Source of the DNA: an uncultured Ignavibacteria bacterium
Lineage (GTDB): Bacteria > Zixibacteria > MSB-5A5 > CAIYYT01
DNA: 64,000 bases
Assembly: GCA_964592145.1 (NCBI GenBank)
Contig: CAZQBX010000002.1
Coordinates: 33,634-97,633 of the forward strand
Direction of reading: 5' to 3'
Under the pieces are notes generated by a model, which saw nothing but the letters and a program-made list of their open reading frames with translations, did no database searches and had not been told where the DNA came from. Position numbers and translations under genes: made by a program. Positions 1 through 64,000 of this stretch are shown here, piece after piece (positions within the stretch are counted from its first letter, which is position 1; every line of letters starts with the position of its first letter).

Positions 1-1
1 G

Positions 2-292
2 GTCGCACGACACTATGACGAGACCTTGATGTCGATACTGCCGGGTGCGCCGGAGTTTGATGCACGCTTCGAGACACCGACCAAAGCCGAACGCGCTGCG
101 CAACTGCGCGGATATGTGACACGCAATCGCGACAAGATCGTGGTGCGGATGTTGATCAATGTTCTCTGGGTAGGAGATCAGAGCGAGAAGTCTGCTGCAT
201 TGTCGGCTTTGTCACGTGAGACAGGGGTTCGGTTCAATACTGCAGCAGAGTGGTCGCAATGGTACCGGGATGGTAGGCCGGACGATTGGTAG
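2..292 (+). CDS. hypothetical protein, 5' partial (open from window edge)
   Basis: Reading frame open from position 2 with no upstream stop; the ORF-track ATG at 26 is internal. No recognisable motif. Confidence 0.3.
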   Translation, partial: VARHYDETLMSILPGAPEFDARFETPTKAERAAQLRGYVTRNRDKIVVRMLINVLWVGDQSEKSAALSALSRETGVRFNTAAEWSQWYRDGRPDDW

Positions 293-338
293 GGAGCAGC
301 AAAGATGTCGAAACCGCAGGGATTTGGCCTACTGATCG

Positions 339-1790
339 TCAGGGACACATGGCACACGGGTCTGGTCCGCCGAAGAAGATGTAGTTGATCAAATAGACGA
401 CATCGGAAATCGTGACCGAGCCGCTGCAATCAGCATCGGCGGATTCCAGTGGATTTGGCGCAGTTCCGCCGCTAAAAATGTAATTAATCAGAAAAACCAC
501 GTCGCTGATGTTCACCTGGGCATTTTTGTCGGCATCGCCACACAGAAAAGGCAGAACCGTGATTGTTCCGCTGACAAAAACCGGAAGAATGGCATTGTTG
601 TCCATTCCAGTGAGCATTGACTCGGCATTGCCGGGAGGCTCATAATTTACCATGCGGAATTTCGTTGTCCCCGGAGCAATAGGGTTGAAACGAATGGAGA
701 AAATAGGTCCAGAGCCTGGACTTATCAATATGTCAACCGTTGTCATCCAACTGCTAAATGCGAATTCACGGTCGTCAGGATTATAGCCGTAACCGTCATG
801 GAGCTGACCTGCAAGGAGGGGATTGATTCTTGGCCTAGCCATGTCATGTTGCGATGTAGAAGGGGGCTCAAGCATACTCGTATCTATCATTTCCCACGCC
901 AGGCTGAAGCTGCCAATTGCTTCGTCGTTGAAAAGGTTGAAATCGATGAATTGTGGAATACCGACGTATAGAGTATCGGACACGAAAGATACAGTGTCGC
1001 GCACGCCTGGATCATAGTAGAATGACGGATTATAGGTACCGCAGGAGCAGGGAGGAGGCCCGTTATGTACTCGGTAGGCGATAAGATGGTTGATGTCTCT
1101 AATGTCCAATTGGCGGTCGCAGTTTATATCCAATGATTGGTACGATCCATCGACCAACCAGTAGTGTCCAACTAAGCTCTTGTAGGCACGAAGCTGATCA
1201 GTGACAGTAAACCAACCGTCGCCATCTGCATCACCGATCATATAATCGCAGGCGACGTGAATCTCACCTGATTGAAATTGAGGCACAAAGCTGTTCGCCG
1301 AAACATCGGTCACAACCAGGCCCGAAGCACCCGAAGTATCCAACACAACGGTCCCGCCAAATCGAGGTCGAAACCACAATTTGCAAATCTGGCCGCTGCC
1401 GACAGGGAGGCTCGATCCAGAATTCACCTCGAATTGAATGAGTACCTTTTCGGTGACGAAGGAATCAGTCTCGACGATGACAGCCTGCCGGAAGTCAAGA
1501 ATTGCCGGATCTTCAAGACGACCTCCGGTGAACGAAACGGAGTCAAATGTTGCCCAACCAGAAGAGCAGTCAATCAGCAGCGGAATCTCGATAACAGTTA
1601 GTTCTTCATCGTTGAAGAGGTAAATGGGGATTGGGATGGACTGATAAGGCAATCCCCAGCTTGCACAGCTGCATGAGTCGCTTCCGATCGAGAGTGTGTC
1701 TGCAACTCCGGGGTCTTGCGCAAACAAACAACGAATCGATACAATCGTAATGACGACGATCAGTGCAGTGAGGGTTTTCAAGGACTCCAT
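339..1790 (-). CDS. secreted dockerin-repeat protein, tandem paralog 1
   Basis: Signal-peptide-like N-terminus MESLKTLTALIVVITIVSIRCLFAQDP at the internal ATG (1790), with GGAG about 7 nt upstream. The C-terminus carries two dockerin type-I-like repeats (DADKNAQVNISDVVFLINYIF / DADCSGSVTISDVVYLINYIF) and there are further Dx[DN]xDG-type calcium-loop-like repeats in the middle. The longer ORF-track start at 1865 is probably not used. Confidence 0.75.
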   Translation of the reverse strand: MESLKTLTALIVVITIVSIRCLFAQDPGVADTLSIGSDSCSCASWGLPYQSIPIPIYLFNDEELTVIEIPLLIDCSSGWATFDSVSFTGGRLEDPAILDFRQAVIVETDSFVTEKVLIQFEVNSGSSLPVGSGQICKLWFRPRFGGTVVLDTSGASGLVVTDVSANSFVPQFQSGEIHVACDYMIGDADGDGWFTVTDQLRAYKSLVGHYWLVDGSYQSLDINCDRQLDIRDINHLIAYRVHNGPPPCSCGTYNPSFYYDPGVRDTVSFVSDTLYVGIPQFIDFNLFNDEAIGSFSLAWEMIDTSMLEPPSTSQHDMARPRINPLLAGQLHDGYGYNPDDREFAFSSWMTTVDILISPGSGPIFSIRFNPIAPGTTKFRMVNYEPPGNAESMLTGMDNNAILPVFVSGTITVLPFLCGDADKNAQVNISDVVFLINYIFSGGTAPNPLESADADCSGSVTISDVVYLINYIFFGGPDPCAMCP

Positions 1791-1907
1791 CTTCTTGCTC
1801 CCGAAACTGCCGTGGCCGGCAGCTTGACATTTGGCGAAGATTATTTGTAGTACAATATAGAGCAACGATGTCGAAGCCGCCAGCGGTTTCGACCTACGAG
1901 CTGATTG

Positions 1908-3359
1908 CTATAGACACATGGCACACGGGTCTGGTCCGCCGAAGAAGATGTAGTTGATCAAATAGACGACATCGGAAATCGTGACCGAGCCGCTGCAATC
2001 AGCATCGGCGGATTCCAGTGGATTTGGCGCAGTTCCGCCGCTAAAAATGTAATTAATCAGAAAAACCACGTCGCTGATGTTCACCTGGGCATTTTTGTCG
2101 GCATCGCCACACAGAAAAGGCAGAACCGTGATTGTTCCGCTGACAAAAACCGGAAGAATGGCATTGTTGTCCAATCCAGTGAGCATTGATTCGGCATTGC
2201 CGGGAGGCTCATAATTGACCATGCGGAATTTCGTTGTCCCCGGAGCGAGAGGTTCGAATCGAATGGAAAATACATGCCCGGAGCCTGGACTTATTAATGT
2301 GTCAATCTCCCACCTCCAACTGCTCAAGCCGAATTGATTCGGATATGAGCCGTAACCTTCATAGTCGTTAAGCTCTGTTACATAAAGGGGATTGATTCTT
2401 GGCCCAGCCATATCATCGGCGAATCTCCAGGGTGTTCGAAGAATTGTAGTGTTCTCGACATTCCAGTTAAAGCTGAAGCTGCGAATCGCCTCGTCGTTGA
2501 AGAGGTTAAATTCGATGAACTCTGGAATGCCTACGTACATGGTATCGGACGCAAATGATACTGTGTCGCGCACGCCCGGATCAAAATAGTATGCCGGGTT
2601 ATAGGTACCACAGGAGCATGGGGGGTGACCATCATAGACTGAGTAGCTGATTAGGTAATTGATGTCCCTAAGGTCCAGATGACGATCGCAATTGATATCA
2701 AATGATTGGTAATATCCGGCGGAGACCCAAAAGTGTCCTACCAAGCACTTGTGGATGCGAAGCCAGTCGTTGGAATTTGCATGCCCGGAACCATCTGCGT
2801 CTCCAACAACATAATCGCAGGCGATTTGAATCTCACCTGATTGAAATTGCGGCACAAAGCTGGTTGCCGAAACATCAGTCAGAATCAGGCCCGAAGCACC
2901 CGAAGTATCCAATACAACGGTCCCGCCAAAGCGCACTCGAAACCACAACTTGCAGATCTGGCCGCTGCCAACGGCGAGGTTCAAACCGGAACTCACCCCG
3001 AATTGAATGCTTACCTTTTCGGTGACGAAGGAGTCAGTCTCGACGATGACAGCCTGCCGGAAGTCAAGAATTGCCGGATCGTCAAGACGACCGCCGGTAA
3101 AAGAAACCGAGTCAAAGGTCGCCCAACCAGAAGAGCAATCAATCAGCAGCGGAATCTCGATTGAAGTGAGTTCCTCATCGTTTGCCAGGAATACTGGAAT
3201 TGGTATCGACTGTGAAGGTACTCCAAAGTTGGCACAGGCGCATGAGTCGCTCCCAATTGAAAGCGTGTCCGCAACTCCGGGATCTTGCGCGAACAAACAG
3301 CGAATCGATACAATTGTAATGACGACGATCAGTACAGTGAGGTTTCTTAAGGATTCCAT
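1908..3359 (-). CDS. secreted dockerin-repeat protein, tandem paralog 2
   Basis: Same length as paralog 1 (483 aa) from the internal ATG at 3359 (MESLRNLTVLIVVITIVSIRCLFAQDP). The C-terminal roughly 140 aa and the signal peptide are nearly identical to paralog 1, while the middle has diverged. The ORF-track N-terminal extension to 3674 overlaps the pilT end and is unlikely to be real. Confidence 0.75.
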   Translation of the reverse strand: MESLRNLTVLIVVITIVSIRCLFAQDPGVADTLSIGSDSCACANFGVPSQSIPIPVFLANDEELTSIEIPLLIDCSSGWATFDSVSFTGGRLDDPAILDFRQAVIVETDSFVTEKVSIQFGVSSGLNLAVGSGQICKLWFRVRFGGTVVLDTSGASGLILTDVSATSFVPQFQSGEIQIACDYVVGDADGSGHANSNDWLRIHKCLVGHFWVSAGYYQSFDINCDRHLDLRDINYLISYSVYDGHPPCSCGTYNPAYYFDPGVRDTVSFASDTMYVGIPEFIEFNLFNDEAIRSFSFNWNVENTTILRTPWRFADDMAGPRINPLYVTELNDYEGYGSYPNQFGLSSWRWEIDTLISPGSGHVFSIRFEPLAPGTTKFRMVNYEPPGNAESMLTGLDNNAILPVFVSGTITVLPFLCGDADKNAQVNISDVVFLINYIFSGGTAPNPLESADADCSGSVTISDVVYLINYIFFGGPDPCAMCL

Positions 3360-3506
3360 CTTCTTGCTCCCGAAACTGCCGCGGCCGGCAGCTTGACATT
3401 TGGCGAAGATTATCTGTAGTACAATATAGAGTCTGATCGCCAGATTGGCAAGCCCAAAGGGCAGGAAGATGTCAAGCCCCAAGAGGGCTTGACCTACTAA
3501 ACTAAG

Positions 3507-3538
3507 TAAAAACGGTCCGAACCTTGCGGCTCGGACCG
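3507..3538 (-). terminator. rho-independent terminator downstream of pilT
   Basis: Stem cggtccga (3513-3520) pairs with tcggaccg (3531-3538). On the minus strand the stem is followed by TTTTTA (the plus-strand A-tract at 3507-3512). Confidence 0.55.
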
Positions 3539-3567
3539 TCGAAGTAACAAGCTGTTGGGGAAGGCTC

Positions 3568-4680
3568 TTAGTGTTGCCCTGCTGAAAACGCCGTCCAGGC
3601 GGTATCAGATGAACCGGTAATACCCTTGATGCGCAGATCGAAGTCGTCGGGGTTACTGGCGTTGCGCATGGCATCTTCGTAAGTGATGTGACCGGCGCGA
3701 TACAGTTTCATGATCGACTGGTCGAAGGACTGCATGCCGTACTGCACGTTGCCGCCTTCGATGAATTCGATGATCGATGAGGTCTTCATCGGATCAATGA
3801 TGGCGTCGCGAATGGCGCCGGTCGAAACGGCGACCTCGACTGCTGGAACTCGGCCCGGCATATCGGCGCGCGGCAAAAGACGCTGGCAGACGATCGCCTT
3901 GAGTGTGCCGGCAAGGAGCAGACGAATCTGCTGATGCTGGTGCGGCGGGAAGAACGAAATCACGCGCGTGATAGTTTCGACCACGTTCATCGTATGCAGG
4001 GTTGTCAGTACCAGATGCCCGGTGTCGGCGGCGGCGAGGGCGATGCCCATCGTTTCGGCATCGCGAATTTCGCCGATGAGAATGACATCGGGATCCTGAC
4101 GGAACGCGTGGCGCAAAGCGGCGGCGAAGTTTTCCGAATCGGCGCCGATCTCGCGCTGGCAAATGATTGATTTCTTGTCTTTGTAGATATATTCGATCGG
4201 GTCTTCGATGGTGACGATGTTCTCGGCGCGATTCGAATTGAGATGCTCGATGATCGCGGCGAGCGTGGTCGACTTACCGGAACCGGTGGTGCCGGTGACA
4301 ATCACGAGACCGCGGCGGGCATCGCACAGATCGGTGATGACCTCGGGCAGATTCAGATCTTCAAATGAAGGAACCAGCGTATTGACCGCACGAATGGCGA
4401 TACCGGGAGTGCCGCGCTGGCGATAAAGGTTGATACGGAAACGGCCGAGCTTGGTGACCGAAAGAGCCAAGTCCATTTCGTTGCGTGCGGCAAAGCGTTT
4501 CTGTTGCTCGGGGGAGAGAATCTGCGAGACGATCTCAGTCATCGCTTCTTTGGAAATCGGTTCGGTATTAATTGCAACCAGTTTGCCGTGCACGCGGAGT
4601 GTAGGTTTGATACCAACACGCAGGTGCAAGTCGGATGCAACGAGGTGCTGCATCTCTACCAGCATGTCACGCAGGTTCAT
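3568..4680 (-). CDS. pilT: type IV pilus twitching-motility ATPase PilT
   Basis: Walker A GTTGSGKSTT and the PilT/PilU-family motifs, with the overall PilT pattern (ED.NLP....L, His box TLHT). Confidence 0.93.
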   Translation of the reverse strand: MNLRDMLVEMQHLVASDLHLRVGIKPTLRVHGKLVAINTEPISKEAMTEIVSQILSPEQQKRFAARNEMDLALSVTKLGRFRINLYRQRGTPGIAIRAVNTLVPSFEDLNLPEVITDLCDARRGLVIVTGTTGSGKSTTLAAIIEHLNSNRAENIVTIEDPIEYIYKDKKSIICQREIGADSENFAAALRHAFRQDPDVILIGEIRDAETMGIALAAADTGHLVLTTLHTMNVVETITRVISFFPPHQHQQIRLLLAGTLKAIVCQRLLPRADMPGRVPAVEVAVSTGAIRDAIIDPMKTSSIIEFIEGGNVQYGMQSFDQSIMKLYRAGHITYEDAMRNASNPDDFDLRIKGITGSSDTAWTAFSAGQH

Positions 4681-4737
4681 CGGTCTCTCCTTGACGGTTG
4701 TTCCGGAAACCAGACCGATGAGTCAGTAGATCAGGAT

Positions 4738-5259
4738 TTAGGTCGGTTCGACGATGAACAGCGCCTGACCAAATTCCACCGGCTGGGAGTTTTCCACCAT
4801 GCGTTTGACGACTACGCCGTCAAATTCCGCTTCGATCTCATTCATCAGCTTCATCGCTTCGATGATGCAGATCGTCTGGCCCTTGGTGATGCGCGTGCCG
4901 ATGTCAACGAACGGCGGCGCACCCGGTTCGGGCGAGGTGTAAAACGTTCCAACCATCGGAGACTTGATCTCCTTACCCTTGGCGACCGCAGGTTGCGGTG
5001 CGACAGGTTGTGGTTGCGGCATTACCTGCATTGGCTGCGGAGCAGGAGCAGGGGCAGCCACCTCAATCGTCGGCAAAGTAGAAGTCACCTGTGATTTAGC
5101 AACAGTGATGTGACCATGCGAACCGCCGTTGGAACCGTTGCTCACTTCGGGGCTGCGCTTGATGATCATCACATTGCTGAACCAGTTTTTGACTGTCAGC
5201 GACTCAATGTCCGACGATTCCACCAACTTCACCAGTTTCCGGATAGTTTCTTCGTTCAT
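4738..5259 (-). CDS. accB: biotin carboxyl carrier protein of acetyl-CoA carboxylase
   Basis: Biotinylation motif [11 protein letters not shown] near the C-terminus and an Ala/Pro-rich linker (APAPAPQP...). Confidence 0.9.
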
Positions 5260-5319
5260 TACTTTCTATGACCGGGCTGAATCAACCCTACTCCTGATTA
5301 TCGAATGTTTTTCCAAAAA

Positions 5320-6405
5320 CTATAGTTCCAGCAACGACTTATCGGCTTTATTCATGACCCGACAGCCATTTCTGGTGATAACAACATCATCTTCAATGCG
5401 GACGCCGCCCCAGCCGTCAATATACACACCCGGCTCGACCGTAACAACCATGTTGGGCTGTAACACTGTGTCGGACAAGGGGCTAAGGCGTGGTTCTTCG
5501 TGAATCAACAATCCGATTCCGTGGCCCAAACCGTGTCCAAAATTCTTGCCATAGCCAGCTTTGGCGATGATATCGCGAACGTGCTTATCTACAGCAGAGC
5601 CCTTTAAACCCGCTTTGGCCTTGCGAGTTCCAGCAACTTGTGCCTTCAATACAAGATTATAGATTTTCTTTTGCTGGGCGGAGGCTTTGCCGACCACCAC
5701 CGTTCTGGTGATGTCGGAATGATACCCGGCGTAAATTGCGCCGAAATCCAAGGTTACAAAATCCCCCTTCTTGATGATTTTGTACGAGGCGCGTCCATGT
5801 GGCAACGCCGAGCGATAACCCGAGGCAATGATCGTCTCAAATGACGGATCTTCCGAGCCGAGCATTTTCATTTGATACTCCAACTCGGCCGCGACCTCAG
5901 ATTCGCGAATGCCCGGTTTGATGATCTGCAGAATACGCGCGAAAGCGACATCCGCAATGTCTACCGCCTTTTGAATGTTTTTGACTTCATCACTGTCTTT
6001 TACCGAAGCGAGAGTTTCGACAATGAAGGTTGTCGGTGCGAACAGCGCAGCCGGCAAGAGCGCCTTGAGCATATTGAGGTTCTTGACCGCCATATAAGCT
6101 TCAAGGTATCCCACACGGAGATTCTTCGCATTGAGCGGCTTGATCTTTGGCAATTCGGTATAGAGGTCGCGCTGGGCGATCATGATCTTCGCGCCCTTGA
6201 CTTCTTTGCTGACCTGGGCTTTGTAACGGAAGTCGGTAATGAAATGCGCCTCGTTGGCGAAAACGACCAATACCCCATTGGAACCGGTATACCCGCATAA
6301 ATAGCGCACTTGCGACAGCTCGGTTACCAACAGGCAGTCGAGGTTGAGTCCTTTGATGATTCCTTGCAGCTTCTTAATTCTAACTTGCATGTCGTCCTTA
6401 TCCAC
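5320..6405 (-). CDS. M24-family Xaa-Pro aminopeptidase (PepP-like)
   Basis: Creatinase/prolidase N-terminal domain followed by a pita-bread fold with metal ligands, for example HGLGHGIGLLIHEEP. Confidence 0.88.
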   Translation of the reverse strand: MDKDDMQVRIKKLQGIIKGLNLDCLLVTELSQVRYLCGYTGSNGVLVVFANEAHFITDFRYKAQVSKEVKGAKIMIAQRDLYTELPKIKPLNAKNLRVGYLEAYMAVKNLNMLKALLPAALFAPTTFIVETLASVKDSDEVKNIQKAVDIADVAFARILQIIKPGIRESEVAAELEYQMKMLGSEDPSFETIIASGYRSALPHGRASYKIIKKGDFVTLDFGAIYAGYHSDITRTVVVGKASAQQKKIYNLVLKAQVAGTRKAKAGLKGSAVDKHVRDIIAKAGYGKNFGHGLGHGIGLLIHEEPRLSPLSDTVLQPNMVVTVEPGVYIDGWGGVRIEDDVVITRNGCRVMNKADKSLLEL

Positions 6406-6985
6406 AAAGTTTGAGTTTGTCGTACAGGTGTTGATCGCCTGGCGATTCCTTGAGCAGGCGCCGGTAAATCAACTTCGCTTTTTCAAAATAACCCTGCATC
6501 CGAAACAAGTCCGCTGCAGTTTCAGTGACCAGGAAATCGTGTTCCAGTTCGGGTGTCTCGACTTCGAAGAAACCGATTTCTTTCATCCGCGCAGCAATGG
6601 TTTCGGAATCGGATTCCAGCGTCGCTGCCTGGAGATAGTACTTCCGGGCCTCGGGGAGGTTGCCTTCGGTCTTCAGTACATCGCCCAGTTTGAGTAAGGT
6701 CAGCGGATTGTCAGGCTCTCGCCTCAGCGCTTCGAAATAGGTGAAAGTCGCAGCGACAGGATTGCCGCGCAGGCAGTATAAGTCGCCCAACACCTGGAAG
6801 CCTGACGAGTATTCCGGAAATGCAGTTATTCCCGCCTGAAGCAGTTCCTGGGCTTCTTCGAGTTTCTCTGCTGCGATCAATTGCTCGGCCCGACGGGCGA
6901 AATCGTAACCCGGGGATGTTGTTTTCCCCGAATCAGCATCTTCCCCGGTAATGCGATTATTCGTCTGCTGGGCAGAATAATCCAT
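6398..6985 (-). CDS. TPR-repeat protein
   Basis: Several TPR-like 34-mers (AxxxYxxAL..P.N); its stop overlaps the pepP start by 8 nt. Confidence 0.7.
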   Translation of the reverse strand: MDYSAQQTNNRITGEDADSGKTTSPGYDFARRAEQLIAAEKLEEAQELLQAGITAFPEYSSGFQVLGDLYCLRGNPVAATFTYFEALRREPDNPLTLLKLGDVLKTEGNLPEARKYYLQAATLESDSETIAARMKEIGFFEVETPELEHDFLVTETAADLFRMQGYFEKAKLIYRRLLKESPGDQHLYDKLKLCG

Positions 6986-7270
6986 GACCCTCCCACGTAG
7001 TGTCGAAAAACGATAGGTGTGGGGGGGCTAAAGGTCAAGAAAAAACTGAAGGTCGAGCCGGGTTAACGGGATGTGAGCGTTAGACCGGCGACGGATCAAA
7101 TCAGATTATTTAAGTGACAGTTCTGGTTTTGCCTGAAGGTGCCGATAAATCCAGAGGCGGGGATGGCGGAACTATCCTTGACAATTCTCGGTTTCGCTGT
7201 ATATGTAATGGTTAGATTGGATCTCACCAAAGCATCAGCTGTTGTTCGAATTCCCTTTTGTACGAGGTAA

Positions 7271-8671
7271 TTGCGCTTGGCAGGAGTCCTTCACAAGTTA
7301 TATCTGAAGAGCCCTGGACCGGTTCAAGATCTGGCGGTTTCATTGTATGGAGCGAAATTGTACTTTCGCGAGTACGGAAGCGAGTTCAGGAAGCTACTGG
7401 GCGAATTTGAGGCACATGCCCAATATTCGGCAACGGAGCTTGAAGCCTACCAATCGGAGAGAATCCAAAAACTAATTCAGCATTGTTATGAACACGTGCC
7501 ATATTATCGGCGGGTCATGGAGGAGCGAAAGCTCGTTCCGAATGACTTCCGAAAGGCAGCCGATCTGGAGAAACTTCCGATTCTCACGCGACAGACAATG
7601 GCTGAGAATAGCGAAGACTTGATTGCACGGAATTACAAGAAGTCACAGTTAATTGTTGGTTATACCTCCGGCACCACGGCGAATCCCATTCGGATCGTTT
7701 GGGATAAACGGGTCTGTTTAATCAAGACAGTTGTCGACTGGAGGCAGAAGCGTCAAGGGGGGATTGAACCTTTTGATCGTATCGCCTATTTCATCGGTCG
7801 CCAAATTGTCCCAGCGACGGTTAAGCGTCCGCCGTATTGGCGTCATAACTGGGTCTTGAATCACCTCTTCTTCTCGGCATTTCATCTCGCGCACAAAAAT
7901 ATGGATTGTTATCTGGAAAAGTTGGCCAAGTTCAATCCGCGGGCGCTCGAGGGTTTTCCGTCGACGTTGTCGTTTCTTGCGACTTATCTCAATCGTAGTG
8001 GTCGGACTTTTCCGGTCAAGGCAGTGTTTACTTCTGCGGAGCCGTTGTTGCCGAGTCAACGCGAAGCGATTGAGAAAGCGTTTTGCTGCAAGGTATTCGA
8101 TTTTCTTGGGATGTCAGAGCGCGTGATCTTCGCCACCGAGTGCGCGCGGCACGAAGGCAAGCATCTCGACACAGATTTTGGTTATACCGAGATCATCGGA
8201 GACGAGGATGCCCCGCACAGCAAGGGTTTTGGTCGGATCGTGGCAACCGGTCTGCATAATTATGCCCAACCATTGATCCGCTATAAGACGAGCGATGTCT
8301 CTTCAATGTATGAGGAGCCGTGTTCCTGCTGCCGGCCGTTCCCGCGGATCCATGATGTCACCACGCGTGACGAAGACATCGTGACCACGCCGGATGGACG
8401 GTATCTTTCGCCCTCGGCGCTGGGTACGGCGACCAAGGATCTGGTTTCTGTTGAGCACCTACAGATTGTTCAGGAAGACTTGCACAATGTAGTTCTTCGT
8501 CTGGTCCCACGTCCTGATTTTCGCCCGGAGGAATTGATTTCGGTGCGTAAATCGCTTCAGAACATCCTTGGAGACCAGGTAAAAATACGAATCGAGACAG
8601 TCGACAACATTTCGCGCACTTCATCGGGCAAATTCCGCTGGGTGATTTCCAACGTTCCATTGAAGTTTTAA
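7271..8671 (+). CDS. phenylacetate-CoA ligase family adenylate-forming enzyme (PaaK/CapK/F390-synthetase-like)
   Basis: AMP-binding motif YTSGTTANP and C-terminal SSGKFRWV typical of this family. The TTG start is at 7271, with an alternative TTG at 7277 placed 8 nt after GAGGT. Confidence 0.8.
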   Translation: MRLAGVLHKLYLKSPGPVQDLAVSLYGAKLYFREYGSEFRKLLGEFEAHAQYSATELEAYQSERIQKLIQHCYEHVPYYRRVMEERKLVPNDFRKAADLEKLPILTRQTMAENSEDLIARNYKKSQLIVGYTSGTTANPIRIVWDKRVCLIKTVVDWRQKRQGGIEPFDRIAYFIGRQIVPATVKRPPYWRHNWVLNHLFFSAFHLAHKNMDCYLEKLAKFNPRALEGFPSTLSFLATYLNRSGRTFPVKAVFTSAEPLLPSQREAIEKAFCCKVFDFLGMSERVIFATECARHEGKHLDTDFGYTEIIGDEDAPHSKGFGRIVATGLHNYAQPLIRYKTSDVSSMYEEPCSCCRPFPRIHDVTTRDEDIVTTPDGRYLSPSALGTATKDLVSVEHLQIVQEDLHNVVLRLVPRPDFRPEELISVRKSLQNILGDQVKIRIETVDNISRTSSGKFRWVISNVPLKF

Positions 8672-8695
8672 AGCAAAACCTCAAAAAACAAAATA

Positions 8696-8717
8696 GGGAC
8701 ACAGCAAGCTGTGTCCC
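8696..8717 (-). terminator. rho-independent terminator downstream of the M32 carboxypeptidase
   Basis: gggacacag / ctgtgtccc 9-bp stem. On the minus strand it is followed by a T-rich tract (the plus-strand aaaaaacaaaata at 8683-8695). Confidence 0.6.
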
Positions 8718-8742
8718 CGTAATAGGCCATCGCGCTTCGCGG

Positions 8743-10254
8743 TTATTTCACGCCGTAAAGCGGTTTGAACTTCTTCTCGAGATATCCCATCAACGGTTTG
8801 TGGTCGAGCTTCTTACCAGTAACCACTTTGACTAGTTCCTCAGCATGGTACCGCTGACCCTGGCTGTGGATGTTCTTGCGCAGCCAATCGAGCAGCGCCG
8901 AATACTTGCCGGCGGCAAACTGCTCATCGAGGTCGGGGATGTCCTTCTTAGCTTTGGCAAAGAACTGCGCAGCGTAGAGATTGCCTAATGCATAGGTCGG
9001 GAAATATCCGAACAGGCCGGCTGCCCAATGGATATCCTGCAAGCAACCCTGCGAATCCGATTTCGGGGTGATGCCGAAGTACTTGGTAAACTTCTCGTTC
9101 CAGACGGCCGGAAGATCCTTCGGCTTGATTGAGCCGTCAAATATCCCCTGTTCAATCTCAAAGCGGAGAAGTATATGAAGATTGTACGTCACTTCGTCGG
9201 CTTCAACACGGATGAACGATGCCTGGACGTCATTGATGGCGAAATAGAAATCTTCAAACTTCACATCGCCCAGCGCTTCATAGAAGGTCTGTTGAGCCAG
9301 GGGGAAAAAGAATTTCCAGAACGGTTTGGAACGTCCGACCATGTTTTCCCACATCCGCGACTGTGACTCGTGAATTCCGAGACTAACGGCCTCACCCATC
9401 GGCGTGCCGAAGTGTTCCCGCGGTAAGCCGAGTTCATAGAGAGCGTGGCCGGCTTCGTGCATCGTACCGAAAAGTGCCTGTCCGAGATGCTTGGGATTAT
9501 AGCGGGTGGTGATGCGGCAATCGCCGGGGCCGATCCCCGAGCAAAACGGATGCGCTGTGACATCCAAACGACCTTCGCTAAACGGGAAGCCGATCGCGGC
9601 GGCTACTGTTTCACCGAAGATGCGTTGACGATCAATCGAGAATTCGCGTTCGACAATCGAGACATCCGGCTTCTTCGGAGCATTGCGGATCTTTGCCACA
9701 AAATCGACAAGCTCTTTACGAAATTCAGAGAACACTGCCGTAATCGACTTGGCGGTGGCGCCGGGCTCATAGTCATCGATCAAGGCATCGTACGCCACGT
9801 CCTTGTATCCGATCGCCTCGGCATATTGCCGTTTGAGTTCGATCATCTTCTCCAAGTGCGGGAAGAATGATTTGAAATCGTTGTCTCGGCGTGCATTTAC
9901 CCAGACGCTTTGACCAGTCGTTTCGGCGTGGGCAATGGCTTGCACGAGCTTGTTCGGTACTTTGGTTCTTTTGTCATATGCCCGGCGCAGCTCGCGGACA
10001 TTCACAGCTTCCGGCGCCAGCGGATCCTTCGTTACTGGACTGGCTTCTGCGGCTTTCAGTAAGTCACCAACCTTGGGCGCGGTGAACTTTTCGTGCAGAA
10101 GTCCCGCCATATAGGCAAGCTGATTCGCACGGTGCGCGGAGCCGTTGCGAGGCATGTTGACCCGCTCGTCCCAGCCCAGAAGTGCCGCCGTCGAACCGAT
10201 CAATGAAACCTCGTTCATGATCTGTTTAAGTTCAGTCATGGCTTGTTTCGACAT
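8743..10254 (-). CDS. M32 carboxypeptidase (Taq-type)
   Basis: HEXXH zinc site in HEAGHALYE and overall M32 layout (about 500 aa). Confidence 0.88.
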   Translation of the reverse strand: MSKQAMTELKQIMNEVSLIGSTAALLGWDERVNMPRNGSAHRANQLAYMAGLLHEKFTAPKVGDLLKAAEASPVTKDPLAPEAVNVRELRRAYDKRTKVPNKLVQAIAHAETTGQSVWVNARRDNDFKSFFPHLEKMIELKRQYAEAIGYKDVAYDALIDDYEPGATAKSITAVFSEFRKELVDFVAKIRNAPKKPDVSIVEREFSIDRQRIFGETVAAAIGFPFSEGRLDVTAHPFCSGIGPGDCRITTRYNPKHLGQALFGTMHEAGHALYELGLPREHFGTPMGEAVSLGIHESQSRMWENMVGRSKPFWKFFFPLAQQTFYEALGDVKFEDFYFAINDVQASFIRVEADEVTYNLHILLRFEIEQGIFDGSIKPKDLPAVWNEKFTKYFGITPKSDSQGCLQDIHWAAGLFGYFPTYALGNLYAAQFFAKAKKDIPDLDEQFAAGKYSALLDWLRKNIHSQGQRYHAEELVKVVTGKKLDHKPLMGYLEKKFKPLYGVK

Positions 10255-10384
10255 TGATGTATCTCCTCGTAAAACGCGTTAGATCTTATTGAGAATGTCT
10301 ATAATATTATAACATCCTATCCCGTGCGAATCAAGCCTGTCAATGCCGGCTCTGGAACGGGAATCTGGGCAGTTCCGATACAGA

Positions 10385-10720
10385 TTATCGAACCCGGATT
10401 GCATCGGGAAAGTCGCGATAAAGCGCCGACTTGAAGTCGGTAATCGCGGTGAATACATGCCGATGCAGGCGCTCGACTTCGCCATCGCGTGTCGCAACAT
10501 GCTGGAAGGCCTGCTCCAACTGCGCCATATTCTCGGTCACAATCGTGATATTGAATTCTCCGAGTTCGGGTGGTCCCCATCCCAGTTTGCGCCGGGTGAT
10601 TGTATAGCCTTTGAGTCGACCCTGGTCCTGAAGATAGCCGAGGTAGTTTTTCACGTGTTCGCAGAATTCAAGGTCTTTGTGCGATTCCTTGAGGTTGCAC
10701 CAAATCTGATAGTAGTCCAT
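10385..10720 (-). CDS. small conserved hypothetical protein (111 aa)
   Basis: Globular-looking sequence (MDYYQIWCNLKESHKDLEFCEHVKNYLGYLQ...). The overlapping plus-strand ORF 10343-10744 is lower in complexity and looks non-coding. No motif recognised. Confidence 0.5.
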   Translation of the reverse strand: MDYYQIWCNLKESHKDLEFCEHVKNYLGYLQDQGRLKGYTITRRKLGWGPPELGEFNITIVTENMAQLEQAFQHVATRDGEVERLHRHVFTAITDFKSALYRDFPDAIRVR

Positions 10721-10744
10721 AGGTTCTCCTGTGTAATACAGTGA

Positions 10745-11362
10745 CTACGATATCAGATGCCAAAGTGTTACACCGGCCAGGGAATTTGTGTCGACATTCG
10801 CAAAGTAATGACTAATGAGAATCTTGATACCGATCGCGATCAGAATTACCCCACCGACTAATTCCGCCTTTCGGCCAAGGTAGCCTCCCAGTCGTTTTCC
10901 GCAAATCATTCCAACAATCGTGAATGCCAATGCGACCAAGCCGATTACGATGATTGGCGCAATTATGTCGACTTTGAGAAACGCGATACTCAATCCGACG
11001 GCGAAGGCATCGATGCTTGTGGCAATGGAGAGCAGCATCAAGGACCATTTGCGGGTCGGGTCTTTCAACGCTACGTTCAGTTCTTCTTTATGCGAGAATG
11101 ATTCCTGAACCATTTTGACACCGATGACAAGCAGTAATCCGAAGGCAATCCAATGGTCGATGTTCACGATCAGGTACTCGACCTTGGTGCCGAGGTACCA
11201 GCCAATAAGCGGCATCAGCGCCTGAAAGAGACCGAAGTGAAATGACAGGCGGAAGTAATGGCGAAATGTCAGATTTGGTATACGGCAGCCAACTGCGATG
11301 GCGACGGCGAAGGCGTCCATCGCCAACGCTACGGCAATACCTATAACGGTGAGCAGATTCAA
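10745..11362 (-). CDS. mntP: manganese efflux pump MntP (DUF204 family)
   Basis: Duplicated LAMDAFAV.IA.G / SIDAFAVG.S half-motifs and about 6 TM segments. The likely start is the TTG at 11362 (LNLLTVIGIAVALAMDAFAV); the ORF-track start at 11455 adds a 31-aa non-MntP extension. Confidence 0.8.
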   Translation of the reverse strand: MNLLTVIGIAVALAMDAFAVAIAVGCRIPNLTFRHYFRLSFHFGLFQALMPLIGWYLGTKVEYLIVNIDHWIAFGLLLVIGVKMVQESFSHKEELNVALKDPTRKWSLMLLSIATSIDAFAVGLSIAFLKVDIIAPIIVIGLVALAFTIVGMICGKRLGGYLGRKAELVGGVILIAIGIKILISHYFANVDTNSLAGVTLWHLIS

Positions 11363-11598
11363 ATCGTGGTGTCCGTGGCGTCGCGGTTGATCATTGTCAT
11401 ACCCAGCGATTATAGCACAGCAACCGCGAAAATAATACCGGAATTCTATGTTCAACTCATCATGGTAAGAAGGTTGATTTTCCCTTTGAAAAATGCCTGA
11501 TTTTGTTATCTTCGCGGTTCAGCGGCTGCGTGAAATGCGCTGGATAGGACACGTTTTGTCCGCTGGAAACTAGTAGTCACTGATTGATAGGTTAGAGG

Positions 11599-13425
11599 AT
11601 GAAACCGTTTTCACAATTACGACGCACCCATACCTGCGGTGAACTCCGCAAAGGACACGCCGGCTCAAGCATCACACTCAATGGCTGGGTAAAAAAGTAC
11701 CGCAACCACGGCGGCATCTTGTTCGTCGATCTGCGCGACCGCTATGGCGTCACGCAAGTGGTGTTTCATCCCGACAACTTCTCCGCAGAGAAGATGGAAA
11801 TTGCTTCGCACCTCCGCGGGGAGTTTGTAATCAGTGTCACTGGAAATGTCGTTAAACGCCCGGAAGGCATGATCAATCCAAATCTCGCGACCGGCGACAT
11901 CGAGGTCGACGCCAAAGATTTCGAACTTTTGGCCGAGTCGGAGACTCCGCCGTTTGAGATCGAAGAGGACACCACTGCCAACGAAGACCTGAGACTGACC
12001 TATCGTTATCTTGATCTCCGGCGCCGCTTTCTCGCCGACAAGATCGAGATGCGCCACCGGTTTGCATTTGCAGTGCGGCAGTATTTGCATGAGCAGAAAT
12101 TCCTTGAGATTGAGACCCCGCTGTTGATGCGCTCGACACCGGAAGGAGCACGCGATTATGTTGTGCCTTCGCGCGTACATCCCGGCAAGTTCTATGCCCT
12201 GCCACAGTCGCCGCAATTGTTCAAGCAAATTCTGATGATATCCGGCTTTGACCGCTATTTTCAACTTGCGCGGTGCCTGCGCGATGAAGATTTGCGTGCC
12301 GACCGCCAGCCGGAGCATACACAGATCGATTTGGAGATGTCCTTCGTCACACAAGACGATATCTTCGCAATGGTCGAAGGGATGATGAAATACTCTTTCA
12401 AAGAGACCCTTGGTGTTGATATCGAAACACCATTTCCACGCTATCCCTATGATCAGATCATGAGCGAGTACGGTTCCGACAAACCGGATCGGCGATTTGA
12501 AATGAAGCTGATCGATTTCTCGGACGTATTTGTTGGATCGGAATTCAAGGTATTTGCCGAGGCTTTGGCCTCGGGAGGAGTGGTCAAAGGAGTGATCGCT
12601 CCGGGACAAGCCGGGCTATCTCGCAAACAACTTGAGGAGATCGAAGACGAGGCGAAGCTCGCCGGCGCGAAAGGTCTCGCCTGGATAGCGTTTGCAGAAG
12701 AAGTCAAGTCGCCGATCAAGAAGTTCCTGACTGATGAAGTCGTGAAGAAACTTCGCGAAATCGGACACATCAAGGATGGTGACCTGCTGATGTTAGGCGC
12801 CGGCAAAAAATTACCCACCGAGGGAATACTCGGGCGGGTTCGCAGTTACTGCGGTAAGAAATTCGGAATGATAGATAAGTCGAAGTACTCATTCCTCTGG
12901 GTAACGGAGTTTCCGTTGTTTGAGTATCATTCTGATCTTGGCAGGTTTGATGCCATGCATAACATTGTCACTTCGCCGCGCGAAGCGGATATGGGTCTTC
13001 TGGAAGAAGGATTCACAACTTCAACGCCATTGAGCGATCCTAATCATCCGTGGGCAAAAGTGCGAGCGAATCAGTATGATTTGGTCTGTAACGGGTTTGA
13101 GTTGGCGTCAGGCGGTATTCGCAACCACCGCTCCGATATGCAGAAGAAGATACTCAATATCCTCGGAATGGATGATGCTCGAGCTGACCGGATGTTCGGA
13201 TTCCTTCTGACGGCGCTCAAGTATGGCGCCCCGCCGCACGGAGGGATGGGACTGGGCCTTGATCGAATTGTCGGAATTATGACTGATTCCGATTCGTTGC
13301 GGGATGTCATCGCTTTCCCGAAAACGACAGCGGCGCAGTCACTTATGGATGGTTCGCCAACGGAGATCGAACCTGAGCAGCTGGCGGAACTGTCACTGGC
13401 AATTAGTATTGACAAGAAGAAGTAA
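11599..13425 (+). CDS. aspS: aspartate--tRNA ligase
   Basis: Class II aaRS motifs (FRDEDLRADRQPEHTQIDLEMSF, GGIRNHR) and N-terminal OB fold (GWVKKYRNHGGILFVDLRDRYG). Confidence 0.95.
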   Translation: MKPFSQLRRTHTCGELRKGHAGSSITLNGWVKKYRNHGGILFVDLRDRYGVTQVVFHPDNFSAEKMEIASHLRGEFVISVTGNVVKRPEGMINPNLATGDIEVDAKDFELLAESETPPFEIEEDTTANEDLRLTYRYLDLRRRFLADKIEMRHRFAFAVRQYLHEQKFLEIETPLLMRSTPEGARDYVVPSRVHPGKFYALPQSPQLFKQILMISGFDRYFQLARCLRDEDLRADRQPEHTQIDLEMSFVTQDDIFAMVEGMMKYSFKETLGVDIETPFPRYPYDQIMSEYGSDKPDRRFEMKLIDFSDVFVGSEFKVFAEALASGGVVKGVIAPGQAGLSRKQLEEIEDEAKLAGAKGLAWIAFAEEVKSPIKKFLTDEVVKKLREIGHIKDGDLLMLGAGKKLPTEGILGRVRSYCGKKFGMIDKSKYSFLWVTEFPLFEYHSDLGRFDAMHNIVTSPREADMGLLEEGFTTSTPLSDPNHPWAKVRANQYDLVCNGFELASGGIRNHRSDMQKKILNILGMDDARADRMFGFLLTALKYGAPPHGGMGLGLDRIVGIMTDSDSLRDVIAFPKTTAAQSLMDGSPTEIEPEQLAELSLAISIDKKK

Positions 13426-13554
13426 TCACGTACATTTTAGCGCCCTCAATTGACAAATTCGGATTGAGGAACGTATTCACGTTGGTCACGTTCGGATCGA
13501 ACGTGACAACGTATTTATGGCATAATTCTCGGATGTCGAGGTACTAAGAACCGT

Positions 13555-14514
13555 TTGAGTGAACCACTTGAAAAGAAGATCGAGCTGAAGAGTGTCGATC
13601 CCCGCACCCTGTTTACAGGCAATAATAATCTGCTCAAAACCATTGAAGCCAGCTTTGATGTTCAAATCGTTGCCCGTGGAGATGCAATTTCAATTACCGG
13701 GCCAGAAGCCGCGCAAGCCGAAACCCTGTTTTTTGATTTGTTCGAACGGCTTCAGCGTCAGGGCGAAATTTCGGAACAATATCTGCATTACGCAATTTCC
13801 CAAATCAAAGAATCGGGTCAAGGTCCGGCGACCGAGTTAGATATTTCTACCGCTCTTTCGAGCATTGTCAAAGCGGATATCCGGCCGAAGACAATCGGTC
13901 AGCGGGAATATATCGAGGCGATTGAGAAGCATGACATTGTATTCGGGATCGGTCCAGCCGGCACTGGAAAGACCTATCTCGCTGTGGCTGAAGCGGTTGC
14001 TGGACTCAAAGGTAAACTGTACAATCGAATTATTCTCGTCCGCCCTGCAGTTGAAGCTGGCGAGTCACTGGGATTCTTGCCCGGTGATATCCGCGCCAAA
14101 GTTGATCCGTATCTTCGACCGGTTTATGATGCTTTACATGACATGCTTCCTGCCGATAAGATAAAGAAGCTGATGGAATTAGGTGTAATTGAGATTGTAC
14201 CCTTAGCGTTCATGCGCGGACGTACCCTCAATACAGCGTTTGTCATCTTGGATGAGTCGCAAAACACCACCATTGCCCAGATGAAGATGTTCCTGACGCG
14301 CATTGGTGAAGGATCCAAGGCAGTCATTACCGGCGACGTCACGCAAATCGACCTCGACAGAAAGCGACTTTCAGGATTGGTTGCCATTCAGAAAATCCTC
14401 AAGGACATTCCCGAGATCAAGTTCTCCTACTTGACCGACAAGGACGTAGTGCGTCACCGCCTGGTGAAGCAGATCATTCGCGCTTTCGATCGCTACGAGA
14501 CCGGACAGAAATAG
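13555..14514 (+). CDS. phoH: PhoH-family ATPase (YbeZ-like)
   Basis: Walker A GPAGTGKTYLAVA, TTG start, first gene of the conserved phoH-HD-ybeY-corC operon. Confidence 0.9.
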   Translation: MSEPLEKKIELKSVDPRTLFTGNNNLLKTIEASFDVQIVARGDAISITGPEAAQAETLFFDLFERLQRQGEISEQYLHYAISQIKESGQGPATELDISTALSSIVKADIRPKTIGQREYIEAIEKHDIVFGIGPAGTGKTYLAVAEAVAGLKGKLYNRIILVRPAVEAGESLGFLPGDIRAKVDPYLRPVYDALHDMLPADKIKKLMELGVIEIVPLAFMRGRTLNTAFVILDESQNTTIAQMKMFLTRIGEGSKAVITGDVTQIDLDRKRLSGLVAIQKILKDIPEIKFSYLTDKDVVRHRLVKQIIRAFDRYETGQK

Positions 14515-14517
14515 TCT

Positions 14518-16740
14518 ATGTTTAATCTCCTCCGCATAGGGATGCGGAAGGTGCGCCGGCGTATCCGCAAGGAACGAGCGACGCACGGGCAGTCAGGCGC
14601 CAGTCGTTTCTGGTTGGTGCTGATTATCGCTTTCGCCATTGTATTCACATCATTCCTGTTTCCAATGGCTCATGTATTCTCCCCGCCGTCGACGCCGCAG
14701 GTAGGCGATATCGCGACCGAGGACATTCTTGCCCCATTTGAATTTCCGGTTTACAAGAGCGAAGCTGAACTGGAGTTTGAACGGCGTGAAGTGATTGGCT
14801 CATTGCCGGCTGTGATGATTTATGATGAGGCAAAGGTTGATTCAGCTTTTCGTGCCTTAGACCGGTTGTTCTTTCTCGCAGACAGCGTCAAGCAACGAAT
14901 CAAGAATATTGAAAGAGGCGCCGACCGGCTCCGGTTGTTTTATCCACGACTCAAGGAAAGCATCCTGCGCCGGATGGTTGCTGCCGACAGCCTGCAGCAA
15001 AAGAAACGGATTATCCGCAACGCTCTTGAAGATCGCTATCTCGTTGGTGTGGCGGTGGCCGACACAGCTGTACCCTCGAACTACCAGACGGCCCAGATCA
15101 ATCGGAATACGCGGAACTCTTTGTATGCCGCCGACCAAATTCGCGGTTTGGCGGAGAATCGCCGGGAACTTGAGGCCGATCTTAGCCTTCATGCGGAAGA
15201 GGCTCACATTCGCGCAACCTGGCTCTACGACATTGCGGTCGAATTCCTCGTACCGAATCTGACCTATTCGCCTGAAGAAACGACGCGGAAGCGCGAAGAA
15301 GCTCTGGCCGCAATTTCGCAGGAACGAATCTGGTTCAAGGCGGGGCAGCGCATCATAGCCAAGAATGAGCCGGTGACCAAGACACATCTCGATTGGCTCA
15401 ATGCGTTGGCGGAACATCGTTCGGTTACGGGAGCAAAAGCCGGATTACTTCAATACTTGCTGCCGATCATTGCCCGCTTCCTTTTTGTGTCGTTTGTGTT
15501 CTTGAGCTTTCTGTTCGCCTATTATGCGATGCGAGGCAAAGATGACTTTGTCCTGATCAGAGTCTTTCCGCTGCTGCTGGTGATATTAGTGACAGTGGTA
15601 GCCGGCTATTTGATCACTGAGCAGACCGGTCTCACCGAGTACCTCATTCCGGTTTCTGCCGGCATCATTCTCGTAGCAATTCTGTACGATTTTTCGACCG
15701 CCGTGTTGGTCACACTAACCGAGGCCGTTTTGTTCGGAATACTATACCAATTCAATTTTGAGATAAGTTTCATCATAGTCGTGTCTGGGCTGGTTTCGGC
15801 CTTTACAATGCAGAAGGTGAAGAAGCGGTCAGACTTCTATCGCGGAGCCCTTTACATTTCCATAGCGTTGGCGGCTACGGCTTACCTGCTGGAGTCGTTG
15901 AAATTTGCTGCCGGTGAGTTTGTACTTCAACAATGCGGTTATTCGCTGATCAATGCCGCCGCCTCGTCGTTTATTGCGATGGCGGTGTTGCCGCTGTTTG
16001 AATCGTTCTTTTCGTTTACGACAAACATCACCTTGCTGGAACTGTCTGATATGAATCACCCGCTCCTGAAGAGATTGGCGCTGGAATCGCCCGGTACCTA
16101 CCACCACTCGCTGGTGATTGGCAGTTTATGCGAAGCGGCGGCGGAGGCGATCGGAGCCAATTCGCTGTTGGCTCGAATCGGGGCGTATTATCACGACGTC
16201 GGCAAAATGGAAATTCCCGAGTACTTCGTTGAGAATCAGATGGGGTTGCGCAGTAAACACGAAGAGCTGTCACCGACGATGTCGGCGATTGTAATTAAGT
16301 CACATATTACGCGTGGACGCGAACTGGCCGAAGAAAACGACTTGCCTGACCGAATCATTGCCTTTATCGAGGAGCATCACGGGACGTCGCTGATGTCGTT
16401 CTTCTACAATAAAGCCAAGGAACTGCGACCGGATGAAGAGGTCTCCGATGCGGAATTCCGGTACCCGGGTCCGAAACCGCAATCGCGGGAAACTGCAATC
16501 TTGATGCTCGCTGACGTCGTGGAAGCGGCTTCTCGAACTCTGGATGACCCAAAACCGGCGCGAATCCGCAACTTGATCCGGCGCCTGATAACCGACAAAT
16601 TTCAATCGGGTCAGTTATCCGAATCGACACTGACTCTGAATGATTTGCAGGGAATCGAAGATGCCTTTGCGAAAGTCTTGATGGGCGCTTTCCACACCAG
16701 GGTCGATTATCCCACCCGTGAAGAAGAAAAGCCTGCTTGA
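14518..16740 (+). CDS. pgpH: 7TM receptor with intracellular HD hydrolase (PgpH/YqfF family)
   Basis: N-terminal extracellular region, 7 TM helices, C-terminal HD domain (HSLVIGSLCEAAAE...YYHDVGK...EHHG). Confidence 0.88.
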   Translation: MFNLLRIGMRKVRRRIRKERATHGQSGASRFWLVLIIAFAIVFTSFLFPMAHVFSPPSTPQVGDIATEDILAPFEFPVYKSEAELEFERREVIGSLPAVMIYDEAKVDSAFRALDRLFFLADSVKQRIKNIERGADRLRLFYPRLKESILRRMVAADSLQQKKRIIRNALEDRYLVGVAVADTAVPSNYQTAQINRNTRNSLYAADQIRGLAENRRELEADLSLHAEEAHIRATWLYDIAVEFLVPNLTYSPEETTRKREEALAAISQERIWFKAGQRIIAKNEPVTKTHLDWLNALAEHRSVTGAKAGLLQYLLPIIARFLFVSFVFLSFLFAYYAMRGKDDFVLIRVFPLLLVILVTVVAGYLITEQTGLTEYLIPVSAGIILVAILYDFSTAVLVTLTEAVLFGILYQFNFEISFIIVVSGLVSAFTMQKVKKRSDFYRGALYISIALAATAYLLESLKFAAGEFVLQQCGYSLINAAASSFIAMAVLPLFESFFSFTTNITLLELSDMNHPLLKRLALESPGTYHHSLVIGSLCEAAAEAIGANSLLARIGAYYHDVGKMEIPEYFVENQMGLRSKHEELSPTMSAIVIKSHITRGRELAEENDLPDRIIAFIEEHHGTSLMSFFYNKAKELRPDEEVSDAEFRYPGPKPQSRETAILMLADVVEAASRTLDDPKPARIRNLIRRLITDKFQSGQLSESTLTLNDLQGIEDAFAKVLMGAFHTRVDYPTREEEKPA

Positions 16741-17171
16741 TGCCGCTGATTACGATACATAACAGCGTCCCGAATACTCGCGTGGCCCGCAAGAGTTTGA
16801 CGCAGTTGGCGCAGATCGTGCTCAAGGGCGAACGCTGCCGCAAAAATGTGAACTTGATTTTTGTCGATGACAGTCGTATGTATGAACTCAACCGCGAGTT
16901 TCGCGGAAAGGAGAAAACAACCGACGTATTGTCATTTGCTATGGAAGACGACGACGATCCCCTATTAGGAGAGATATACATCTCGATTCCTGAAGCTCGC
17001 CGCAACGCCCGCGAGTACGGAATCACTCTCACACGTGAAATTCACAAGCTCTTCTGCCATGGATTATTGCATCTGCAGGGAATTCATCATCCCACGCCGC
17101 AGAAGCGGGCGATCATGGCCGCCAAGGAAGACAAGTATCTGGCGTTACTTGATACCGGAGGTCGGCGATGA
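16737..17171 (+). CDS. ybeY: rRNA maturation endoribonuclease YbeY
   Basis: HGLLHLQGIHH metal-binding motif; ATGA overlap with pgpH. Confidence 0.92.
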   Translation: MMPLITIHNSVPNTRVARKSLTQLAQIVLKGERCRKNVNLIFVDDSRMYELNREFRGKEKTTDVLSFAMEDDDDPLLGEIYISIPEARRNAREYGITLTREIHKLFCHGLLHLQGIHHPTPQKRAIMAAKEDKYLALLDTGGRR

Positions 17172-18445
17172 TTTATATTGCCGCCTTCTTCGCCATCTTG
17201 ATTCTGTACTACTTGTCTTATGTGTTTGCTGTCGCAGCCGGCGGGCTGTACTTATCCGACAACGACGAAAAACGGTTCCTCGAGTCACTTCCTGAAAAGA
17301 AAAAGCGAACGGTACAGGGTTTAATTGAAAACCTGAAACGCCTGGCGGTCACCGCCACGCTGATTCAGTCGGGTTCGTTGATTGTTTCGACAATCTTGTG
17401 GTTCTTGATTGGTTCAAGCTTCGAAGTGCCGAATCTTCAGAAGTATGCCATTGAAGTTGCGTTGATAATCATCGGCTGGTTTGTATACACAACGTTGGTA
17501 GCGGTAATCGCGCCGAACCTTAAGCAGGAACGTGAGCTTGATATCATTGCGTCGAAGGCCTGGCTGCTGCAGGGATTTGTGGCATTGGCTTCGCCGGCGG
17601 TGTCTTCCATCATCAAGTTCAAGAGCAGCCTGATTGACAAGCAGGATCTTGATGAACGTAAAGAAGAGATCGTCGAACGGGCGATTGAAGAACTGGCGGA
17701 TTCAGCGGGTATCGATGAGCCGATGATGGAGTCGAATGTTCGTGATATGATTGTCAATGTGTTCGATTTAGCCGACTCGGAAGTTCGCGAAGTCATGATC
17801 CCCCGAATTGAAATCAAGTTTCTTGAAGCCGGCGCCAGTTTCGCCGAAGTTCGCGAAATCGTAGCAGAAACCGGCTATTCACGCTTACCGGTGTGTAAGA
17901 ACGGAATCGATAACATTGTAGGAATTCTGCACGTGAAAGACTTGTTCAAACAGTCTCCGCTGCCCTCGGCAGACTGCGATGTCACCGGTATTGCACGGCC
18001 GGCACTGTTTGTTCCGGAAAGTAAGCAGTTATCGAAGTTGCTTGAAGAGTTCAAGGTCCAGAAGATCCATATGGCGATTGTGGTCGATGAGTATGGCGGC
18101 ACCGCCGGACTTGTGACTCTTGAGGACCTGCTGGAATTGATTGTCGGCGACATACAAGACGAGCACGACGCGGAGGAAGCCGACATTGTCAAGGTTTCAG
18201 ATACCGAGTATGTGGTATCTGCGAATCTTTCGATGTATGACTTGTCCGATCAACTAGACCTAAAATTGCAGGAAAGAGAATTCGAGACAGTTGGCGGCTA
18301 CATCTACGATCTTGTAGGTTCGCTGCCTGATATCGGCCAAAGAGTCGCCGCCGACGGCATCGAATTCGTCGTCGAGCGTGTCAATGGCCAACGCATCGAA
18401 AAAGTCCGTGTCATCCTACCCAAGCCGGAAGAACAGCAAGTCTGA
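17168..18445 (+). CDS. CorC/TlyC-family protein (DUF21 + tandem CBS + CorC_HlyC)
   Basis: N-terminal 4-TM DUF21, tandem CBS pair, C-terminal transporter-associated domain; ATGA overlap with ybeY. Confidence 0.88.
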   Translation: MIYIAAFFAILILYYLSYVFAVAAGGLYLSDNDEKRFLESLPEKKKRTVQGLIENLKRLAVTATLIQSGSLIVSTILWFLIGSSFEVPNLQKYAIEVALIIIGWFVYTTLVAVIAPNLKQERELDIIASKAWLLQGFVALASPAVSSIIKFKSSLIDKQDLDERKEEIVERAIEELADSAGIDEPMMESNVRDMIVNVFDLADSEVREVMIPRIEIKFLEAGASFAEVREIVAETGYSRLPVCKNGIDNIVGILHVKDLFKQSPLPSADCDVTGIARPALFVPESKQLSKLLEEFKVQKIHMAIVVDEYGGTAGLVTLEDLLELIVGDIQDEHDAEEADIVKVSDTEYVVSANLSMYDLSDQLDLKLQEREFETVGGYIYDLVGSLPDIGQRVAADGIEFVVERVNGQRIEKVRVILPKPEEQQV

Positions 18446-18621
18446 AGCAGAGATAGAAGCGGCGCACCAGACCTTTCTCTCTCCAAACTTTTGTGAGTTT
18501 TCGATTTCTATGTGGCAATAATGTGCTCGCATTCACTGAGGTAGATGAAGGACAAGCAGGCTCCAGCCGCTATTGGTATAATTGGTGGAGGATCTGCCCA
18601 GCCAATCAAGAATGGGGAGAA

Positions 18622-18828
18622 TTACGACCGGCCGGAGGTGCTATGCCGACGTATCATTTCCTGATAGGCTGGAAGATCCCACAGCGGCTTGAATTCCTCG
18701 TTCAACTTGAAGTCATTTGTCGTGAGACCTGATTCAATTGACAGGAGATAGTCGAGTCGTTCGATTGCCTCTTCGTACCGTCCACACATCACGTAAATGT
18801 TGGCCATGACCATGACCATTGAAGGTCC
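18622..18828 (-). pseudogene. in-frame continuation of the kinase-TPR gene beyond the TGA (possible nonsense-interrupted C-terminus)
   Basis: Same frame as the kinase. The 65 codons after the TGA read as TPR-like sequence with a family-typical tail: ANIYVMCGRYEEAIERLDYLLS...FKPLWDLPAYQEMIRRH. Confidence 0.5.
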
Positions 18829-21279
18829 TCACCAGTGGCATTTATCCACCGAGAGAAGGTCCATTGCTCGATGTCCCATTTCGACAGCACGGTCGCATTC
18901 CCCTAATACTGCGAGTACCCCTCCGAGAGGAGAAACAAGATGGGGGTCATCGGGCTGGTCATCAATGGCAATTTCAAGAAGTTGTCTCGCCGAATCGGCA
19001 TGTGCGAGAGACAACGTCGAATCACCGCGTAATCGGTACACAAAGCTCGCGTTCAGATGAAAATCCTGGGGCTTTGCTGTGTTTCGAAGTTCGCGTAAAT
19101 GGCGAACAAAGAGTGAATCAAGGGGTAGATCAGGGAGACGTCGAAAGAACAGCCAAGTATTCTCCGAAAACAGGCTCAATGTATCCACATGTTTAAGGGT
19201 CTGCCGCGCAAATTGCTCCATCTTGTCCAGGTCGCCATAGCGGGTCCCGTAGTAATAGATTTTTGCGGAATAATGGCCAGACCGGGATGGTTCAAGTGCA
19301 ATCGCGCGATTAATTGATGCTTCCATCTCGTCATAAGAGCGGGTCAAACCGAGGCAACTGGCCAATTCGCTATGCCGGCGCGCCTCAAGTGGATCAAGCT
19401 CGGCGGCACGTCGATAGTTGCTTTGAGATTCCGAGAACCTTCCTTGGCGCATTTGAACGAACGCGATGCCGGCTAAGAGCTCGGGATCATTGGGGAGTTC
19501 CGATTTGGCGATCTCAAATTCTGCCATCGCCTTATCGTAGTCAGTTTCAATTACGTTGTAGTAGGTCCCGAGTGCGCGGTGACCTTGAGGGAGCTTTGCA
19601 TTTAGCTGCAACGCTTTTTCGGCTGCCTGACGCGCCAACGCTTTCTTCTCCGGCGAGCTCAATTCATAGCCAAGCCAGCTATAGGCAATTGATCTTTCCG
19701 CGTGAGCAAGAGCAAACTCGGGGTCCAGCATCACAGCGCTGTCAAAGTAAGCTGCGTAGGTTAACCTTGCTTTAAAACCCTGGTCAGTTTGTCGGTAGCC
19801 GCTGATTCCTTTCAGATAGAATTCATATGCCTGCTCATTGCTCGTCGGTTTATCAGCGAGTTTTTCACGCTCTGGTTCAAGAAGCGTTAATCCAAGTTGG
19901 TCGACTATCTGTGAGGCGATTTCTGCCTGCACTGCGAAAACTTCCATCACCGCTCGCTCGTAGTTGTCAGCCCACATGTGACGATCGTCTGACACTCGAA
20001 TAAGTTGTGGCGTTATCCTGACCTTCGTCTGCCCCGCTGACTTTGCCCAGCGTACTGTTCCCTCAAGGACGTAATTGACTCCAAGCTCGCTGCCAATTTC
20101 ACTCAAGCTTTTCCCAGATTTCTTGTATTGCATGGCACTCGTGCGTGATATGACACCGAGACCCTTGATACCGGCAAGGCGGGAGGTGATTTCTTCAGTC
20201 ATGCCGTCGGCGAAATATTCGTCATCAGGATTTCCCAGATTTTCGAAAGGCAGGACCGCAATCATCGGCATGGCATTGGCAGTCTCGGATTGAGTCGATT
20301 CAGACCACGGGAGAAAGTAGATGACAAGAACTGCCGCAATGACGACTATCGCCGCCCCGACATACACTTTCAAGTGTGATTTGACCGGTTTGGACCGGGG
20401 CTGATTTCCGGTTTGCTGCGAGTCATAGACGAGCCGTTTGAGGTCGGCAATGATATCCTCTGCTGTCTGGTACCTCATCCCCCGGTCTTTCTCCAGCAGC
20501 TTGTCGATGATTTGCTGAAGCCTCTGCGGGATGCCCGATTTATAACGACTTAACGGCTCCGGCACATCCTGCATTATTGCCCGCAACGTTGCGCCTTCGC
20601 TGTCGCGCCGGAAGGGCGTGCGTCCAGCGAGCAGTTCATACAGAACGACTCCAAAGGAAAAGAGATCTGATCGTTGGTCGATGTCGCGTCCGGACACCTG
20701 TTCCGGCGACATATATGATACCGTCCCGAGAGTAGAGCCGGTTTTCGTTAGCTTGTCGTCTCCCGCAACAGCCGCGAGACCAAAATCGAGAAGTCGTGCC
20801 CGCCCCTTGGTATCAACAATGATGTTGGTGGCTTTGATATCCCGGTGAACCACGCCGGCGCGGTGTGCTTCGCCGATTCCCTGGCAGACTTGGACGGCGT
20901 AATCCACAACTGTGTCGATCGGCAACGGTCTTTCGTTGGCGAAGTGTTGAAGTAAGTGCCCCTCGACATGTTCCATCGCAAAGAATGGCCGGCCGTTGAA
21001 CTCGCTGACATCATAGATCGTGACAATGTTCGGGTGATTCAGTTTCGCGACCGCTTGTGCTTCGCGCAGAAACCTGGTCTTGATTTCTTCGTTTGATGCA
21101 AGATGCGAAGGCAGGAATTTCAAGGCGACTTTCCGCTTGAGTCTGGTGTCCTCCGCCAGAAAGACTTCACCCATTCCTCCGGCACCGATCTTTTCGATGA
21201 TCCGGTAGTGTGAGATCATCGTGCCGCCTGTTAGCGTCACGTGAGTTCTTGTCTTATCGTCTGAATCGTCTTTTGACAC
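18829..21279 (-). CDS. Ser/Thr protein kinase with TM segment and C-terminal TPR region, ending at an in-frame TGA
   Basis: Kinase subdomains GAGGMGEVF...ALK, HRDIKATNI, DFGLA, SPE; one TM helix (VGAAIVVIAAVLVIYF); TPR-like C-terminal region. Confidence 0.85.
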   Translation of the reverse strand: MSKDDSDDKTRTHVTLTGGTMISHYRIIEKIGAGGMGEVFLAEDTRLKRKVALKFLPSHLASNEEIKTRFLREAQAVAKLNHPNIVTIYDVSEFNGRPFFAMEHVEGHLLQHFANERPLPIDTVVDYAVQVCQGIGEAHRAGVVHRDIKATNIIVDTKGRARLLDFGLAAVAGDDKLTKTGSTLGTVSYMSPEQVSGRDIDQRSDLFSFGVVLYELLAGRTPFRRDSEGATLRAIMQDVPEPLSRYKSGIPQRLQQIIDKLLEKDRGMRYQTAEDIIADLKRLVYDSQQTGNQPRSKPVKSHLKVYVGAAIVVIAAVLVIYFLPWSESTQSETANAMPMIAVLPFENLGNPDDEYFADGMTEEITSRLAGIKGLGVISRTSAMQYKKSGKSLSEIGSELGVNYVLEGTVRWAKSAGQTKVRITPQLIRVSDDRHMWADNYERAVMEVFAVQAEIASQIVDQLGLTLLEPEREKLADKPTSNEQAYEFYLKGISGYRQTDQGFKARLTYAAYFDSAVMLDPEFALAHAERSIAYSWLGYELSSPEKKALARQAAEKALQLNAKLPQGHRALGTYYNVIETDYDKAMAEFEIAKSELPNDPELLAGIAFVQMRQGRFSESQSNYRRAAELDPLEARRHSELASCLGLTRSYDEMEASINRAIALEPSRSGHYSAKIYYYGTRYGDLDKMEQFARQTLKHVDTLSLFSENTWLFFRRLPDLPLDSLFVRHLRELRNTAKPQDFHLNASFVYRLRGDSTLSLAHADSARQLLEIAIDDQPDDPHLVSPLGGVLAVLGECDRAVEMGHRAMDLLSVDKCHW

Positions 21280-21481
21280 AGTTGACTAATTCCCGGTTCC
21301 GGTGGTGAATTGTGAGCCCAAGTCCTAAAGTCGACAAAGAAGATACACTGTTTCAACAATTAGGGCAACAAGTTACGGTGCCGGTGATGCTGCGTAGAAC
21401 CTCAAAGGAAATTCGACGAATCTTCCAGAATTTGGAGGAATGCGCGGTTAGAATCAGTTTGTTGGTCAACTAAATGGTTTG

Positions 21482-21508
21482 AAAAAACGGCGGGAGTTTC
21501 CTCCCGCC
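21482..21508 (-). terminator. rho-independent terminator downstream of icd
   Basis: ggcgggag / ctcccgcc 8-bp stem with a tttc loop. On the minus strand it is followed by TTTTTT (the plus-strand A-tract at 21482-21487). Confidence 0.75.
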
Positions 21509-21550
21509 GCCGTATCTAACTGCCTGTCCGATGGGGACTCGAAACCGAAT

Positions 21551-23017
21551 TTAGTCTTCGCCCTGGGCCTTTGTAAACCCATCTTTGCCATCGAAGATCT
21601 GCAGTTTCTCGATATGGCCCCAGCGGAACTTGCCGCTCATCTTTTGCATGATAGCGGCGAGAATCTCGTCGGTCATATCCTTGTCTGCGTCGCGCATCAG
21701 TATGCGACACGTAAAAGCATCAACGGTGTCAGTGATCGTGCCCATCGATGGGTACAACTTGGTACCGCGGCTGGAGACCATTTTGAGTTTGAGCGGAGTG
21801 CCCTCAAGAACGGCTTCCATACCTTTGCCAAGTTCGTCCACCGTCGAGGCCCACTCCACAAAGAGATCGAGCCCGACGACCTTGCGGGTCTTGGCGGCGA
21901 CAAAGTCCGGCCGGGCGGAGATATCCGGCATCTTGATCGGCTTGTGGTCGCGGACATGCACCTTCGAAGGCTTCTTGCCGTAGTTGGCAATAATGGCATC
22001 GGTATAGCCGGTAGTTGAGGCGGCTTTCTCATCGCCGACCACGTCACGCGGCATAACTTTGCCTTCTTCAAGAGTGAACAATACGGCGTTCTCGATTGTG
22101 GCCGCTTCCTTGAACATCCCTAAGTAGCGAAGCATCATTACCGCCGAGAATACGACCGCGGTCGGATTGATGACGTTTTTGCCGGCATACTTGGGGGCTG
22201 AACCGTGGACGGCTTCGAAGATGGCAATATCCGTGCCCAGGTTGGCTGAAGGCGCAAATCCCAGACCGCCTATCAGAGCCGAACTCAAGTCGCTGATGAT
22301 ATCGCCATTCATATTGGTCGTGATGATAACATCGAACTGCTCCGGCTTCTTGACGAGCTGGTGAGCGCAGTTGTCAATGATGATGTGGTATGATTCGATG
22401 TCCGGATATTCCGGGGCAATTGCTTCGAAGGCGCGCTTGAGGGTGCCTTCGGTGAATTTCATGATATTGGCTTTTGTTGCGCAATGGACAGTCTTGCGTC
22501 CTTCGGCGCGGGCGACTTCGAATCCAAGTCGTACGATCTTCTCGCAACCTTTACGCGAAATCAGTTTGAGACACTGGGCAACACCCGGCGTCTGCATATG
22601 TTCAATGCCGGCATAGAGATCCTCGACGTTTTCGCGAACGACGATCAGGTCGACCCCGCGTCCGGTGTACGGCGTCTTGACGCCGGGAATTTCGCGGGCC
22701 GGACGAATGTTACCGTAGGTTTCAAATAGCTTGCGCAACGTGACATTCGCGCTCTTCTCGCCATAACCTACCGGAGTACCAAGGGGCCCTTTCAGTACCA
22801 GACGAGTCTTCTTGATTGACTCGATCGTTTCGGGAGTTACGCCGGAAGGGATTCCCTGCTTGAAAACACTTTCGCCGGCTGCACGCTCTTCCCAGGCAAG
22901 CGGCGCGCCGGTGGCTTCGATCATCTTTTTTGCCGAGTTGACACACTCGGGGCCGATGCCGTCGCCGGGTATTAGAGTAACGAGGACTTTACCATCAGGT
23001 GTTTTGAACGGTGACAT
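21551..23017 (-). CDS. icd: isocitrate dehydrogenase (isocitrate/isopropylmalate dehydrogenase family) with roughly 140-aa C-terminal extension
   Basis: Family motifs (NLFGDI-like NMNGDIISDLSSALIGGLGFAPSANLG, GSAPKYAGK). The first roughly 345 aa form the core and are followed by an extra C-terminal domain. Confidence 0.85.
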   Translation of the reverse strand: MSPFKTPDGKVLVTLIPGDGIGPECVNSAKKMIEATGAPLAWEERAAGESVFKQGIPSGVTPETIESIKKTRLVLKGPLGTPVGYGEKSANVTLRKLFETYGNIRPAREIPGVKTPYTGRGVDLIVVRENVEDLYAGIEHMQTPGVAQCLKLISRKGCEKIVRLGFEVARAEGRKTVHCATKANIMKFTEGTLKRAFEAIAPEYPDIESYHIIIDNCAHQLVKKPEQFDVIITTNMNGDIISDLSSALIGGLGFAPSANLGTDIAIFEAVHGSAPKYAGKNVINPTAVVFSAVMMLRYLGMFKEAATIENAVLFTLEEGKVMPRDVVGDEKAASTTGYTDAIIANYGKKPSKVHVRDHKPIKMPDISARPDFVAAKTRKVVGLDLFVEWASTVDELGKGMEAVLEGTPLKLKMVSSRGTKLYPSMGTITDTVDAFTCRILMRDADKDMTDEILAAIMQKMSGKFRWGHIEKLQIFDGKDGFTKAQGED

Positions 23018-23189
23018 GTTAAACCAACCTTATCATTAGTGTCGAAGTCTCTGACTTCAATTGTTTCAGACGGTCGCTAACACTAAGCGCCGCAGGAACG
23101 AGGCAATTTACAAGAAAATTGCCGACGCCAAAAGGAAATCTTGTCGGTCGGGATTAAAATAATTGAGGATTTGTTCGATGATTGGGGCG

Positions 23190-24257
23190 CTACAGGGCAA
23201 GCATCTCGTTGATGATTTTGCGGTCTATCGCCGGAAGGGGGTAGCGGTCGAGTCTGGAATATGCTACCCAGTTGCCGTTCGAGGACTTAGGGAACCTGGA
23301 GCAATTCAGCCTTACAACAATCGGCCTCAACCTATCAATGTACTTGGTGTAGGTATGGACTCTCGGTCGTAGTTGCGCTGTAAACTCAATTTGTTGGATT
23401 TCCAATTCAGGCAAGAGCTGGGAGATGATACGAGCTTCTGGAAGTCTTGGTCTCGTCACTCTTGGTAGCGACCACATTCCCGCGAACAAGCCGGTTTCGT
23501 TCTTTTGAAGCAGCAGACTATCGCGGCAGCGAATCACTAAGACACAGGAGGTTTTGTCGACAGAGACTCTTGGCTTCGGTTCCGGGATTTCGGATTGGAT
23601 GCCGAGTGAACGCGCCGAGCACCGATTCTTAACAGGGCATTCATCGCACAAAGGATTCCGGACCCGACAAATGGTTTGACCCAACTCCATCATCGCCTCG
23701 TTGAATGCACCCGGATTTTTGGATGAAATCGCACAGTCAAGGAACTCCCGGATTTGCCGTGTGGACTTTGAGTCTTCGACCTTCATGGCAAGGAGCCTTC
23801 GAACAACCCGCCGGACATTCGCATCCAGAACCGGATACGGCTTTCGGAATGCAATACTAAGAATTGCCGAGGCGGTGTAGTCGCCGATTCCGGGCAAACG
23901 GATGAGACTTTCATAGCTATCTGGCAGATTCGCTCCGCCGTAGGTCACCAATAGTCGTGCTGACTTGTGGAGATTCCGAGCACGCGAGTAATAGCCGAGT
24001 CCTTCCCATTGGCGAAGGACCTCCTTTTCCGATGATGATGCAAGTGACTGGATGTCGGGGAAGCGCTTCATCCACGCCCTGTAATGCGGGATCACGGCTT
24101 GCACGACTGTCTGCTGAAGCATAACCTCTGCAATCCAGACAGAGTACGGTGTGGGATTGATTCTCCACGGGTCGTCGCGCTTGTTGTGTTCAAACCAGTT
24201 GAGCAGCGCAGTGCGGAAATTCCGGGGCTCGTTGTTCTGAACATTGTTGCGCGACAT
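23190..24257 (-). CDS. mutY: A/G-specific adenine DNA glycosylase MutY
   Basis: HhH-GPD (LPGIGDYTASAI), 4Fe-4S loop CxxxxxxCxxCxxxxxC (CRVRNPLCDECPVKNRC) and a NUDIX-like C-terminus. The likely start is the internal ATG at 24257 (MSRNNV...); the ORF-track start at 24380 would overlap the divergent zupT. Confidence 0.85.
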   Translation of the reverse strand: MSRNNVQNNEPRNFRTALLNWFEHNKRDDPWRINPTPYSVWIAEVMLQQTVVQAVIPHYRAWMKRFPDIQSLASSSEKEVLRQWEGLGYYSRARNLHKSARLLVTYGGANLPDSYESLIRLPGIGDYTASAILSIAFRKPYPVLDANVRRVVRRLLAMKVEDSKSTRQIREFLDCAISSKNPGAFNEAMMELGQTICRVRNPLCDECPVKNRCSARSLGIQSEIPEPKPRVSVDKTSCVLVIRCRDSLLLQKNETGLFAGMWSLPRVTRPRLPEARIISQLLPELEIQQIEFTAQLRPRVHTYTKYIDRLRPIVVRLNCSRFPKSSNGNWVAYSRLDRYPLPAIDRKIINEMLAL

Positions 24258-24368
24258 ATTGGAGATTCTACTCACGGTTAGTTCGATATGTTTGTGCTTG
24301 ACGCTTGGCGATAACTGGCGTACACTTGCCATGCTTCCGACAGACTGCAAGAGATAGACCATTCGCGT

Positions 24369-25154
24369 TTGCCGGAACATAACGAAATGGGAGAGCTTCT
24401 GGAAGTCTGGACATATACATTAGTTAGCGTGGCTGTGGTGAGTCTGATCTCTCTTGTTGGAGTTTTTACGATGTCGCTCTCCCGCGACCGACTTCAGCGG
24501 ATAACTCTCTATCTGGTGGCATTCGCAGTCGGTGGTTTGTTCGGCAATGCGTTTATCCACTTGTTGCCGGAGGCGTTCCATCACAGTGAATCCTCGATTA
24601 CGACATCACTTTTGATTGTCGTCGGCATCCTGATCTTCTTCGTATTGGAAAAGTTTCTGCGCTGGCGGCATTGCCACGTAACCTCGCACCAACACACCCA
24701 TCCGATGGCGACGCTGAACATCGTGAGTGACGCATTGCACAATCTGATTGACGGTGTGTTGATTGGTTCGACCTTTCTGGTAAGTATTCCGCTGGGAGTG
24801 ACAACCTCGGTAGCGATCGTTCTGCACGAGATACCGCAGGAAATCGGCGATTTCGGCATATTGGTACACAGCGGGATGACAGTAAGGCGGGCTCTGATAT
24901 TTAACTTCTTGTCGGCTTCGGTTGCCATGATCGGAGCAATTGTGGTATTGACATTTGGACCGAGCATCGGTCATTTGACCGAAGCGATGATTCCGGTGAC
25001 GGCGGGGGGGTTCCTGTACATTGCAGGTTCTGATTTGATTCCGGAACTACAGCACGACGTCAAGCTATCGAACTCGGTGGGACAATTTGTCTGTATTATT
25101 CTCGGAGTCGCCACCATGGCACTGTTGGTGAGCTTCAGCTCCCACGCGCATTGA
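24369..25154 (+). CDS. zupT: ZIP-family zinc/iron transporter (ZupT-like)
   Basis: HEIPQEIGDFGIL signature and a His-rich loop (HCHVTSHQHTHP); about 8 TM segments. Confidence 0.85.
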   Translation: MPEHNEMGELLEVWTYTLVSVAVVSLISLVGVFTMSLSRDRLQRITLYLVAFAVGGLFGNAFIHLLPEAFHHSESSITTSLLIVVGILIFFVLEKFLRWRHCHVTSHQHTHPMATLNIVSDALHNLIDGVLIGSTFLVSIPLGVTTSVAIVLHEIPQEIGDFGILVHSGMTVRRALIFNFLSASVAMIGAIVVLTFGPSIGHLTEAMIPVTAGGFLYIAGSDLIPELQHDVKLSNSVGQFVCIILGVATMALLVSFSSHAH

Positions 25155-25205
25155 TCGCGAACAATTTCTCTTGCCGATGCCTAAGCGACAGTTGTAGAAT
25201 ACCTT

Positions 25206-26561
25206 GTGTGGATTCTAACGCGTTACGTCCTCAGGGAGCATCTCGGTCCCTTCCTATTTGCCTTCTTCATCATCACCTTCGTTCTGATTATTGACTTCAT
25301 CCCGCGCATGCTGGAGTTAATCATCGGTAAGGACCTTTCGGCGTGGACCGTCGTCAAGTTTCTGGTTTTGAACCTCGCCTGGATGTTGGCATTGGCGGTC
25401 CCGATGGCGGTATTAGTCGGGACGCTGATGGCGTTTGGCCGCATGACCGGCGACAAGGAGATACTGGCAATTAAGTCGCTGGGGATAGATCTGTTTCGCT
25501 TGATGATTCCGGTCATCATTGCGGCAGCGTTGATTGGCGGCGGTCTGATCTGGTTTAACAATGATGTCCTGCCGGAAGCAAATCATATGGCTTCAAACCT
25601 GCGCAGCGATATTGGCCGTCTGCGGCCGGCTCTGCAGATACAGCCGGGGGTTTTCGTTGACGATATACCCGGCTACATCGTTCTGGTAGATGAAATTGAC
25701 CACAAGACGTCGAAGATCAAGAGTGCCGTGATCTATGACCGCACCAACCAGGATCTTAATCGGACAATTACCGCTGATAGTGGAACCGTTGAGTTTTCAC
25801 CGCGTGATGAGATGATTACCTTTCATCTTATGAGCGGTCAAGTGCACGAACAAGATCGGGACAATGCCCGCGACTATCGAATCTCCGCCTTCCGATCACA
25901 GACATTCAAAGTCGGAAACTTGGAGACGCGCTTAAAGGAGACTCAACAAGACTATCGTGGCGACCGGGAGATGTCGGCACCGCAGATGCTGGAAAAGGTC
26001 CGTGCGTGGGAGAAAGAGATAGACGAGTATCGAAACGCTGTAGTTCTGGACACCGACTCATCATTGTTCGACATATTAGCAGCGCCAGAGAAAGTCGTGG
26101 AAGGCGGAAATCGCGGGGAGCGCGAGTGGCTGGCATACGCGGTGGGACAATCTTACAATAAGATCGTCCAGCTGACCAGATTATTCAAGACCAGACGAAC
26201 GCAGATTGCGACCAATATCAAGTTGATTTCCAAGTATTCGGTGGAAATCCACAAGAAGTATTCTTTGCCAGCCGCGTGTCTTGCCTTTATTCTCATTGGA
26301 GCGCCATTGGGCGTTGTCAGCCGCGGCGGGGGCATGGCGTTGTCGGTCGGCATCTCGATTGGATTGTTCACTGTTTACTGGGCATTTCTAATCGGCGGCG
26401 AACAGCTGGCAGATCGCTTGATTATTCCGGCCTGGGTGGCAATGTGGGCGGCGAACATTCTGATGGTAGGTTTCGGATTGATTTTGATTTATTGGGTCCG
26501 AAGCGAGAAGAGCTTCTTGTCGGCTCTGCGAACCATCTTCTGGCGGAGTAACCGGAGTTGA
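25206..26561 (+). CDS. lptF: LPS export permease, LptF/LptG (YjgP/YjgQ) family, paralog 1
   Basis: N-terminus ILTRYVLREHLGPFLFAFF and a large periplasmic loop between TM3 and TM4. Which paralog is LptF and which is LptG is not resolved. Confidence 0.8.
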   Translation: MWILTRYVLREHLGPFLFAFFIITFVLIIDFIPRMLELIIGKDLSAWTVVKFLVLNLAWMLALAVPMAVLVGTLMAFGRMTGDKEILAIKSLGIDLFRLMIPVIIAAALIGGGLIWFNNDVLPEANHMASNLRSDIGRLRPALQIQPGVFVDDIPGYIVLVDEIDHKTSKIKSAVIYDRTNQDLNRTITADSGTVEFSPRDEMITFHLMSGQVHEQDRDNARDYRISAFRSQTFKVGNLETRLKETQQDYRGDREMSAPQMLEKVRAWEKEIDEYRNAVVLDTDSSLFDILAAPEKVVEGGNRGEREWLAYAVGQSYNKIVQLTRLFKTRRTQIATNIKLISKYSVEIHKKYSLPAACLAFILIGAPLGVVSRGGGMALSVGISIGLFTVYWAFLIGGEQLADRLIIPAWVAMWAANILMVGFGLILIYWVRSEKSFLSALRTIFWRSNRS

Positions 26562-27655
26562 GCATTCTTGCCCGCTACCTGCTTAAGCGTTTCTTCTTGA
26601 CGTTCTTCGTCTCGATTGCGTGCTTCATTCTAATTTTCGATCTCGTCAATCTTGTCGAGAACATCGGTAAGTATGTTGAGTCGGGAGCCAAAGCTTCGGA
26701 TGTCGCACTCTACTATCTGTACTTCACTCCGTTCATCGTTGTGTTAACTTGTCCGATAGCGACATTGCTGGCCGCGATATTCTCAATCGGGTTGCTCGCA
26801 AAGACGAATGAACTGACCGCGATGAAAGCTGCCGGCATTTCGATTTACCGGATCGCCGTTGTGTTGATGACGGGCGGCTTTGTGATTGCCGGAGGACTGT
26901 GGGTATTCGGTGAAATGGTGCTGCCGGAAGCCAATCATCAGAAGAACATTATCAAGACAGAAAGAATTGAACGACGGAAATCTGAAAGCGCGGGAGTTTA
27001 TCGCAATCAGTTATTCCAGGGATTGGACGGCCGCATCTTCCAATTCGGCAACTACGTCTCCAAATCGGCGACCGGAGAGGATGTATTGATTCAGACTTTT
27101 GAGGGTCGGGCACTGAGGCAAATCATCACAGCCAAGAAACTTGAGTGGCAAGATTCGATCTGGGTCGGTACCGGGGTTAGCCTCAAGGAAATAGGCGACC
27201 TGGACACAGCGAGCCAACCGATACTGTCAGTCACTCACGATTCGCTGGTCTTCTCGAATTTTCGCGAGCAGCCGGGGTTCTTTGAAGATTGGTTCACCCG
27301 GCAAGACGCTTACTCCATGGACTATTTCAAACTGAAACGGTTCATCGCCGTGAGTCGTGCACTGGGCAAGGACGTTACACCACAGACAGTCGATTTGTAC
27401 AATAAGACCTCATTCCCATTGATCAACGTCATCATCATTCTCATCGGTGTGGCGTTGGCGTCTAATCCCCGCCGTGCAGGATTAGGAATCAGCTTCGGGT
27501 TGTCGATGGGTATTTCGTTTGTGTTCTTCACGATGGTCAAGGTGGCAATTGAGATGGGACATAATGGTATCATTACACCGGTAATTGCAGCCTGGGGAAC
27601 CAATGCCATTTTCTTTGTCCTCGGGTTGATTCTTCTGCTTCGCGTACCAAAGTAG
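26558..27655 (+). CDS. lptG: LPS export permease, LptF/LptG family, paralog 2
   Basis: N-terminus ILARYLLKRFFLTFFV; ATGA-type overlap with paralog 1. Confidence 0.8.
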   Translation: MSILARYLLKRFFLTFFVSIACFILIFDLVNLVENIGKYVESGAKASDVALYYLYFTPFIVVLTCPIATLLAAIFSIGLLAKTNELTAMKAAGISIYRIAVVLMTGGFVIAGGLWVFGEMVLPEANHQKNIIKTERIERRKSESAGVYRNQLFQGLDGRIFQFGNYVSKSATGEDVLIQTFEGRALRQIITAKKLEWQDSIWVGTGVSLKEIGDLDTASQPILSVTHDSLVFSNFREQPGFFEDWFTRQDAYSMDYFKLKRFIAVSRALGKDVTPQTVDLYNKTSFPLINVIIILIGVALASNPRRAGLGISFGLSMGISFVFFTMVKVAIEMGHNGIITPVIAAWGTNAIFFVLGLILLLRVPK

Positions 27656-27889
27656 CTTCTTTCGAGTACCTTTATTCACGGCATTGCATACTCTGCGGGG
27701 GAAAGTGCAACGACGCGCACAGTATGCATTTTCGTTTCGTAGCCACGTTTTTCCGCGCCTGCGCGTAACTCCATAATCAACAAGAGAATCCTTGGCTCCC
27801 CGTCGAGCTTTCTGCCGGAGGCGTGCTCGGCACAGCTATTGCGTAAGAGTATTTCCGCGAACGATAGAGAGGGAAGGAGATACACTACA

Positions 27890-28510
27890 ATGGTAGCAGC
27901 AGACATGAAGAGAGGATTCGCCGCCAATCGCTTTGAAAAGAGCGTTGAACCGCGAGTGAAGAAAGATGACGGGGGTTACTTCATCTATACGCTTAGCGAA
28001 AACGTGAAGGTCTATTTCGAGGATTATTACGGATTCCTTGAGCAGGTCGAATCGCGCGCGTTGAACGACCTGAAAGATGTCAAAATGAAACTGTCCGAGG
28101 TTCAACCTCACCAGAACGAACTTAACGCCTATCTTTATGCCCGCAAGAAGGTGATTGAGGTCTTGCTGCAGACAGTTTACAACTTCTACAGCGAAGGCAA
28201 CAACTTTGGCGTCGTAATGACTCCGTGGTGCTTCGGAACCGTTGTGCTGGAGAAGGTTGAGGCGTATCGCGATAAGTTGAGCAAGGGTAACGCGAACGAC
28301 GAAGATCTGCCGGAATATACTTATGATGTAGTGCGCTATCTTGACGAGATCTACCGCAAAACGCTGCTGGATCTGTTCGATTTCCCGGAAAAGGCGTTTT
28401 CGATGCGCTGGCAGTATTCCGAGCTGTTGAAAAGATACTCAAAAGCCCTCACCAATATTACTACCTCGCTGCAGTCAGTCATGATGTTAGTCAAGAGCTA
28501 CGGCAGCTGA
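27890..28510 (+). CDS. hypothetical protein (206 aa)
   Basis: ATG at 27890 sits 9 nt after GGAAGGAGA. The ORF-track TTG start at 27839 is probably too far upstream. No motif recognised. Confidence 0.55.
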   Translation: MVAADMKRGFAANRFEKSVEPRVKKDDGGYFIYTLSENVKVYFEDYYGFLEQVESRALNDLKDVKMKLSEVQPHQNELNAYLYARKKVIEVLLQTVYNFYSEGNNFGVVMTPWCFGTVVLEKVEAYRDKLSKGNANDEDLPEYTYDVVRYLDEIYRKTLLDLFDFPEKAFSMRWQYSELLKRYSKALTNITTSLQSVMMLVKSYGS

Positions 28511-28558
28511 CAAATCCTCCTCTTTAGTGTAGCCTGTTGGCCCCTCCCTTTCTGTGAA

Positions 28559-28589
28559 CCGGTCCTGCATAAAGCAGGGCCGGTTTTTT
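28559..28589 (+). terminator. rho-independent terminator
   Basis: ccggtcctgc-ataaa-gcagggccgg 10-bp stem (one G-U pair) followed by tttttt. Confidence 0.85.
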
Positions 28590-28611
28590 AGTTTCAAGTA
28601 AGCCTAAGCCT

Positions 28612-29634
28612 TTGTCGATACTGTTCTTGATGCTCTCGCAATCGGAACATTTGCTGAAAAAGCGACAGGAGGCTGGACAACCGGCCTTTATCCCGATTCA
28701 TGTCGAGTCGCTGCGAATCGACAAGGTGTTGGGATTTGATATTTACATCTATGTCGGGCGGGAGCTGGTGCTTTATCGCTCCCAAACGCTCCCCTTCACC
28801 AACGAGAACCTCGAGCGTCTCCGGGAAAACAATGTTCAGCAGATCTATATCGCTCATGATTCGAAGGCGGCTTATCAACGATATATTGAAGAAAACTTGT
28901 CGGATATTCTCACCGATCCGAAAATCGAAGAGGTCAAGAAAGCCGAAATTCTTTACGACACTTCGAAGGCGTTGATCAAGGACGTACTCGCCAATCCAAC
29001 TTATTCAGAGAACATCAAGCGAAGCCAGGATTTGGTGGAGAACACGATCGACTACATTCTCAAGGGACGCGAGGCATTCTTGAGTCTGATGAAGATCACT
29101 TCATTCAACTACTACACTTATACGCACTCGGTGAATGTCGCCACTTTCTCGTTGGCGCTGGCGCGTCAGCTTGGTATCAATGACCGCGACCAACTTATGG
29201 TACTTGGCACCGGAGCTCTGTTGCATGATGTCGGCAAGAGCAAGGTGCCCGAGCGGATACTGACGAAGCGCACTTCGCTTAATCGCTCGGAATTTGAAAT
29301 CATGAAGAAGCACCCCGGCTGGGGCGGAGAAATTCTGCGGGAAACCGACATGATCCACGAGGAATCGTATTATCCGGTACTACATCATCACGAGCGCATG
29401 GACGGATCAGGTTACCCGCACGGCCTGGTGGAAGCGGATATGCATCCCTACAGCCGAATAGTGGCAATCGCCGATGTATTTGATGCACTGACGACGGAAC
29501 GAGTGTACCAATCGGCGATAGAGACGTTTTCAGCTTTGAAGTTGATGCATGGAATGAAAAATAACTTTGACCCGCAGTTGCTCCGCGAGTTCACAGTATT
29601 AATGGGACCGAACAGTCCCGGCGTGCGCTATTAA
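28612..29634 (+). CDS. HD-GYP domain phosphodiesterase (c-di-GMP-type)
   Basis: HSVNVA...LHDVGK...HHERMDGSGYPHGL (HD and GYP motifs); the N-terminal roughly 130 aa are an unassigned domain. Confidence 0.85.
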   Translation: MSILFLMLSQSEHLLKKRQEAGQPAFIPIHVESLRIDKVLGFDIYIYVGRELVLYRSQTLPFTNENLERLRENNVQQIYIAHDSKAAYQRYIEENLSDILTDPKIEEVKKAEILYDTSKALIKDVLANPTYSENIKRSQDLVENTIDYILKGREAFLSLMKITSFNYYTYTHSVNVATFSLALARQLGINDRDQLMVLGTGALLHDVGKSKVPERILTKRTSLNRSEFEIMKKHPGWGGEILRETDMIHEESYYPVLHHHERMDGSGYPHGLVEADMHPYSRIVAIADVFDALTTERVYQSAIETFSALKLMHGMKNNFDPQLLREFTVLMGPNSPGVRY

Positions 29635-29688
29635 TCTAACGCACTTACTATTTCGCAGTATTCACTCAATCGAAGATCGGTTGTTCCG

Positions 29689-32600
29689 CTAAAGCTCTTT
29701 GCCGCGCTTGAGGCGATATTCGGCCACAAGGCTGTGCATGACCGGAACCGTCAGAACTGTAATGAGCGCAATGGTCATGCCGCCAAACGACGGGATTGCC
29801 ATGGGGATCATGACGTCAGATCCTTTGCCGGATGAAGTGAGAACAGGAATCAACGCTAATAGCGTGGTGGCGACAGTCATCAGCGCGGGACGAATTCGAA
29901 TAGAGCCGGCTTGTATGATAGCTTCTTTGATTTCCACGGCGGTTGCCGGTTTCTTCTCGGTAAAGACTTGCTTGATGTACGTTGAAATCAATACACCATC
30001 GTCAGTCGCTACTCCGAACAGCGCCAGAAAGCCAACCCAGACGGCAACGGAGAGATTGTACATCTTAATATTGTAAAGCTCGCGGACATTTTCGCCAAAA
30101 AGGGAGAAGTTAAGAAACCAGTCCTGTCCGTAAAACCACATCATCAAGAACCCACCTGACCAAGCCACGAAGATGCCGGTGAAGACCAACATTGTTACCG
30201 GCACATCGCGGAACTGGAAGTAGATCAGCATAAAGATGATAAAGAGCGCAAGCGGGATGACGATTCTCAGCGTCTTCTCAGAGCGGATTTGATTTTCATA
30301 ACTGCCGGCAAAACTGTAACTCACACCGGCCGGTATGACAAACTCGCCGGACGCGATTTTTTCTTTCAGGAACTGATCGGCTTCCTCGACCACATCAACT
30401 TCGGCGCGACCCGGTTTCTTGTCAAAGATAACGTAGCCGGTAAGGAAAGTATCCTCGGATCGGATCATCATTGGTCCGCGAACGTAGTTGATTCGCGCCA
30501 GTTCGATCAGCGGAATTTGCTTGCCGTCCGAAGTTGGGACCAGGACGCGTGCTATATCTTCGATGGAATTGCGCAACTCCCGCTGATAACGCACGCGGAC
30601 CGGATATCGTTCACGGCCTTCGACAGTAGTGGTTATCGGCATGCCGCCGAGCGCGACTTCGATCACATCCTGTACATCGCGAATAGATAATCCATAGCGC
30701 GCAATGGCTTCGCGATCGATCTCAATCTCGAGATACGGATTGCCAACGATACGGTCAGCAACAACTGTTGCCGGTTCGACCGAGCCGACCTCCTTGAGCA
30801 GTCTTTCAACTTCCAGGCCCACGGCATCGACTGTTTCGAGATTCGGTCCTTTGATCTTCACGCCCATCGGCGCCCGCATTCCCGATTGCAGCATGACGAT
30901 TCGCGCCGCAATCGGCTGCAGCTTTGGCGCCGAAGTCACGCCAACAACCTTCCCGGCCTTGACGAGTTCTTCCCAAATATCATTGGCCGATCGAATATGA
31001 TCCCGCCATTGCCTGAACGGTTTGCCGTCCTCATCTGGAATCAGTCTGCCATTCTGATCGCGGACGAATGCGTTTGAGTCATCATCGAATCGGAACTTCA
31101 GGCGATTGCCGTCAGTATCGCTGATGTATTCGGATTTGTAGCTGATCACCGTCTCAATCATGGAGGTAGGCGCCGGGTCGAGTGACGACTCGACACGACC
31201 GAGCTTGCCGACGACAGATTCAATTTCGGGAACACTTTCGAAAGCTTTATCTTGAAGTTGGAGTATGCTTAAAGCCTCATCGATAGAAGCATGCGGCATC
31301 GTGGTCGGCATGTAGAGGAACGAGCCTTCATCGAGATCCGGCATGAATTCTTTGCCTGTACCGGGGAAAGCATGATTAAGCGCCACATACGGCGATGACG
31401 AGCGGATGAAGTTCGGCAGAAAACCAAAAATCGAATCAAAACCGAGCCACACCACGAAACCGATCGATACCAATCCCACCGGCATTGAGAGAAACAACAA
31501 TCGGTTATTCAGGCACCAGCGCAACACCGGCTGATAGACATGGATGAATAATTGAAATAGTGCCAGGATACCGCCGATGACAAACACGACGAAAATGAAA
31601 TTCAGCAATTCGCCCCTGCCAACACCCAATGGCATCCAGTGTTTAGTGAGAATTGAAGCGACAAATAAGGCGAGCGCGTAGTTGATGTAGCGCGGCATAT
31701 TCCGCTGAAGTGAATCGGAAAGCATCGGCTTGGCAATCATATAAGCAGCAATTGCCAAGAGCATGAGACCGGCCAGCCACAATGACCAGACAGCAATCAG
31801 GATGACGCCGGCGATGCCGAGGCCGACGGGTATTAGTCGTGAACTGCGTTTTTCCTTGCCTGGATTACTGAACATCATGTGTGCCAGAGCCGGGACGATC
31901 GTCAGTGCAACAATGACTGACGCAACCAGGGCAAAGGTTTTGGTATATGCCAGCGGCTTAAACATCTTGCCTTCGGCAGCTATCATGGTAAACACCGGCA
32001 AGAACGAAACTACTGTGGTGGCGATGGTAGTGAGTACCGCCGAGCCGACTTCCGAGGTGGCTGTAAAGATAATATCGCGGCGTGAGGTACCGGGCGGCGC
32101 TTTATCAAAGTGTCGCAGGATGTTCTCACAGATGACAATGCCCATATCCACAATGTCGCCGATGGCGATCGCAATTCCGGCGAGGGCCATGACATTGGCG
32201 TCGACGCCGAACATCTTCATCCCGATAAACGAGCCAAAGACTGCGACCGGGAGGAGCCCCGATATCAGCAATGAGCTGCGCAAGTGCATTACCATGACGA
32301 GGACGACGATGATCGTGACGATAATCTCATCGACAATTGCGGAGTTAAGTGTTCCGAGTGTCTCATAGATGAGGCCAGTACGATCATAGAACGGAACGAT
32401 GGTAACCTTCGAGACAGTGCCGTCGGCCAAGGTCTTCTGCGGCAGTCCGGCCGAGAGTTCAGCGATCTTGAGTTTGACATTCTTAATCGTCGCCAGCGGG
32501 TTCTGCCCGAATCGCGCCACAACCACGCCCCCGACGACTTCGGCACCGCCTTTGTCAAGCGCCCCACGCCGCATCGCCGGACCGAGCGTAACGGTGGCGA

Positions 32601-33477
32601 CATCTTTGAGCCGGACAGGCAGGTTGTTAGTTTGCTTGATTACCGAATTCTCGAGATCGGTGACGCTCTTTAGGAAACCAACGCCACGAATGGTGTATTC
32701 GACATTGTTGATCTCAATGGTGCCGGCACCGACATCAATGTTGGATTTGCGGACAGCCTCAAAGACGTCCTCAAGCATCACGTCGAAGGCGCGTAATGCG
32801 CTGGGGTTGACATCTACCTGATACTCTTTGACGAACCCGCCAATTGAAGCAACTTCGGCAACGCCTTCTGCAGATTGCAGAGAATAGCGAACTGTCCAAT
32901 CTTGAATCGACCTAAGCTCCTGCAAGTCCCAGCCGCCGGTCGCGTTGCCGGACGGGTCGCGTCCTTCCAGCGTATACCAGAAGACTTGTCCCAGCGCGGT
33001 CGCATCCGGACCGAGGGCGGGCTTTACACCTGGCGGGAGAACTTCCGCCGGAAGCGCATTCAGCTTCTCGAGAATTCGTGTCCGCGACCAGTAGAACTCG
33101 ACGTCATCGGTGAAGATTATGTAGATCGTGGAGAACCCGAGGTAGGAGTAGCTACGAATCGTCTTAACGCCGGGAAGCCCTAACAGCGCCGAGGTCAGTG
33201 GATAAGTAATCTGATTTTCGATATCCTGCGCCGAACGGCCGTCCCATTCGGTGAAGACGATTTGTTGATTTTCGCCGATATCGGGAATCGCGTCGACGCC
33301 GACCGGGTCGCGAGGAAGAAAGTCAATGTCCCAGTCAAACGGCGCAACCATCGTGCCCCAAACGAGTACCGCCAGGGTCATCAGCAAGACGACCAGTTTG
33401 TTGTCGAGACAGAACGCGATGATGCGGTCGATCATTGACATTCTTGATGGATCAGGGATTTGATATCGGTTACTCAT
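29689..33477 (-). CDS. cusA: HME-RND heavy-metal efflux pump, CusA/CzcA family (1262 aa)
   Basis: 12-TM RND layout, family motifs (AIGDIVDMGIV, GIAIAIGD-like), ATGA-adjacent to cusB. Confidence 0.9.
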   Translation of the reverse strand: MSNRYQIPDPSRMSMIDRIIAFCLDNKLVVLLMTLAVLVWGTMVAPFDWDIDFLPRDPVGVDAIPDIGENQQIVFTEWDGRSAQDIENQITYPLTSALLGLPGVKTIRSYSYLGFSTIYIIFTDDVEFYWSRTRILEKLNALPAEVLPPGVKPALGPDATALGQVFWYTLEGRDPSGNATGGWDLQELRSIQDWTVRYSLQSAEGVAEVASIGGFVKEYQVDVNPSALRAFDVMLEDVFEAVRKSNIDVGAGTIEINNVEYTIRGVGFLKSVTDLENSVIKQTNNLPVRLKDVATVTLGPAMRRGALDKGGAEVVGGVVVARFGQNPLATIKNVKLKIAELSAGLPQKTLADGTVSKVTIVPFYDRTGLIYETLGTLNSAIVDEIIVTIIVVLVMVMHLRSSLLISGLLPVAVFGSFIGMKMFGVDANVMALAGIAIAIGDIVDMGIVICENILRHFDKAPPGTSRRDIIFTATSEVGSAVLTTIATTVVSFLPVFTMIAAEGKMFKPLAYTKTFALVASVIVALTIVPALAHMMFSNPGKEKRSSRLIPVGLGIAGVILIAVWSLWLAGLMLLAIAAYMIAKPMLSDSLQRNMPRYINYALALFVASILTKHWMPLGVGRGELLNFIFVVFVIGGILALFQLFIHVYQPVLRWCLNNRLLFLSMPVGLVSIGFVVWLGFDSIFGFLPNFIRSSSPYVALNHAFPGTGKEFMPDLDEGSFLYMPTTMPHASIDEALSILQLQDKAFESVPEIESVVGKLGRVESSLDPAPTSMIETVISYKSEYISDTDGNRLKFRFDDDSNAFVRDQNGRLIPDEDGKPFRQWRDHIRSANDIWEELVKAGKVVGVTSAPKLQPIAARIVMLQSGMRAPMGVKIKGPNLETVDAVGLEVERLLKEVGSVEPATVVADRIVGNPYLEIEIDREAIARYGLSIRDVQDVIEVALGGMPITTTVEGRERYPVRVRYQRELRNSIEDIARVLVPTSDGKQIPLIELARINYVRGPMMIRSEDTFLTGYVIFDKKPGRAEVDVVEEADQFLKEKIASGEFVIPAGVSYSFAGSYENQIRSEKTLRIVIPLALFIIFMLIYFQFRDVPVTMLVFTGIFVAWSGGFLMMWFYGQDWFLNFSLFGENVRELYNIKMYNLSVAVWVGFLALFGVATDDGVLISTYIKQVFTEKKPATAVEIKEAIIQAGSIRIRPALMTVATTLLALIPVLTSSGKGSDVMIPMAIPSFGGMTIALITVLTVPVMHSLVAEYRLKRGKEL

Positions 33478-33480
33478 CGA

Positions 33481-35331
33481 TTAATTCACTGCCTCGAGCG
33501 TCTCTTTGATCTCGCCACAACGCAACATCATTGCGCCATAGAACGAATTGTAAACCGTGTCGACCGTTTGCAGCCAATAGGCGCCTTTGTTATCGCGCGC
33601 CATCGGACAGAACGTCAGGTAGTAATTCATGCCACTGCCGTGACCGAATGCACTCTCAAGCTCAATAATTGCTTTGGAGAGATGGAAGAAGGCGTCGCGC
33701 GCTCCTTCTAAGTCCGTGGCAACGGCGGCCTTCTCGGAATTCTTCTGCATCTGCTGTGCCAATTCCATCCAGCGACTATGTGCGGAGCCGGAGAAAAGGG
33801 ACATATCCACGTTACCAATAGTTTTGGCAAGTTGGGCGGCTGATTGTTGAGAGGCTATGACATCGTCCGCCGCCAACGCCATTTGGAACTTGAAATAATC
33901 ATTGTAGAGCGGAGTCAAGGCATCCCGAGCGGTCTCGGAAACCGCAAGTGTCTCGTTCGTTGATGAGGATCCTTTTGTTGCGGAACTGTGCTCATGCGAT
34001 GCCGGTGCGGCGCCGCCTTCGGGTGACATCATGCTTGGCTTCGCCTGAATCTGCAGTTCGCTGTCGATCTTGAAGGCACCGTTAGTGACGACCATGTCGC
34101 CCTCGACCAGTCCGTCAAGCACGACATAGTGATCGTCGATCCGGGAACCGAGCGTTATCTCGCGACCTTCAAACAAGGGACCGTCTTCGCTGGGAAGCTG
34201 CAGATAAACTACTGCCCGTTTGCCGGTGAAAAGGACAGCGGAGGCCGGCACGAGGAGTGAATTATCGGCTCCGCCGGCGCGTGTATCGACCGCAGACTTT
34301 GCCGTAGCCGTGACAAACATGTCGGGCTTTAGCCGCCCGCGGGCATTATCGACAACTGTACGCACTTGAACAGTGCGAGTCATCGGGTCGACTGTCGGGT
34401 TGATGAAACTAACCTTAGCAGCAAACTCCTCGCCTGGGATCGACTGTGAGTTAAACTTGATTTCATCGCCGATCTTGATGAGCGCCAGATCCGATTCGTA
34501 AGCTTCGAACACCGCCCATAGCTTCGAGAGGTCAGCAATTCGGAATAAGTCCATTCCGGTTTCGACGTACTGCCCTTCGACTACCATCTTCTCAACAACA
34601 GTCCCGCCATCGGGAGCGACCACCGAGATATGATCAGCGACGTCAGTCTGCGATTCAATACTTGCGATTTGTTCATCACTGAAACCAAGGAGTCGCAGTT
34701 TCTCAATGGCGGCGCGAACAGTTGCCTCGGAAGTGCTCTTCAGGATTTCGCTGTTTGATTCAGCCACACTCTGGAGTGACACCCTGGCTGCGATGAGCTC
34801 CTTCTGTGCGGACAGGAGTTCAGGCGAATAGAGTTCAAGCATTTTTTCGCCGCGCCTGACGGGCTGACCTGTTGTGTTGATGTATAGCCGGTCGATACGT
34901 CCACCGATCCGGGCGGTTATACGGGAGAGTTTTGTCTCATCGGCTGACAGTTTGCCGTAGAGTCGCAATTCGCTTTGTGCGGCACCTCGCGTAACCGGCG
35001 AAGTCGAGATTTGTGCAAGTTGTTTGGATGACTCGGACATCCGCAGTTGACGCGGACCGAGGTCTTCCGCGCCATCGGTCGTAAGTGGAATCAGATCCAT
35101 GAAGCAAATCGGACACTTGCCTTCTTTGGGTAGCTTGATCTGCGGATGCATCGAGCAAGTCCAGACCTGTGGCCCATTCGACGTTTCGCCTGACGCGCCA
35201 ATTTCTGGCGAAGTTGATTTTCCGCCGGAAAGGAGTGCACCGAGGGTGAAGGCGACAATCGTCACGGCGGCGATCGCTATCCAGAATGCCGGTTGTCTCA
35301 TCAGACCATTGCGATTGTTGAATTCATTCAT
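33481..35331 (-). CDS. cusB: RND efflux membrane-fusion protein (CusB-like) with N-terminal metal-binding motif and C-terminal DUF3347-like extension
   Basis: WTCSMHPQIKLPKEGKCPICFMDL (CusB/SilB N-terminal metal site), HlyD-like beta-barrel/lipoyl core, and a roughly 180-aa helical C-terminal tail. Confidence 0.85.
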   Translation of the reverse strand: MNEFNNRNGLMRQPAFWIAIAAVTIVAFTLGALLSGGKSTSPEIGASGETSNGPQVWTCSMHPQIKLPKEGKCPICFMDLIPLTTDGAEDLGPRQLRMSESSKQLAQISTSPVTRGAAQSELRLYGKLSADETKLSRITARIGGRIDRLYINTTGQPVRRGEKMLELYSPELLSAQKELIAARVSLQSVAESNSEILKSTSEATVRAAIEKLRLLGFSDEQIASIESQTDVADHISVVAPDGGTVVEKMVVEGQYVETGMDLFRIADLSKLWAVFEAYESDLALIKIGDEIKFNSQSIPGEEFAAKVSFINPTVDPMTRTVQVRTVVDNARGRLKPDMFVTATAKSAVDTRAGGADNSLLVPASAVLFTGKRAVVYLQLPSEDGPLFEGREITLGSRIDDHYVVLDGLVEGDMVVTNGAFKIDSELQIQAKPSMMSPEGGAAPASHEHSSATKGSSSTNETLAVSETARDALTPLYNDYFKFQMALAADDVIASQQSAAQLAKTIGNVDMSLFSGSAHSRWMELAQQMQKNSEKAAVATDLEGARDAFFHLSKAIIELESAFGHGSGMNYYLTFCPMARDNKGAYWLQTVDTVYNSFYGAMMLRCGEIKETLEAVN

Positions 35332-35416
35332 GACTCTCGGGCTCCTTGTGATTTACTTAGTCGTTTCGCGCTGCAGGCGGTATCGTGCTGTACCGCCCGT
35401 AGCGCAAGACTAACGA

Positions 35417-35917
35417 TTATCCGTGGTTGTGACCTTCGTGGCCGGTTGGTTCCTTCTTCTCCTCTTTCGGAGCCGGCTTCTGCTCGTCGAGTTTCTTTAA
35501 GTACTTCTGTGCATCCTTCGGAAACATGCTCTTGCACTTATTGCAGCAGAAGTAAACACGACGGCCTTCAAAATCACTGAAGACGGTTTTGTCTTCGAGT
35601 GTTTCACCCGAGACCGGGCAAGCAGTCTGAATATTCTGGAACAGCACACCTTCGGCTGCGGCTTTCCTGAAGTACTTATCCGGTTCGGCTTTCAACTTGG
35701 CGATGCACATCGGGCAACAGTGGTAGACACGTTGCCCCTGAATGTCGGTATAAACAGTCGAATCGATCTTGCCGCCCATTACCGGACAGTGGGTTTGATT
35801 CTTCAACTCCTTGGGAGCGTCTTTCTTTGCATCGCTCTTGGATTCCTGGCCGAATGCCGCCATCGCGGCGACAACAGTCAGCGCGATGATTGCGAACATG
35901 ATTTTGCGTAACTTCAT
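35417..35917 (-). CDS. periplasmic tandem YHS/TRASH-domain metal-binding protein with His-rich tail
   Basis: Signal peptide; two HCPVMGGKI...YHCCPMC / CPVSGE...YFCCNKC YHS-like units; C-terminal HEGHNHG. Confidence 0.75.
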   Translation of the reverse strand: MKLRKIMFAIIALTVVAAMAAFGQESKSDAKKDAPKELKNQTHCPVMGGKIDSTVYTDIQGQRVYHCCPMCIAKLKAEPDKYFRKAAAEGVLFQNIQTACPVSGETLEDKTVFSDFEGRRVYFCCNKCKSMFPKDAQKYLKKLDEQKPAPKEEKKEPTGHEGHNHG

Positions 35918-35933
35918 TTTGTTCCTCCGTAGA

Positions 35934-37283
35934 TTATTTATTGGTTGTTGGACTGCTTAGTAACGTTCCAGTGATCATTTCCAATTGTGCCAGACGGGCA
36001 GCGGCGTCTACCTTGGCGCGTTCTGCAGTGAGTTCGAAATCGAACAATTGTCGCTGGGCGTCGAGCAACATCAGGAAGTCAGTCTGTCCCGACTGGTAGG
36101 ATGTGAACGAGACGTTGAGCGATTCTTTCGCCTTAGGGATGAGTCCGTTGCGATATAGACGAAGTTTTCGCAGAGCGTCGGCATACTCGAAATTCGTCAT
36201 CGCAATCATTGAGGCGACGTCATTACGCTCTTCCTGATACATGTACTCGCTCATTCTGACTCGCGAACGCGCGGCATCGCGCATGGCACGGTTCTTGCCG
36301 AACCATATTGGCAAGGAAACCTGGACCGTCAACATGTACTCGTTCATGGTCTCCTTCTCAAGCGTCATATTATCAAGAAGTGTCGAGCGCTCGTATTCAA
36401 TACCAAACATCAATTCCGGCCAGGTCATCTTCTTGACCACCGAAACTTCCGCCCGCTGTGACTCGATTTGTTTAGATATGGATGCCAGATTAGGACTCGC
36501 GACTTCCGCAACTGCAACGAGTGAGTCGGTGGAGAGTGACAATTCCGGAACTGAAAAATCACTTGGCCATGGCAGGCTGGTTCCAGACGGCAGATTGAGC
36601 AGGGCCAATAAACGGGACTGGGCCGGCCGAAGCATCTGCTCCATGCTCCGTATCATCTCCTCCATTTGTCCCAACTCGATTTGTGCCTTGATGAGATCGG
36701 GATGCATTGCCACTCCGGCTTGATAACGGGTTCGAATGACATTTTCGAACTGGCGCATCAACTCGAAGCTCTCTTGCGTCAGGGCAAGCTGTCGTGCGGA
36801 GAGGTAGTAGTCATAGTAGGCGGACTTGACTTGATAGATGGTGCGGAGTTTTTCAGCGAGATAGGACTGATAGTCTGCATCCGAAGTTAAAGCCGCTGCG
36901 TTCTTCTTTGCACCCAAGGTGCCAAACCAAGGGAATGGCTGCATGAGTGCAAATTTCTGGCGGTCAGGCCCTACCGGATCGGAAAACTTCGTGTAACCAT
37001 AAGAGTAACTCAAAAGGGGATTGTCGAGCGCGCCGGCAGAACCCTTCATTGCAGTAGACTCTTGCCACTTCTCGAAGGCTGACTTGATCCCGCTACGATT
37101 ACTGAGTGCCAGATCAATGTAGGTCTGCAATGTGGCATTGGAGTCAATCGCGGTTAAATAGGAGCCAGAGGAAGAGCTGCCGACTGTCAATGGCTGTCCA
37201 TTCAGCAGTGCCGGTCTCGCAATAAATGCCAACAGAACTATGGCGATTAGTTTCTTCACAGGCTTCGTTACATCAAGTATCAT
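35934..37283 (-). CDS. cusC: TolC-family outer-membrane efflux protein (CusC-like)
   Basis: OEP-family tandem repeats, signal peptide, first gene of the efflux operon. Confidence 0.85.
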   Translation of the reverse strand: MILDVTKPVKKLIAIVLLAFIARPALLNGQPLTVGSSSSGSYLTAIDSNATLQTYIDLALSNRSGIKSAFEKWQESTAMKGSAGALDNPLLSYSYGYTKFSDPVGPDRQKFALMQPFPWFGTLGAKKNAAALTSDADYQSYLAEKLRTIYQVKSAYYDYYLSARQLALTQESFELMRQFENVIRTRYQAGVAMHPDLIKAQIELGQMEEMIRSMEQMLRPAQSRLLALLNLPSGTSLPWPSDFSVPELSLSTDSLVAVAEVASPNLASISKQIESQRAEVSVVKKMTWPELMFGIEYERSTLLDNMTLEKETMNEYMLTVQVSLPIWFGKNRAMRDAARSRVRMSEYMYQEERNDVASMIAMTNFEYADALRKLRLYRNGLIPKAKESLNVSFTSYQSGQTDFLMLLDAQRQLFDFELTAERAKVDAAARLAQLEMITGTLLSSPTTNK

Positions 37284-37315
37284 GCCATCGCTCGTAACTT
37301 ATTGTTTATCATTGT

Positions 37316-37321
37316 ATTATA
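37316..37321 (-). promoter_or_regulatory. candidate -10 box (TATAAT on the minus strand) for the cusC operon
   Basis: The minus strand reads ctgTATAATacaatg about 35 nt upstream of the cusC ATG. No good -35 lies at 17 bp; the palindrome below covers that position. Confidence 0.35.
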
Positions 37322-37353
37322 CAGAATAGTACGCGCTGTGATTGTTTCAAGAT

Positions 37354-37387
37354 GGAGAATATTCTACATTGTTGTAGAATATTCTCC
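37354..37387. promoter_or_regulatory. perfect 15-bp inverted repeat (operator or enhancer-binding-protein site) in the divergent cusC / two-component intergenic region
   Basis: GGAGAATATTCTACA-ttgt-TGTAGAATATTCTCC; each arm contains the self-palindromic 10-mer AGAATATTCT. Confidence 0.7.
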
Positions 37388-37487
37388 AATCGAGAGTGTT
37401 AGAGATCGTACAATGAGGGTGGCTGTTTTGGCCGTTGTCCATATGCAACTTGACCTTGGGAGTGTTGTTGCACAAGGCATTCGCCAG

Positions 37488-37503
37488 TGGCATCGGGATT
37501 GCT
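37488..37503 (+). promoter_or_regulatory. sigma-54 (-24/-12) promoter motif upstream of the histidine kinase / sigma-54 activator operon
   Basis: TGGCAT-cggga-TTGCT: GG at 37489-90 and GC at 37501-02 with exactly 10 nt between them, flanked by consensus T residues. It lies about 120 bp downstream of the palindrome. Confidence 0.55.
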
Positions 37504-37513
37504 GTATAGATTG

Positions 37514-38593
37514 ATGAACCTGGAAAGGAAGCGATTGATCAGTATTGACGACAAGCGGTATAAGATTGCCACGATTGCCGCGATAACGCTGTTAACAACA
37601 GCAATTCACTACGGCTTCGTGCTTGAACCGATCTTTGGTGACGCACACTGGATTCACGCTGTTCACAGCCGATTCTGCTACATCCCAATTGTAATTGCCG
37701 CTGCCTGGTTTGGCTTACGCGGCGGATTGTGGACCGCGACCGCGATCACAATAACGGTTTTACCGTACGTTTTTGGCTCACAATCAAGTGAGCACAATTT
37801 TGCGGGAGAGCTGGTTGAGATCGTCTTCTATTTTGCGTTGGCGCTGTTAATCGGCGCATTGGTCGACCGAGAATGGCGGGCGCGCCGGCGGCAGCAAGAG
37901 ACGCAACTTCAACTCGAACGCTCACAGAAGCTCTCATTAGTCGGACAGGTGGCAGCAGGCGTTGCCCACGAACTGAAAAATCCGTTGGCTTCCATCAAAG
38001 GCGCGGTTGAGATCATCAGCGACGAAAACACCACGGAGAATGAAAGAAGTGAGTTCAGCGAGATTCTGTTTCGTGAAATCAAAAGGATGGATGGTACAGT
38101 TACGGAGTTTCTGGAATTTGCCCGTCCTAAACCGACTCGAATGGAGCGGCTTGACCTTTCGCAATTAGTGCAATCAAGTCTTCGTCAGTTGGAGGCACAG
38201 GCAGCCAAAGAGTCGATCACGATCGCGGAGGAGCTTGAGTCGGGCGAAGTAATTGAAGGGGACCGCGAAAAACTCCATCAGCTGATTCTGAACATTGTTT
38301 TGAATGGAATCCAAGCTTCAAGAGCCGGTGGCACCATAAAAGTAGCGCTTCGCGGTCATGCTCACGATGTTGAACTTACGTTCCATGACAACGGCCAAGG
38401 CATAAGCGCCGCAGATCTTGATCGGATTTTTGAGCCCTTTTATACTACGAGAGCCTCGGGCAGCGGGCTGGGGCTGGCAATCGTGAAATCGATCATCGAT
38501 GCGCACGGCGGAACAATCGCCATTAAGAGTGAGGTCGATGCCGGAACGACGGTCCTGGTCCAATTACCGCGCCAAGTCGGGGTCCGGTCATGA
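37514..38593 (+). CDS. sensor histidine kinase (membrane N-terminus, HisKA, HATPase_c)
   Basis: H-box VAHELKNPLASIKGAVEII, N/G1/G2 boxes (LNIVLNGIQAS, HDNGQGI, GSGLGLAIV). The start is ambiguous: ATG at 37514, or TTG at 37535 after GGAAAGGAAG. The ORF-track GTG at 37487 overlaps the sigma-54 motif. Confidence 0.85.
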   Translation: MNLERKRLISIDDKRYKIATIAAITLLTTAIHYGFVLEPIFGDAHWIHAVHSRFCYIPIVIAAAWFGLRGGLWTATAITITVLPYVFGSQSSEHNFAGELVEIVFYFALALLIGALVDREWRARRRQQETQLQLERSQKLSLVGQVAAGVAHELKNPLASIKGAVEIISDENTTENERSEFSEILFREIKRMDGTVTEFLEFARPKPTRMERLDLSQLVQSSLRQLEAQAAKESITIAEELESGEVIEGDREKLHQLILNIVLNGIQASRAGGTIKVALRGHAHDVELTFHDNGQGISAADLDRIFEPFYTTRASGSGLGLAIVKSIIDAHGGTIAIKSEVDAGTTVLVQLPRQVGVRS

Positions 38594-39927
38594 TGCGAAT
38601 ACTCCTTGCCGATGACGATACTGCCTTGCGCCGGGTTCTGGAGTTCAAATTAAAAAAGAACGGATTTGACGTTGCGGCGGTTGCTGACGGTGAAGAAGCG
38701 CTCGCACGTGTGAAGGCCGGCTCCTTTGATCTGTTGCTCGCCGATATTCGGATGCCGAGACTGACCGGTATTGAACTCCTCGAGAAAGTCCGGACGCTGG
38801 AACCTTCACTCAAAGTGATTCTCATGACCGCCTACGCAACTGTGCCACAGGCAGTCGAAGCTGTCAAAATGGGCGCATTTGACTACTTGACCAAACCATT
38901 TGAAGACGAGCAGTTGTTGGTGACGATTGATCAAGCGCTGAAATTCAAGCGGCTTGAAGATGAGAATCAGCGACTGAAGGCGGAACTAAACTTGCGTTCC
39001 GGGCTGCACGAGATCATCGGCGATTCGGAACCCGTTCGAGAGCTGAAGGAGATAATCACGCAAGTCGCGCCAACAGATGCGACGGTGTTGATCACTGGCG
39101 AATCGGGAAGCGGAAAGGAACTTGTGGCGCGGGCAATTCATGCTTTGAGTTCGCGATTTGGAGCCCAGATGGTGGCGGTCAATTGTGCAGCATTGCCGCG
39201 CGACCTTCTGGAATCGGAGTTGTTTGGCCATGTGAAGGGTGCGTTCACCGGTGCAGCGAAGGATAAACGGGGAAAGTTCGAGATCGCCGGCGGTGGAACT
39301 TTGATGCTCGATGAAATCAGCGAGTTGGCATTTGACTTGCAGGCAAAACTCCTGCGAGTAATTCAAGAGCGAACAGTATCGCCGGTGGGAAGCGAGTCGA
39401 ATCGCGAAGTGGACGTCCGCATCATTGCCGCTACTAATGTCAACCTGAAGAAACGGGTCGCCGAGGGTAAATTCCGCGAGGACCTGTTCTACCGTCTGAA
39501 CGTCATCCCGATTCATGTGCCAAGCCTTCGCAAGCGATCTTCCGACATTCCGCTTCTGGTGAGCCATTTCCTCGGACGGCTTGCGCCACGGACCGAGGTC
39601 AGGCTGGACGCGGAGTTGATGGCAATTCTGATACGACACCGTTGGCCCGGCAATGTCCGCGAATTGGAGAACCTGATCGAGCGAATGGTGGTCCTGCGCC
39701 ACGGCGATACATTGACGAAAGCAGATTTACCGCACGACTTCTCCATCGAGTGGGAGAAGCCGGAGGTTCAGCAGGCGGTAACGTTCCATGAAGCGGAGAA
39801 GAGCCTGATTCTGAGCGCGCTTGAAAAAAGCAACGGAAACCGCACCAAAGCCGCGGAATTGCTGGCGATTCCGCGACATGTATTGCTGTATCGACTGAAG
39901 AAGTATGGTATTGTCACCGACGATTGA
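38590..39927 (+). CDS. sigma-54-dependent response regulator (NtrC/ZraR family)
   Basis: REC domain (DDD...K), AAA+ sigma-54 activation domain with GESGSGKE and GAFTGA, C-terminal Fis-type HTH; ATGA overlap with the kinase. Confidence 0.92.
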   Translation: MMRILLADDDTALRRVLEFKLKKNGFDVAAVADGEEALARVKAGSFDLLLADIRMPRLTGIELLEKVRTLEPSLKVILMTAYATVPQAVEAVKMGAFDYLTKPFEDEQLLVTIDQALKFKRLEDENQRLKAELNLRSGLHEIIGDSEPVRELKEIITQVAPTDATVLITGESGSGKELVARAIHALSSRFGAQMVAVNCAALPRDLLESELFGHVKGAFTGAAKDKRGKFEIAGGGTLMLDEISELAFDLQAKLLRVIQERTVSPVGSESNREVDVRIIAATNVNLKKRVAEGKFREDLFYRLNVIPIHVPSLRKRSSDIPLLVSHFLGRLAPRTEVRLDAELMAILIRHRWPGNVRELENLIERMVVLRHGDTLTKADLPHDFSIEWEKPEVQQAVTFHEAEKSLILSALEKSNGNRTKAAELLAIPRHVLLYRLKKYGIVTDD

Positions 39928-39993
39928 GGCGGCAGTCTGAATCCACAAGAATCGCTTTGCCTCCAGGCCACAAACCTGTAATCTTGCATTAAT

Positions 39994-42318
39994 ATGAACT
40001 GGAAACGTTTTTTCGTCATACTGGGCCTCTCCGTTGTCATCCTCGTTAGTGCGGGTTTGATCGCGGTGAAGATTCTCGTTTCTCCAGACACAATAACACG
40101 GGCAATTGTGCCGAAACTTTCGGCGATGCTTGATCGCGAGGTGTCAATCGGAAAGGCGGAACTGGGTCTGTTCCCAATCGGCGTTCGTATTGCCGACGTG
40201 ACGATTGCAAATAAGGGTCAGTTCGCAGACCGGCCATTGGCAAAAATCGATCACATTGATGCAAACCTCCAGTATTTGCCGTTGCTGCTGGGCAGAATCA
40301 AGGTCAAGGAAGTAGCCATCCATGGATGGGAAATGCTGCTCTTCAAGGACTCGTTGGGTTCAACCAATTACGATTTCTTTTCGGCGCGCGCCATGTTGCC
40401 GAATGAACAACAGCAATTTGAAGAACCGCTTTGCCGTAAGTTTCGTCTGGACAGCGGTCGGCTGCTGATGCGCGATGATTCAACCGGATTTCGCTTTGTG
40501 CTTGGCAATGTCCGACTAAGTTATGACTTGCTCGGGGAGCGACAGTCGGAAATTCTGGGCAAGTTGGAAGTTGATTCGCTGTTCGTGTGGGCCGGAACGG
40601 GAACCTTCCTCATACAGCCGAACGCACTGGCCACCGACTGGCGAGGATTCTACTCGCTTGGCAGAGACTCGCTGTCATTGCGGCGTTGTGAATGGCGGCT
40701 TGACAAGTTCTCCGGCCGACTGGAAGGTTCGGTCGGGAGAATAACGTCGTCGCCTTCGATAAATCTCCGGCTGCTTTCCGAACGCACCGACTTGTCGACC
40801 TGCAGAGAATCCCGCATACTGGCGGCAGTTCCCTTGCTTCGCGATCTTGACCTCGGCGGACAGATTCGTGTTGATATCGCCTATTCAGGCAGGGCCGGTG
40901 TACCGACAAGCCGCAGCCTGCGCGGCAAAGTATCGGTAACGGATTTCACAGGTGTTCTTGCGGAGAAGAGTATTGATCTGCGAATGAAGCTGCTGGAGGC
41001 AAACTTCAACGAGCAGACCTTGTCGTTATTTACCGAAAACGGTTTCATTGGTTCATCGCCGGCGTCATTTCGGCTAACCGTGGACAACTACAGCGATCCA
41101 ACCTATTCCGGCGAAGTGAATCTGACTAGTGATGCAATGACTTTGGCCCGGATCCTTGGTGCGAAAGCGACATCAACTTTTGGCGGCCTGGTTGAAGCCA
41201 ATCTCTCCGGATTCGTCCGACCCTCTGCTCCGGAACAAGGCCGCGTTTTTGGATCGCTGGTCGTCTCAGGGTTATCGGCAAGAGATTCATCGGCCGGTTG
41301 GTCGCTGGATACATTGAATGCAGAAATACATTGCAGCGGCAACTATGCACAAATACCGCAGTTTGACTTGAGCATCGGTGGAAATCGCCTCCAGGCGTTC
41401 GGCAACGTTACAGATTTTCCATTACTACTCTCCGAAGGCATGAAGGTTCGCAAGCGTCCCCGGCTGGAATTCAGCATTACCAGTGATTACTTCAACTTCG
41501 ATACTCTGACGACCATTGGCGGAAACGACCAGGCAGCCGCAGACACTAACGCCTTCACGGCCATTGTTGACCGGTTGATTGACTTCGACGCTATAGGCCA
41601 AGTTCGGGTGAAGGCTGGTCGCGCCGCCGGGGTTGACTTCGAGACACTGGATTCTCGCCTGTCGGTGACGAATCGAATAATCTACAGCGACACATTATCA
41701 ATCGGTGTTTTCGGCGGATCGGTAAGCGGTGAAGTTATCTATGATTTCAATGAACTCCTGAAACCCGACTTTGAACTGGATATTCGCGGGAAAGAAGTCT
41801 CGGTGGACCAATTTCTAAATCGCTGCACCGGATTTGGTGAGACGTTATCCGGAGAAATTGACCTGCAGCTCGTCGCGCGGGGACGCGGGCTGACCGCGAT
41901 AGAATATCGGCCGACGCTGAACATCAAGGGTCGCGCGATCATTGAGGACGGCAGAATTGAGTCGTTTGACTTGAGTCGGCGCTTCGAGGGTTTCGCCGGT
42001 ATTAAAGCGTTCGATAACCGGCGTGTTGATGATCTTGTCGCAAACTTTATCTATGCCGACCAGACATTGCGTTTCAACCAACTGGTATTTGACTCTGACG
42101 ACATTGAGTATTCGATTGAAGGGACGGTTACTCAGGACGGATTGGCAGACCTGTTGATCAACCGGAAGCTCTCCAAGGATGACTCGCAAGTGCTCGAGTC
42201 AAGGCCGGAGTTTCGTGATCTGAGCGGCGGCAGGCAGGCAAAGTGGGCGACGTTTCGGGCTTCCGGACCTGTTGGGAATCCTTCATTTCGCATAGTGTCA
42301 GTGCGACAGAAAGATTGA
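39994..42318 (+). CDS. AsmA-family protein
   Basis: N-terminal membrane anchor ([20 protein letters not shown]) followed by a long beta-rich AsmA-like domain. Confidence 0.75.
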
Positions 42319-42355
42319 CTACACTTTTGTCGCCAACCAGCGTAAAATTCTGACT

Positions 42356-42907
42356 ATGGCATTCGAGGACATCAAAGCAATCTATCGCAACGACCCGGCG
42401 GCGCGGGGAATTGAGCCAATTCTCTATTCGGGACTGCATGCAATACTATTCCACCGGGTTTCCCATCGCCTCTATCGCTGGGGACTCCGCTTCCTGGCCC
42501 GAGTTGTCTCACAGACAGCGCGGTTTCTGACGGGTATCGAGATTCATCCAGGCGCTTCGATCGGGAAAGGTCTGTTCATTGATCACGGCATGGCCTTGGT
42601 CGTCGGCGAAACCGCAGAGATCGGCAAAGACTGCGTGCTTTTCCACAATGTGACACTGGGCGGTACCGGAAAACACAAGGGCAAGCGCCATCCAACCTTG
42701 GGCGACGAGGTCTTCATAGGAACCGGCGCAGTTATTCTGGGGCCGGTGAAGATTGGCAACCGCGTGAGAATTGGCGCCAATTCATTCATTTACATGTGTG
42801 ATGTGCCGGATGATGCGACAGTTGTTGGCAGTCCGGGTCGAATCGTGCGGCTGCGCGGCGAGCCGGTGGATCTGCCATTGCCGAAGACAGTTCATATCGA
42901 AGAGTGA
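42356..42907 (+). CDS. cysE: serine O-acetyltransferase
   Basis: SATase N-terminal helical region ([25 protein letters not shown]) and left-handed beta-helix hexapeptide repeats ([26 protein letters not shown]). Confidence 0.88.
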
Positions 42908-43006
42908 GATCGTCTTCCTGCGTAGATACTCAAGAGCGGGAATTGGGAGCATTTCTGCAAATGATCGATTGAATGCTGGAGCTGCAACCTGCGGGGCAGG
43001 CTGCCA

Positions 43007-43414
43007 TCAGAGTCCTTCGGTACCGTTGTCGAAGTAGTCAAAATGCGCAAGCTGATTGATTGCCGAGTTGATATTCTCGACTGATTCACCCAAAGCGACG
43101 GCAAGTTTGGCTATTTCTTCTTTCGTTTCCGGGAATGTGGTAATCAGGTCGACAACTTCGAGAAGTATCTGTGAATCATCTTCGACTGGATTTCCGACGA
43201 TGAAGTTGTTCATGATGTTGGCGGCAAAGCAGGCGGCGAAGATTCCGATACGGGGATCAGCGGAGTCGACAAAGAGATCAAAACGACCTTCCGGTTTCGT
43301 CCAGCTGCTATCGACGTTTGAACCACCTGCTGTCTGACCAGAGGTGACCGGATCAACAGACATCAGGTGCTCAAGCAGATGCGGAAAGTCCGCGAGTTCT
43401 CCGATTCGTTTCAT
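43007..43414 (-). CDS. hypothetical protein (135 aa)
   Basis: ATG preceded by AGGAAA 10 nt upstream; no recognisable motif. Confidence 0.5.
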   Translation of the reverse strand: MKRIGELADFPHLLEHLMSVDPVTSGQTAGGSNVDSSWTKPEGRFDLFVDSADPRIGIFAACFAANIMNNFIVGNPVEDDSQILLEVVDLITTFPETKEEIAKLAVALGESVENINSAINQLAHFDYFDNGTEGL

Positions 43415-43681
43415 TTCTGTCGGTTTCCTACTAGAGGCATAAGACGATGCCGATTTTCGCCTTTGGTTCTGCGTGAAGCAATAGCACTTTCACCCCAATT
43501 ATCGGACTTAGCAGGGCCGACTTTAGTGTTCGGGAGCTTCGATTCGCGGACCGAAGTGATCGCCGGGGTTGAAATGGCAACGATAATCCGAGCTTTATCC
43601 GATGGAAATCACGCAGGGAGTAATTGCACCGAATGACGCTTGACGATATATTGGTTATCTTCGCGCTGTTAAGTTCTGTTA

Positions 43682-45052
43682 ATGAAGAGGAAATGGTTAG
43701 TGAGCGACCTGTTTGGAGACGATGTTCCACTGAAAAGAAAGCCCAATGCTCCCTTAGCCGAGCGAATGCGCCCGGAGCGTCTTGATGAATTTGTCGGTCA
43801 ACACGATATCATGGACGAAGGCAAACCACTGCGGGCGCTGCTCGACAAAGGCAAGATTCACTCGGCAATCTTTTGGGGGCCACCCGGCTCGGGCAAAACA
43901 ACGCTGGCGTACTTGATCTCCAAGACTCTGCAATTGAAGTTCATATTCTTTTCGGCGGTGACTTCGGGAATCAAAGAGATCAAAGAGGTCATGGCCGAAG
44001 CGGAGAAGACGGAAGCGCTTTACGGACAGCGAACAGTCTTGTTCGTCGATGAAATACATCGATTTAATAAAGGGCAACAGGATGCCTTCCTGCCATATGT
44101 TGAATCGGGCAAAATTGTTCTGCTGGGAGCGACGACGGAGAATCCGTCATTCGAGGTGGTAGGCGCACTCTTATCGCGTCTCAAGGTATACTTGCTTAAG
44201 CCGCTTGATTCGGAAGATCTCGACAGGATTATTTCACGCGCCCTCGCGGACAAGGATAAAGGGCTGGGTGGGAAGAATGTGAGATTGAGCGAGGATGCAA
44301 GATCCTACATCATACAGGTAAGCGGCGGTGATGCGAGGCGGGCTCTGACTTTGTTGGATTTGGCTTGCGAGGCGGATCCCGGATGGGAGACGGGCTCGGC
44401 GGACATAACATTGGAGCGAATCACTGAAGTCCAGCAGAAGAAAGTCCTGCTCTATGACAAATCGGGCGAAGAGCATTTCAATTTAATCTCGGCGCTGCAT
44501 AAATCGATGCGCGATTCCGACCCTGACGCGTCTTTGTACTGGCTGGCAAGAATGCTTGCCGGCGGTGAAGATCCGTTATACATCGCAAGACGGGTTGTGC
44601 GTTTTGCCGTTGAGGATGTCGGCCTGGCGGATCCGGCGGCAACGACAGTCGCTGTGAACGCCAAAGAGATCTACCACTTTCTTGGGACACCGGAAGGCGA
44701 ATTGGCGATCGCCGAAGCCGTTGTCTATTTGGCAGCAGCTCCCAAGTCGAATCGGATCTACAAAGCGTATCAGAAAGTGATGAAGACCGTGGAGGAAGAA
44801 CCGGCTTATGAAGTACCATACCACATCCGCAATGCCGTGACCGGGATGATGAAGGGATTCGGTTATGGCAAAGGCTATCAGTATGCGCACGACGTTGAAA
44901 ATGCCATCACCGGCCAGTCTGATCTCCCCGATCAGTTGAAGACGCGGGAGTTTTATGAGCCATCGGAATACGGGATTGAGAAGAAGATCAAGGAACGGCT
45001 CGAATACTGGGAGGAGATCAGGAAACAGGCGCGTGAACTGGGCAAGAAATAA
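43682..45052 (+). CDS. rarA: replication-associated recombination protein A (AAA+ ATPase)
   Basis: GPPGSGKTTLA Walker A, VLFVDEIHRFNKGQQD Walker B/sensor, MgsA C-terminal domain. Confidence 0.92.
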   Translation: MKRKWLVSDLFGDDVPLKRKPNAPLAERMRPERLDEFVGQHDIMDEGKPLRALLDKGKIHSAIFWGPPGSGKTTLAYLISKTLQLKFIFFSAVTSGIKEIKEVMAEAEKTEALYGQRTVLFVDEIHRFNKGQQDAFLPYVESGKIVLLGATTENPSFEVVGALLSRLKVYLLKPLDSEDLDRIISRALADKDKGLGGKNVRLSEDARSYIIQVSGGDARRALTLLDLACEADPGWETGSADITLERITEVQQKKVLLYDKSGEEHFNLISALHKSMRDSDPDASLYWLARMLAGGEDPLYIARRVVRFAVEDVGLADPAATTVAVNAKEIYHFLGTPEGELAIAEAVVYLAAAPKSNRIYKAYQKVMKTVEEEPAYEVPYHIRNAVTGMMKGFGYGKGYQYAHDVENAITGQSDLPDQLKTREFYEPSEYGIEKKIKERLEYWEEIRKQARELGKK

Positions 45053-45116
45053 TATTTTCTGTCAGTTTAGGCGGCTTGATCACTGTCCGGTATAATCAAG
45101 AAGTAAACTACTATCA

Positions 45117-46397
45117 ATGGACGTTATGAAGACAACTCGATTTCTCATATTATCGCTAATTGGTTTGACACTGTTTTCTTCGCAGACATTTGCCAATAAG
45201 ATCCTGATCTATATGGACCGAGAGCAGACCAATCACCTCAAGGCCTACGGAGTGGCCTTTTGGACACTCAAGCAGAATCGCCCGGTCGAATGGCTGCTCA
45301 ACTATCGCGGTGGTTCATTCTTAATGGACGAGTTTGAAGGCATCAAGAATTTGTGTGCGCTTCGCGGTGTTGCAGCAACCACAATCGACGCCGGCGACGA
45401 AGCGCTGATTCGTGCGACCATCGAAGAGAACAACATGGAATCAGTGCTGTTGGAGAAGGCACCTGCGGTGGCGATTTATAGCCCGCCGAACAACGAGCCC
45501 TGGGACGATGCAGTGACACTTGCGCTGCAATACGCCGAAATCGAGTACAAGACTCTTTGGGATCCCGAAGTGTTGGATGGCAAACTTGAAGAATACGACT
45601 GGCTGCATCTGCATCACGAAGATTTCACCGGCCAGTATGGACGATTCTATAATTCATTCCGCAATACACTCTGGTACCAGCAAGAGGTCGCGGCGAATGA
45701 GCAGACCGCCAGAACGCTGGGCTACCGCAAAGTCTCCGAGATGAAACGCGACGTTGCACTCGCGGTTGAAGATTTCGTTGCCCGCGGCGGTTTCATGTTC
45801 TCGATGTGCTCCGCGCCGGAGACATTCGATATCATGCTGGCCGCGCAGAACACGGATATCGTCCCGAAGGAATTCGACGGCGATGCGATCGATCCGAATT
45901 TTGCCGCCAAACTGGACTTCAGCAGATGTATGGCGTTCGAAAACTTCACATTGTCCGTCAATCCACTTGAGTACAAGCACTCCGACATCGACACCTATCC
46001 CGATCGGCAGCAATTTGCGCCGGTGCCGGATTTGGATTACTTCCAGCTGTTTGATTTTTCCGCCAAACTCGACCCGGTACCGACGATGCTGGTGCAGAAT
46101 CATGTCGGCATGGTGAAAGGTTTTATGGGGCAGTCGACTGCCTTCCGTAAATCGCTGATCAAGAAATTCGTGACTATTCTGGCGGAAGTTGACGGTCAGG
46201 ATGAAGCGCGCTACATTCACGGTAACTATGGCAAGGGCACATTTACGTTTTTGGGCGGTCACGACCCCGAAGATTATCAGCACATGGTGGGAGACCCGCC
46301 GACACAGTTGGAGCTTTACAAGGACTCGCCCGGCTACCGCTTGATTCTCAACAACATCCTCTTCCCGGCGGCGAAGAAGAAAGAACGCAAGACTTAA
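45117..46397 (+). CDS. secreted protein with class-I glutamine-amidotransferase-like (ThuA/DJ-1-type) features
   Basis: Signal peptide MKTTRFLILSLIGLTLFSSQTFA; a possible Cys nucleophile elbow (FMFSMCSAPE) and an HPE-like GGHDPEDY. Fold assignment is tentative. Confidence 0.55.
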   Translation: MDVMKTTRFLILSLIGLTLFSSQTFANKILIYMDREQTNHLKAYGVAFWTLKQNRPVEWLLNYRGGSFLMDEFEGIKNLCALRGVAATTIDAGDEALIRATIEENNMESVLLEKAPAVAIYSPPNNEPWDDAVTLALQYAEIEYKTLWDPEVLDGKLEEYDWLHLHHEDFTGQYGRFYNSFRNTLWYQQEVAANEQTARTLGYRKVSEMKRDVALAVEDFVARGGFMFSMCSAPETFDIMLAAQNTDIVPKEFDGDAIDPNFAAKLDFSRCMAFENFTLSVNPLEYKHSDIDTYPDRQQFAPVPDLDYFQLFDFSAKLDPVPTMLVQNHVGMVKGFMGQSTAFRKSLIKKFVTILAEVDGQDEARYIHGNYGKGTFTFLGGHDPEDYQHMVGDPPTQLELYKDSPGYRLILNNILFPAAKKKERKT

Positions 46398-46630
46398 GTC
46401 GCTGTCGGTGTCAAAGATAGTGATCGTGAATAATTTCTCTTGATTTTCGTAACTGCTTTCATTAGATATCAGTACCTTCACTGATCTGAACAGGTCGGAT
46501 AGACGGCTAAATACCCTTCATCGTTTAGAATGTCGTCAATGCGCTAATGCAGATTTGCCCGAGAATCTGGTAGTTCGCCTGTTGATCAAGATAGAAGAAA
46601 CAAAAACATTGCAGCAACTTGGAGGAATAC

Positions 46631-47347
46631 GTGTCCGGTGCGAGCGATATATTAATCGCCAATATTAAGGAAAAAGGTTCGGAGGTTACCGCCTTCCTGG
46701 AAAAGGAAGGAATCAACATCCGCTATACGGCATTGCGTTTGATCGACTACTTGATTGCCGGCAGAATCGCCGTCATTCGCCGGACAGTACCGGCGTTCAT
46801 GGAAGATTTATCGAATAAGCTGGTGTATCGTACAGCGCCGGAATTCAAGCGTACTTTTCCGGATCCGCTGTACATCGTCGAAGGCGATCGTCCGGCTTCA
46901 ACAATTTCCTCGACGACTCACGGACGTTCAGGAGTCACCTATTTGACTTTTGTGAATCGAATTCCAATTATCTTTTCGAGCACGCCCGAAGAGACTGGAA
47001 AATACATAGCACTCATGATGAAACAGGTGGAGTTTGCCTCGACGGCGGAGACAATGTCGAATGACAATGAAGAGACATCGGATGATTCGACAGTCGAAAT
47101 CGATGCCGAAGTTCAGATGCAGGTGCTCTCGGCAATTCCCGGCGTGAAAGAGGATAATGCCAAGGCGCTGATTGCCAAATTCGGCTCTTTGCGTGCTATC
47201 GCTGAAGCTGACGAAGCAGAGATCGCCAAGGTCAAGGGTCTTGGCAGCAAGAAAGCCAAAGCCATAGTACAGGCATTTAATGCGTCGCTGCTGGACAGCC
47301 AACCGCGCGTTGAGCCAAAGTCCTCCAAGTCATCCATTGCCCGATAG
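46631..47347 (+). CDS. helix-hairpin-helix DNA-binding protein with acidic linker
   Basis: The C-terminal tandem HhH (LSAIPGVKEDNAKALIAKFGSLRAIAEADEAEIAKVKGLGSKKAKAIV) is ComEA/UvrC-C-terminus-like. The likely GTG start at 46631 sits just after GGAGGAA; the ORF-track start at 46619 would translate the ribosome-binding site. Confidence 0.7.
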   Translation: MSGASDILIANIKEKGSEVTAFLEKEGINIRYTALRLIDYLIAGRIAVIRRTVPAFMEDLSNKLVYRTAPEFKRTFPDPLYIVEGDRPASTISSTTHGRSGVTYLTFVNRIPIIFSSTPEETGKYIALMMKQVEFASTAETMSNDNEETSDDSTVEIDAEVQMQVLSAIPGVKEDNAKALIAKFGSLRAIAEADEAEIAKVKGLGSKKAKAIVQAFNASLLDSQPRVEPKSSKSSIAR

Positions 47348-47413
47348 ACTATCCGACCATTTCGAATCAAGTCTCGTCCTTTCCTATTTTAAGATTGCAC
47401 GTATATTGGCATC

Positions 47414-49564
47414 GTGACCAATAGACCGCAGATCAATAGAGTCCTCGCAACGTTGGCCGGTGTGCTGCCGTTCTGTCTTTATCTCCTCACGCTGTGTCGA
47501 GGAATTCCGGTAGGCGACGCACCGGAGCTGGCATTGGCCGCGGCAAAGCTCCAGATTGCACATCCACCCGGCTATCCACTATTGACGATCGTTGGCCGCA
47601 TTTGGAGCGAGGTATTGTTCTTTATGCGCCCGATTGTCGCACTCAATTTGCTGAGCGCCGTGTTTGCGGCGGCCGCCTGCGGAGCTTTTTATTTTCTCGC
47701 GTCTCGACTTGCCGTCGTGCAGGGAGTGACCGGACACGTTTTCATGCTGGCCAGCGCAGTCTCCTTTGCTGCCAGCCGGACGCTTTGGGCGACAGCGACG
47801 AATTTTGAGGTATATTCACTGGCGGCGCTGTTCGCAGTGCTGACTCTTCTGTTCATCATTCGATTGACACAAACGGGGGATCGGCGCTACTTCCTTCTGG
47901 CGGCATATCTGCTGGGGTTGTCCTTCGGCAATCATCTTTCTACGCTTGCTTTGCTGCCCGCTCTGATCATCGCGGCAGTTAGCTTGCGGGCAATCTTGGG
48001 TTGGCGATGCCTACTGGCCGGAATTTTGCTGGCGGCGACTCCGGGAACACTATACGCGTACCTGGTGATTCGTTCGCGGTCTGATCTGGTAATGAGTTGG
48101 TACAATCCGCAGCGTTGGACCGGCTTCAAACAGCAGGTATTTGCGGAGACCTACCAGCGATTTGTTGCCACACCGAATCTTGCCGACGTTCTGCCATACC
48201 TCTATCGGCTTTGGGACTTGTTCAGCAACGAATTAGTGCTGCCGTTTACTGCGTTGGCACTGGCAGGTTTGATTTTCCAATGGCGCAGGAATCCGAGAGT
48301 CGCTTTGCTGTGCGGTTCCGTCGTTGTTACTAACTGTCTACTCAATTTCAATTACACGATTAGCGATATCACACCCTACTTTTTGCCGACAATCATTGTG
48401 CAATTGGTCTGGACATTCGAGTTACTGAATTGGATGGTCAGCAAATCTCGAGCGACCGCAGGAATTGCAGTAACGATAGCGGTCGCTATCGCAGGGATTT
48501 CGATGGTCGGCAATTACAGCAGGTCTGATCTTTCTACTCGAACAAAGTCTGAATCGTATGCGAAGGATCTATTCCGAAGTGTTCCGGAGGGAGGTATGCT
48601 CTTCTGCGGAAGCGATAACTCGATGTTTCCGTCGTTGTACCTTCGCTATGTGGAGGGTTATCGCAACGACTGCGGCGTGTACGGCCACTTGCCGACTATC
48701 AGCCACCTGCAACGGGAGTTGGGTTATCAGTTCGAAGGAGACTGGACGGATTTCTCGGATTTGCTCAAGTATGCCATCAAGTCAGGTTCGCGACCCGTCG
48801 TGATGGCACGCGAACTGATGAATTACGACAATGATTTCCCGCGTATCGTGGATGAACTGATTGTCCGAGACTTGGTATACGTTGCCGATTCAGCAATTCA
48901 ATTGCCTTTGCAGGACTATCGCGCACAACTCGAAGATATTCCGGACTTGTATGATCCCAAGGAAGCGCTCATGTATGTCGTCTATCATCTGGCTGCTGCG
49001 GAATCGAATTCGGATCAAAGCAACGGCGAAGGCGAGCGCTATTACAGCCGTGCAATCAGAATTGTCAATGCGATGAAGGAACCGTCACTGTCGAGCGCAC
49101 TGGCTGCCTACTTTGTGGATTGCAGCCAACTTCGCCACGCAATTTCGGTAATCGAACCTGCTTTGGCTTTGTCGACTCTGCGACTGAAAGAACGACTGCA
49201 ATTACTTGGCGGGCTTGGTACCGCGAAAATGCGGCTCCAAGACACAGCAGGCGCCAGAGCCGTATTCGAGAAGATGCTGACTTTGGAGGCCGACAATACT
49301 GAAGCGCAGTTTCAAATCATGACGCTGGATGCTTCTGAAGCGCTAAACAGAGGCAATCTAGCGGCCGCAATCGCGGTCTACGAGCGGATGGCGTCCTTGG
49401 CGCCGGACCAACATCAAGTCACGCTGCAATTGGCTCGGTTATACATAAGAACTAACGACTTGCGGTCCGCCCGGTTGGCGCTACAGCGTTGTATCGAAGC
49501 CGATTATCGTCGCGACGAGGCAAGTAGTTTGCTTGGCCAATTGGATTCGACAAACAGCAAGTAG
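47414..49564 (+). CDS. DUF2723-family polytopic membrane protein with C-terminal TPR repeats (glycosyltransferase-like)
   Basis: N-terminal motif GIPVGDAPEL and about 11 TM helices typical of DUF2723; roughly 200-aa TPR tail. Confidence 0.7.
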   Translation: MTNRPQINRVLATLAGVLPFCLYLLTLCRGIPVGDAPELALAAAKLQIAHPPGYPLLTIVGRIWSEVLFFMRPIVALNLLSAVFAAAACGAFYFLASRLAVVQGVTGHVFMLASAVSFAASRTLWATATNFEVYSLAALFAVLTLLFIIRLTQTGDRRYFLLAAYLLGLSFGNHLSTLALLPALIIAAVSLRAILGWRCLLAGILLAATPGTLYAYLVIRSRSDLVMSWYNPQRWTGFKQQVFAETYQRFVATPNLADVLPYLYRLWDLFSNELVLPFTALALAGLIFQWRRNPRVALLCGSVVVTNCLLNFNYTISDITPYFLPTIIVQLVWTFELLNWMVSKSRATAGIAVTIAVAIAGISMVGNYSRSDLSTRTKSESYAKDLFRSVPEGGMLFCGSDNSMFPSLYLRYVEGYRNDCGVYGHLPTISHLQRELGYQFEGDWTDFSDLLKYAIKSGSRPVVMARELMNYDNDFPRIVDELIVRDLVYVADSAIQLPLQDYRAQLEDIPDLYDPKEALMYVVYHLAAAESNSDQSNGEGERYYSRAIRIVNAMKEPSLSSALAAYFVDCSQLRHAISVIEPALALSTLRLKERLQLLGGLGTAKMRLQDTAGARAVFEKMLTLEADNTEAQFQIMTLDASEALNRGNLAAAIAVYERMASLAPDQHQVTLQLARLYIRTNDLRSARLALQRCIEADYRRDEASSLLGQLDSTNSK

Positions 49565-49577
49565 ACTGCTGTTCTTG

Positions 49578-50888
49578 CTACGCGACGGAGAGCGCTTCGC
49601 TCGTTGTGGGGATTGCGATCAGACGATCATCTTCGATGCCAGTAAGATTTACGCCCAGTATCTGATTTTGCAGCTGTATCTCAGATTTGCAGTGGACACG
49701 CATGTAGTTTTCCGTATACCCGGTCCAAAAGCCATCTTCCTGTGTCTCAAACAGCACATTGACAGTCGTGCCGAGATGCGCAGCGTAAAATGCGCGGCGC
49801 TTACGCTCGGAGAGTTCAATCAGGTTGCGTGTACGTGTCTTCTTGACTTGATGGGGGACTTTAGGTTTGAGATTCCATGACGGCGTGCCCGGACGGTCAG
49901 AATAAGTGAAGACGTGAAAATAGAAAAAGGGCAGATCAGTCAGAACATCGCGTGTATTCTGGAACTCAATTTCACCCTCGGTGGGATACCCGACCATGAT
50001 ATCGGTACCCAGTCCAATGTCAGGGATCAACTTGGCGGACCACTCGATGAACTTGGCAAACGGCTTGATGGTGTGTTTGCGCGACATTGAAGAGAGAATC
50101 TTATCATCGCCACTTTGCAGCGGCACATGTAAGTAGCGACACAATTTCGCGGACGATGCCATGTAGCGTACCAACTCGGTACCGATGGTAGTCGGCTCGA
50201 TTGAACTGATGCGGATGCGCGACAGTCCCTCTATCTGTTCAAGACGCTCGATGACCTTGAGCAGGCTCTTTCCGTCATTCTTGTAGGTGCCGATATTAAC
50301 ACCGGTCAGAACGAGCTCGCGGTGGCCGGCGGTAACCAGCGCTTCGGCTTCGCGAATAATGTCGTTGAAATTTCGGCTCCGGGCGCGGCCCCGGACTGTT
50401 GGGATAATGCAGAAAGAACAGAAGTAGTTACAGCCATCCTGGATCTTCAGGTTAGCGCGAGTGTTGAACGTGTACAGACCGCTGGTATCAATGGTGAACT
50501 CTTTCTCCGGGAGTTTTAGCGAGTGGACTACTTGTGGCGCGGAATTCTTATTGAGACCATTGAGAAATTCGCCCACACGCAATTTGTGCTCATTACCGAT
50601 GATCAGGTCGACGCCCTGAATGCCACTGATCGTATCGATACTGTTTTGCGCGTAGCAACCGACGACGGCAACAAATGTCGTTGGATTGACTCGCAACGCT
50701 GCACGTACCGCCTGTCGGCATTTCGAATCGGCTTGTTCGGTAACGGTGCAAGTATTGATCACGGTGACATCCGCCGGTTCACCGAACTCGACGATATCGA
50801 ACCCGCGTGCTGCCAAGCTATTGGCGATGATTGCAGTCTCGGCCTGATTAAGCCGGCAACCGAGTGTATGCAGCGATGCTTTGGGCAA
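49578..50888 (-). CDS. mtaB: radical-SAM methylthiotransferase, MtaB-like (MiaB/RimO family)
   Basis: N-terminal UPF0004 Cys triad (GCRLNQAE...NTCTV...C), radical-SAM CNYFCSFC; no obvious TRAM extension. Confidence 0.8.
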   Translation of the reverse strand: MPKASLHTLGCRLNQAETAIIANSLAARGFDIVEFGEPADVTVINTCTVTEQADSKCRQAVRAALRVNPTTFVAVVGCYAQNSIDTISGIQGVDLIIGNEHKLRVGEFLNGLNKNSAPQVVHSLKLPEKEFTIDTSGLYTFNTRANLKIQDGCNYFCSFCIIPTVRGRARSRNFNDIIREAEALVTAGHRELVLTGVNIGTYKNDGKSLLKVIERLEQIEGLSRIRISSIEPTTIGTELVRYMASSAKLCRYLHVPLQSGDDKILSSMSRKHTIKPFAKFIEWSAKLIPDIGLGTDIMVGYPTEGEIEFQNTRDVLTDLPFFYFHVFTYSDRPGTPSWNLKPKVPHQVKKTRTRNLIELSERKRRAFYAAHLGTTVNVLFETQEDGFWTGYTENYMRVHCKSEIQLQNQILGVNLTGIEDDRLIAIPTTSEALSVA

Positions 50889-50995
50889 TGACCTGCTCCA
50901 GAAACAGTCCGTTTAGACGCCGAGTTTCCGGCGCCGTTGACAGCCCGCAGAATATAGACTTGGGCGGGGAATGTCAAGCGGGAGACAGGCTGAAC

Positions 50996-51301
50996 TTATG
51001 TCCTGTGCGGTTTGAAGGCAAACTCTCGGATGCTCATCGACTCGGGTACCGGATATACGCCGGCGCCAGCGCAAAGTGGGCAAGGGCTCTTGTCAGACTG
51101 GCGAATCTCGATCATGCCGGATCCTCTACAAGCGTAACAGTCCTTGCCGGAAGTATCCTGTCCCTTGCCAAAGCAGTACATGCAGACGTGGGCGTGGTTC
51201 GGCGTTAGGCAGCGGTTGTCGACCCAGCCGCGCCCGAGGCATTCCGGGCAGGTTTTTGGCGGCCCTTCACCGGATCGCGGCCGATGCTTCTCGGTTGACA
51301 T
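50996..51301 (-). CDS. small DnaJ-type zinc-finger protein (4x CxxCxGxG)
   Basis: CPECLGRG, CMYCFGKG, CYACRGSG, CPLCAGAG; the last gene of the hydrogenase operon. The start is uncertain (ATG at 51301 or the ORF-track 51328). Confidence 0.6.
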   Translation of the reverse strand: MSTEKHRPRSGEGPPKTCPECLGRGWVDNRCLTPNHAHVCMYCFGKGQDTSGKDCYACRGSGMIEIRQSDKSPCPLCAGAGVYPVPESMSIREFAFKPHRT

Positions 51302-51782
51302 AGATTTTCTCTCCTGTATGCAATGCAAGCCATTGATCGATGCTCGCCAACGCCGGTTCGATAGCAGCCATTACCTTGGCGGTCATGGTCTCGCTCAGCG
51401 TAGTCACATCAGCGACCTCAACGGCAAGCACATCAATATGCTTCGGCATTTGGTATCCAAGCTGACTCCCCAACTTTAACGCCGTCGGGAGACTCATCTG
51501 GTGGCTGGAGGTGAGATTTCGCGATGGTGTCAGTGTCCCCATTGGGAAGAAGTGTAGGGTTCCAGGCGGAACGCCGCCGGTCACGATACTGTCAATGAGT
51601 AGGACTTTGCTTCTTCTGTTGAGCAAATCCAGCAGGCCGAATCCGGCAACCGGAGCGAATATTACCTCGACCCGGTCACACTCGTGCCGTCTTGTGTGCA
51701 GTATCCCGGCAATTGTCGGTCCGAACGAATCGTCTGACAGAACTTCGTTTCCAAGACAAAGAATCAAGAATGGCTTCAACAT
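51267..51782 (-). CDS. [NiFe]-hydrogenase maturation endopeptidase (HyaD/HycI/FrhD family)
   Basis: LGNEVLSDDSFGP and the DxxH region; overlaps the mvhA stop. Confidence 0.85.
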   Translation of the reverse strand: MLKPFLILCLGNEVLSDDSFGPTIAGILHTRRHECDRVEVIFAPVAGFGLLDLLNRRSKVLLIDSIVTGGVPPGTLHFFPMGTLTPSRNLTSSHQMSLPTALKLGSQLGYQMPKHIDVLAVEVADVTTLSETMTAKVMAAIEPALASIDQWLALHTGEKIYVNREASAAIR

Positions 51783-53260
51783 TGCCTTTTGACGACCTCG
51801 ATTACTTCGCCACTCTCCGCAGAATGAACAACAATCTCCAGAGGCATCTCACCCGGAAGCGAGTGCGTCGCGCAACCAAAACATGGATCGTAAGCGCGAA
51901 AAGCCATCTCAATCCGATTGAGTACGCCGTCGGTAATGGTCGTACCCTTCTTGATCAACCCCTCGGCGGCGCGCTTGATTGACATCGTAATCGGCGCATT
52001 GTTGTTGGTCGTACCGACAATGAGATTTGCTTCGGTGACGATTCCATTCTGATCGGTCTTGTAGTGGTGCGTCAAGGTACCGCGCGGCGCTTCGACGGTG
52101 CCGACGCCCTCGCCAACGATGCCTGTCGGAGGTTCGAGGATGTGATCGGAAGTTATCTCGTCATCCTTGGCTTGCTCCAAAGTGGCTTCGCAGGCAAACA
52201 TCAACTCGACTACGCGCGCCCAGTGTGTTGCCAACGTAGAGTTGACCGGTATCTTCCCAGTGCGATCTCCAGTCAACGTTTCAAAGTAGCGTTCGTACTC
52301 GGCGTGTGCGAGCGGTGTCGCCATACCATCGGCGACATTGAGTCGAGCCAGCGGCGTTGCTTTGTAAACACCAGAGTCCATTCCATCGACGAACCCCTTC
52401 CAACCGACTTTCTTCAAGTAAGGGTACTTGAGATAAGAATAGGGCTCGACGCGCTCTTCAACATACTGGAGATAGTCCTTCGGCTCGTATTTGGCATGTT
52501 CCGATCCGTCGGGTGCTGTTACACGTACTTTGCCGTCATAGAAGGTGACGTGATTGTTGTCATCAACCAGTCCCATATTGTAGGTTTGGTGCGCATAGGA
52601 ATCAGAAAGAATCATTTCGAGATAAGTCTTGTTCGCAAGAACGATATCATTCAAAACCTGAATCGTGAACTTGGCGAACTCGACCATTTCTTCACCGATC
52701 TTGATGATTTCCTGTTGCTCTTCTTTGGTGACGCGTTTGCTCATTCCGCCTGGTAAGGCGGTGACCGGGTGCACTTTCTTACCGCCGATGATCTCGATCA
52801 CACGCTGACCGCGGGCCCGCTGGGCAATGACCTTCTTGCCGACATCCAGACCTACCTTGGCGATTACACCGAGGATATTGCGCTCAGCTTTCGGTGCGTC
52901 GGGACCACAGACGAAGTCCGGCCCGCCCAGAGCATAAAAGTGAGTTGTGTGATCACCTGCATAAAACGCGTTGTAGACTAATTCGCGCAATTTGCGCGCC
53001 GCCGACGGAATAGTAACGCCGTATACGGCATCAGCGGCCTTTGCCGACGCCATGTGATGTGCGTCAGGGCAGACACCGCAGATTCGGGTGGTAATGCGCG
53101 CCAATTCTTCGACCGGCCGCCCCTGACAGAACTTCTCGAAACCGCGAAGTTCCGGAACCTGGAAGTAACAGTTGGCCAACTCACCATCGTCGTTGATGAA
53201 CAGGTGAATCTTGCCGTGCCCCTCAAGGCGCGTGATCGGATCGATGACAATGCTCTTCAT
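51776..53260 (-). CDS. mvhA: [NiFe]-hydrogenase large subunit, Mvh/group-3 type
   Basis: N-terminal RICGVC and C-terminal DPCFGCATH Ni-Fe ligands with a short post-His tail for protease cleavage. Confidence 0.93.
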   Translation of the reverse strand: MKSIVIDPITRLEGHGKIHLFINDDGELANCYFQVPELRGFEKFCQGRPVEELARITTRICGVCPDAHHMASAKAADAVYGVTIPSAARKLRELVYNAFYAGDHTTHFYALGGPDFVCGPDAPKAERNILGVIAKVGLDVGKKVIAQRARGQRVIEIIGGKKVHPVTALPGGMSKRVTKEEQQEIIKIGEEMVEFAKFTIQVLNDIVLANKTYLEMILSDSYAHQTYNMGLVDDNNHVTFYDGKVRVTAPDGSEHAKYEPKDYLQYVEERVEPYSYLKYPYLKKVGWKGFVDGMDSGVYKATPLARLNVADGMATPLAHAEYERYFETLTGDRTGKIPVNSTLATHWARVVELMFACEATLEQAKDDEITSDHILEPPTGIVGEGVGTVEAPRGTLTHHYKTDQNGIVTEANLIVGTTNNNAPITMSIKRAAEGLIKKGTTITDGVLNRIEMAFRAYDPCFGCATHSLPGEMPLEIVVHSAESGEVIEVVKRQC

Positions 53261-54228
53261 ACTTGCACCCTCCGCAGTAGCGACCCGGCCATGCTGAAGC
53301 GATAGAATGTTCCCAGCGGATCGGGAATGGTGTTGATGATCTGTTCGATCTCTTCCGGATCAGTAGAATCGATCACGCTGGCCAGAGCCGAGACCATCTT
53401 GGCACCCTGGTCATTGATGTTTGACGGGAGCCCATAGCAGCCGCGACACGGCATTCCCGCTTTGACGCATTTGGCTCCACAGCCGGAACGAGTTGCCGGT
53501 CCAAGACAGACGATGCCTTGCTCCATCAGACATAGATTCGGATCAGTGACCTTGGCAAACGGGCGTGTGAAGGATTTGATCTTCTTGATATTGCGTTCGC
53601 GCGGGCACTCGTCACAACAGCTTTTGTCGGTTGCGCCGAGAACTGTCCCCTTGGGAGGCAGTGGCTTGTTGTTCTGGAGAATGTCGATTACCGCCATGAC
53701 CGCGTTGACTATTTGATCGGACTGGGGCGGACAGCCGGGAATGTAGTAGTCAACCTCAACTACCTGATCGAGTGATCGAACTGTATTCCAGAACTTCGGA
53801 ATGGTAATGGTCCCTTCGGAAACCTGAACTTCCGGCTGCGGTTCGACCTTGCCACCATTGGCGAGCGAAGGTGATTTGTGATAGACGTAATCGAGGATTA
53901 TCTCTTTGTTGAAGAAGTTCGCCAACGCCGGAATGCACCCTTCGCCGGCACAACTGCCGAAGGCCACCAGGACCACCGATTTTTGGCGCAGCAGTTCGGC
54001 GAGTTCGTAGTTTTCACTAGTCCGAATTGCGCCGTTGAAGAGCGTTAGCGTGATTGACTTGTCTTCCATTGCGCGGACATCGTCGTACTTGGTATCCATC
54101 GCGCAGGGCCAGAAAACGACATCAAAGAAATTCGCCACATCGAGGATCTTCTCTTCGATATCGAGAATGGATATGTCGCAGCCGCCGCATGAGGAGGCCC
54201 AGTATATGGCAAGTTTAGGTTTAGACAT
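53257..54228 (-). CDS. mvhG: [NiFe]-hydrogenase small subunit, MvhG type
   Basis: [23 protein letters not shown] proximal cluster motif. The start ATG at 54228 sits 7 nt after GGAGGTG; the ORF-track start at 54249 is not needed. Confidence 0.9.
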
Positions 54229-54670
54229 GTTGATGCACCTCCTCGGCATTGGGGTCGAAGTTGTAGTCGTGCAATTTCAATGGTCCCAAGGCGCGAATCT
54301 GTTCCGTGAACTCGGTGATGACCTCCTGGAACCGGCCGCCTTCCGAAGCGGAAACCCATTCGAGACGCATCCGGTTGCGAGCGATGCCTAATTCCTGAAG
54401 TAACAGCTGCGTCAGGGGCATTCGACGCATGCACTTGTAGTTTCCTTCGATGTAGTGACAATCGCCGGGATGACAGCCGCAAATCAACACACCGTCGGCG
54501 CCGCGGCGGAAGGCATCGAGGATAAATGCCGGATCGACGCGGCCGGAGCACATCACGCGAATGCTGGTCACATTGGGCGGATAGTGCATGCGTGCAGTGC
54601 CGGCGAGATCGGCGCCGGTATAGCTGCACCAGTTGCAGAGAAAGCCGACAATTTTCGGTTCAAAGCTCAT
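54221..54670 (-). CDS. mvhD: methyl-viologen-reducing hydrogenase delta subunit MvhD (FlpD domain)
   Basis: CNWCSY...CSGRV...[10 protein letters not shown] cysteine pattern of MvhD. Confidence 0.9.
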
Positions 54671-56427
54671 GACAATATCCCCTCAATCTGCGCATAGATT
54701 TGTTCATCGGTGAAGTGGCGTCCCTTGATCGCTCCTGAAGGACAAGCCGCGACACAGGTACCGCAGGCCTTGCACAGCGCGGAGTTGACGTGGCTGATCT
54801 TCTTTTCGAGATCAAAATCGATCGCGTGATATGGACACATATCATTACAGATTTTGCAGCCGGAACAAAGCTCGTCCTGGACCTCCGCGTATGTGGCGTC
54901 CATCAGGACTTCGCCCTGGCACAATAGCCTCATGACCTGTGCGGCAGCTGCCGAGCCTTGCGCCACAGAGTCGGGAATATCCTTTGCACCCTGGCAGACA
55001 CCGGCGAGGAAGATTCCCTCGGTTGAAGTTGATACCGGCGCCAGCTTGGGATGGGATTCAATAAACCAGCCATCGGCCCCGACCGAGATGTTGAAACGCC
55101 GGGCAATGTCCTTGGCATCGGCCCGTGCCTCAAGGGCGGTACACAGTACGATCATGTCAACTGGAACTTCGCGGTGCTTGCCGATCATCGTGTCTTCGCA
55201 GCGAACGATAAGTGCGCCTTCGGCTTTCTGTGATTGGCTGGCCGGGACAACTTCGGCACCTTTGCCGCGGATGACATTGCCGCCTTCATCGAGAATTCTC
55301 TGGTAGAATTCCTCGTAACCTTTTCCGAATGAGCGCATGTCGATATAGAACTGATAAACATCAGCCTTGGTCTTCTCCATGATCAAGTGCGAGAACTTGA
55401 GGGCATACATGCAGCAAACGCGGCTGCAGTACTTGTGGTGATTTTCGTCGCGACTGCCGATGCAGTGGATGATTGCTATCCGGCGCGGTTCTTCCCCATT
55501 TTCCAGACAGATCTTTCCACCGGTCGGACCGGCGGCATTGTTCATCTTCTCAAACTCAATGGAGGATACGACGTTGGGATAACGGCCATAACCGTACTGC
55601 TTCATCGGCGTTGGGTCGAAATCGTCAAAGCCGGTTGCCAGGACGACCGCGCCAACTTCGACTTCCTCGAAATCTGCGCGATCACCGTAGTCGATGCAGT
55701 CCTTGGGGCATACCTTCTCGCAGATCATACACCCGCCGGTCTTGTAGTGGATGCAGTTTTCGCGTACGATATAAGGTACGTTCGGGACTGCTTGTCGAAA
55801 TGGCAGTGTGATAGCGGCGTTGGGACCCAGGTTGAGTTCGCGGTGATTGATGACCCGCTCCTCAATGTCCTGCATCTTGATATGCCCGGTCGGGCAGTAT
55901 TTGGCACAGGCACCGCAGAGGATGCAAGCCTCGGAGTCCAGATCGAACGGCGTCGATACATCTCGATCCTGGCCACGATTGATAAAGGTCAGCGCGTGAG
56001 CACCGACAACTTCATCGCAGATGCGAACGCAGAGTCCGCAGAGAATGCAGGTGTAGGTTCCATGTCCCCAGCGTGGTTCCTTGACCCCGAACTTCGCCGC
56101 ATAGTGCTCCAGCAACGGAACCGGCGCGCAGTTGGCCATCAACATTTCCAGATTTGTGCGACGCGCATTAACTACGCGCGGCGTTTCGGTGAAGATTTCC
56201 AGACCGTCCCAGGCGGGATAATTGCAGGCCGTTACGATCTTGCTCCAACCTTTGTTGTTGCGAGCCTCCACGACACAGATTCGGCAGGCAGCATACGGAC
56301 TCATGAACGGGTAGTAGCAAAGAGTCGGAATCTCGATTCCCAACGACTGTGCGGCTCCCAGAATGTATGAGCCTTCTTCAACCTCGATTGCCTGGCCATC
56401 GATCTTAATCTTAACTGTTGCCATCAT
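54667..56427 (-). CDS. fusion: HoxU/NuoG-N-terminal-like [2Fe-2S]/[4Fe-4S] ferredoxin module + C-terminal half of HdrA
   Basis: Residues 1 to about 230 carry 2Fe-2S ([15 protein letters not shown]), a His-type 4Fe-4S ([16 protein letters not shown]) and two 4Fe-4S motifs ([21 protein letters not shown]). The rest matches the HdrA TrxR-like second half ([32 protein letters not shown]) plus the C-terminal 2x[4Fe-4S] ([24 protein letters not shown]). Confidence 0.8.
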
Positions 56428-56433
56428 TGTCTC

Positions 56434-58449
56434 CTAGGCCACACTCGCCGGCTGTTTTGCGGTTTCCTTGGGCTGCCAAAGTTCGCGCGCCCGCTGTTGG
56501 ATCTTGTCACCTTCGCCGCGCTTGACACGCTTGATTGAGTTGTAACGACAAATCTGGTAACAGGCGCCACATTGGATGCACTTGTCCTGAATTATCATAT
56601 GCAGGCGTTTGGGTTCGCCGACGATAGCGTTGGTCGGACAGGGTTTGACGCAGGCATGGCAACCTGTGCAGGTATTGTCGATGGCGTGCGCCACCAGTTC
56701 CTTGCAGACACCGGCCGGACAGCGTTTATCGCGAACGTGTGCGATGTATTCCTGGCGGAAATAACGGATTGTGGACAGCACCGGATTCGGTGCTGAACCA
56801 CCGAGTTGGCATAAACTGGTGTCGATGATGACCTGCGACAGTTCCTCGAGGTGTTCGATGTCCTCCATCGTGCCGTTGCCTTCGCAGATCTTGTTGAGAA
56901 TGTTCAGCATCACGACAATGCCTTCACGGCATGGCACGCATTTGCCGCACGATTCCTCCTGCAGGAACTTCAGAAAGTACCGTGCGACATCGACCATGCA
57001 GGAATCTTCATCCATTACGATCATGCCGCCTGAGCCCATCATCGAACCGGCTTTAGTGAGTTCATCGAAGTCGACCGGTAAGTCGAGCAGGCTGATCGGT
57101 TCATCCTCCTCGCGAATGTCGCCGTGCGCAACCATACTGGCGTGTACGGACGATTCGGAAGTTTCGACAATGAGAGTACCGCCTGATGGACCACCGGTTT
57201 GCACAGCTTTGAATCGTTTCTTATTAGGGACGCCGCCGCCGATGTCGTAAAGAATCTCGCGCAGGGTAATTCCCATTGGAACCTCGACCAGACCGGTGTT
57301 GTTGATCTTGCCCGTTAATGCAAATACCTTGGTGCCTTTGGAATTGGGGGTTCCGATCGAGGCGAAATATTCGGCGCCCTTCTCAATGATGACCGGGACG
57401 TTCGCCCAAGTTTCGACATTATTCAGATTTGAGGGTTTCTCCCAGAGTCCGGCTTCCACTGTGTGAATATACTTCGCCCGCGGTTCACCGACTTTCCCTT
57501 CAAGCGATGCCATTAAGGCGGTCGATTCACCGCAGACAAATGCGCCACCACCCCGGGATATTTCGATCTCGAAGTTGAACCCGGTCCCAAGAATATTCTG
57601 CCCGATCAGACCGTACTCACGCGCCTGATTCATCGCAATGGTCAGATTCTTAACCGCCAGGGGATATTCGTTGCGGACATAGACGAATCCGTCGTTACTA
57701 CCGATCGCAAACGCGCCGATGACCATCCCCTCAATGACCATGTGGGGATTGCCTTCAAGCAGGGAGCGATCCATGAATGCTCCGGGGTCGCCTTCGTCGG
57801 CATTGCAGATAACGTATTTGGGTTGGCCTTTGGCATTGCGGCAGGACTCCCACTTCCGGCCGGCTGGATACCCGCCGCCGCCACGACCACGCAATCCGGA
57901 TTTTTTGACTTCATCTATGATCTGCGTCGGAGCCATTTGGGTTAGCGCCTTCACCATTGCCTGGTATCCACCAAGGAGAATGTAGTCGTTGATCGAGGTC
58001 GGATCCATGTATCCGTTCCTGCCAAATATCAAACGCATCTGCTTCTTATAGAATGGTATGTCCTTTTCAAGTTTGATGACTTGCTGCGATTGTGGATCGC
58101 GATAGAGCAGTTTATTCACCAGATGGCCGCCCTTGATAGTCTGTTCCCAGATCAGCTTGGCATCCGCGGGGCGGACTTTCTGATAGAAGATGCCCTGTGG
58201 TTGGACGACAACCAACGGTCCGCGTTCGCAGAATCCGTGACAACCTGTTGTCTTGATCTCAACCTCGTTCTCCAGATGGTCATTGACGATTTCTTCTCGG
58301 AAAACCTTTGTGACGGCTTCACAACCACACGCCAGGCATCCAGTGCCGGCGCAGATGGTCAGGACCGTTTTGTTCGCATTGCGGTTGCTCTTGATCTTTT
58401 CGCGCAACTTTGTCAAGTCGCCAGGCGATTGAAGCTTTACGTCTTGCAT
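56434..58449 (-). CDS. NuoF-like NADH-binding FMN flavoprotein with N-terminal [2Fe-2S] and C-terminal 2x[4Fe-4S] (HydB/HndC/HoxF type)
   Basis: GRGGGGYPAGRKWE FMN/NADH site, SLBB domain, N-terminal thioredoxin-like Cys cluster (CAGTGCLACGCE), C-terminal CTGCHACVKPCP / CIQCGACYQICR. Confidence 0.92.
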   Translation of the reverse strand: MQDVKLQSPGDLTKLREKIKSNRNANKTVLTICAGTGCLACGCEAVTKVFREEIVNDHLENEVEIKTTGCHGFCERGPLVVVQPQGIFYQKVRPADAKLIWEQTIKGGHLVNKLLYRDPQSQQVIKLEKDIPFYKKQMRLIFGRNGYMDPTSINDYILLGGYQAMVKALTQMAPTQIIDEVKKSGLRGRGGGGYPAGRKWESCRNAKGQPKYVICNADEGDPGAFMDRSLLEGNPHMVIEGMVIGAFAIGSNDGFVYVRNEYPLAVKNLTIAMNQAREYGLIGQNILGTGFNFEIEISRGGGAFVCGESTALMASLEGKVGEPRAKYIHTVEAGLWEKPSNLNNVETWANVPVIIEKGAEYFASIGTPNSKGTKVFALTGKINNTGLVEVPMGITLREILYDIGGGVPNKKRFKAVQTGGPSGGTLIVETSESSVHASMVAHGDIREEDEPISLLDLPVDFDELTKAGSMMGSGGMIVMDEDSCMVDVARYFLKFLQEESCGKCVPCREGIVVMLNILNKICEGNGTMEDIEHLEELSQVIIDTSLCQLGGSAPNPVLSTIRYFRQEYIAHVRDKRCPAGVCKELVAHAIDNTCTGCHACVKPCPTNAIVGEPKRLHMIIQDKCIQCGACYQICRYNSIKRVKRGEGDKIQQRARELWQPKETAKQPASVA

Positions 58450-58970
58450 TACTTGGCCTCCCCTGACTTATGAACTCGTCCGGCGCGAACGTCGTTGAGC
58501 ATCGTTTCGGTCTTCGAGACGGTCATGTTACCAAAGTAAACTTCGTTGGCGGTCACGAGTGGTCCGAGGGCGCAGGCACCGAGACAGTTCACGGTCTCAA
58601 GGCTGATTTCGCCGTCGGGAGTGGTTTCTCCCGATTTGATCTTCAGGTCACGTTCCAGCTTGTCAACGATTACGGTCGCTTGCCGAACATGACAGGCGGT
58701 GCCGGTACAAACACAGATGTGGTTTTTACCTTTTGGCTTGAGGCTGAAGGTGCGATAGAAGGTTGCAACCCCATAAATCTGTGCAAGCGGCAATTTCATC
58801 GTTTTCGAGACAGCGCGCATCGCTGACTCCGGCAGATAACGATAGTGCTTTTGAATGTCCTGAAGGATCATGATGAGTGCCGACGCCTTGGCGCCATACT
58901 CGGCCACAATTTGATCGATCGCTTCCTGGACGTCATACTCTTCTTGCGGAGCCGCAGGTAATGTGGTCAT
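58449..58970 (-). CDS. NuoE-like thioredoxin-fold [2Fe-2S] subunit (HydC/HoxE/HndA type)
   Basis: CVCTGTACHV...CLGACALGP motif. ATG at 58970 follows GGAGGTGA by 8 nt; the ORF-track start at 59063 is a spurious extension. Confidence 0.88.
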   Translation of the reverse strand: MTTLPAAPQEEYDVQEAIDQIVAEYGAKASALIMILQDIQKHYRYLPESAMRAVSKTMKLPLAQIYGVATFYRTFSLKPKGKNHICVCTGTACHVRQATVIVDKLERDLKIKSGETTPDGEISLETVNCLGACALGPLVTANEVYFGNMTVSKTETMLNDVRAGRVHKSGEAK

Positions 58971-59932
58971 GATTGCTTCACCTCCGCAGGCAGTAGGTCT
59001 TTTTCGGGCATTGGTTGAGCCCCTGTGAGAACCGTCAAGTCGTGCTTTGGCCCCATTCGCCATTTGTCTTGAACGTCGAGTAGGCGCCCTTCACGATAGA
59101 CCCGGTCGCCCAGGATCATGCGGCGACGAGTTGGTGTCGGCACGCTGGGGCAGGCTTCGAAGCAGGCACCGCAGCTGTTGCATTTTGTGGTGTCCACATA
59201 CCGGGGTTTCTTCTTAAGTTTGACCGTAAAATTCCCCAAATACCCGGTCACCCCTTCGACTTCAGTCCAAGTCATTAGGCGAATGTTCGGGTGTTTTCCG
59301 ACTGCAACCATTTTCGGAGTCAGAATACAAGCGGCGCAGTCGAGCGTTGGAAACGTCTTATCAAACTGCGCCATATGACCGCCGATCGTGGTTTCCTTTT
59401 CGACGAGGATAACTTTGAAGCCGGCATCCGCAATTTGTAGGGCTGCTTCAATCCCGGCTATTCCGCCGCCGACGATGAGTACCTGCTGTTTGATCGGGAC
59501 GCGGCGCATGTCGAGCGGTTCATGAAGCCTGACTCTGGCAACCGCCGCCCGCACCAGTGAGATCGCCTTGGCCGTGGCAGCTTTAGGATCGAGAGTTACC
59601 CAGCTTACCTGTTCGCGAATGTTCGCCATTTCAAAGAGGTAGCGATTGAGTTGAGCGCGTTCGCAGGCGTTACGAAATGTCGGTTCATGCATCAGCGGAC
59701 TGCAGGCCGCGACCACGACGCGATTGAGTTTGAGTTCGCGGATGTCTTTCTGAATCAGTTCTTGTCCCGGTTCCGAGCACATGAACTTGTATTGCCTGGC
59801 GACAACCACGTTGGGAAGCGTGCTGGCGATCTCGGCGACCTTACCCACATCAACCATTTTGGCGATGTTGTTTCCGCAGTGGCAGACATAGACGCCGACG
59901 CGGATTTCCGAGCCGTTTTGCGACTGGTTCAT
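58967..59932 (-). CDS. N-terminal half of heterodisulfide reductase subunit A (HdrA): Cys-cluster domain + first part of FAD domain + one ferredoxin motif
   Basis: IRVGVYVCHCGNNIA...CSEPGQ...VVVAACSP, FAD dinucleotide fold VLIVGGGIAGIEAAL...LDCAACILTP, then CNSCGACFEACP. It ends without the second half of the TrxR-like fold. Confidence 0.8.
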   Translation of the reverse strand: MNQSQNGSEIRVGVYVCHCGNNIAKMVDVGKVAEIASTLPNVVVARQYKFMCSEPGQELIQKDIRELKLNRVVVAACSPLMHEPTFRNACERAQLNRYLFEMANIREQVSWVTLDPKAATAKAISLVRAAVARVRLHEPLDMRRVPIKQQVLIVGGGIAGIEAALQIADAGFKVILVEKETTIGGHMAQFDKTFPTLDCAACILTPKMVAVGKHPNIRLMTWTEVEGVTGYLGNFTVKLKKKPRYVDTTKCNSCGACFEACPSVPTPTRRRMILGDRVYREGRLLDVQDKWRMGPKHDLTVLTGAQPMPEKDLLPAEVKQS

Positions 59933-60813
59933 ACGGCCACCACTCCTTTCAACGCTATTAGCTTGCTTGGTTCGATAAGCAACTTATCGAGTCCGAGTTC
60001 CGCAGGCGAAAGTCCCAGTGCGATTCCGACCAAGTGCGTGAAGTATATGACCGGTATGTTGAAATCCGTCCTATACTGCGCGTTGACTTTGCCCTGAAAG
60101 CCCTCAAGATTCACGTGGCAGAGGGGGCAGGCAGTGGCGATGACGTCACCGCCGTTCTCCGCGGCTGCTTGCAGAAGTTCATGACAGAGTTTCAGGGCAA
60201 TCTGCTCGTCGGTGGTCATTAGCATTCCACCGCAGCAGCGTACTTTGGGCGGGTAGTGTACCGACTCGGCGCCGAGGGCACGGATCAGGGTGTCCATTGT
60301 CTGGGGATCATCTTTGTCGTCGAAGTAACCGACCGGCCGAACGATCTGACAACCGTAGTATGGGGCGACTTTAAGGCCGGTGAGCGGCCGCGTGACTTTT
60401 GTCTTGAGCACTTCAATTCCAACGTCATTGACGATGATATCAAGCGGATGTCGCACGTTGACTGGTTTGGTATAGGACATCCCCGCCGCAGCGAGAGCCT
60501 CGTTGATCTTCTTGCCTTCCTTGGGATCCCAGGCAATGTGTCGATTGGTTTTGCGAAGTATCGTGTAGCAGCTACTGCAGGGTGCGCAGATTTCGAGACC
60601 CATTTCCTGCGCCAGCGCCAGATTACGCGCACTGATCGAATAGCCGACGATTTTCTTGGCGGACATGTACATTGTCGCGCCACAGCAGTTCCAGTCCTCG
60701 ATTTCGCGAAGCCCAATTCCAAGCGATTTGAAGACAGCTCGCGTCGACTTGTCATATGGGCTGGCCGTATGCTCGAGACTACAACCAGGGTAGTAAGCAT
60801 ATTCTTGCATCAC
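59929..60813 (-). CDS. hdrB: heterodisulfide reductase subunit B (two CCG domains)
   Basis: YYPGCS / WNCCG and PYYGCQ / RCCGG motifs. Confidence 0.92.
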   Translation of the reverse strand: MMQEYAYYPGCSLEHTASPYDKSTRAVFKSLGIGLREIEDWNCCGATMYMSAKKIVGYSISARNLALAQEMGLEICAPCSSCYTILRKTNRHIAWDPKEGKKINEALAAAGMSYTKPVNVRHPLDIIVNDVGIEVLKTKVTRPLTGLKVAPYYGCQIVRPVGYFDDKDDPQTMDTLIRALGAESVHYPPKVRCCGGMLMTTDEQIALKLCHELLQAAAENGGDVIATACPLCHVNLEGFQGKVNAQYRTDFNIPVIYFTHLVGIALGLSPAELGLDKLLIEPSKLIALKGVVAV

Positions 60814-61397
60814 TGTTCTCCAAACTCGTTAGCTTTTTTGATGATTGCCTGGATTTGATTGACGCGCCTGATGCGTTTCGGAAGCAGCCCCATTCTGCCG
60901 CGTCGAATCATTGCAATCCCATAACCTGATGTCGTGAATAGTTTCACAATGTGTGAGCGCATAAAGTACTTGATGCCGAGGCCGAGTTCATAATTGCGTC
61001 CGTACTTATAGACGTTGTTCATAAATGTCGAGGAGAGGCTATGAACTGGGAAGTTGGCGGGATAGATCTTACGATGCATCGCGATTCGCTTCAGTGCATA
61101 CATTGTGTCTGTGACCTTGATTCCGGAAGGACATCTGACGGTACAAGCATAGCATGATGCGCAAATCCAGATCGCCTTGCTGCGCAGGATGTCCTCCAAG
61201 CGGCCGGCTCTGAACATTGCGATGGTTTGGCGTGGCGTGATGTCCATAAACTGCGATACCGGGCAGGTTCCCGTGCAGGTTCCGCACTGAAGACACTTCT
61301 TGATCTTGTGTCCGTCAGGAAATGAGTCGATTTGTTCCCAAAAAGCGGCGTGCAGTTCAGCCTCTGTGGGCGAAGTGGTCTTGATTGCTTCAGTCAT
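60810..61397 (-). CDS. hdrC: heterodisulfide reductase subunit C (2x[4Fe-4S])
   Basis: CLQCGTCTGTCP and CASCYACTVRCP. Confidence 0.9.
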   Translation of the reverse strand: MTEAIKTTSPTEAELHAAFWEQIDSFPDGHKIKKCLQCGTCTGTCPVSQFMDITPRQTIAMFRAGRLEDILRSKAIWICASCYACTVRCPSGIKVTDTMYALKRIAMHRKIYPANFPVHSLSSTFMNNVYKYGRNYELGLGIKYFMRSHIVKLFTTSGYGIAMIRRGRMGLLPKRIRRVNQIQAIIKKANEFGEQ

Positions 61398-61653
61398 AAG
61401 ACCTCAATAGATTGAAAGTACTCGAATTCGGAAGAGAGCACCGGATTGGGTTACTCACCGTGTCAACAAGATAGCATCGTGACACGCACCCAATTATCGA
61501 TGTTGATATCTATGATGGAATTAATCAGCTTTTCAGTTAGGTGTCAAGAGAAATATTTCACAAAGTAATAGTATAATATAAAACAAAGAATAGCTTCATT
61601 GTGGTGAAATACGCCCTCCTTTGAACTGATCAAGCCCGGTCGATTGGGTGGTG

Positions 61654-62208
61654 TTATCGACCGATCAGATGCAGGAATTCCGCTCTGGTAGCGGGGTCTT
61701 CGTGCAGTTCACCCAACATTGCGGATGTGACCATCACAGAGTTCTGCTTCTCCACACCACGCATCATCATGCAAAGATGCTGGGCTTCTATGACAACTCC
61801 AACTCCGATAGCTCCGGTGTGGATTTGAATCGTATTAGCGATCTGACGTGTTAAGTTCTCCTGAATCTGAAGCCGGCGGCCAAAGACATCAACCACACGT
61901 GCCACTTTTGAAAGCCCAAGCACTTTTCCATCGGGAATGTATCCGACGTGACACTTGCCAAAGAATGGCAAGAGATGGTGCTCGCACATAGAATAGAGCT
62001 CGATGTTTTTCACGACCACAAGTTCCTTTGTGTCCGATTCGAAGAGTGCATCGTTGATAATCGCACCGATGTCTTCGCTGTAGCCTTTCATCAAGAACTC
62101 AAATGCTTTGGCAGCGCGAGCCGGAGTTCTTTGTAAGCCCTCACGGTTGGGATCCTCGCCAATGTGAGTTAAGAGATTGCGATAGAGTTCTTCAAGCCGC
62201 GTAGTCAT
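61654..62208 (-). CDS. folE: GTP cyclohydrolase I
   Basis: CEHHLLPF and HLCM..RG motifs. ATG at 62208 follows GGAGAG; the ORF-track start at 62244 is 12 aa longer. Confidence 0.92.
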
Positions 62209-62352
62209 TTTGTGCTCTCCTGAAAGTCGTGCGCCAATGTTCAATCGCCATCAGGCAGGTTTGACGGCTAATCCGCCCTTCGCAATATACATGTATCATT
62301 AATCAAGTGTTGGAATTATCTGCGTGGGCAGAATAATGAGATAATAAACGTG

Positions 62353-62928
62353 TCAGTTTTCCGGTTGGGCGATTGGTAGAGCCGGATTTGCTTCGGCGGA
62401 GATGATCATACGGAGTGGCGCCCCGGGCGATTCGGCGGAGCTGACCATGATCGTTGTTGAGCGACGCACTCGCATCCATTGCGACTGTGGTATTGTCGGA
62501 GCCAGTGTGGCCTCAAATTGATAGAGCGAGAAGTTGATGTCAAACAACGTTCTGACATTAAAACCAAACAATATATGCGGAGGCTTCTTGATGATGTGAG
62601 GCAAGTGATCCTTGTTGTCGTACTCGGAGAAGTTGAGTAATAGAGCTCGTCTAGAACTATTGTGTCCCAACAAGTCGCCAGGGATCTCGAAGCAGGCAAT
62701 GAATTTAGTCTGCGAGTGCGGTAGCGCAATTGTCGAGAAAGTCGCCAATTGCTGAATCGTTTCGACGTCTTCCAGACGAGTGACCGAGCCAATGATACCG
62801 TTGACAGTGTGAATGACCTCGAGGAATTCTGGCGTGGAATTAACCATATATCGAATGGGTTTCAACACGCCGAATGGAGTGATCGCAGCCTGGCTTAAGA
62901 CCTGAGTCATGCTAAACGCCTTGGCCAC
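62353..62928 (-). CDS. hypothetical protein (191 aa)
   Basis: Long ORF with globular-looking sequence and no recognisable motif. Confidence 0.45.
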   Translation of the reverse strand: MAKAFSMTQVLSQAAITPFGVLKPIRYMVNSTPEFLEVIHTVNGIIGSVTRLEDVETIQQLATFSTIALPHSQTKFIACFEIPGDLLGHNSSRRALLLNFSEYDNKDHLPHIIKKPPHILFGFNVRTLFDINFSLYQFEATLAPTIPQSQWMRVRRSTTIMVSSAESPGAPLRMIISAEANPALPIAQPEN

Positions 62929-63047
62929 ACGCCTAATAATTGATGCATGGTACGATTATCGACAATGATTGAGGATTCGTTAGTCGTTGTCGAGCCGGGG
63001 ATTGCCCAAATTCTCGCCCCTAAGCCGCTAATAGTTAAGCGATTACG

Positions 63048-64000
63048 TTACTCCGCCGCCATCACAGAAATTCCCCAATATTGAGGATTCCTTGGTTTTG
63101 CGGCATTCCAGTTTCCGAACGAATGGGAGCCGTCTGACACATAGTAAAGCCGATACGTTCCAGCGTCAAGGTAGATATGAGTGTCTGCGACCCGGTTCTT
63201 TTCCGCACCGCCTGCAGCTGAGGTTTTGCGATAGGTCATTTCCCAAACGATATCCTTGGTCTGGACATTTTCGATCCAGCCGTAGTCGTACATTTCGTTA
63301 TCTGACCCTTCGCCCATCGCAATGATATGAACGCGGGTAGGCTGGCTAATTGTAAACGAAGTCGACTCCTCAGCATCATCGCCAACTCGAACGATTCTGG
63401 CGAGCACATCCTTTGATTCTGTCTCCTCTTGCAGTTCAGCGATAAGGGAGCGGTCAAATGAGTTGTTTACAGCGAAAAGTGTCACACCGTAGTTTTTCTG
63501 ATCATATGGTGCTCCGGCATTCCATTCACCATAGGCGTGCGAGTCATCAGTAACATAGCCGAGAACATAGTCACCCTTCGGAAGCATAACGACCTCATCA
63601 GCCAAGCGATTCTTCTTGGCGCCACCGGCTGATTCGGTATTGCGTTCCTGCATCAGCCAGAACGGCCGTGAGTCGCCAAGCCGCTCGATCCAGGCATAGT
63701 CGGCGAAATCACCTGTACCAGTGCTGTACTCGCCGAGAGCGTAGACACGTACTTCGCAATCCTGCTTGACGCGGAATGGTTTTACTTCCATGAAGTCATC
63801 GCCGGCTCTGACAATCGAAAGTAGTGCCAATTGAGACGAACTTTCGCGGTAGGTGGACACAGAGGCCAAATCGCTTTTTGATAACGCAGAAACTCGAACG
63901 CCGTAGGCTTCGGGATTGTACGGCGGCGGGCAATTCCAATCATCATAGCTGTGAGAATCATCGGTGACGTAATAGAGCAGGTAGTTGCCTTTGTCGAGTC
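63048..64000 (-). CDS. tandem-repeat protein, 5' partial (N-terminus beyond window end)
   Basis: Frame stays open to position 64000; the ORF-track start at 63869 is an internal TTG. At least three roughly 125-aa repeats (DY[AG]WIE...AGGA[KE]KNR[LV]AD...Y.L.YV[TS]D[DG]SH[AS][YF]G[EN]WNA..P.[DN][QP].[NY][WY]G[VI]). Confidence 0.7.
   Translation of the reverse strand, partial: LDKGNYLLYYVTDDSHSYDDWNCPPPYNPEAYGVRVSALSKSDLASVSTYRESSSQLALLSIVRAGDDFMEVKPFRVKQDCEVRVYALGEYSTGTGDFADYAWIERLGDSRPFWLMQERNTESAGGAKKNRLADEVVMLPKGDYVLGYVTDDSHAYGEWNAGAPYDQKNYGVTLFAVNNSFDRSLIAELQEETESKDVLARIVRVGDDAEESTSFTISQPTRVHIIAMGEGSDNEMYDYGWIENVQTKDIVWEMTYRKTSAAGGAEKNRVADTHIYLDAGTYRLYYVSDGSHSFGNWNAAKPRNPQYWGISVMAAE

Follow-up and report, generated by a model that had tools for sequence, protein, structure and literature searches.

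Short gene overlaps and candidate translational coupling in a Zixibacteria-type operon encoding a split HdrA, a Bfu-type module and an Mvh hydrogenase

Gene content of the operon

Eleven cistrons lie on the minus strand of a Zixibacteria-type genome between about 61.56 and 51.0 kb of the window (the whole 64-kb stretch of DNA analyzed), in the order hdrC, hdrB, hdrA-N, nuoE (bfuC), nuoF (bfuB), a nuoG-N::hdrA-C fusion, mvhD, mvhG, mvhA, hycI and a zinc-finger ORF. We assigned gene identities through Pfam, NCBIfam and PDB searches. The first cistron, hdrC (60810..61397; 195 aa), starts at ATG 61397 with a GAGGT Shine-Dalgarno (SD) sequence ahead, carries two 4Fe-4S motifs, matches Pfam Fer4_8/Fer4_17 and has HdrC as its top NCBIfam match. 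It is followed by hdrB (59929..60810; 293 aa from ATG 60810), which contains two CCG domains (Pfam CCG). The hdrA-N product (58967..59932; 321 aa) contains the N-terminal domain of HdrA, the beginning of its FAD domain and, from the ferredoxin insert, the first cysteine motif, together with a 58-aa tail. Against HdrA of PDB 8RVU, residues 8-263 match positions 10-266 (E = 7e-103), and the product covers HdrA2 profile positions 1-256; Cys251/254/257/261 and the tail are invariant or conserved.

The next three genes encode Bfu-type modules. The BfuC-like NuoE (58449..58970; 173 aa) is a thioredoxin-like 2Fe-2S protein whose Pfam PF01257 match, at residues 18-161, spans the entire profile. The BfuB-like NuoF (56434..58449; 671 aa) has an N-terminal 2Fe-2S domain, an FMN/NADH domain and a C-terminal 2x[4Fe-4S] domain in Pfam; among solved structures it is closest to Bfu/HydB subunits (7T2R_B, 2e-231; 9MQX_B; 8A6T_B), while complex I Nqo1 scores only 1e-108. 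The fusion gene (54667..56427; 586 aa) joins a NuoG/BfuA-like N-terminus, with clusters of the 2Fe-2S plus 2x[4Fe-4S] kind, to the remainder of HdrA. In alignments, residues 5-199 pair with the NuoG-like chain 9MQX_A and residues 159-585 with HdrA 245-653; the HdrA2 profile is covered at positions 259-640.

The hydrogenase part consists of mvhD (54221..54670; 149 aa; Pfam FlpD, 8e-56), the small subunit gene mvhG (53257..54228; 323 aa; Pfam Oxidored_q6; top match VhuG) and the [NiFe] large subunit gene mvhA (51776..53260; 494 aa; Pfam NiFeSe_Hases; top match VhuA), in which RICGVC and DPCFGC motifs were seen directly in the sequence. A HycI-type hydrogenase maturation protease gene (51267..51782; 171 aa; Pfam HycI and TIGR00072) and an ORF with a DnaJ-type CxxCxGxG zinc finger (50996..51301; 101 aa; SD AGGAGAG) complete the run. 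The latter, absent from an earlier sequence-only reading of this DNA, matches Pfam DnaJ_CXXCXGXG at 1.5e-7, slightly under the curated cut-off, and has orthologues in seven Zixibacteria loci and in loci L027 and L028.

Form of the gene junctions

Eight of the ten junctions overlap by 1-8 nt. hdrC and hdrB meet in GTGATG, a 4-nt overlap if hdrB starts at GTG 60813 or a 1-nt overlap (TGATG) if it starts at ATG 60810. ATGA overlaps join hdrB to hdrA-N (59932-59929), hdrA-N to nuoE (58970-58967), the fusion gene to mvhD (54670-54667) and mvhG to mvhA (53260-53257); nuoE and nuoF have base 58449 in common (TAATG), mvhD and mvhG overlap by 8 nt at 54228-54221 (ATGTCTAA), and mvhA and the protease gene by 7 nt at 51782-51776 (ATGTTGA). 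The zinc-finger ORF begins 35 nt inside the protease gene. The one gap separates the nuoF stop (TAG 56436-56434), itself part of a TAGGAG SD sequence, from the fusion gene by 6 or 9 nt, depending on whether the latter starts at ATG 56427 or 56424.

The sequence-only reading had described nine consecutive overlaps across 53257-61397. The eight that it listed are all present on the minus strand where it placed them (4, 4, 4, 1, 4, 8, 4 and 7 nt), and neither the count of nine nor the word consecutive holds: the run is interrupted at nuoF/fusion, the given span leaves out the mvhA/protease junction, and the 35-nt overlap was missed. Overlaps occur at 8/9 junctions here compared with 5/28 other same-strand neighbor pairs in the window (Fisher p = 2.5e-4). 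Among the 11 remaining close neighbor pairs in the window, five overlap too, so against these the enrichment is marginal (p = 0.058).

Start codons of the overlapping genes

Some of the short overlaps would be artefacts of start choice if the longer starts of the ORF track, NuoE ATG 59063, MvhG ATG 54249 and HdrB GTG 60813, were the real ones. These are the first start codons of their open frames, and we nevertheless regard their use as highly improbable. All 11 Zixibacteria relatives that could be assessed retain the short nuoE start (ATGA/GTGA plus SD), and in 58971-59063, 88/106 substitutions fall at third positions of the hdrA-N frame; this stretch therefore codes for the HdrA-N tail rather than for a longer NuoE. 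The short form of NuoE already matches the Pfam profile in full, beginning at residue 18. ATG 54228 of mvhG is universal in the relatives, while ATG 54249 occurs in only three and lacks an SD. For hdrB, ATG 60810 is kept in 14/14 assessable Zixibacteria relatives and GTG 60813 in only 3/14, and the TIGR03288 match starts at residue 3, so that a start at ATG 60810 with a 1-nt overlap is supported by these comparisons. Independent gene calls in L026-L028 also use the short forms. The preference for internal starts voiced in the sequence-only reading is thus well supported for nuoE and mvhG. The fusion gene probably starts at its second ATG, 56424, which is the conserved one.

Shine-Dalgarno sites and junction distances

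An SD-like site precedes every start, although the strong GGAGGTG named in the sequence-only reading is literally present only before nuoE (58985-58979) and mvhG (54242-54236; GAGGAGGTG). The remaining sites are weaker variants (GGAG, AAGGAG, GGGGAGG, TAGGAG, GAGGGG, GGAGGG, GAGGT). Scored against the canonical anti-SD, assumed for the host (the window contains no 16S rRNA gene), duplex energies at all 11 starts range from -6.3 to -13.1 kcal/mol; of the 342 internal in-frame ATGs in the window, only 12% reach about -6 kcal/mol. At the downstream starts the SD-like site mostly lies 6-8 nt 5', within the final codons of the gene before it. Structure at the junctions is not out of the ordinary (z-scores -1.4 to +2.2, 9/11 positive).

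We compared the same operon in 16 Zixibacteria loci (56-98% protein identity) and in three loci from other phyla, namely MAGs labelled Eisenbacteria, Thermoanaerobaculaceae and KSB1. No junction is wider than +14 nt across the Zixibacteria loci. ATGA or GTGA is found at hdrB/hdrA-N, hdrA-N/nuoE, fusion/mvhD and mvhG/mvhA in all assessable Zixibacteria loci, and others alternate between -1 and -4. The ATGA at hdrB/hdrA-N is present in 13/13 and that at fusion/mvhD in 14/14 Zixibacteria relatives, and both -4 overlaps are kept in the three MAGs from other phyla; the mvhG/mvhA ATGA is found in 15-16 of 16 relatives. Apart from hdrB/hdrA-N and fusion/mvhD, junctions range from -14 to +21 nt across all relatives. 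The 8-nt mvhD/mvhG overlap recurs in eight Zixibacteria relatives, the rest extending from 14 nt of overlap in L006 up to gaps between +1 and +9, and mvhA/protease varies from -7 to +5. The nuoF/fusion gap and its TAGGAG are kept in all relatives, with overlap in none. Several junctions in the other-phyla operons open to +9 to +21 nt, with all distances ≤ +21 nt, and unsplit hdrCBA-mvhDGA operons have gaps of ~100 nt; the enzyme thus does not depend on overlap.

A probable single transcription unit

Alignment of 15 upstream regions revealed the conserved motif TTGTGAAATATTTCTC (61542..61563, minus strand), which directly adjoins TTGACA and which we read as a Rex-like operator beside a -35-like box; judged by its sequence, this block is probably the operon's only promoter region. 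The motif is the sole exact match in the window, where 0.05 chance matches are expected at ≤3 mismatches, and a Rex-like box also lies 5' of hdrC in L026-L028.

If the genes formed several transcription units, for instance through cryptic promoters, or had a control point inside the operon, expression would be divided and no fixed proportion would follow from one mRNA. What speaks for this is a Rex-box-like palindrome inside hdrC, TTGTGAAACTATTCACGA (60932..60949, minus strand; one mismatch to TTGTGAANNNNTTCACAA), 448 nt after the hdrC ATG. It recurs at the equal position in 10/14 Zixibacteria relatives with 0-2 mismatches, perfectly in L008 and L014, and by our own estimate ~0.01-0.02 chance matches are expected at ≤1 mismatch in 64 kb. 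However, it encodes a conserved V-K-L-F-T peptide, such that it may be a genuine operator or may simply follow from the coding sequence, and it is absent from L026-L028. Inside the operon, neither sigma-70-like promoter sites (6 vs. 8.6 in shuffles) nor terminator-like sites (15 vs. 12.7) are in excess, the overlapping genes give no intergenic room, and a search of the window found no rex gene. Divided expression therefore seems improbable to us.

Proposed translational coupling and its alternatives

The explanation that we favor, with reasonable though not high confidence, is that this is one operon whose short overlaps couple translation by termination-reinitiation. On a possibly Rex-controlled mRNA, a ribosome ending one cistron would stop only a few nucleotides from the next start and could reinitiate there, helped by the embedded SD. 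Such reinitiation along a single mRNA would produce the structural subunits in roughly fixed proportions and near each other in space, a subunit stoichiometry that we infer from gene arrangement; coupled synthesis would suit a multi-subunit iron-sulfur flavoenzyme with HdrA divided over two polypeptides. Coupling is plausible only by analogy with published experiments, in which 13 of 14 tested overlapping pairs (-4/-1 overlaps) were strictly coupled, coupling was gone at about 20 nt spacing, and overlapping pairs were enriched among heteromeric complexes (Huber et al., 2019, PMC6728339; 2023, PMC10666635). Like those pairs, the genes here are co-directional, have ATGA or TGATG/TAATG overlaps with an SD in the upstream gene, encode subunits of a heteromeric complex and retain very short distances in relatives. 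In contrast to them, the operon is known from sequence, includes overlaps of -7, -8 and -35 as well as a single +6/+9 gap, and takes in a maturation protease and a zinc-finger ORF.

Independent initiation would fit the strong SDs and the weak structure at the junctions just as well. In that case ribosomes would load de novo at each strong internal SD, ratios would be set by the strengths of the ribosome-binding sites and the overlaps would be incidental. Several of the SD-like sites are very strong (-10 to -13 kcal/mol) and no junction is hidden in structure; moreover, every relative manages with a gap at nuoF/fusion, other phyla tolerate +9 to +21 nt, and the contribution of the SD differs widely among gene pairs (Huber et al.; PMC6728339). 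Against this, 13/14 tested overlapping pairs needed upstream translation even with an SD (PMC6728339), and Zixibacteria junctions stay ≤ +14 nt while their exact form changes. We consider this reading rather unlikely, though the closest competitor to coupling.

Slightly less likely still is that the overlaps are by-products of stop and start turnover in a compact genome, with no selected coupling function. That ATGA is conserved is partly trivial: it holds one start and one stop, each individually essential, and this would explain its retention. Other close pairs in the window overlap as well, the overlapping genes include the non-structural hycI and zinc-finger ORF, other lineages leave space between the enzyme genes, and simulations readily yield short overlaps via start/stop replacement (PMC3887535). 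Nevertheless, Zixibacteria junctions switch among -1, -4 and -8 and never open widely, two junctions stay at -4 across four phyla, and SDs are kept within coding sequence at the correct spacing.

Even under the favored coupling model, the assertion of the sequence-only reading that the products are made stoichiometrically as one complex outruns the evidence. Overlaps also join the protease and zinc-finger genes, whose products are non-structural and not expected to be stoichiometric subunits, whereas the structural junction nuoF/fusion overlaps in no relative and other-phyla gaps reach +21 nt. The overlaps are conserved, and they are an ordinary, well-documented form of bacterial operon organization rather than a new mechanism.

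A split HdrA with an inserted Bfu-type module

The unusual feature of the operon is the encoded enzyme rather than the overlaps: HdrA is divided within its ferredoxin insert, with a NuoE/NuoF/NuoG-N module of Bfu type spliced in beside MvhDGA. The operon shares with MvhADG-HdrABC (PDB 5ODC, 8RVU; group 3c [NiFe] hydrogenase) its six subunit types, the usual hdrCBA-mvhDGA order, two CCG domains in HdrB and both Ni-binding cysteine pairs in MvhA, and hdrA-N and the C-terminal part of the fusion cover HdrA nearly residue for residue. It differs in having HdrA in two polypeptides, three extra modules (NuoE, NuoF and NuoG-N) and a bacterial host. Zixibacteria RBG-1 lacks CoM/CoB synthesis (PMC3903129), and CoM-S-S-CoB is therefore an unlikely substrate.

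Within the Bfu family (HydABC, NiFe-HydABCSL 7T2R, NfnABC; Schut et al., 2022, PMC9304861), NuoF is built like BfuB, NuoE is BfuC-like and the fusion N-terminus, with 2Fe-2S and two 4Fe-4S clusters, resembles Type 2 BfuA subunits with A1/A2/A4; unlike in that family, BfuA is joined here to the C-terminal two-thirds of HdrA. An Hdr-Mvh-linked type is absent from the text and one supplementary file of that classification (PMC9304861). Among described complexes, only the class II benzoyl-CoA reductase BamBCDEFGHI (Bam-Bfu; bioRxiv 10.64898/2026.04.10.717634) unites a Bfu/HydBC-type module (BamGHI) with an HdrA-type module (BamE), an adaptor resembling MvhD (BamF) and a subunit of HdrBC type (BamD). 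That enzyme has a tungsten active site and no hydrogenase, and its Bfu module feeds HdrA via BamI, a C-terminal ferredoxin domain and the MvhD-like adaptor, whereas the BfuA-like domain here is covalently attached at the inserted ferredoxin domain, and MvhD/MvhAG hold the usual donor position.

The HdrA paralogues of ANME-1 (Chadwick et al., 2022, PMC9012536) similarly have a nucleotide-linked redox module interrupting the inserted ferredoxin domain, the presumed low-potential electron exit of HdrA. In ANME-1 the insertion is an NfnB-like, in-frame domain of a single polypeptide (PMC9012536), whereas here a Bfu cassette of three genes is inserted into an HdrA gene that is physically in two parts.

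The operon combines hydrogenase and heterodisulfide reductase genes

Matches to Pfam, NCBIfam and PDB entries show that the genes for HdrA, HdrB, HdrC, MvhA, MvhD and MvhG occur together in the operon, as in MvhADG-HdrABC. Pfam and NCBIfam profiles bear out the gene names: HdrC contains a 4Fe-4S dicluster domain, HdrB two CCG domains and the N-terminal HdrA piece (HdrA-N) a FAD-binding domain, and NuoE, NuoF, MvhD (FlpD), MvhG, MvhA and a HycI-type protease are likewise recognised. MvhA, whose best NCBIfam match is VhuA, has the features of a group 3c [NiFe] large subunit, i.e., the nickel-binding cysteine pairs (RICGVC, residues 59-64; DPCFGCATH, residues 458-466) and a C-terminal extension (a 28-aa tail) of the kind that a dedicated protease removes; the next gene, hycI, would supply this protease. 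The sequence-only reading of this locus had omitted a further gene, a zinc-finger ORF (50996-51301, minus strand; 101 aa) with a DnaJ-type CxxCxGxG motif that starts 35 nt inside the end of the protease gene. This ORF is kept after hycI in Zixibacteria, KSB1 and Thermoanaerobaculaceae loci, and it may encode a maturation or assembly factor. The genes on either side of the operon are unrelated to it: folE is upstream, separated by 256 nt, and the downstream neighbour is a radical-SAM gene of the MiaB-like type.

HdrA is split around a Bfu-type module

In MvhADG-HdrABC, HdrA is one polypeptide with its inserted ferredoxin domain intact. In contrast, it is here divided between two ORFs. Residues 8-263 of HdrA-N align with residues 10-266 of solved HdrA; residues 159-585 of the fusion protein (nuoG-N::hdrA-C) align with HdrA 245-653 and its residues 5-199 with a NuoG-like chain. 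The cut is clean, since the NCBIfam HdrA2 profile is matched over positions 1-256 by HdrA-N and 259-640 by the fusion protein, with positions 647-774 matched by MvhD. The break separates the first Cys motif of the inserted ferredoxin domain from the second, and the four cysteines remaining on HdrA-N are invariant; the two [4Fe-4S] clusters of the split domain would have to draw their ligands from two polypeptides. Within the span of the four genes concerned (54667-59932), a Bfu-type cassette, i.e., nuoE, nuoF and the NuoG-like N-terminus, sits between the HdrA parts. Low-potential electrons are expected to leave HdrA through the inserted ferredoxin domain (PMC9012536; PMC12350162), and in ANME-1 the same domain carries an NfnB-like insertion (PMC9012536).

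The domain organisation of the cassette matches that of the Bfu family of bifurcating enzymes, whose defining activity is bifurcation or confurcation dependent on NAD(H) and ferredoxin. By its Pfam domains, cysteine positions and PDB matches, NuoF has the architecture of BfuB, with an N-terminal 2Fe-2S domain, an FMN/NADH domain and C-terminal 2x[4Fe-4S] (Pfam matches at 24-101, 181-352, 487-571 and 591-644). Its closest solved relatives are the BfuB/HydB chains of bifurcating enzymes (E = 2e-231 to 1e-182), compared to 1e-108 for complex I. Directly upstream of nuoF is the gene for a NuoE-like 2Fe-2S subunit (PF01257, 1e-50), as is typical of BfuC. Solved HydB/BfuB chains align with NuoF in two stretches, and an extra segment of ~40 residues, SVHASMVAHGDIREEDEPISLLDLPVDFDELTKAG (57060-57170; residues about 428-470), lies between its SLBB and 4Fe-4S domains.

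HdrA-N ends in a 58-aa C-terminal tail (residues 264-321; 58967-59140) without counterpart in solved HdrA. The tail is highly conserved as protein (RRMxLGxxVxREGRLLDVxDKxxxGPKHDLTxLTxAQPxPE), with purifying selection acting strongly on it, and may serve as a docking site for the Bfu module.

It is quite possible, if slightly less than probable, that these proteins form an undescribed supercomplex in which an Mvh-type [NiFe] hydrogenase, an HdrABC core with split HdrA and a Bfu-type NADH/ferredoxin module are hard-wired together with two bifurcation sites. We tentatively infer a single Mvh-Hdr-Bfu complex of this kind because HdrA is split, NuoF is of the Bfu type and the module is located at the low-potential exit. 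In such a complex, Cys251-261 of HdrA-N and Cys225-240 of the fusion protein would provide the [4Fe-4S] ligands, the bifurcation sites (FAD in HdrA and FMN/FeS in Bfu) would act in series, and H2, NAD(H), ferredoxin and one undefined disulfide would be linked. Class II benzoyl-CoA reductase is the only described complex joining Bfu and HdrA modules (bioRxiv 10.64898/2026.04.10.717634); if the proposed complex is real, it would be the second Bfu-HdrA enzyme and the first with a hydrogenase. The 2022 Bfu classification includes no Hdr-Mvh type in its list (PMC9304861). In MvhADG-HdrABC, H2-dependent CoM-S-S-CoB reduction is coupled to that of ferredoxin. For Zixibacteria RBG-1, which is reported to lack CoM/CoB biosynthesis (PMC3903129), only an "MvhADG/HdrABC hydrogenase complex" is mentioned (Castelle et al. 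2013). No Hdr-Bfu-Mvh operon with split HdrA, from Zixibacteria or any other group, is named in the literature searched or in one supplementary file of PMC9304861; subscription-journal reviews (e.g., Appel et al. 2021, BBA) lay outside this search.

The larger value of the locus is the encoded enzyme, i.e., a conserved multi-phylum cluster with a Bfu-type module spliced into the low-potential exit of HdrA beside an Mvh hydrogenase. Should the proteins form one complex, they would represent a new way to chain two electron-bifurcating modules and provide a testable route among the H2, NAD(H), ferredoxin and thiol/disulfide pools of uncultured sediment bacteria.

The operon is widespread

With one genome scanned per species, the same gene order was recovered at 16 loci, in MAGs labelled Zixibacteria, GN15 or Ignavibacteria; the last label is probably wrong. 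Fusion-protein identity across the 16 loci is 61-98%. The wider fusion-protein family holds at least 120 clusters (90% identity) with at least 66% identity to the query and 99-100% query coverage, whose annotations go no further than "heterodisulfide reductase subunit A" or "4Fe-4S dicluster domain-containing protein". An identical operon is present on contigs labelled Eisenbacteria, Thermoanaerobaculaceae and KSB1. The operon is widespread, occurring in Zixibacteria and in MAGs labelled KSB1, Eisenbacteria and Acidobacteriota. At three loci (L011, L017 and L023), apparent frameshifts or truncations affect hdrA-N, nuoF, the fusion gene, mvhD and mvhA. These interruptions are most likely assembly errors of the MAG contigs, and the junctions concerned were left out of the counts below.

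Gene junctions and start codons

The sequence-only reading had described nine consecutive overlaps between the genes of the operon. We recomputed the junctions from the minus strand, 61800 to 50900, and found all eight overlaps that it had named. Four are of the ATGA type with an overlap of 4 nt: hdrB/hdrA-N (59932-59929), hdrA-N/nuoE (58970-58967), fusion/mvhD (54670-54667) and mvhG/mvhA (53260-53257). The hdrC/hdrB junction is GTGATG, with GTG 60813 or ATG 60810 as start and a stop ending at 60810 (overlap of 4 or 1 nt); nuoE/nuoF is TAATG, with base 58449 shared (1 nt); mvhD/mvhG is ATGTCTAA (54228-54221; 8 nt); and mvhA/hycI is ATGTTGA (51782-51776; 7 nt). The list itself held eight overlaps rather than nine, and the run is interrupted at nuoF/fusion, where TAG (56436-56434) is followed after 6 or 9 nt by ATG 56427 or 56424. 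The overlap observation is real and the count is wrong: six junctions are at -4 or -1 (negative values denoting overlap in nt), three overlap by 7, 8 and 35 nt, and one is a gap (+6/+9 nt).

Many of these junctions are conserved. ATGA or GTGA was found at every assessable locus for hdrB/hdrA-N (13/13), hdrA-N/nuoE (11/11), fusion/mvhD (14/14) and mvhG/mvhA (15-16/16), and hdrC/hdrB is TGATG or TAATG at 12 of 14 loci. Distances at nuoE/nuoF are -1 or -4 depending on the locus, with -14 in one relative alone (L004). At mvhD/mvhG, eight close relatives have an overlap of 8 nt and one has an overlap of 14 nt, and the remaining seven have gaps of +1 to +9; at mvhA/hycI the distances range from -7 to +5. 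The nuoF/fusion junction is a gap at every locus (+4 to +14). The contigs labelled Eisenbacteria, Thermoanaerobaculaceae and KSB1 repeat the -4 overlap at hdrB/hdrA-N and fusion/mvhD, with other junctions at -8 to +21. Ordinary unsplit hdrCBA-mvhDGA operons differ from these, with gaps of ~100 nt in Desulfobacterota-like MAGs and mostly of +4 to +21 in Bacteroidales MAGs.

An SD-like duplex was predicted at all 11 starts (-6.3 to -13.1 kcal/mol, assuming the canonical anti-SD), with the 3' end of the SD 6-8 nt ahead of the start in eight cases; among 342 internal in-frame ATGs in the window, 12% reach -6 and 3% reach -8 kcal/mol. The GGAGGTG sequence reported earlier as the SD is present ahead of nuoE and mvhG, but occurs in this literal form at no other start of the operon. 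At the nuoF/fusion junction (56424-56436), the TAG stop of nuoF is the first part of the SD of the fusion gene, TAGGAG, and the gap with TAGGAG is kept in nearly all relatives examined.

Conservation and codon-position evidence bear out the earlier preference for internal starts over those of the ORF track; the longer nuoE, mvhG and hdrB forms of that track are rejected on the same grounds. In the stretch needed by a longer NuoE (58971-59063), third positions of the hdrA-N frame account for 88 of the 106 substitutions among relatives. The upstream ATG of mvhG (54249) is present in three relatives only, without an SD, and the conserved start of hdrB is ATG 60810 rather than the ORF-track GTG. 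In the fusion gene, it is the second ATG (56424) that is conserved and has the better SD spacing. The predicted starts can be considered sound, and the overlaps fix those of nuoE, mvhG, hdrB and the fusion gene.

Probable translational coupling of an ordinary kind

Prokaryotic genes that follow each other on one strand are most often spaced by a short overlap of stop and start, an arrangement known to couple translation, above all where the products form heteromeric complexes. In a simple gene model of the window, five of the 28 other same-strand neighbour pairs are able to start with a 1-8 nt overlap, compared to eight of nine operon junctions (Fisher p = 2.5e-4), but the difference shrinks when the comparison is limited to other pairs with close spacing, of which five of 11 overlap (p = 0.058). 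The operon is thus unusually uniform, though only modestly so for the operons of this genome.

Stops and starts at the operon junctions lie as close together as in translationally coupled gene pairs. Of 14 overlapping pairs studied by Huber et al. (PMC6728339), 13 were strictly coupled; the same group reported that spacing of ~20 nt abolishes coupling and that overlaps are enriched in heteromeric complexes (PMC10666635). When 65-nt windows were folded at the 11 starts, none was more stable than its shuffles (z -1.4 to +2.2, nine positive). Given this lack of stable structure, the classical model, in which translation of the upstream gene unmasks a ribosome-binding site held in a hairpin, is not supported. 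By analogy with the pairs of Huber et al., the junction layout would fit termination-reinitiation aided by the embedded SD, and independent initiation at the strong SDs is a live alternative. Of the two accounts that the earlier reading had drawn from the overlaps, translational coupling is likely but ordinary on this analysis, and stoichiometric production of the subunits is unproven. The overlaps reveal no new mechanism; they make expression as a single unit likely for the nine structural and two accessory genes. The parts more worth pursuing are the encoded enzyme and its Rex-like control.

Transcription and Rex-like sites

Neither sigma-70-like promoters (6 vs 8.6 expected from shuffles) nor terminator-like hairpins (15 vs 12.7 expected) are enriched inside the operon; the promoter scan was limited to consensus sigma-70 types, which may not suit this phylum. 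Alignment of 15 loci revealed one conserved block upstream of hdrC, TTGTGAAnnnnTTCTC followed directly by TTGACA (61542-61563, minus strand), which occurs once in the window. It resembles the Rex operator TTGTGAAnnnnTTCACAA with three mismatches and is kept in 12 of 14 Zixibacteria relatives. The Rex-operator-like motif itself, TTGTGAAatatTTCTC, adjoins the TTGACA box within these coordinates. In the Eisenbacteria, Thermoanaerobaculaceae and KSB1 loci (L026, L027 and L028), a Rex-like box with one or two mismatches lies upstream of hdrC, at -91, -204 and -106, respectively, and is the sole such match in each locus. The conserved upstream motif, together with the boxes in three other phyla, suggests NADH/NAD+-responsive control. 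If the proteins do form a single Mvh-Hdr-Bfu complex, the invariant ATGA at the junctions on either side of the HdrA halves and the Rex-like operator would be adaptations for co-assembly and NADH-responsive control.

A better Rex-like palindrome, TTGTGAAACTATTCACGA (one mismatch), lies inside hdrC, 448 nt into the gene (60932-60949). Of 14 Zixibacteria relatives, 10 share the palindrome at this position, two of them in perfect form, and the site encodes the conserved peptide V-K-L-F-T. Its absence from the three other phyla rules out the intragenic site as a general feature, and for the same reason the palindrome may be a by-product of V-K-L-F-T coding.

A tblastn search with an approximate Bacillus subtilis Rex query detected no rex gene, either within the window or in the regions flanking the Zixibacteria operons, which is a weak negative. 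Rex-like ORFs with 36-39% identity to the same approximate query adjoin hdr-mvh clusters in two Bacteroidales MAGs (L018, 8438-9046; L019, 172-774; minus strand, locus coordinates). A sigma-54-dependent response regulator is encoded upstream of the operon in the Eisenbacteria and Thermoanaerobaculaceae loci (L026, 1-434; L027, 346-2766), accompanied in the latter by a histidine kinase, which hints at lineage-specific regulation. In the Thermoanaerobaculaceae and KSB1 loci, hyp maturation genes flank the operon.

Follow-up and report, generated by a model that had tools for sequence, protein, structure and literature searches.

A conserved split of HdrA around inserted Bfu-type genes in uncultured bacteria

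Related complexes and the flanking genes

In the methanogen MvhADG-HdrABC complex (PDB 5ODC, 8RVU) HdrA is one polypeptide. In solved Hdr complexes the HA5/HA6 domain is the low-potential exit, where MvhB, FmdF or ferredoxin docks, and in the methanogen supercomplexes it is hard-wired to an FeS partner (MvhB or FmdF), the HA6 partner being a polyferredoxin that leads to CO2 reduction. Precedent for low-potential donors feeding a BfuA subunit comes from the Wor-, Codh- and Por-Bfu enzymes; in type-2 BfuA the electrons enter at cluster A4. The sole characterised enzyme with HdrA-type and HydBC/Bfu-type modules, arranged in series, is the class II benzoyl-CoA reductase (BCRII) Bam[(BC)2DEFGHI]2 (cryo-EM preprint 10.64898/2026.04.10.717634). 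In it the mid-potential input port, made up of the MvhD-like BamF and the BamE C-terminal ferredoxin domain, receives electrons from BamI (BfuA), and the tungsten enzyme is reached through the inserted ferredoxin domain. BamE itself is a duplicated HdrA without a split, and none of the genes is interrupted. ANME-1 HdrA9-11 carry a second, potentially bifurcating flavin module, a single NfnB-type domain of 500 aa (FAD, NADPH), within one archaeal polypeptide, and the FlxABCD-HdrABC system of sulfate reducers ties a bacterial HdrABC to NAD(H) and ferredoxin via an MvhD-like adaptor.

The locus described here lies in a window of 64,000 nucleotides, and its genes, all on the minus strand, are joined by overlapping stop and start codons, as they are in related loci. 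At its 5' end is hdrC (60810..61397), for a 2x[4Fe-4S] heterodisulfide reductase subunit (Pfam Fer4_8/Fer4_17; NCBIfam CoB_CoM_SS_C, E 3e-22, below the curated cut-off), which overlaps the start of hdrB (59929..60813) by 4 nt. HdrB matches Pfam CCG in two stretches (E 2e-27) and NCBIfam CoB_CoM_SS_B (E 2e-63, below the cut-off); these two CCG domains are where the non-cubane clusters sit and a disulfide is reduced. Downstream are mvhD (54221..54670), encoding the [2Fe-2S] adaptor between hydrogenase and HdrA (Pfam FlpD, E 8e-56), and the genes for a group 3c-type [NiFe] hydrogenase: mvhG (53257..54249) for the small subunit (Pfam Oxidored_q6; NCBIfam VhuG, E 1e-61, below the cut-off) and mvhA (51776..53260) for the large subunit (Pfam NiFeSe_Hases; NCBIfam VhuA, E 3e-120, below the cut-off), in whose translation RICGVCPDAHH and DPCFGCATH are seen.

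The HdrA domains, HdrB with its two CCG domains, HdrC, MvhD, MvhG and MvhA, with their cofactor motifs, are thus shared with the methanogen complex, and the HdrA parts are ~55-65% identical to methanogen HdrA; the methanogen substrate CoM-S-S-CoB, however, is not expected in the bacteria considered here, and their HdrA consists of two polypeptides. Unlike the Flx system, in which HdrA is unsplit and hydrogenase is lacking, the locus holds no flx-type genes, and the Flx proteins are not homologues of NuoEF/Bfu of the type found here.

Division of HdrA between two genes

The sequence-only reading had placed HdrA in two genes parted by nuoE and nuoF. This was borne out with the right coordinates, the HdrA profile being tiled by an N-half of 321 aa (58967-59932, minus strand) and a fusion protein of 586 aa (54667-56427, minus strand). 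In the alignment that had been suggested as a check, the N-half takes up positions 1-256 of the NCBIfam HdrA2 profile NF040770, fusion residues 194-584 take up 259-640 and MvhD takes up 647-774, so that the HdrA segments are non-overlapping and contiguous; PDB alignments of both halves agree with this tiling. Two independent flavoproteins would be the opposing case. The N-half matched Pfam flavoprotein profiles at their first 40-80 positions only, and the same profiles gave no match in the fusion protein; since neither ORF has a complete TrxR-like fold, HdrA is truly split.

The HdrA-homologous part of the N-half comprises residues 1-264 (59141..59932, from alignment to HdrA and the HdrA2 profile). 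Its residues 8-263 correspond to HdrA residues 10-266 of PDB 8rvu/5odc (E 1e-101 to 1e-103; 7e-103 for 8rvu), the N-terminal 40% of HdrA, and contain what had been proposed, an N-terminal Cys domain, a FAD segment and one CxxCxxCxxxCP motif: the four-Cys domain, the GGGIAG FAD-binding segment, TLDCAAC and a single CNSCGACFEACP motif. Cys motif 1 of the inserted ferredoxin domain is formed by C251, C254, C257 and C261, and the Cys of these motifs are invariant across 65 homologues.

The remaining 60% (about residues 259-653 of 8rvv, 5odc and 9sfi; E about 1e-107 to 1e-110) is found in residues 194-586 of the fusion protein (54667..55848, from the HdrA2 profile and PDB alignments), which agrees with the earlier assignment of this region to the TrxR-like part and C-terminal ferredoxin domain of HdrA. 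It begins with a linker and Cys motif 2 of the inserted ferredoxin domain (C225, C233, C236, C240), continues with the rest of the TrxR-like fold, including the HA4 motif (C322, C334, C338, C339) and the invariant K344, which aligns with K409 of 5odc, and ends in the C-terminal 2x[4Fe-4S] domain. The stop of the fusion gene and the start of mvhD share 4 nt. The break had been placed at the boundary of the FAD-domain segments; it is actually inside the inserted ferredoxin domain, ~20 residues from its start, where the first Cys motif has just ended and the second is still to come. All HdrA cofactor motifs are retained over the two pieces and are invariant, and in AF2 models of the single pieces confidence drops exactly at the two half-motifs and the FAD-pocket segments. 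ANME-1 HdrA9-11 are interrupted at the same place by their second flavin module, but the locus described here, from bacteria, has an insertion of three genes, a split protein and a module of the Bfu type (FMN, NADH and ferredoxin).

Beyond the homologous part, the N-half has a tail of 57 aa (residues 265-321 and stop codon, 58967..59140), delimited by conservation, with the consensus RRMxLGxxV(Y/F)REGRxLDVxD...GPxHDLTxLTGAQPMPE. Loci L001-L023 keep the tail, as do 65 database homologues, and a PDB search with it returned no relative; its residues 269-283 form a beta-hairpin in the AF2 model, at low to moderate confidence.

The split is a conserved design in several uncultured phyla, the evidence base being metagenome-assembled genomes throughout. 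Another 19 loci (Zixibacteria, Eisenbacteria, Thermoanaerobaculaceae) have the gene order hdrC-hdrB-hdrA(N)-bfuC-bfuB-bfuA::hdrA(C)-mvhD-mvhG-mvhA-hycI. The fusion protein shows 61-98% identity in 16 genome loci with that order, which Eisenbacteria, Thermoanaerobaculaceae and a 4.3-Mb genome have as well, and the best 120 database clusters for each half are all of split length. More distant relatives (40-43% identity) lack the tail and have HdrA-N joined straight to NuoE in one protein of 423 aa, and in one of them BfuA::HdrA-C is additionally fused to MvhD (706 aa); these fusions give Rosetta-stone support for one complex. Two loci, L015 and L016, have an unsplit HdrA of 663 aa (58-63% identical) in an hdrCBA-mvhDGA arrangement without nuoEF, and it has derived features of the inserted domain in common with the split HdrA. 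We found no description of this operon in the literature.

The inserted genes and the fused FeS domain

The first inserted gene, nuoE or bfuC (58449..58970), encodes a HydC-type, thioredoxin-like [2Fe-2S] subunit (Pfam 2Fe-2S_thioredx, E 2e-50; top PDB matches 7t2r_C, 7p5h_C, 8a6t_C and 9mqx_C). Its listed ORF, 58449-59063, overlaps hdrA-N; the start is likely the ATG at 58970, which the hdrA-N stop TGA overlaps as ATGA. The second, nuoF or bfuB (56434..58449), encodes a HydB-type protein of 671 aa, identified by its Pfam domain set and full-length alignments: an N-terminal [2Fe-2S] domain, the FMN/NADH site, an N3-type [4Fe-4S] cluster, the RCPxxxC site and a C-terminal 2x[4Fe-4S] domain, the B2-site Cys being present. 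Its top PDB matches are 7t2r_B, 9mqx_B and 8a6t_B. It aligns over its full length with NiFe-HydB (7t2r_B, E 2e-231) and WorB (9mqx_B), all cluster Cys motifs included, and differs from both by an extra insertion of ~27 aa (residues 428-455). BfuB and BfuC match the type-2 Bfu enzymes WorABCSL of Acetomicrobium mobile (9MQX) and NiFe-HydABCSL (7T2R) in full length (E 1e-225 to 1e-231). Judged by sequence, the inserted genes are not the plain NADH:FMN module that had been described but a full HydBC/BfuBC bifurcating core, a second bifurcating module unrelated to HdrA.

Residues 1-193 of the fusion protein (55849..56427) form a BfuA-like domain by alignment to 9mqx_A, residues 5-198 matching this WorA/type-2 BfuA contiguously; its AF2 pLDDT is 85-95. 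It had been read as a module of the NuoG/HydA type with a [2Fe-2S], a His-ligated [4Fe-4S] and two further [4Fe-4S] clusters. The type stands, as do the [2Fe-2S] cluster A1 (C37, C48, C51, C68) and the 2x[4Fe-4S] clusters A2/A4 (C127-C137 and C168-C178), whose Cys are invariant in 65 homologues. The His-ligated cluster A3, by contrast, was not found in residues 100-126, which separate the [2Fe-2S] domain from the first CxxCxxCxxxC motif, either in the alignment or among the 65 homologues: C100 is the sole Cys, no His is conserved (C100, H108 and H122 are not invariant), and this stretch stands in for HydA residues 95-144, the His-cluster segment being missing in comparison with HydA 8a6t_A. 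The module is a BfuA of type 2, whose only clusters are A1, A2 and A4. WorA has the same three clusters, also without A3, and its donor module plugs in at A4; it ends, however, in a zinc finger and a helix recruiting polyferredoxin, where the protein described here continues into 60% of HdrA.

Proposed electron flow and alternatives

On balance we think that the locus encodes a single Mvh-Hdr-Bfu complex, with the bfu genes inserted in hdrA and the HdrA exit feeding the BfuBC core. The ten or eleven genes between 50996 and 61397 (minus strand) would form one soluble assembly, derived from a bacterial hdrCBA-mvhDGA ancestor that gained bfuC-bfuB-bfuA (N-terminal domain) within hdrA, between the Cys motifs of the inserted ferredoxin domain. 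The two HdrA pieces would reassemble in trans to give a normal HdrA that has a single FAD pocket, with motif 1 of the HA5/HA6 domain contributed by the N-half and motif 2 by the fusion protein. In the latter the second BfuA Cys motif and HdrA motif 2 are as far apart as motifs 1 and 2 of unsplit HdrA, so that pairing in cis is also conceivable, the N-half motif then having another role.

In the proposed scheme MvhAG would oxidise H2 and pass electrons via MvhD and the HdrA terminal domains to the bifurcating FAD. The high-potential electron would go via HA4 and HdrC to HdrB, reducing a disulfide; the low-potential one would go via HA3 to HA5/HA6 and, instead of to free ferredoxin, through a presumed HA6-to-A4 contact along the covalently attached BfuA clusters A4-A2-A1 to BfuBC, which would share the electrons between NAD+ and ferredoxin. 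The net reaction could then be 4 H2 + 2 RSSR' + NAD+ + Fd(ox) -> 2 RSH + 2 R'SH + NADH + Fd(red, 2 e-). Compared with the methanogen polyferredoxin, the HA6 partner would be a covalent BfuA, through which a second bifurcating core, one that has an NAD(H) site, is reached, and compared with type-2 Bfu enzymes, the third 'substrate' would be the low-potential branch of another bifurcating flavoprotein. Two energy-splitting devices are thus probably coupled in series by the split-HdrA design.

The opposite route had been suggested earlier, from the NuoF FMN through the FeS chain into the HdrA FAD. The wiring itself is supported, as the covalent link between the BfuA chain and the HdrA C-part speaks for a direct electronic connection; but the junction is at HA5/HA6 and not next to the FAD. 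Since the canonical input port (C-terminal ferredoxin domain and MvhD) is intact and the hydrogenase genes come next, electrons more likely exit HdrA to the FMN than enter the FAD. The sequence itself gives no direction, and flow from HdrA to Bfu is what we infer. With reversed flow, which we consider unlikely but deserving of attention, Bfu would confurcate NADH and reduced ferredoxin and send electrons of about -400 mV via HA6/HA5 into HdrA, in the manner of BamGHI, and HdrA would pass them to HdrBC for disulfide reduction and/or to the hydrogenase for H2 evolution; the complex would then be a fermentative redox valve. The Bfu module is indeed the donor in BCRII, both Bfu enzymes and group 3c hydrogenases can work in either direction, and the host lineages are thought to be mainly anaerobic heterotrophs. 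In BCRII, however, Bfu enters at the C-terminal ferredoxin domain and the MvhD-like adaptor, a port here reserved for MvhD and the hydrogenase, whereas here Bfu sits on the inserted domain; feeding the low-potential branch would make thermodynamic sense only as confurcation with thiol oxidation, for which no physiological use is obvious.

It is rather improbable that HdrA does not bifurcate and is a scaffold or wire from the [NiFe] hydrogenase to BfuBC, giving a NiFe-Bfu-like H2:NAD+/Fd oxidoreductase with HdrBC as an accessory, regulatory or thiol-sensing branch. A NiFe-Bfu hydrogenase is known (7t2r), its B subunit is the nearest solved relative of NuoF, and Bfu accepts many donor modules. 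Yet none of the HdrA cofactor motifs varies, nor does the lysine equivalent to K409, both CCG domains of HdrB are retained, hdrCB is always present and translationally coupled, and the upkeep of such costly machinery would be hard to explain if the high-potential branch were idle. Separate enzymes, namely a BfuABC with an HdrA-derived domain on BfuA beside a truncated HdrA remnant, are very improbable: gene neighbourhood alone does not prove assembly, but neither ORF has a full FAD fold, the pieces are exactly complementary and under strong purifying selection, half-motifs included, and in relatives HdrA-N is fused to NuoE, with which the inserted module begins. A pseudogene, or an hdrA frameshifted or wrongly joined so that nuoEF lies inside it by mistake, has practically no probability left. 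Frameshift-like breaks do occur in related loci (L002, L006, L011, L017, L023), but they are scattered over various genes, which fits long-read errors, and the same architecture, with intact ORFs, kept tail and overlapping stop/start codons, is found in independent assemblies from several phyla. The conserved split is thus not a frameshift, and the artefact reading was rejected.

At the 3' end of the cluster, a gene for a HycI-type hydrogenase maturation endopeptidase (51267..51782; Pfam HycI, E 3e-10) has the identical position in every related locus. Directly 3' of it, a small ORF with four CxxCxGxG repeats resembling a DnaJ-type zinc finger (50996..51328), delimited by conservation, is kept in L001, L003, L005, L012-L014, L023, L027 and L028 and is possibly the eleventh gene of the cluster; its L027 counterpart has a faint DnaJ_CXXCXGXG match.

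An hdrA divided between two genes of an mvh-hdr operon

Ten tightly packed ORFs were assigned on the minus strand at 51267-61397 by Pfam, NCBIfam and PDB sequence searches. Read along that strand, these are hdrC (60810-61397), hdrB (59929-60813), an N-terminal piece of HdrA (321 aa, 58967-59932), nuoE (58449-58970), nuoF (671 aa, 56434-58449), a fusion of a BfuA domain to the C-terminal part of HdrA (586 aa, 54667-56427), mvhD (54221-54670), mvhG (53257-54249), mvhA (51776-53260) and a HycI-type maturation protease gene (51267-51782). Most adjacent genes overlap by 1-7 nt, and the HdrA N-piece and nuoE meet in an ATGA junction, in which stop and start codons overlap. The mechanical ORF of nuoE (58449-59063, minus strand) extends 93 nt further upstream and into hdrA-N; the start that is conserved is the ATG at 58970, and automatic annotation may show overlapping genes at this point.

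The proposal, made from the sequence alone, that HdrA is split into two genes was confirmed. Residues 10-266 of Methanothermobacter HdrA were covered by the N-piece (E 7e-103), in an alignment that ended directly behind its single CNSCGACFEACP motif; the fusion matched HdrA (E 1e-110) from around residue 245-260 as far as the C-terminus. The cleanest test of the split was offered by NF040770 (NCBIfam HdrA2), an HdrA::MvhD fusion profile of 777 positions, on which the N-piece occupied positions 1-256, fusion residues 194-584 positions 259-640, and MvhD positions 647-774; the two ORFs thus complement each other and abut on one profile. Neither piece qualifies as a single-polypeptide HdrA, since the two reach only 385 and 434 bits on NF040770, whose cut-off is 1100. 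In the N-piece, Pfam flavoprotein models were matched over no more than their first 40-80 positions, and the fusion gave no match to them; a complete TrxR-like fold is accordingly present in neither ORF, whereas both would have one if they were independent flavoproteins. The break itself does not fall at the boundary between the FAD-domain segments, where it had been placed, but ~20 residues after the inserted ferredoxin domain begins, with one of the two Cys motifs of that domain on either side.

All of the expected HdrA elements were recovered from the two chains together. The N-piece contains the 4-Cys N-terminal domain and the TLDCxxC motif, whose Cys are supplied to the partner protomer in HdrA; the six residues concerned (C17, C19, C52, C77, C199 and C202) align with HdrA and are invariant in 65 homologues. 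The motifs of a complete TrxR-like FAD fold are found only in the sum of both ORFs: GGGIAG is in the N-half, and the fusion carries the motif of cluster HA4 (CxGSRD...YCSxxCC) together with the invariant K344, the equivalent of K409 of 5odc, which we take to be the lysine at FAD N5 (a comparison also made with Lys280 of BamE, the HdrA of class II benzoyl-CoA reductase). Motif 1 of the inserted ferredoxin domain is provided by C251-C261 of the N-half and motif 2 by C225-C240 of the fusion, and both are invariant, as are the C-terminal 2x[4Fe-4S] motifs of the fusion (C521-C531 and C552-C562). HdrA here would be a natural split flavoprotein, in which two chains appear to contribute both to the FAD pocket and to one ferredoxin domain. 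When each piece was modeled alone by AF2 with 65-sequence alignments, the BfuA domain and the HdrA N-terminal domain were predicted confidently, and confidence fell below 50 at fusion residues 190-218 (linker), 252-267 (after motif 2) and 445-512 (FAD-pocket strand) and at N-piece residues 183-195 (FAD loop) and 251-266 (motif 1). This pattern is as expected for a domain divided between two chains, but is weak evidence for it.

One possible alternative is that the inserted ferredoxin domain is completed in cis, the second Cys motif of BfuA doubling as HdrA motif 1; it was suggested by the spacing between that motif and motif 2, which equals the spacing in unsplit HdrA. We rejected this pairing as the main model because the flanks of the motif match WorA, a known BfuA, better than HdrA, because the N-half retains an invariant motif of its own directly after the TrxR strand, and because the alignment to the HdrA2 profile begins only at fusion residue 194. 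A ferredoxin domain shared by the two chains is thus the preferred reading. Beyond its motif, the N-piece ends in a conserved tail of 57 aa (RRMxLGxxV(Y/F)REGRxLDV...GPxHDLTxLTGAQPMPE); a search of this tail against the PDB returned nothing under E 0.05, the best hits being generic CxxCxxCxxxCP matches to HdrC.

The remaining genes fit a group 3c [NiFe] hydrogenase, an assignment based on Pfam and NCBIfam models, motifs and gene adjacency: the Pfam families NiFeSe_Hases, Oxidored_q6 and FlpD were matched, the N- and C-terminal CxxC Ni-binding motifs of the large subunit are visible in the translation, and hdrABC is adjacent. The best NCBIfam models were VhuA, VhuG and VhuD, each scoring under its own cut-off. 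A small ORF overlapping the 3' end of hycI (50996-51328, minus strand) has four CxxCxGxG repeats of the DnaJ zinc-finger type; it is kept at the same position in nine related loci, with 33-36% identity in a Thermoanaerobaculaceae contig and a 4.3-Mb genome, and may be an eleventh operon gene, perhaps for an assembly factor. The flanking genes of the window are housekeeping genes (mtaB, folE, aspS, icd, lptFG and an RND efflux system), and gave no clue to the disulfide substrate when searched for one. A promoter and terminator scan of the operon yielded counts at or below shuffle expectation. A sigma-54-dependent two-component regulator is located directly upstream of hdrC in an Eisenbacteria contig (L026, 1-434) and a Thermoanaerobaculaceae contig (L027, 346-2766); in the window folE is upstream of hdrC, and a similar histidine kinase/NtrC-like pair is found 20 kb off, at 37487-39927.

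The inserted genes encode a bifurcating-type module

The N-terminal domain of the fusion (residues 5-198) gave one uninterrupted alignment with WorA (9mqx_A), the BfuA of a type-2 enzyme of the HydABC-type bifurcating (Bfu) family, which holds clusters A1 ([2Fe-2S]), A2 and A4 and lacks the His-ligated A3. In the survey of Schut et al. 2022, type-2 BfuA has A1, A2 and A4 and is devoid of A3 and A5, and the fusion shows the same set. The alignment with HydA (8a6t_A) breaks exactly at the expected His-cluster segment. The twelve Cys of A1, A2 and A4 are invariant in 13 loci and 65 database homologues, and C100, H108 and H122 are not. Because of this gap and the variability of these three residues, the His-ligated [4Fe-4S] cluster earlier attributed to the fusion is absent.

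The NuoF protein matched HydB/BfuB chains over its full length (7t2r_B, E 2e-231; 9mqx_B; 8a6t_B), with all Cys motifs aligned. The match takes in the N-terminal [2Fe-2S] domain, the RCPxxxC site and the C-terminal 2x[4Fe-4S] domain, the marks that set bifurcating BfuB apart from non-bifurcating NuoF/HoxF. Its Pfam set (2Fe-2S_thioredx, Complex1_51K, SLBB, NADH_4Fe-4S and two Fer4) and motifs comprise the FMN/NADH site, B1, the C-terminal B3/B4, the N-terminal B5 [2Fe-2S] and the B2-site Cys of BfuB. NuoE was likewise of the HydC/BfuC type (Pfam 2Fe-2S_thioredx, E 2e-50; top PDB matches to HydC/BfuC chains). Since the fusion, nuoF and nuoE match BfuA, BfuB and BfuC, the genes between the HdrA pieces and the BfuA domain make up, by homology, a complete BfuC-BfuB-BfuA (N-terminal domain) set. 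The two genes had been read as a plain NADH:FMN module; over their full length, they are instead predicted to be of the bifurcating HydBC/BfuBC type.

Two related assemblies were considered. The N-module of complex I (NuoEFG) does not fit a NuoF with HydB-type extra domains and a NuoG-like part of 193 aa without N5, and other nuo genes are absent from the window. HoxEFU is disfavored by the model scores (HoxU 128 bits against a cut-off of 333; HoxE 148 against 224), and the bifurcating-type extensions of NuoF also set it apart from a HoxF without C-terminal ferredoxin domains. An insertion of ~27 aa in NuoF (residues ~428-455, TLIVETSESSVHASMVAHGDIREEDEPIS) follows the SLBB region and precedes the four-helix [4Fe-4S] domain. 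It is missing from all solved HydB/BfuB chains; protein lengths suggest that the Mvh-linked family (668-679 aa) has retained it and that ETF-linked variants (617-620 aa) have not.

Conservation of the split and the wider cassette family

The split is real and robust. A frameshift or misassembly would not reproduce an identical ten-gene order in independent loci with intact split lengths, as was observed in 16 loci of the genome scan (fusion 61-98% identical; labeled Zixibacteria/GN15 or 'Ignavibacteria') and in three more contigs, from Eisenbacteria, Thermoanaerobaculaceae and the 4.3-Mb genome. The fusion was found in at least 120 full-length database clusters (66-97% identity, each 579-604 aa), and the 120 best clusters listed for the N-piece measured 314-329 aa, with the tail also covered. 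Frameshifts are scattered across various genes in a few MAG loci; they look like read errors, and the conclusion is unaffected. The nearest loci (97-98% protein identity) carry both the 'uncultured Ignavibacteria' and the 'candidate division Zixibacteria' label, and the former may be wrong, as named proteins of the family in the databases point to Zixibacteria.

An unsplit HdrA of 663 aa, 58-63% identical, was found in an hdrCBA-mvhDGA arrangement without nuoEF in two loci (L015 and L016) from Desulfobacterota-like MAGs. Like the split HdrA, it has five extra residues in motif 2 of the inserted domain, an unusual feature, and the ancestral state probably resembled this arrangement. In four Bacteroidales/Chlorobiota MAG loci (L018, L019, L021 and L022), two successive HdrA-like genes are located upstream of mvhDGA; the tblastn match of the second is interrupted at the inserted ferredoxin domain, which may be missing, and these loci may represent a further rearrangement at the same hot spot.

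A wider search covered 1.8 billion 50%-identity representatives. Among the best 150 considered, 13 had a colinear BfuA::HdrA-C (33-51% identity) with the same Cys motifs, and the His-cluster segment was seen in none of the 13. Four variant contexts were examined in full, and in three of them the N-piece of HdrA runs straight into NuoE (423-424 aa), a short linker replacing its tail; these distant variants are at L029 4858-9785, L031 1361-9928 and L033 1221-7788. In L031, BfuA::HdrA-C is additionally fused to MvhD (706 aa). Fusions thus exist on both sides of the inserted module, which is strong evidence, of the gene-fusion kind, that HdrA-N, BfuC, BfuB and BfuA::HdrA-C would form one complex; the fusions also suggest that the HdrA interrupted by BfuCBA is a portable unit. 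The variant cassettes adjoin etfAB, acyl-CoA dehydrogenase and CCG-domain genes, with hydrogenase absent. As ETF has recently been identified as the high-potential acceptor of BamD, an HdrBC-like protein (10.64898/2026.04.10.717634), these variants may, by analogy, be NADH/ferredoxin/ETF-linked systems. In two of the variants (L030 96-1685 and L033 2911-6156), the NuoF-like gene bears a GltD/NfnB-like domain (Fer4_20 and Pyr_redox_2), which appears to take the place of the C-terminal ferredoxin domains and suggests a third nucleotide site.

Proposed electron path and comparison with known systems

Flavin-based electron bifurcation is the route by which strict anaerobes obtain low-potential ferredoxin without ATP. 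In solved Hdr complexes, donor electrons enter through the terminal-domain clusters of HdrA and the [2Fe-2S] cluster of MvhD; the high-potential electron leaves the FAD via HA4 to HdrC and HdrB, and the low-potential electron passes via the shuttle cluster HA3 to HA5 and HA6 of the inserted ferredoxin domain, where ferredoxin, MvhB or FmdF docks. In type-2 Bfu enzymes a partner cluster feeds A4, A2 and A1 in turn and then the BfuBC core, which reduces NAD+ and ferredoxin. In the window operon both HdrBC and the input port (C-terminal ferredoxin domain and MvhD) are intact, the hydrogenase genes come next after the port, and BfuA is covalently joined to the motif 2-bearing half of the inserted ferredoxin domain. 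Electrons from H2 would accordingly reach the FAD of HdrA; one would proceed through HdrBC to a putative disulfide, and the other through HA5/HA6 and A4-A2-A1 to BfuBC, for the reduction of NAD+ and ferredoxin. This serial device, HdrA FAD and then BfuBC, is the simplest and most likely reading, in which we infer the direction, the stoichiometry and the HA6-A4 contact. The sequence-only reading was right to link the inserted module directly to HdrA through FeS clusters, BfuA being covalently attached and the contact with HA6 presumed. Its proposal that NuoF electrons enter the HdrA FAD is probably wrong in both point of entry and direction, given the intact hydrogenase input port. A rough estimate of our own suggests a possible gain: the mean acceptor potential is higher when NAD+ receives half of the electrons from the low-potential branch, and the overall reaction would for this reason remain exergonic at H2 pressures at which the canonical Mvh-Hdr reaction (H2 to disulfide and ferredoxin only) would not.

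Only one enzyme joining the HdrA and HydABC/Bfu types has been characterized, the class II benzoyl-CoA reductase (BCRII). According to the cryo-EM preprint describing it (10.64898/2026.04.10.717634), two bifurcation modules coexisting in one complex were previously unreported, and its authors consider serial coupling a new principle. In BCRII the Bfu module BamGHI is the donor; its point of entry into BamE is the C-terminal ferredoxin domain together with BamF, an MvhD-like protein, and the tungsten site is reached through the inserted ferredoxin domain of the same BamE. The window operon has the same two kinds of module, with Bfu placed on the opposite port of HdrA by interrupting hdrA; the order, HdrA-FAD to Bfu-FMN, would be the reverse of that in BCRII. 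It would thus show the two modules wired at the output rather than the input port of HdrA, and tied to H2 metabolism. The Bfu family paper (Schut et al. 2022) lists many donor modules, none of a Mvh-Hdr-Bfu type, Bam-Bfu being its only HdrA-containing member. ANME-1 HdrA9-11, whose inserted ferredoxin domain is interrupted by an NfnB-like insert of 500 aa, offers the nearest precedent for an insertion at this point, and a flavoprotein split in the same domain may help to explain its tolerance of insertions. Searches of full-text literature turned up no account of an mvh-hdr operon in which HdrA is split and nuoEF/Bfu genes are present, and an earlier mention is possible.

The feature is a new architecture made from two known bifurcating systems and widespread in uncultured phyla; the operon family was found in Zixibacteria, Eisenbacteria, KSB1 and Acidobacteriota, from soils and sediments. 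That it constitutes a second, topologically distinct serial coupling of two bifurcations (HdrA-FAD, then Bfu-FMN) in the form of a portable cassette is a tentative proposal, which we regard as somewhat doubtful; it has the merit of being a specific, testable prediction. If true, the low-potential electrons of HdrA would be bifurcated again, H2 being the donor and a disulfide the sink, and NADH and ferredoxin could be formed from H2 at pressures below those of canonical Mvh-Hdr; another possible gain would be ferredoxin potentials lower than either module reaches alone. The cassette would then be present in many uncultured phyla, plugged into hydrogenase or ETF/acyl-CoA dehydrogenase systems. 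In the databases the pieces go by 'FAD-dependent oxidoreductase', '4Fe-4S dicluster domain-containing protein' or 'heterodisulfide reductase subunit A', an annotation problem through which both Hdr and NuoEF are probably miscounted in metabolic reconstructions of these genomes.
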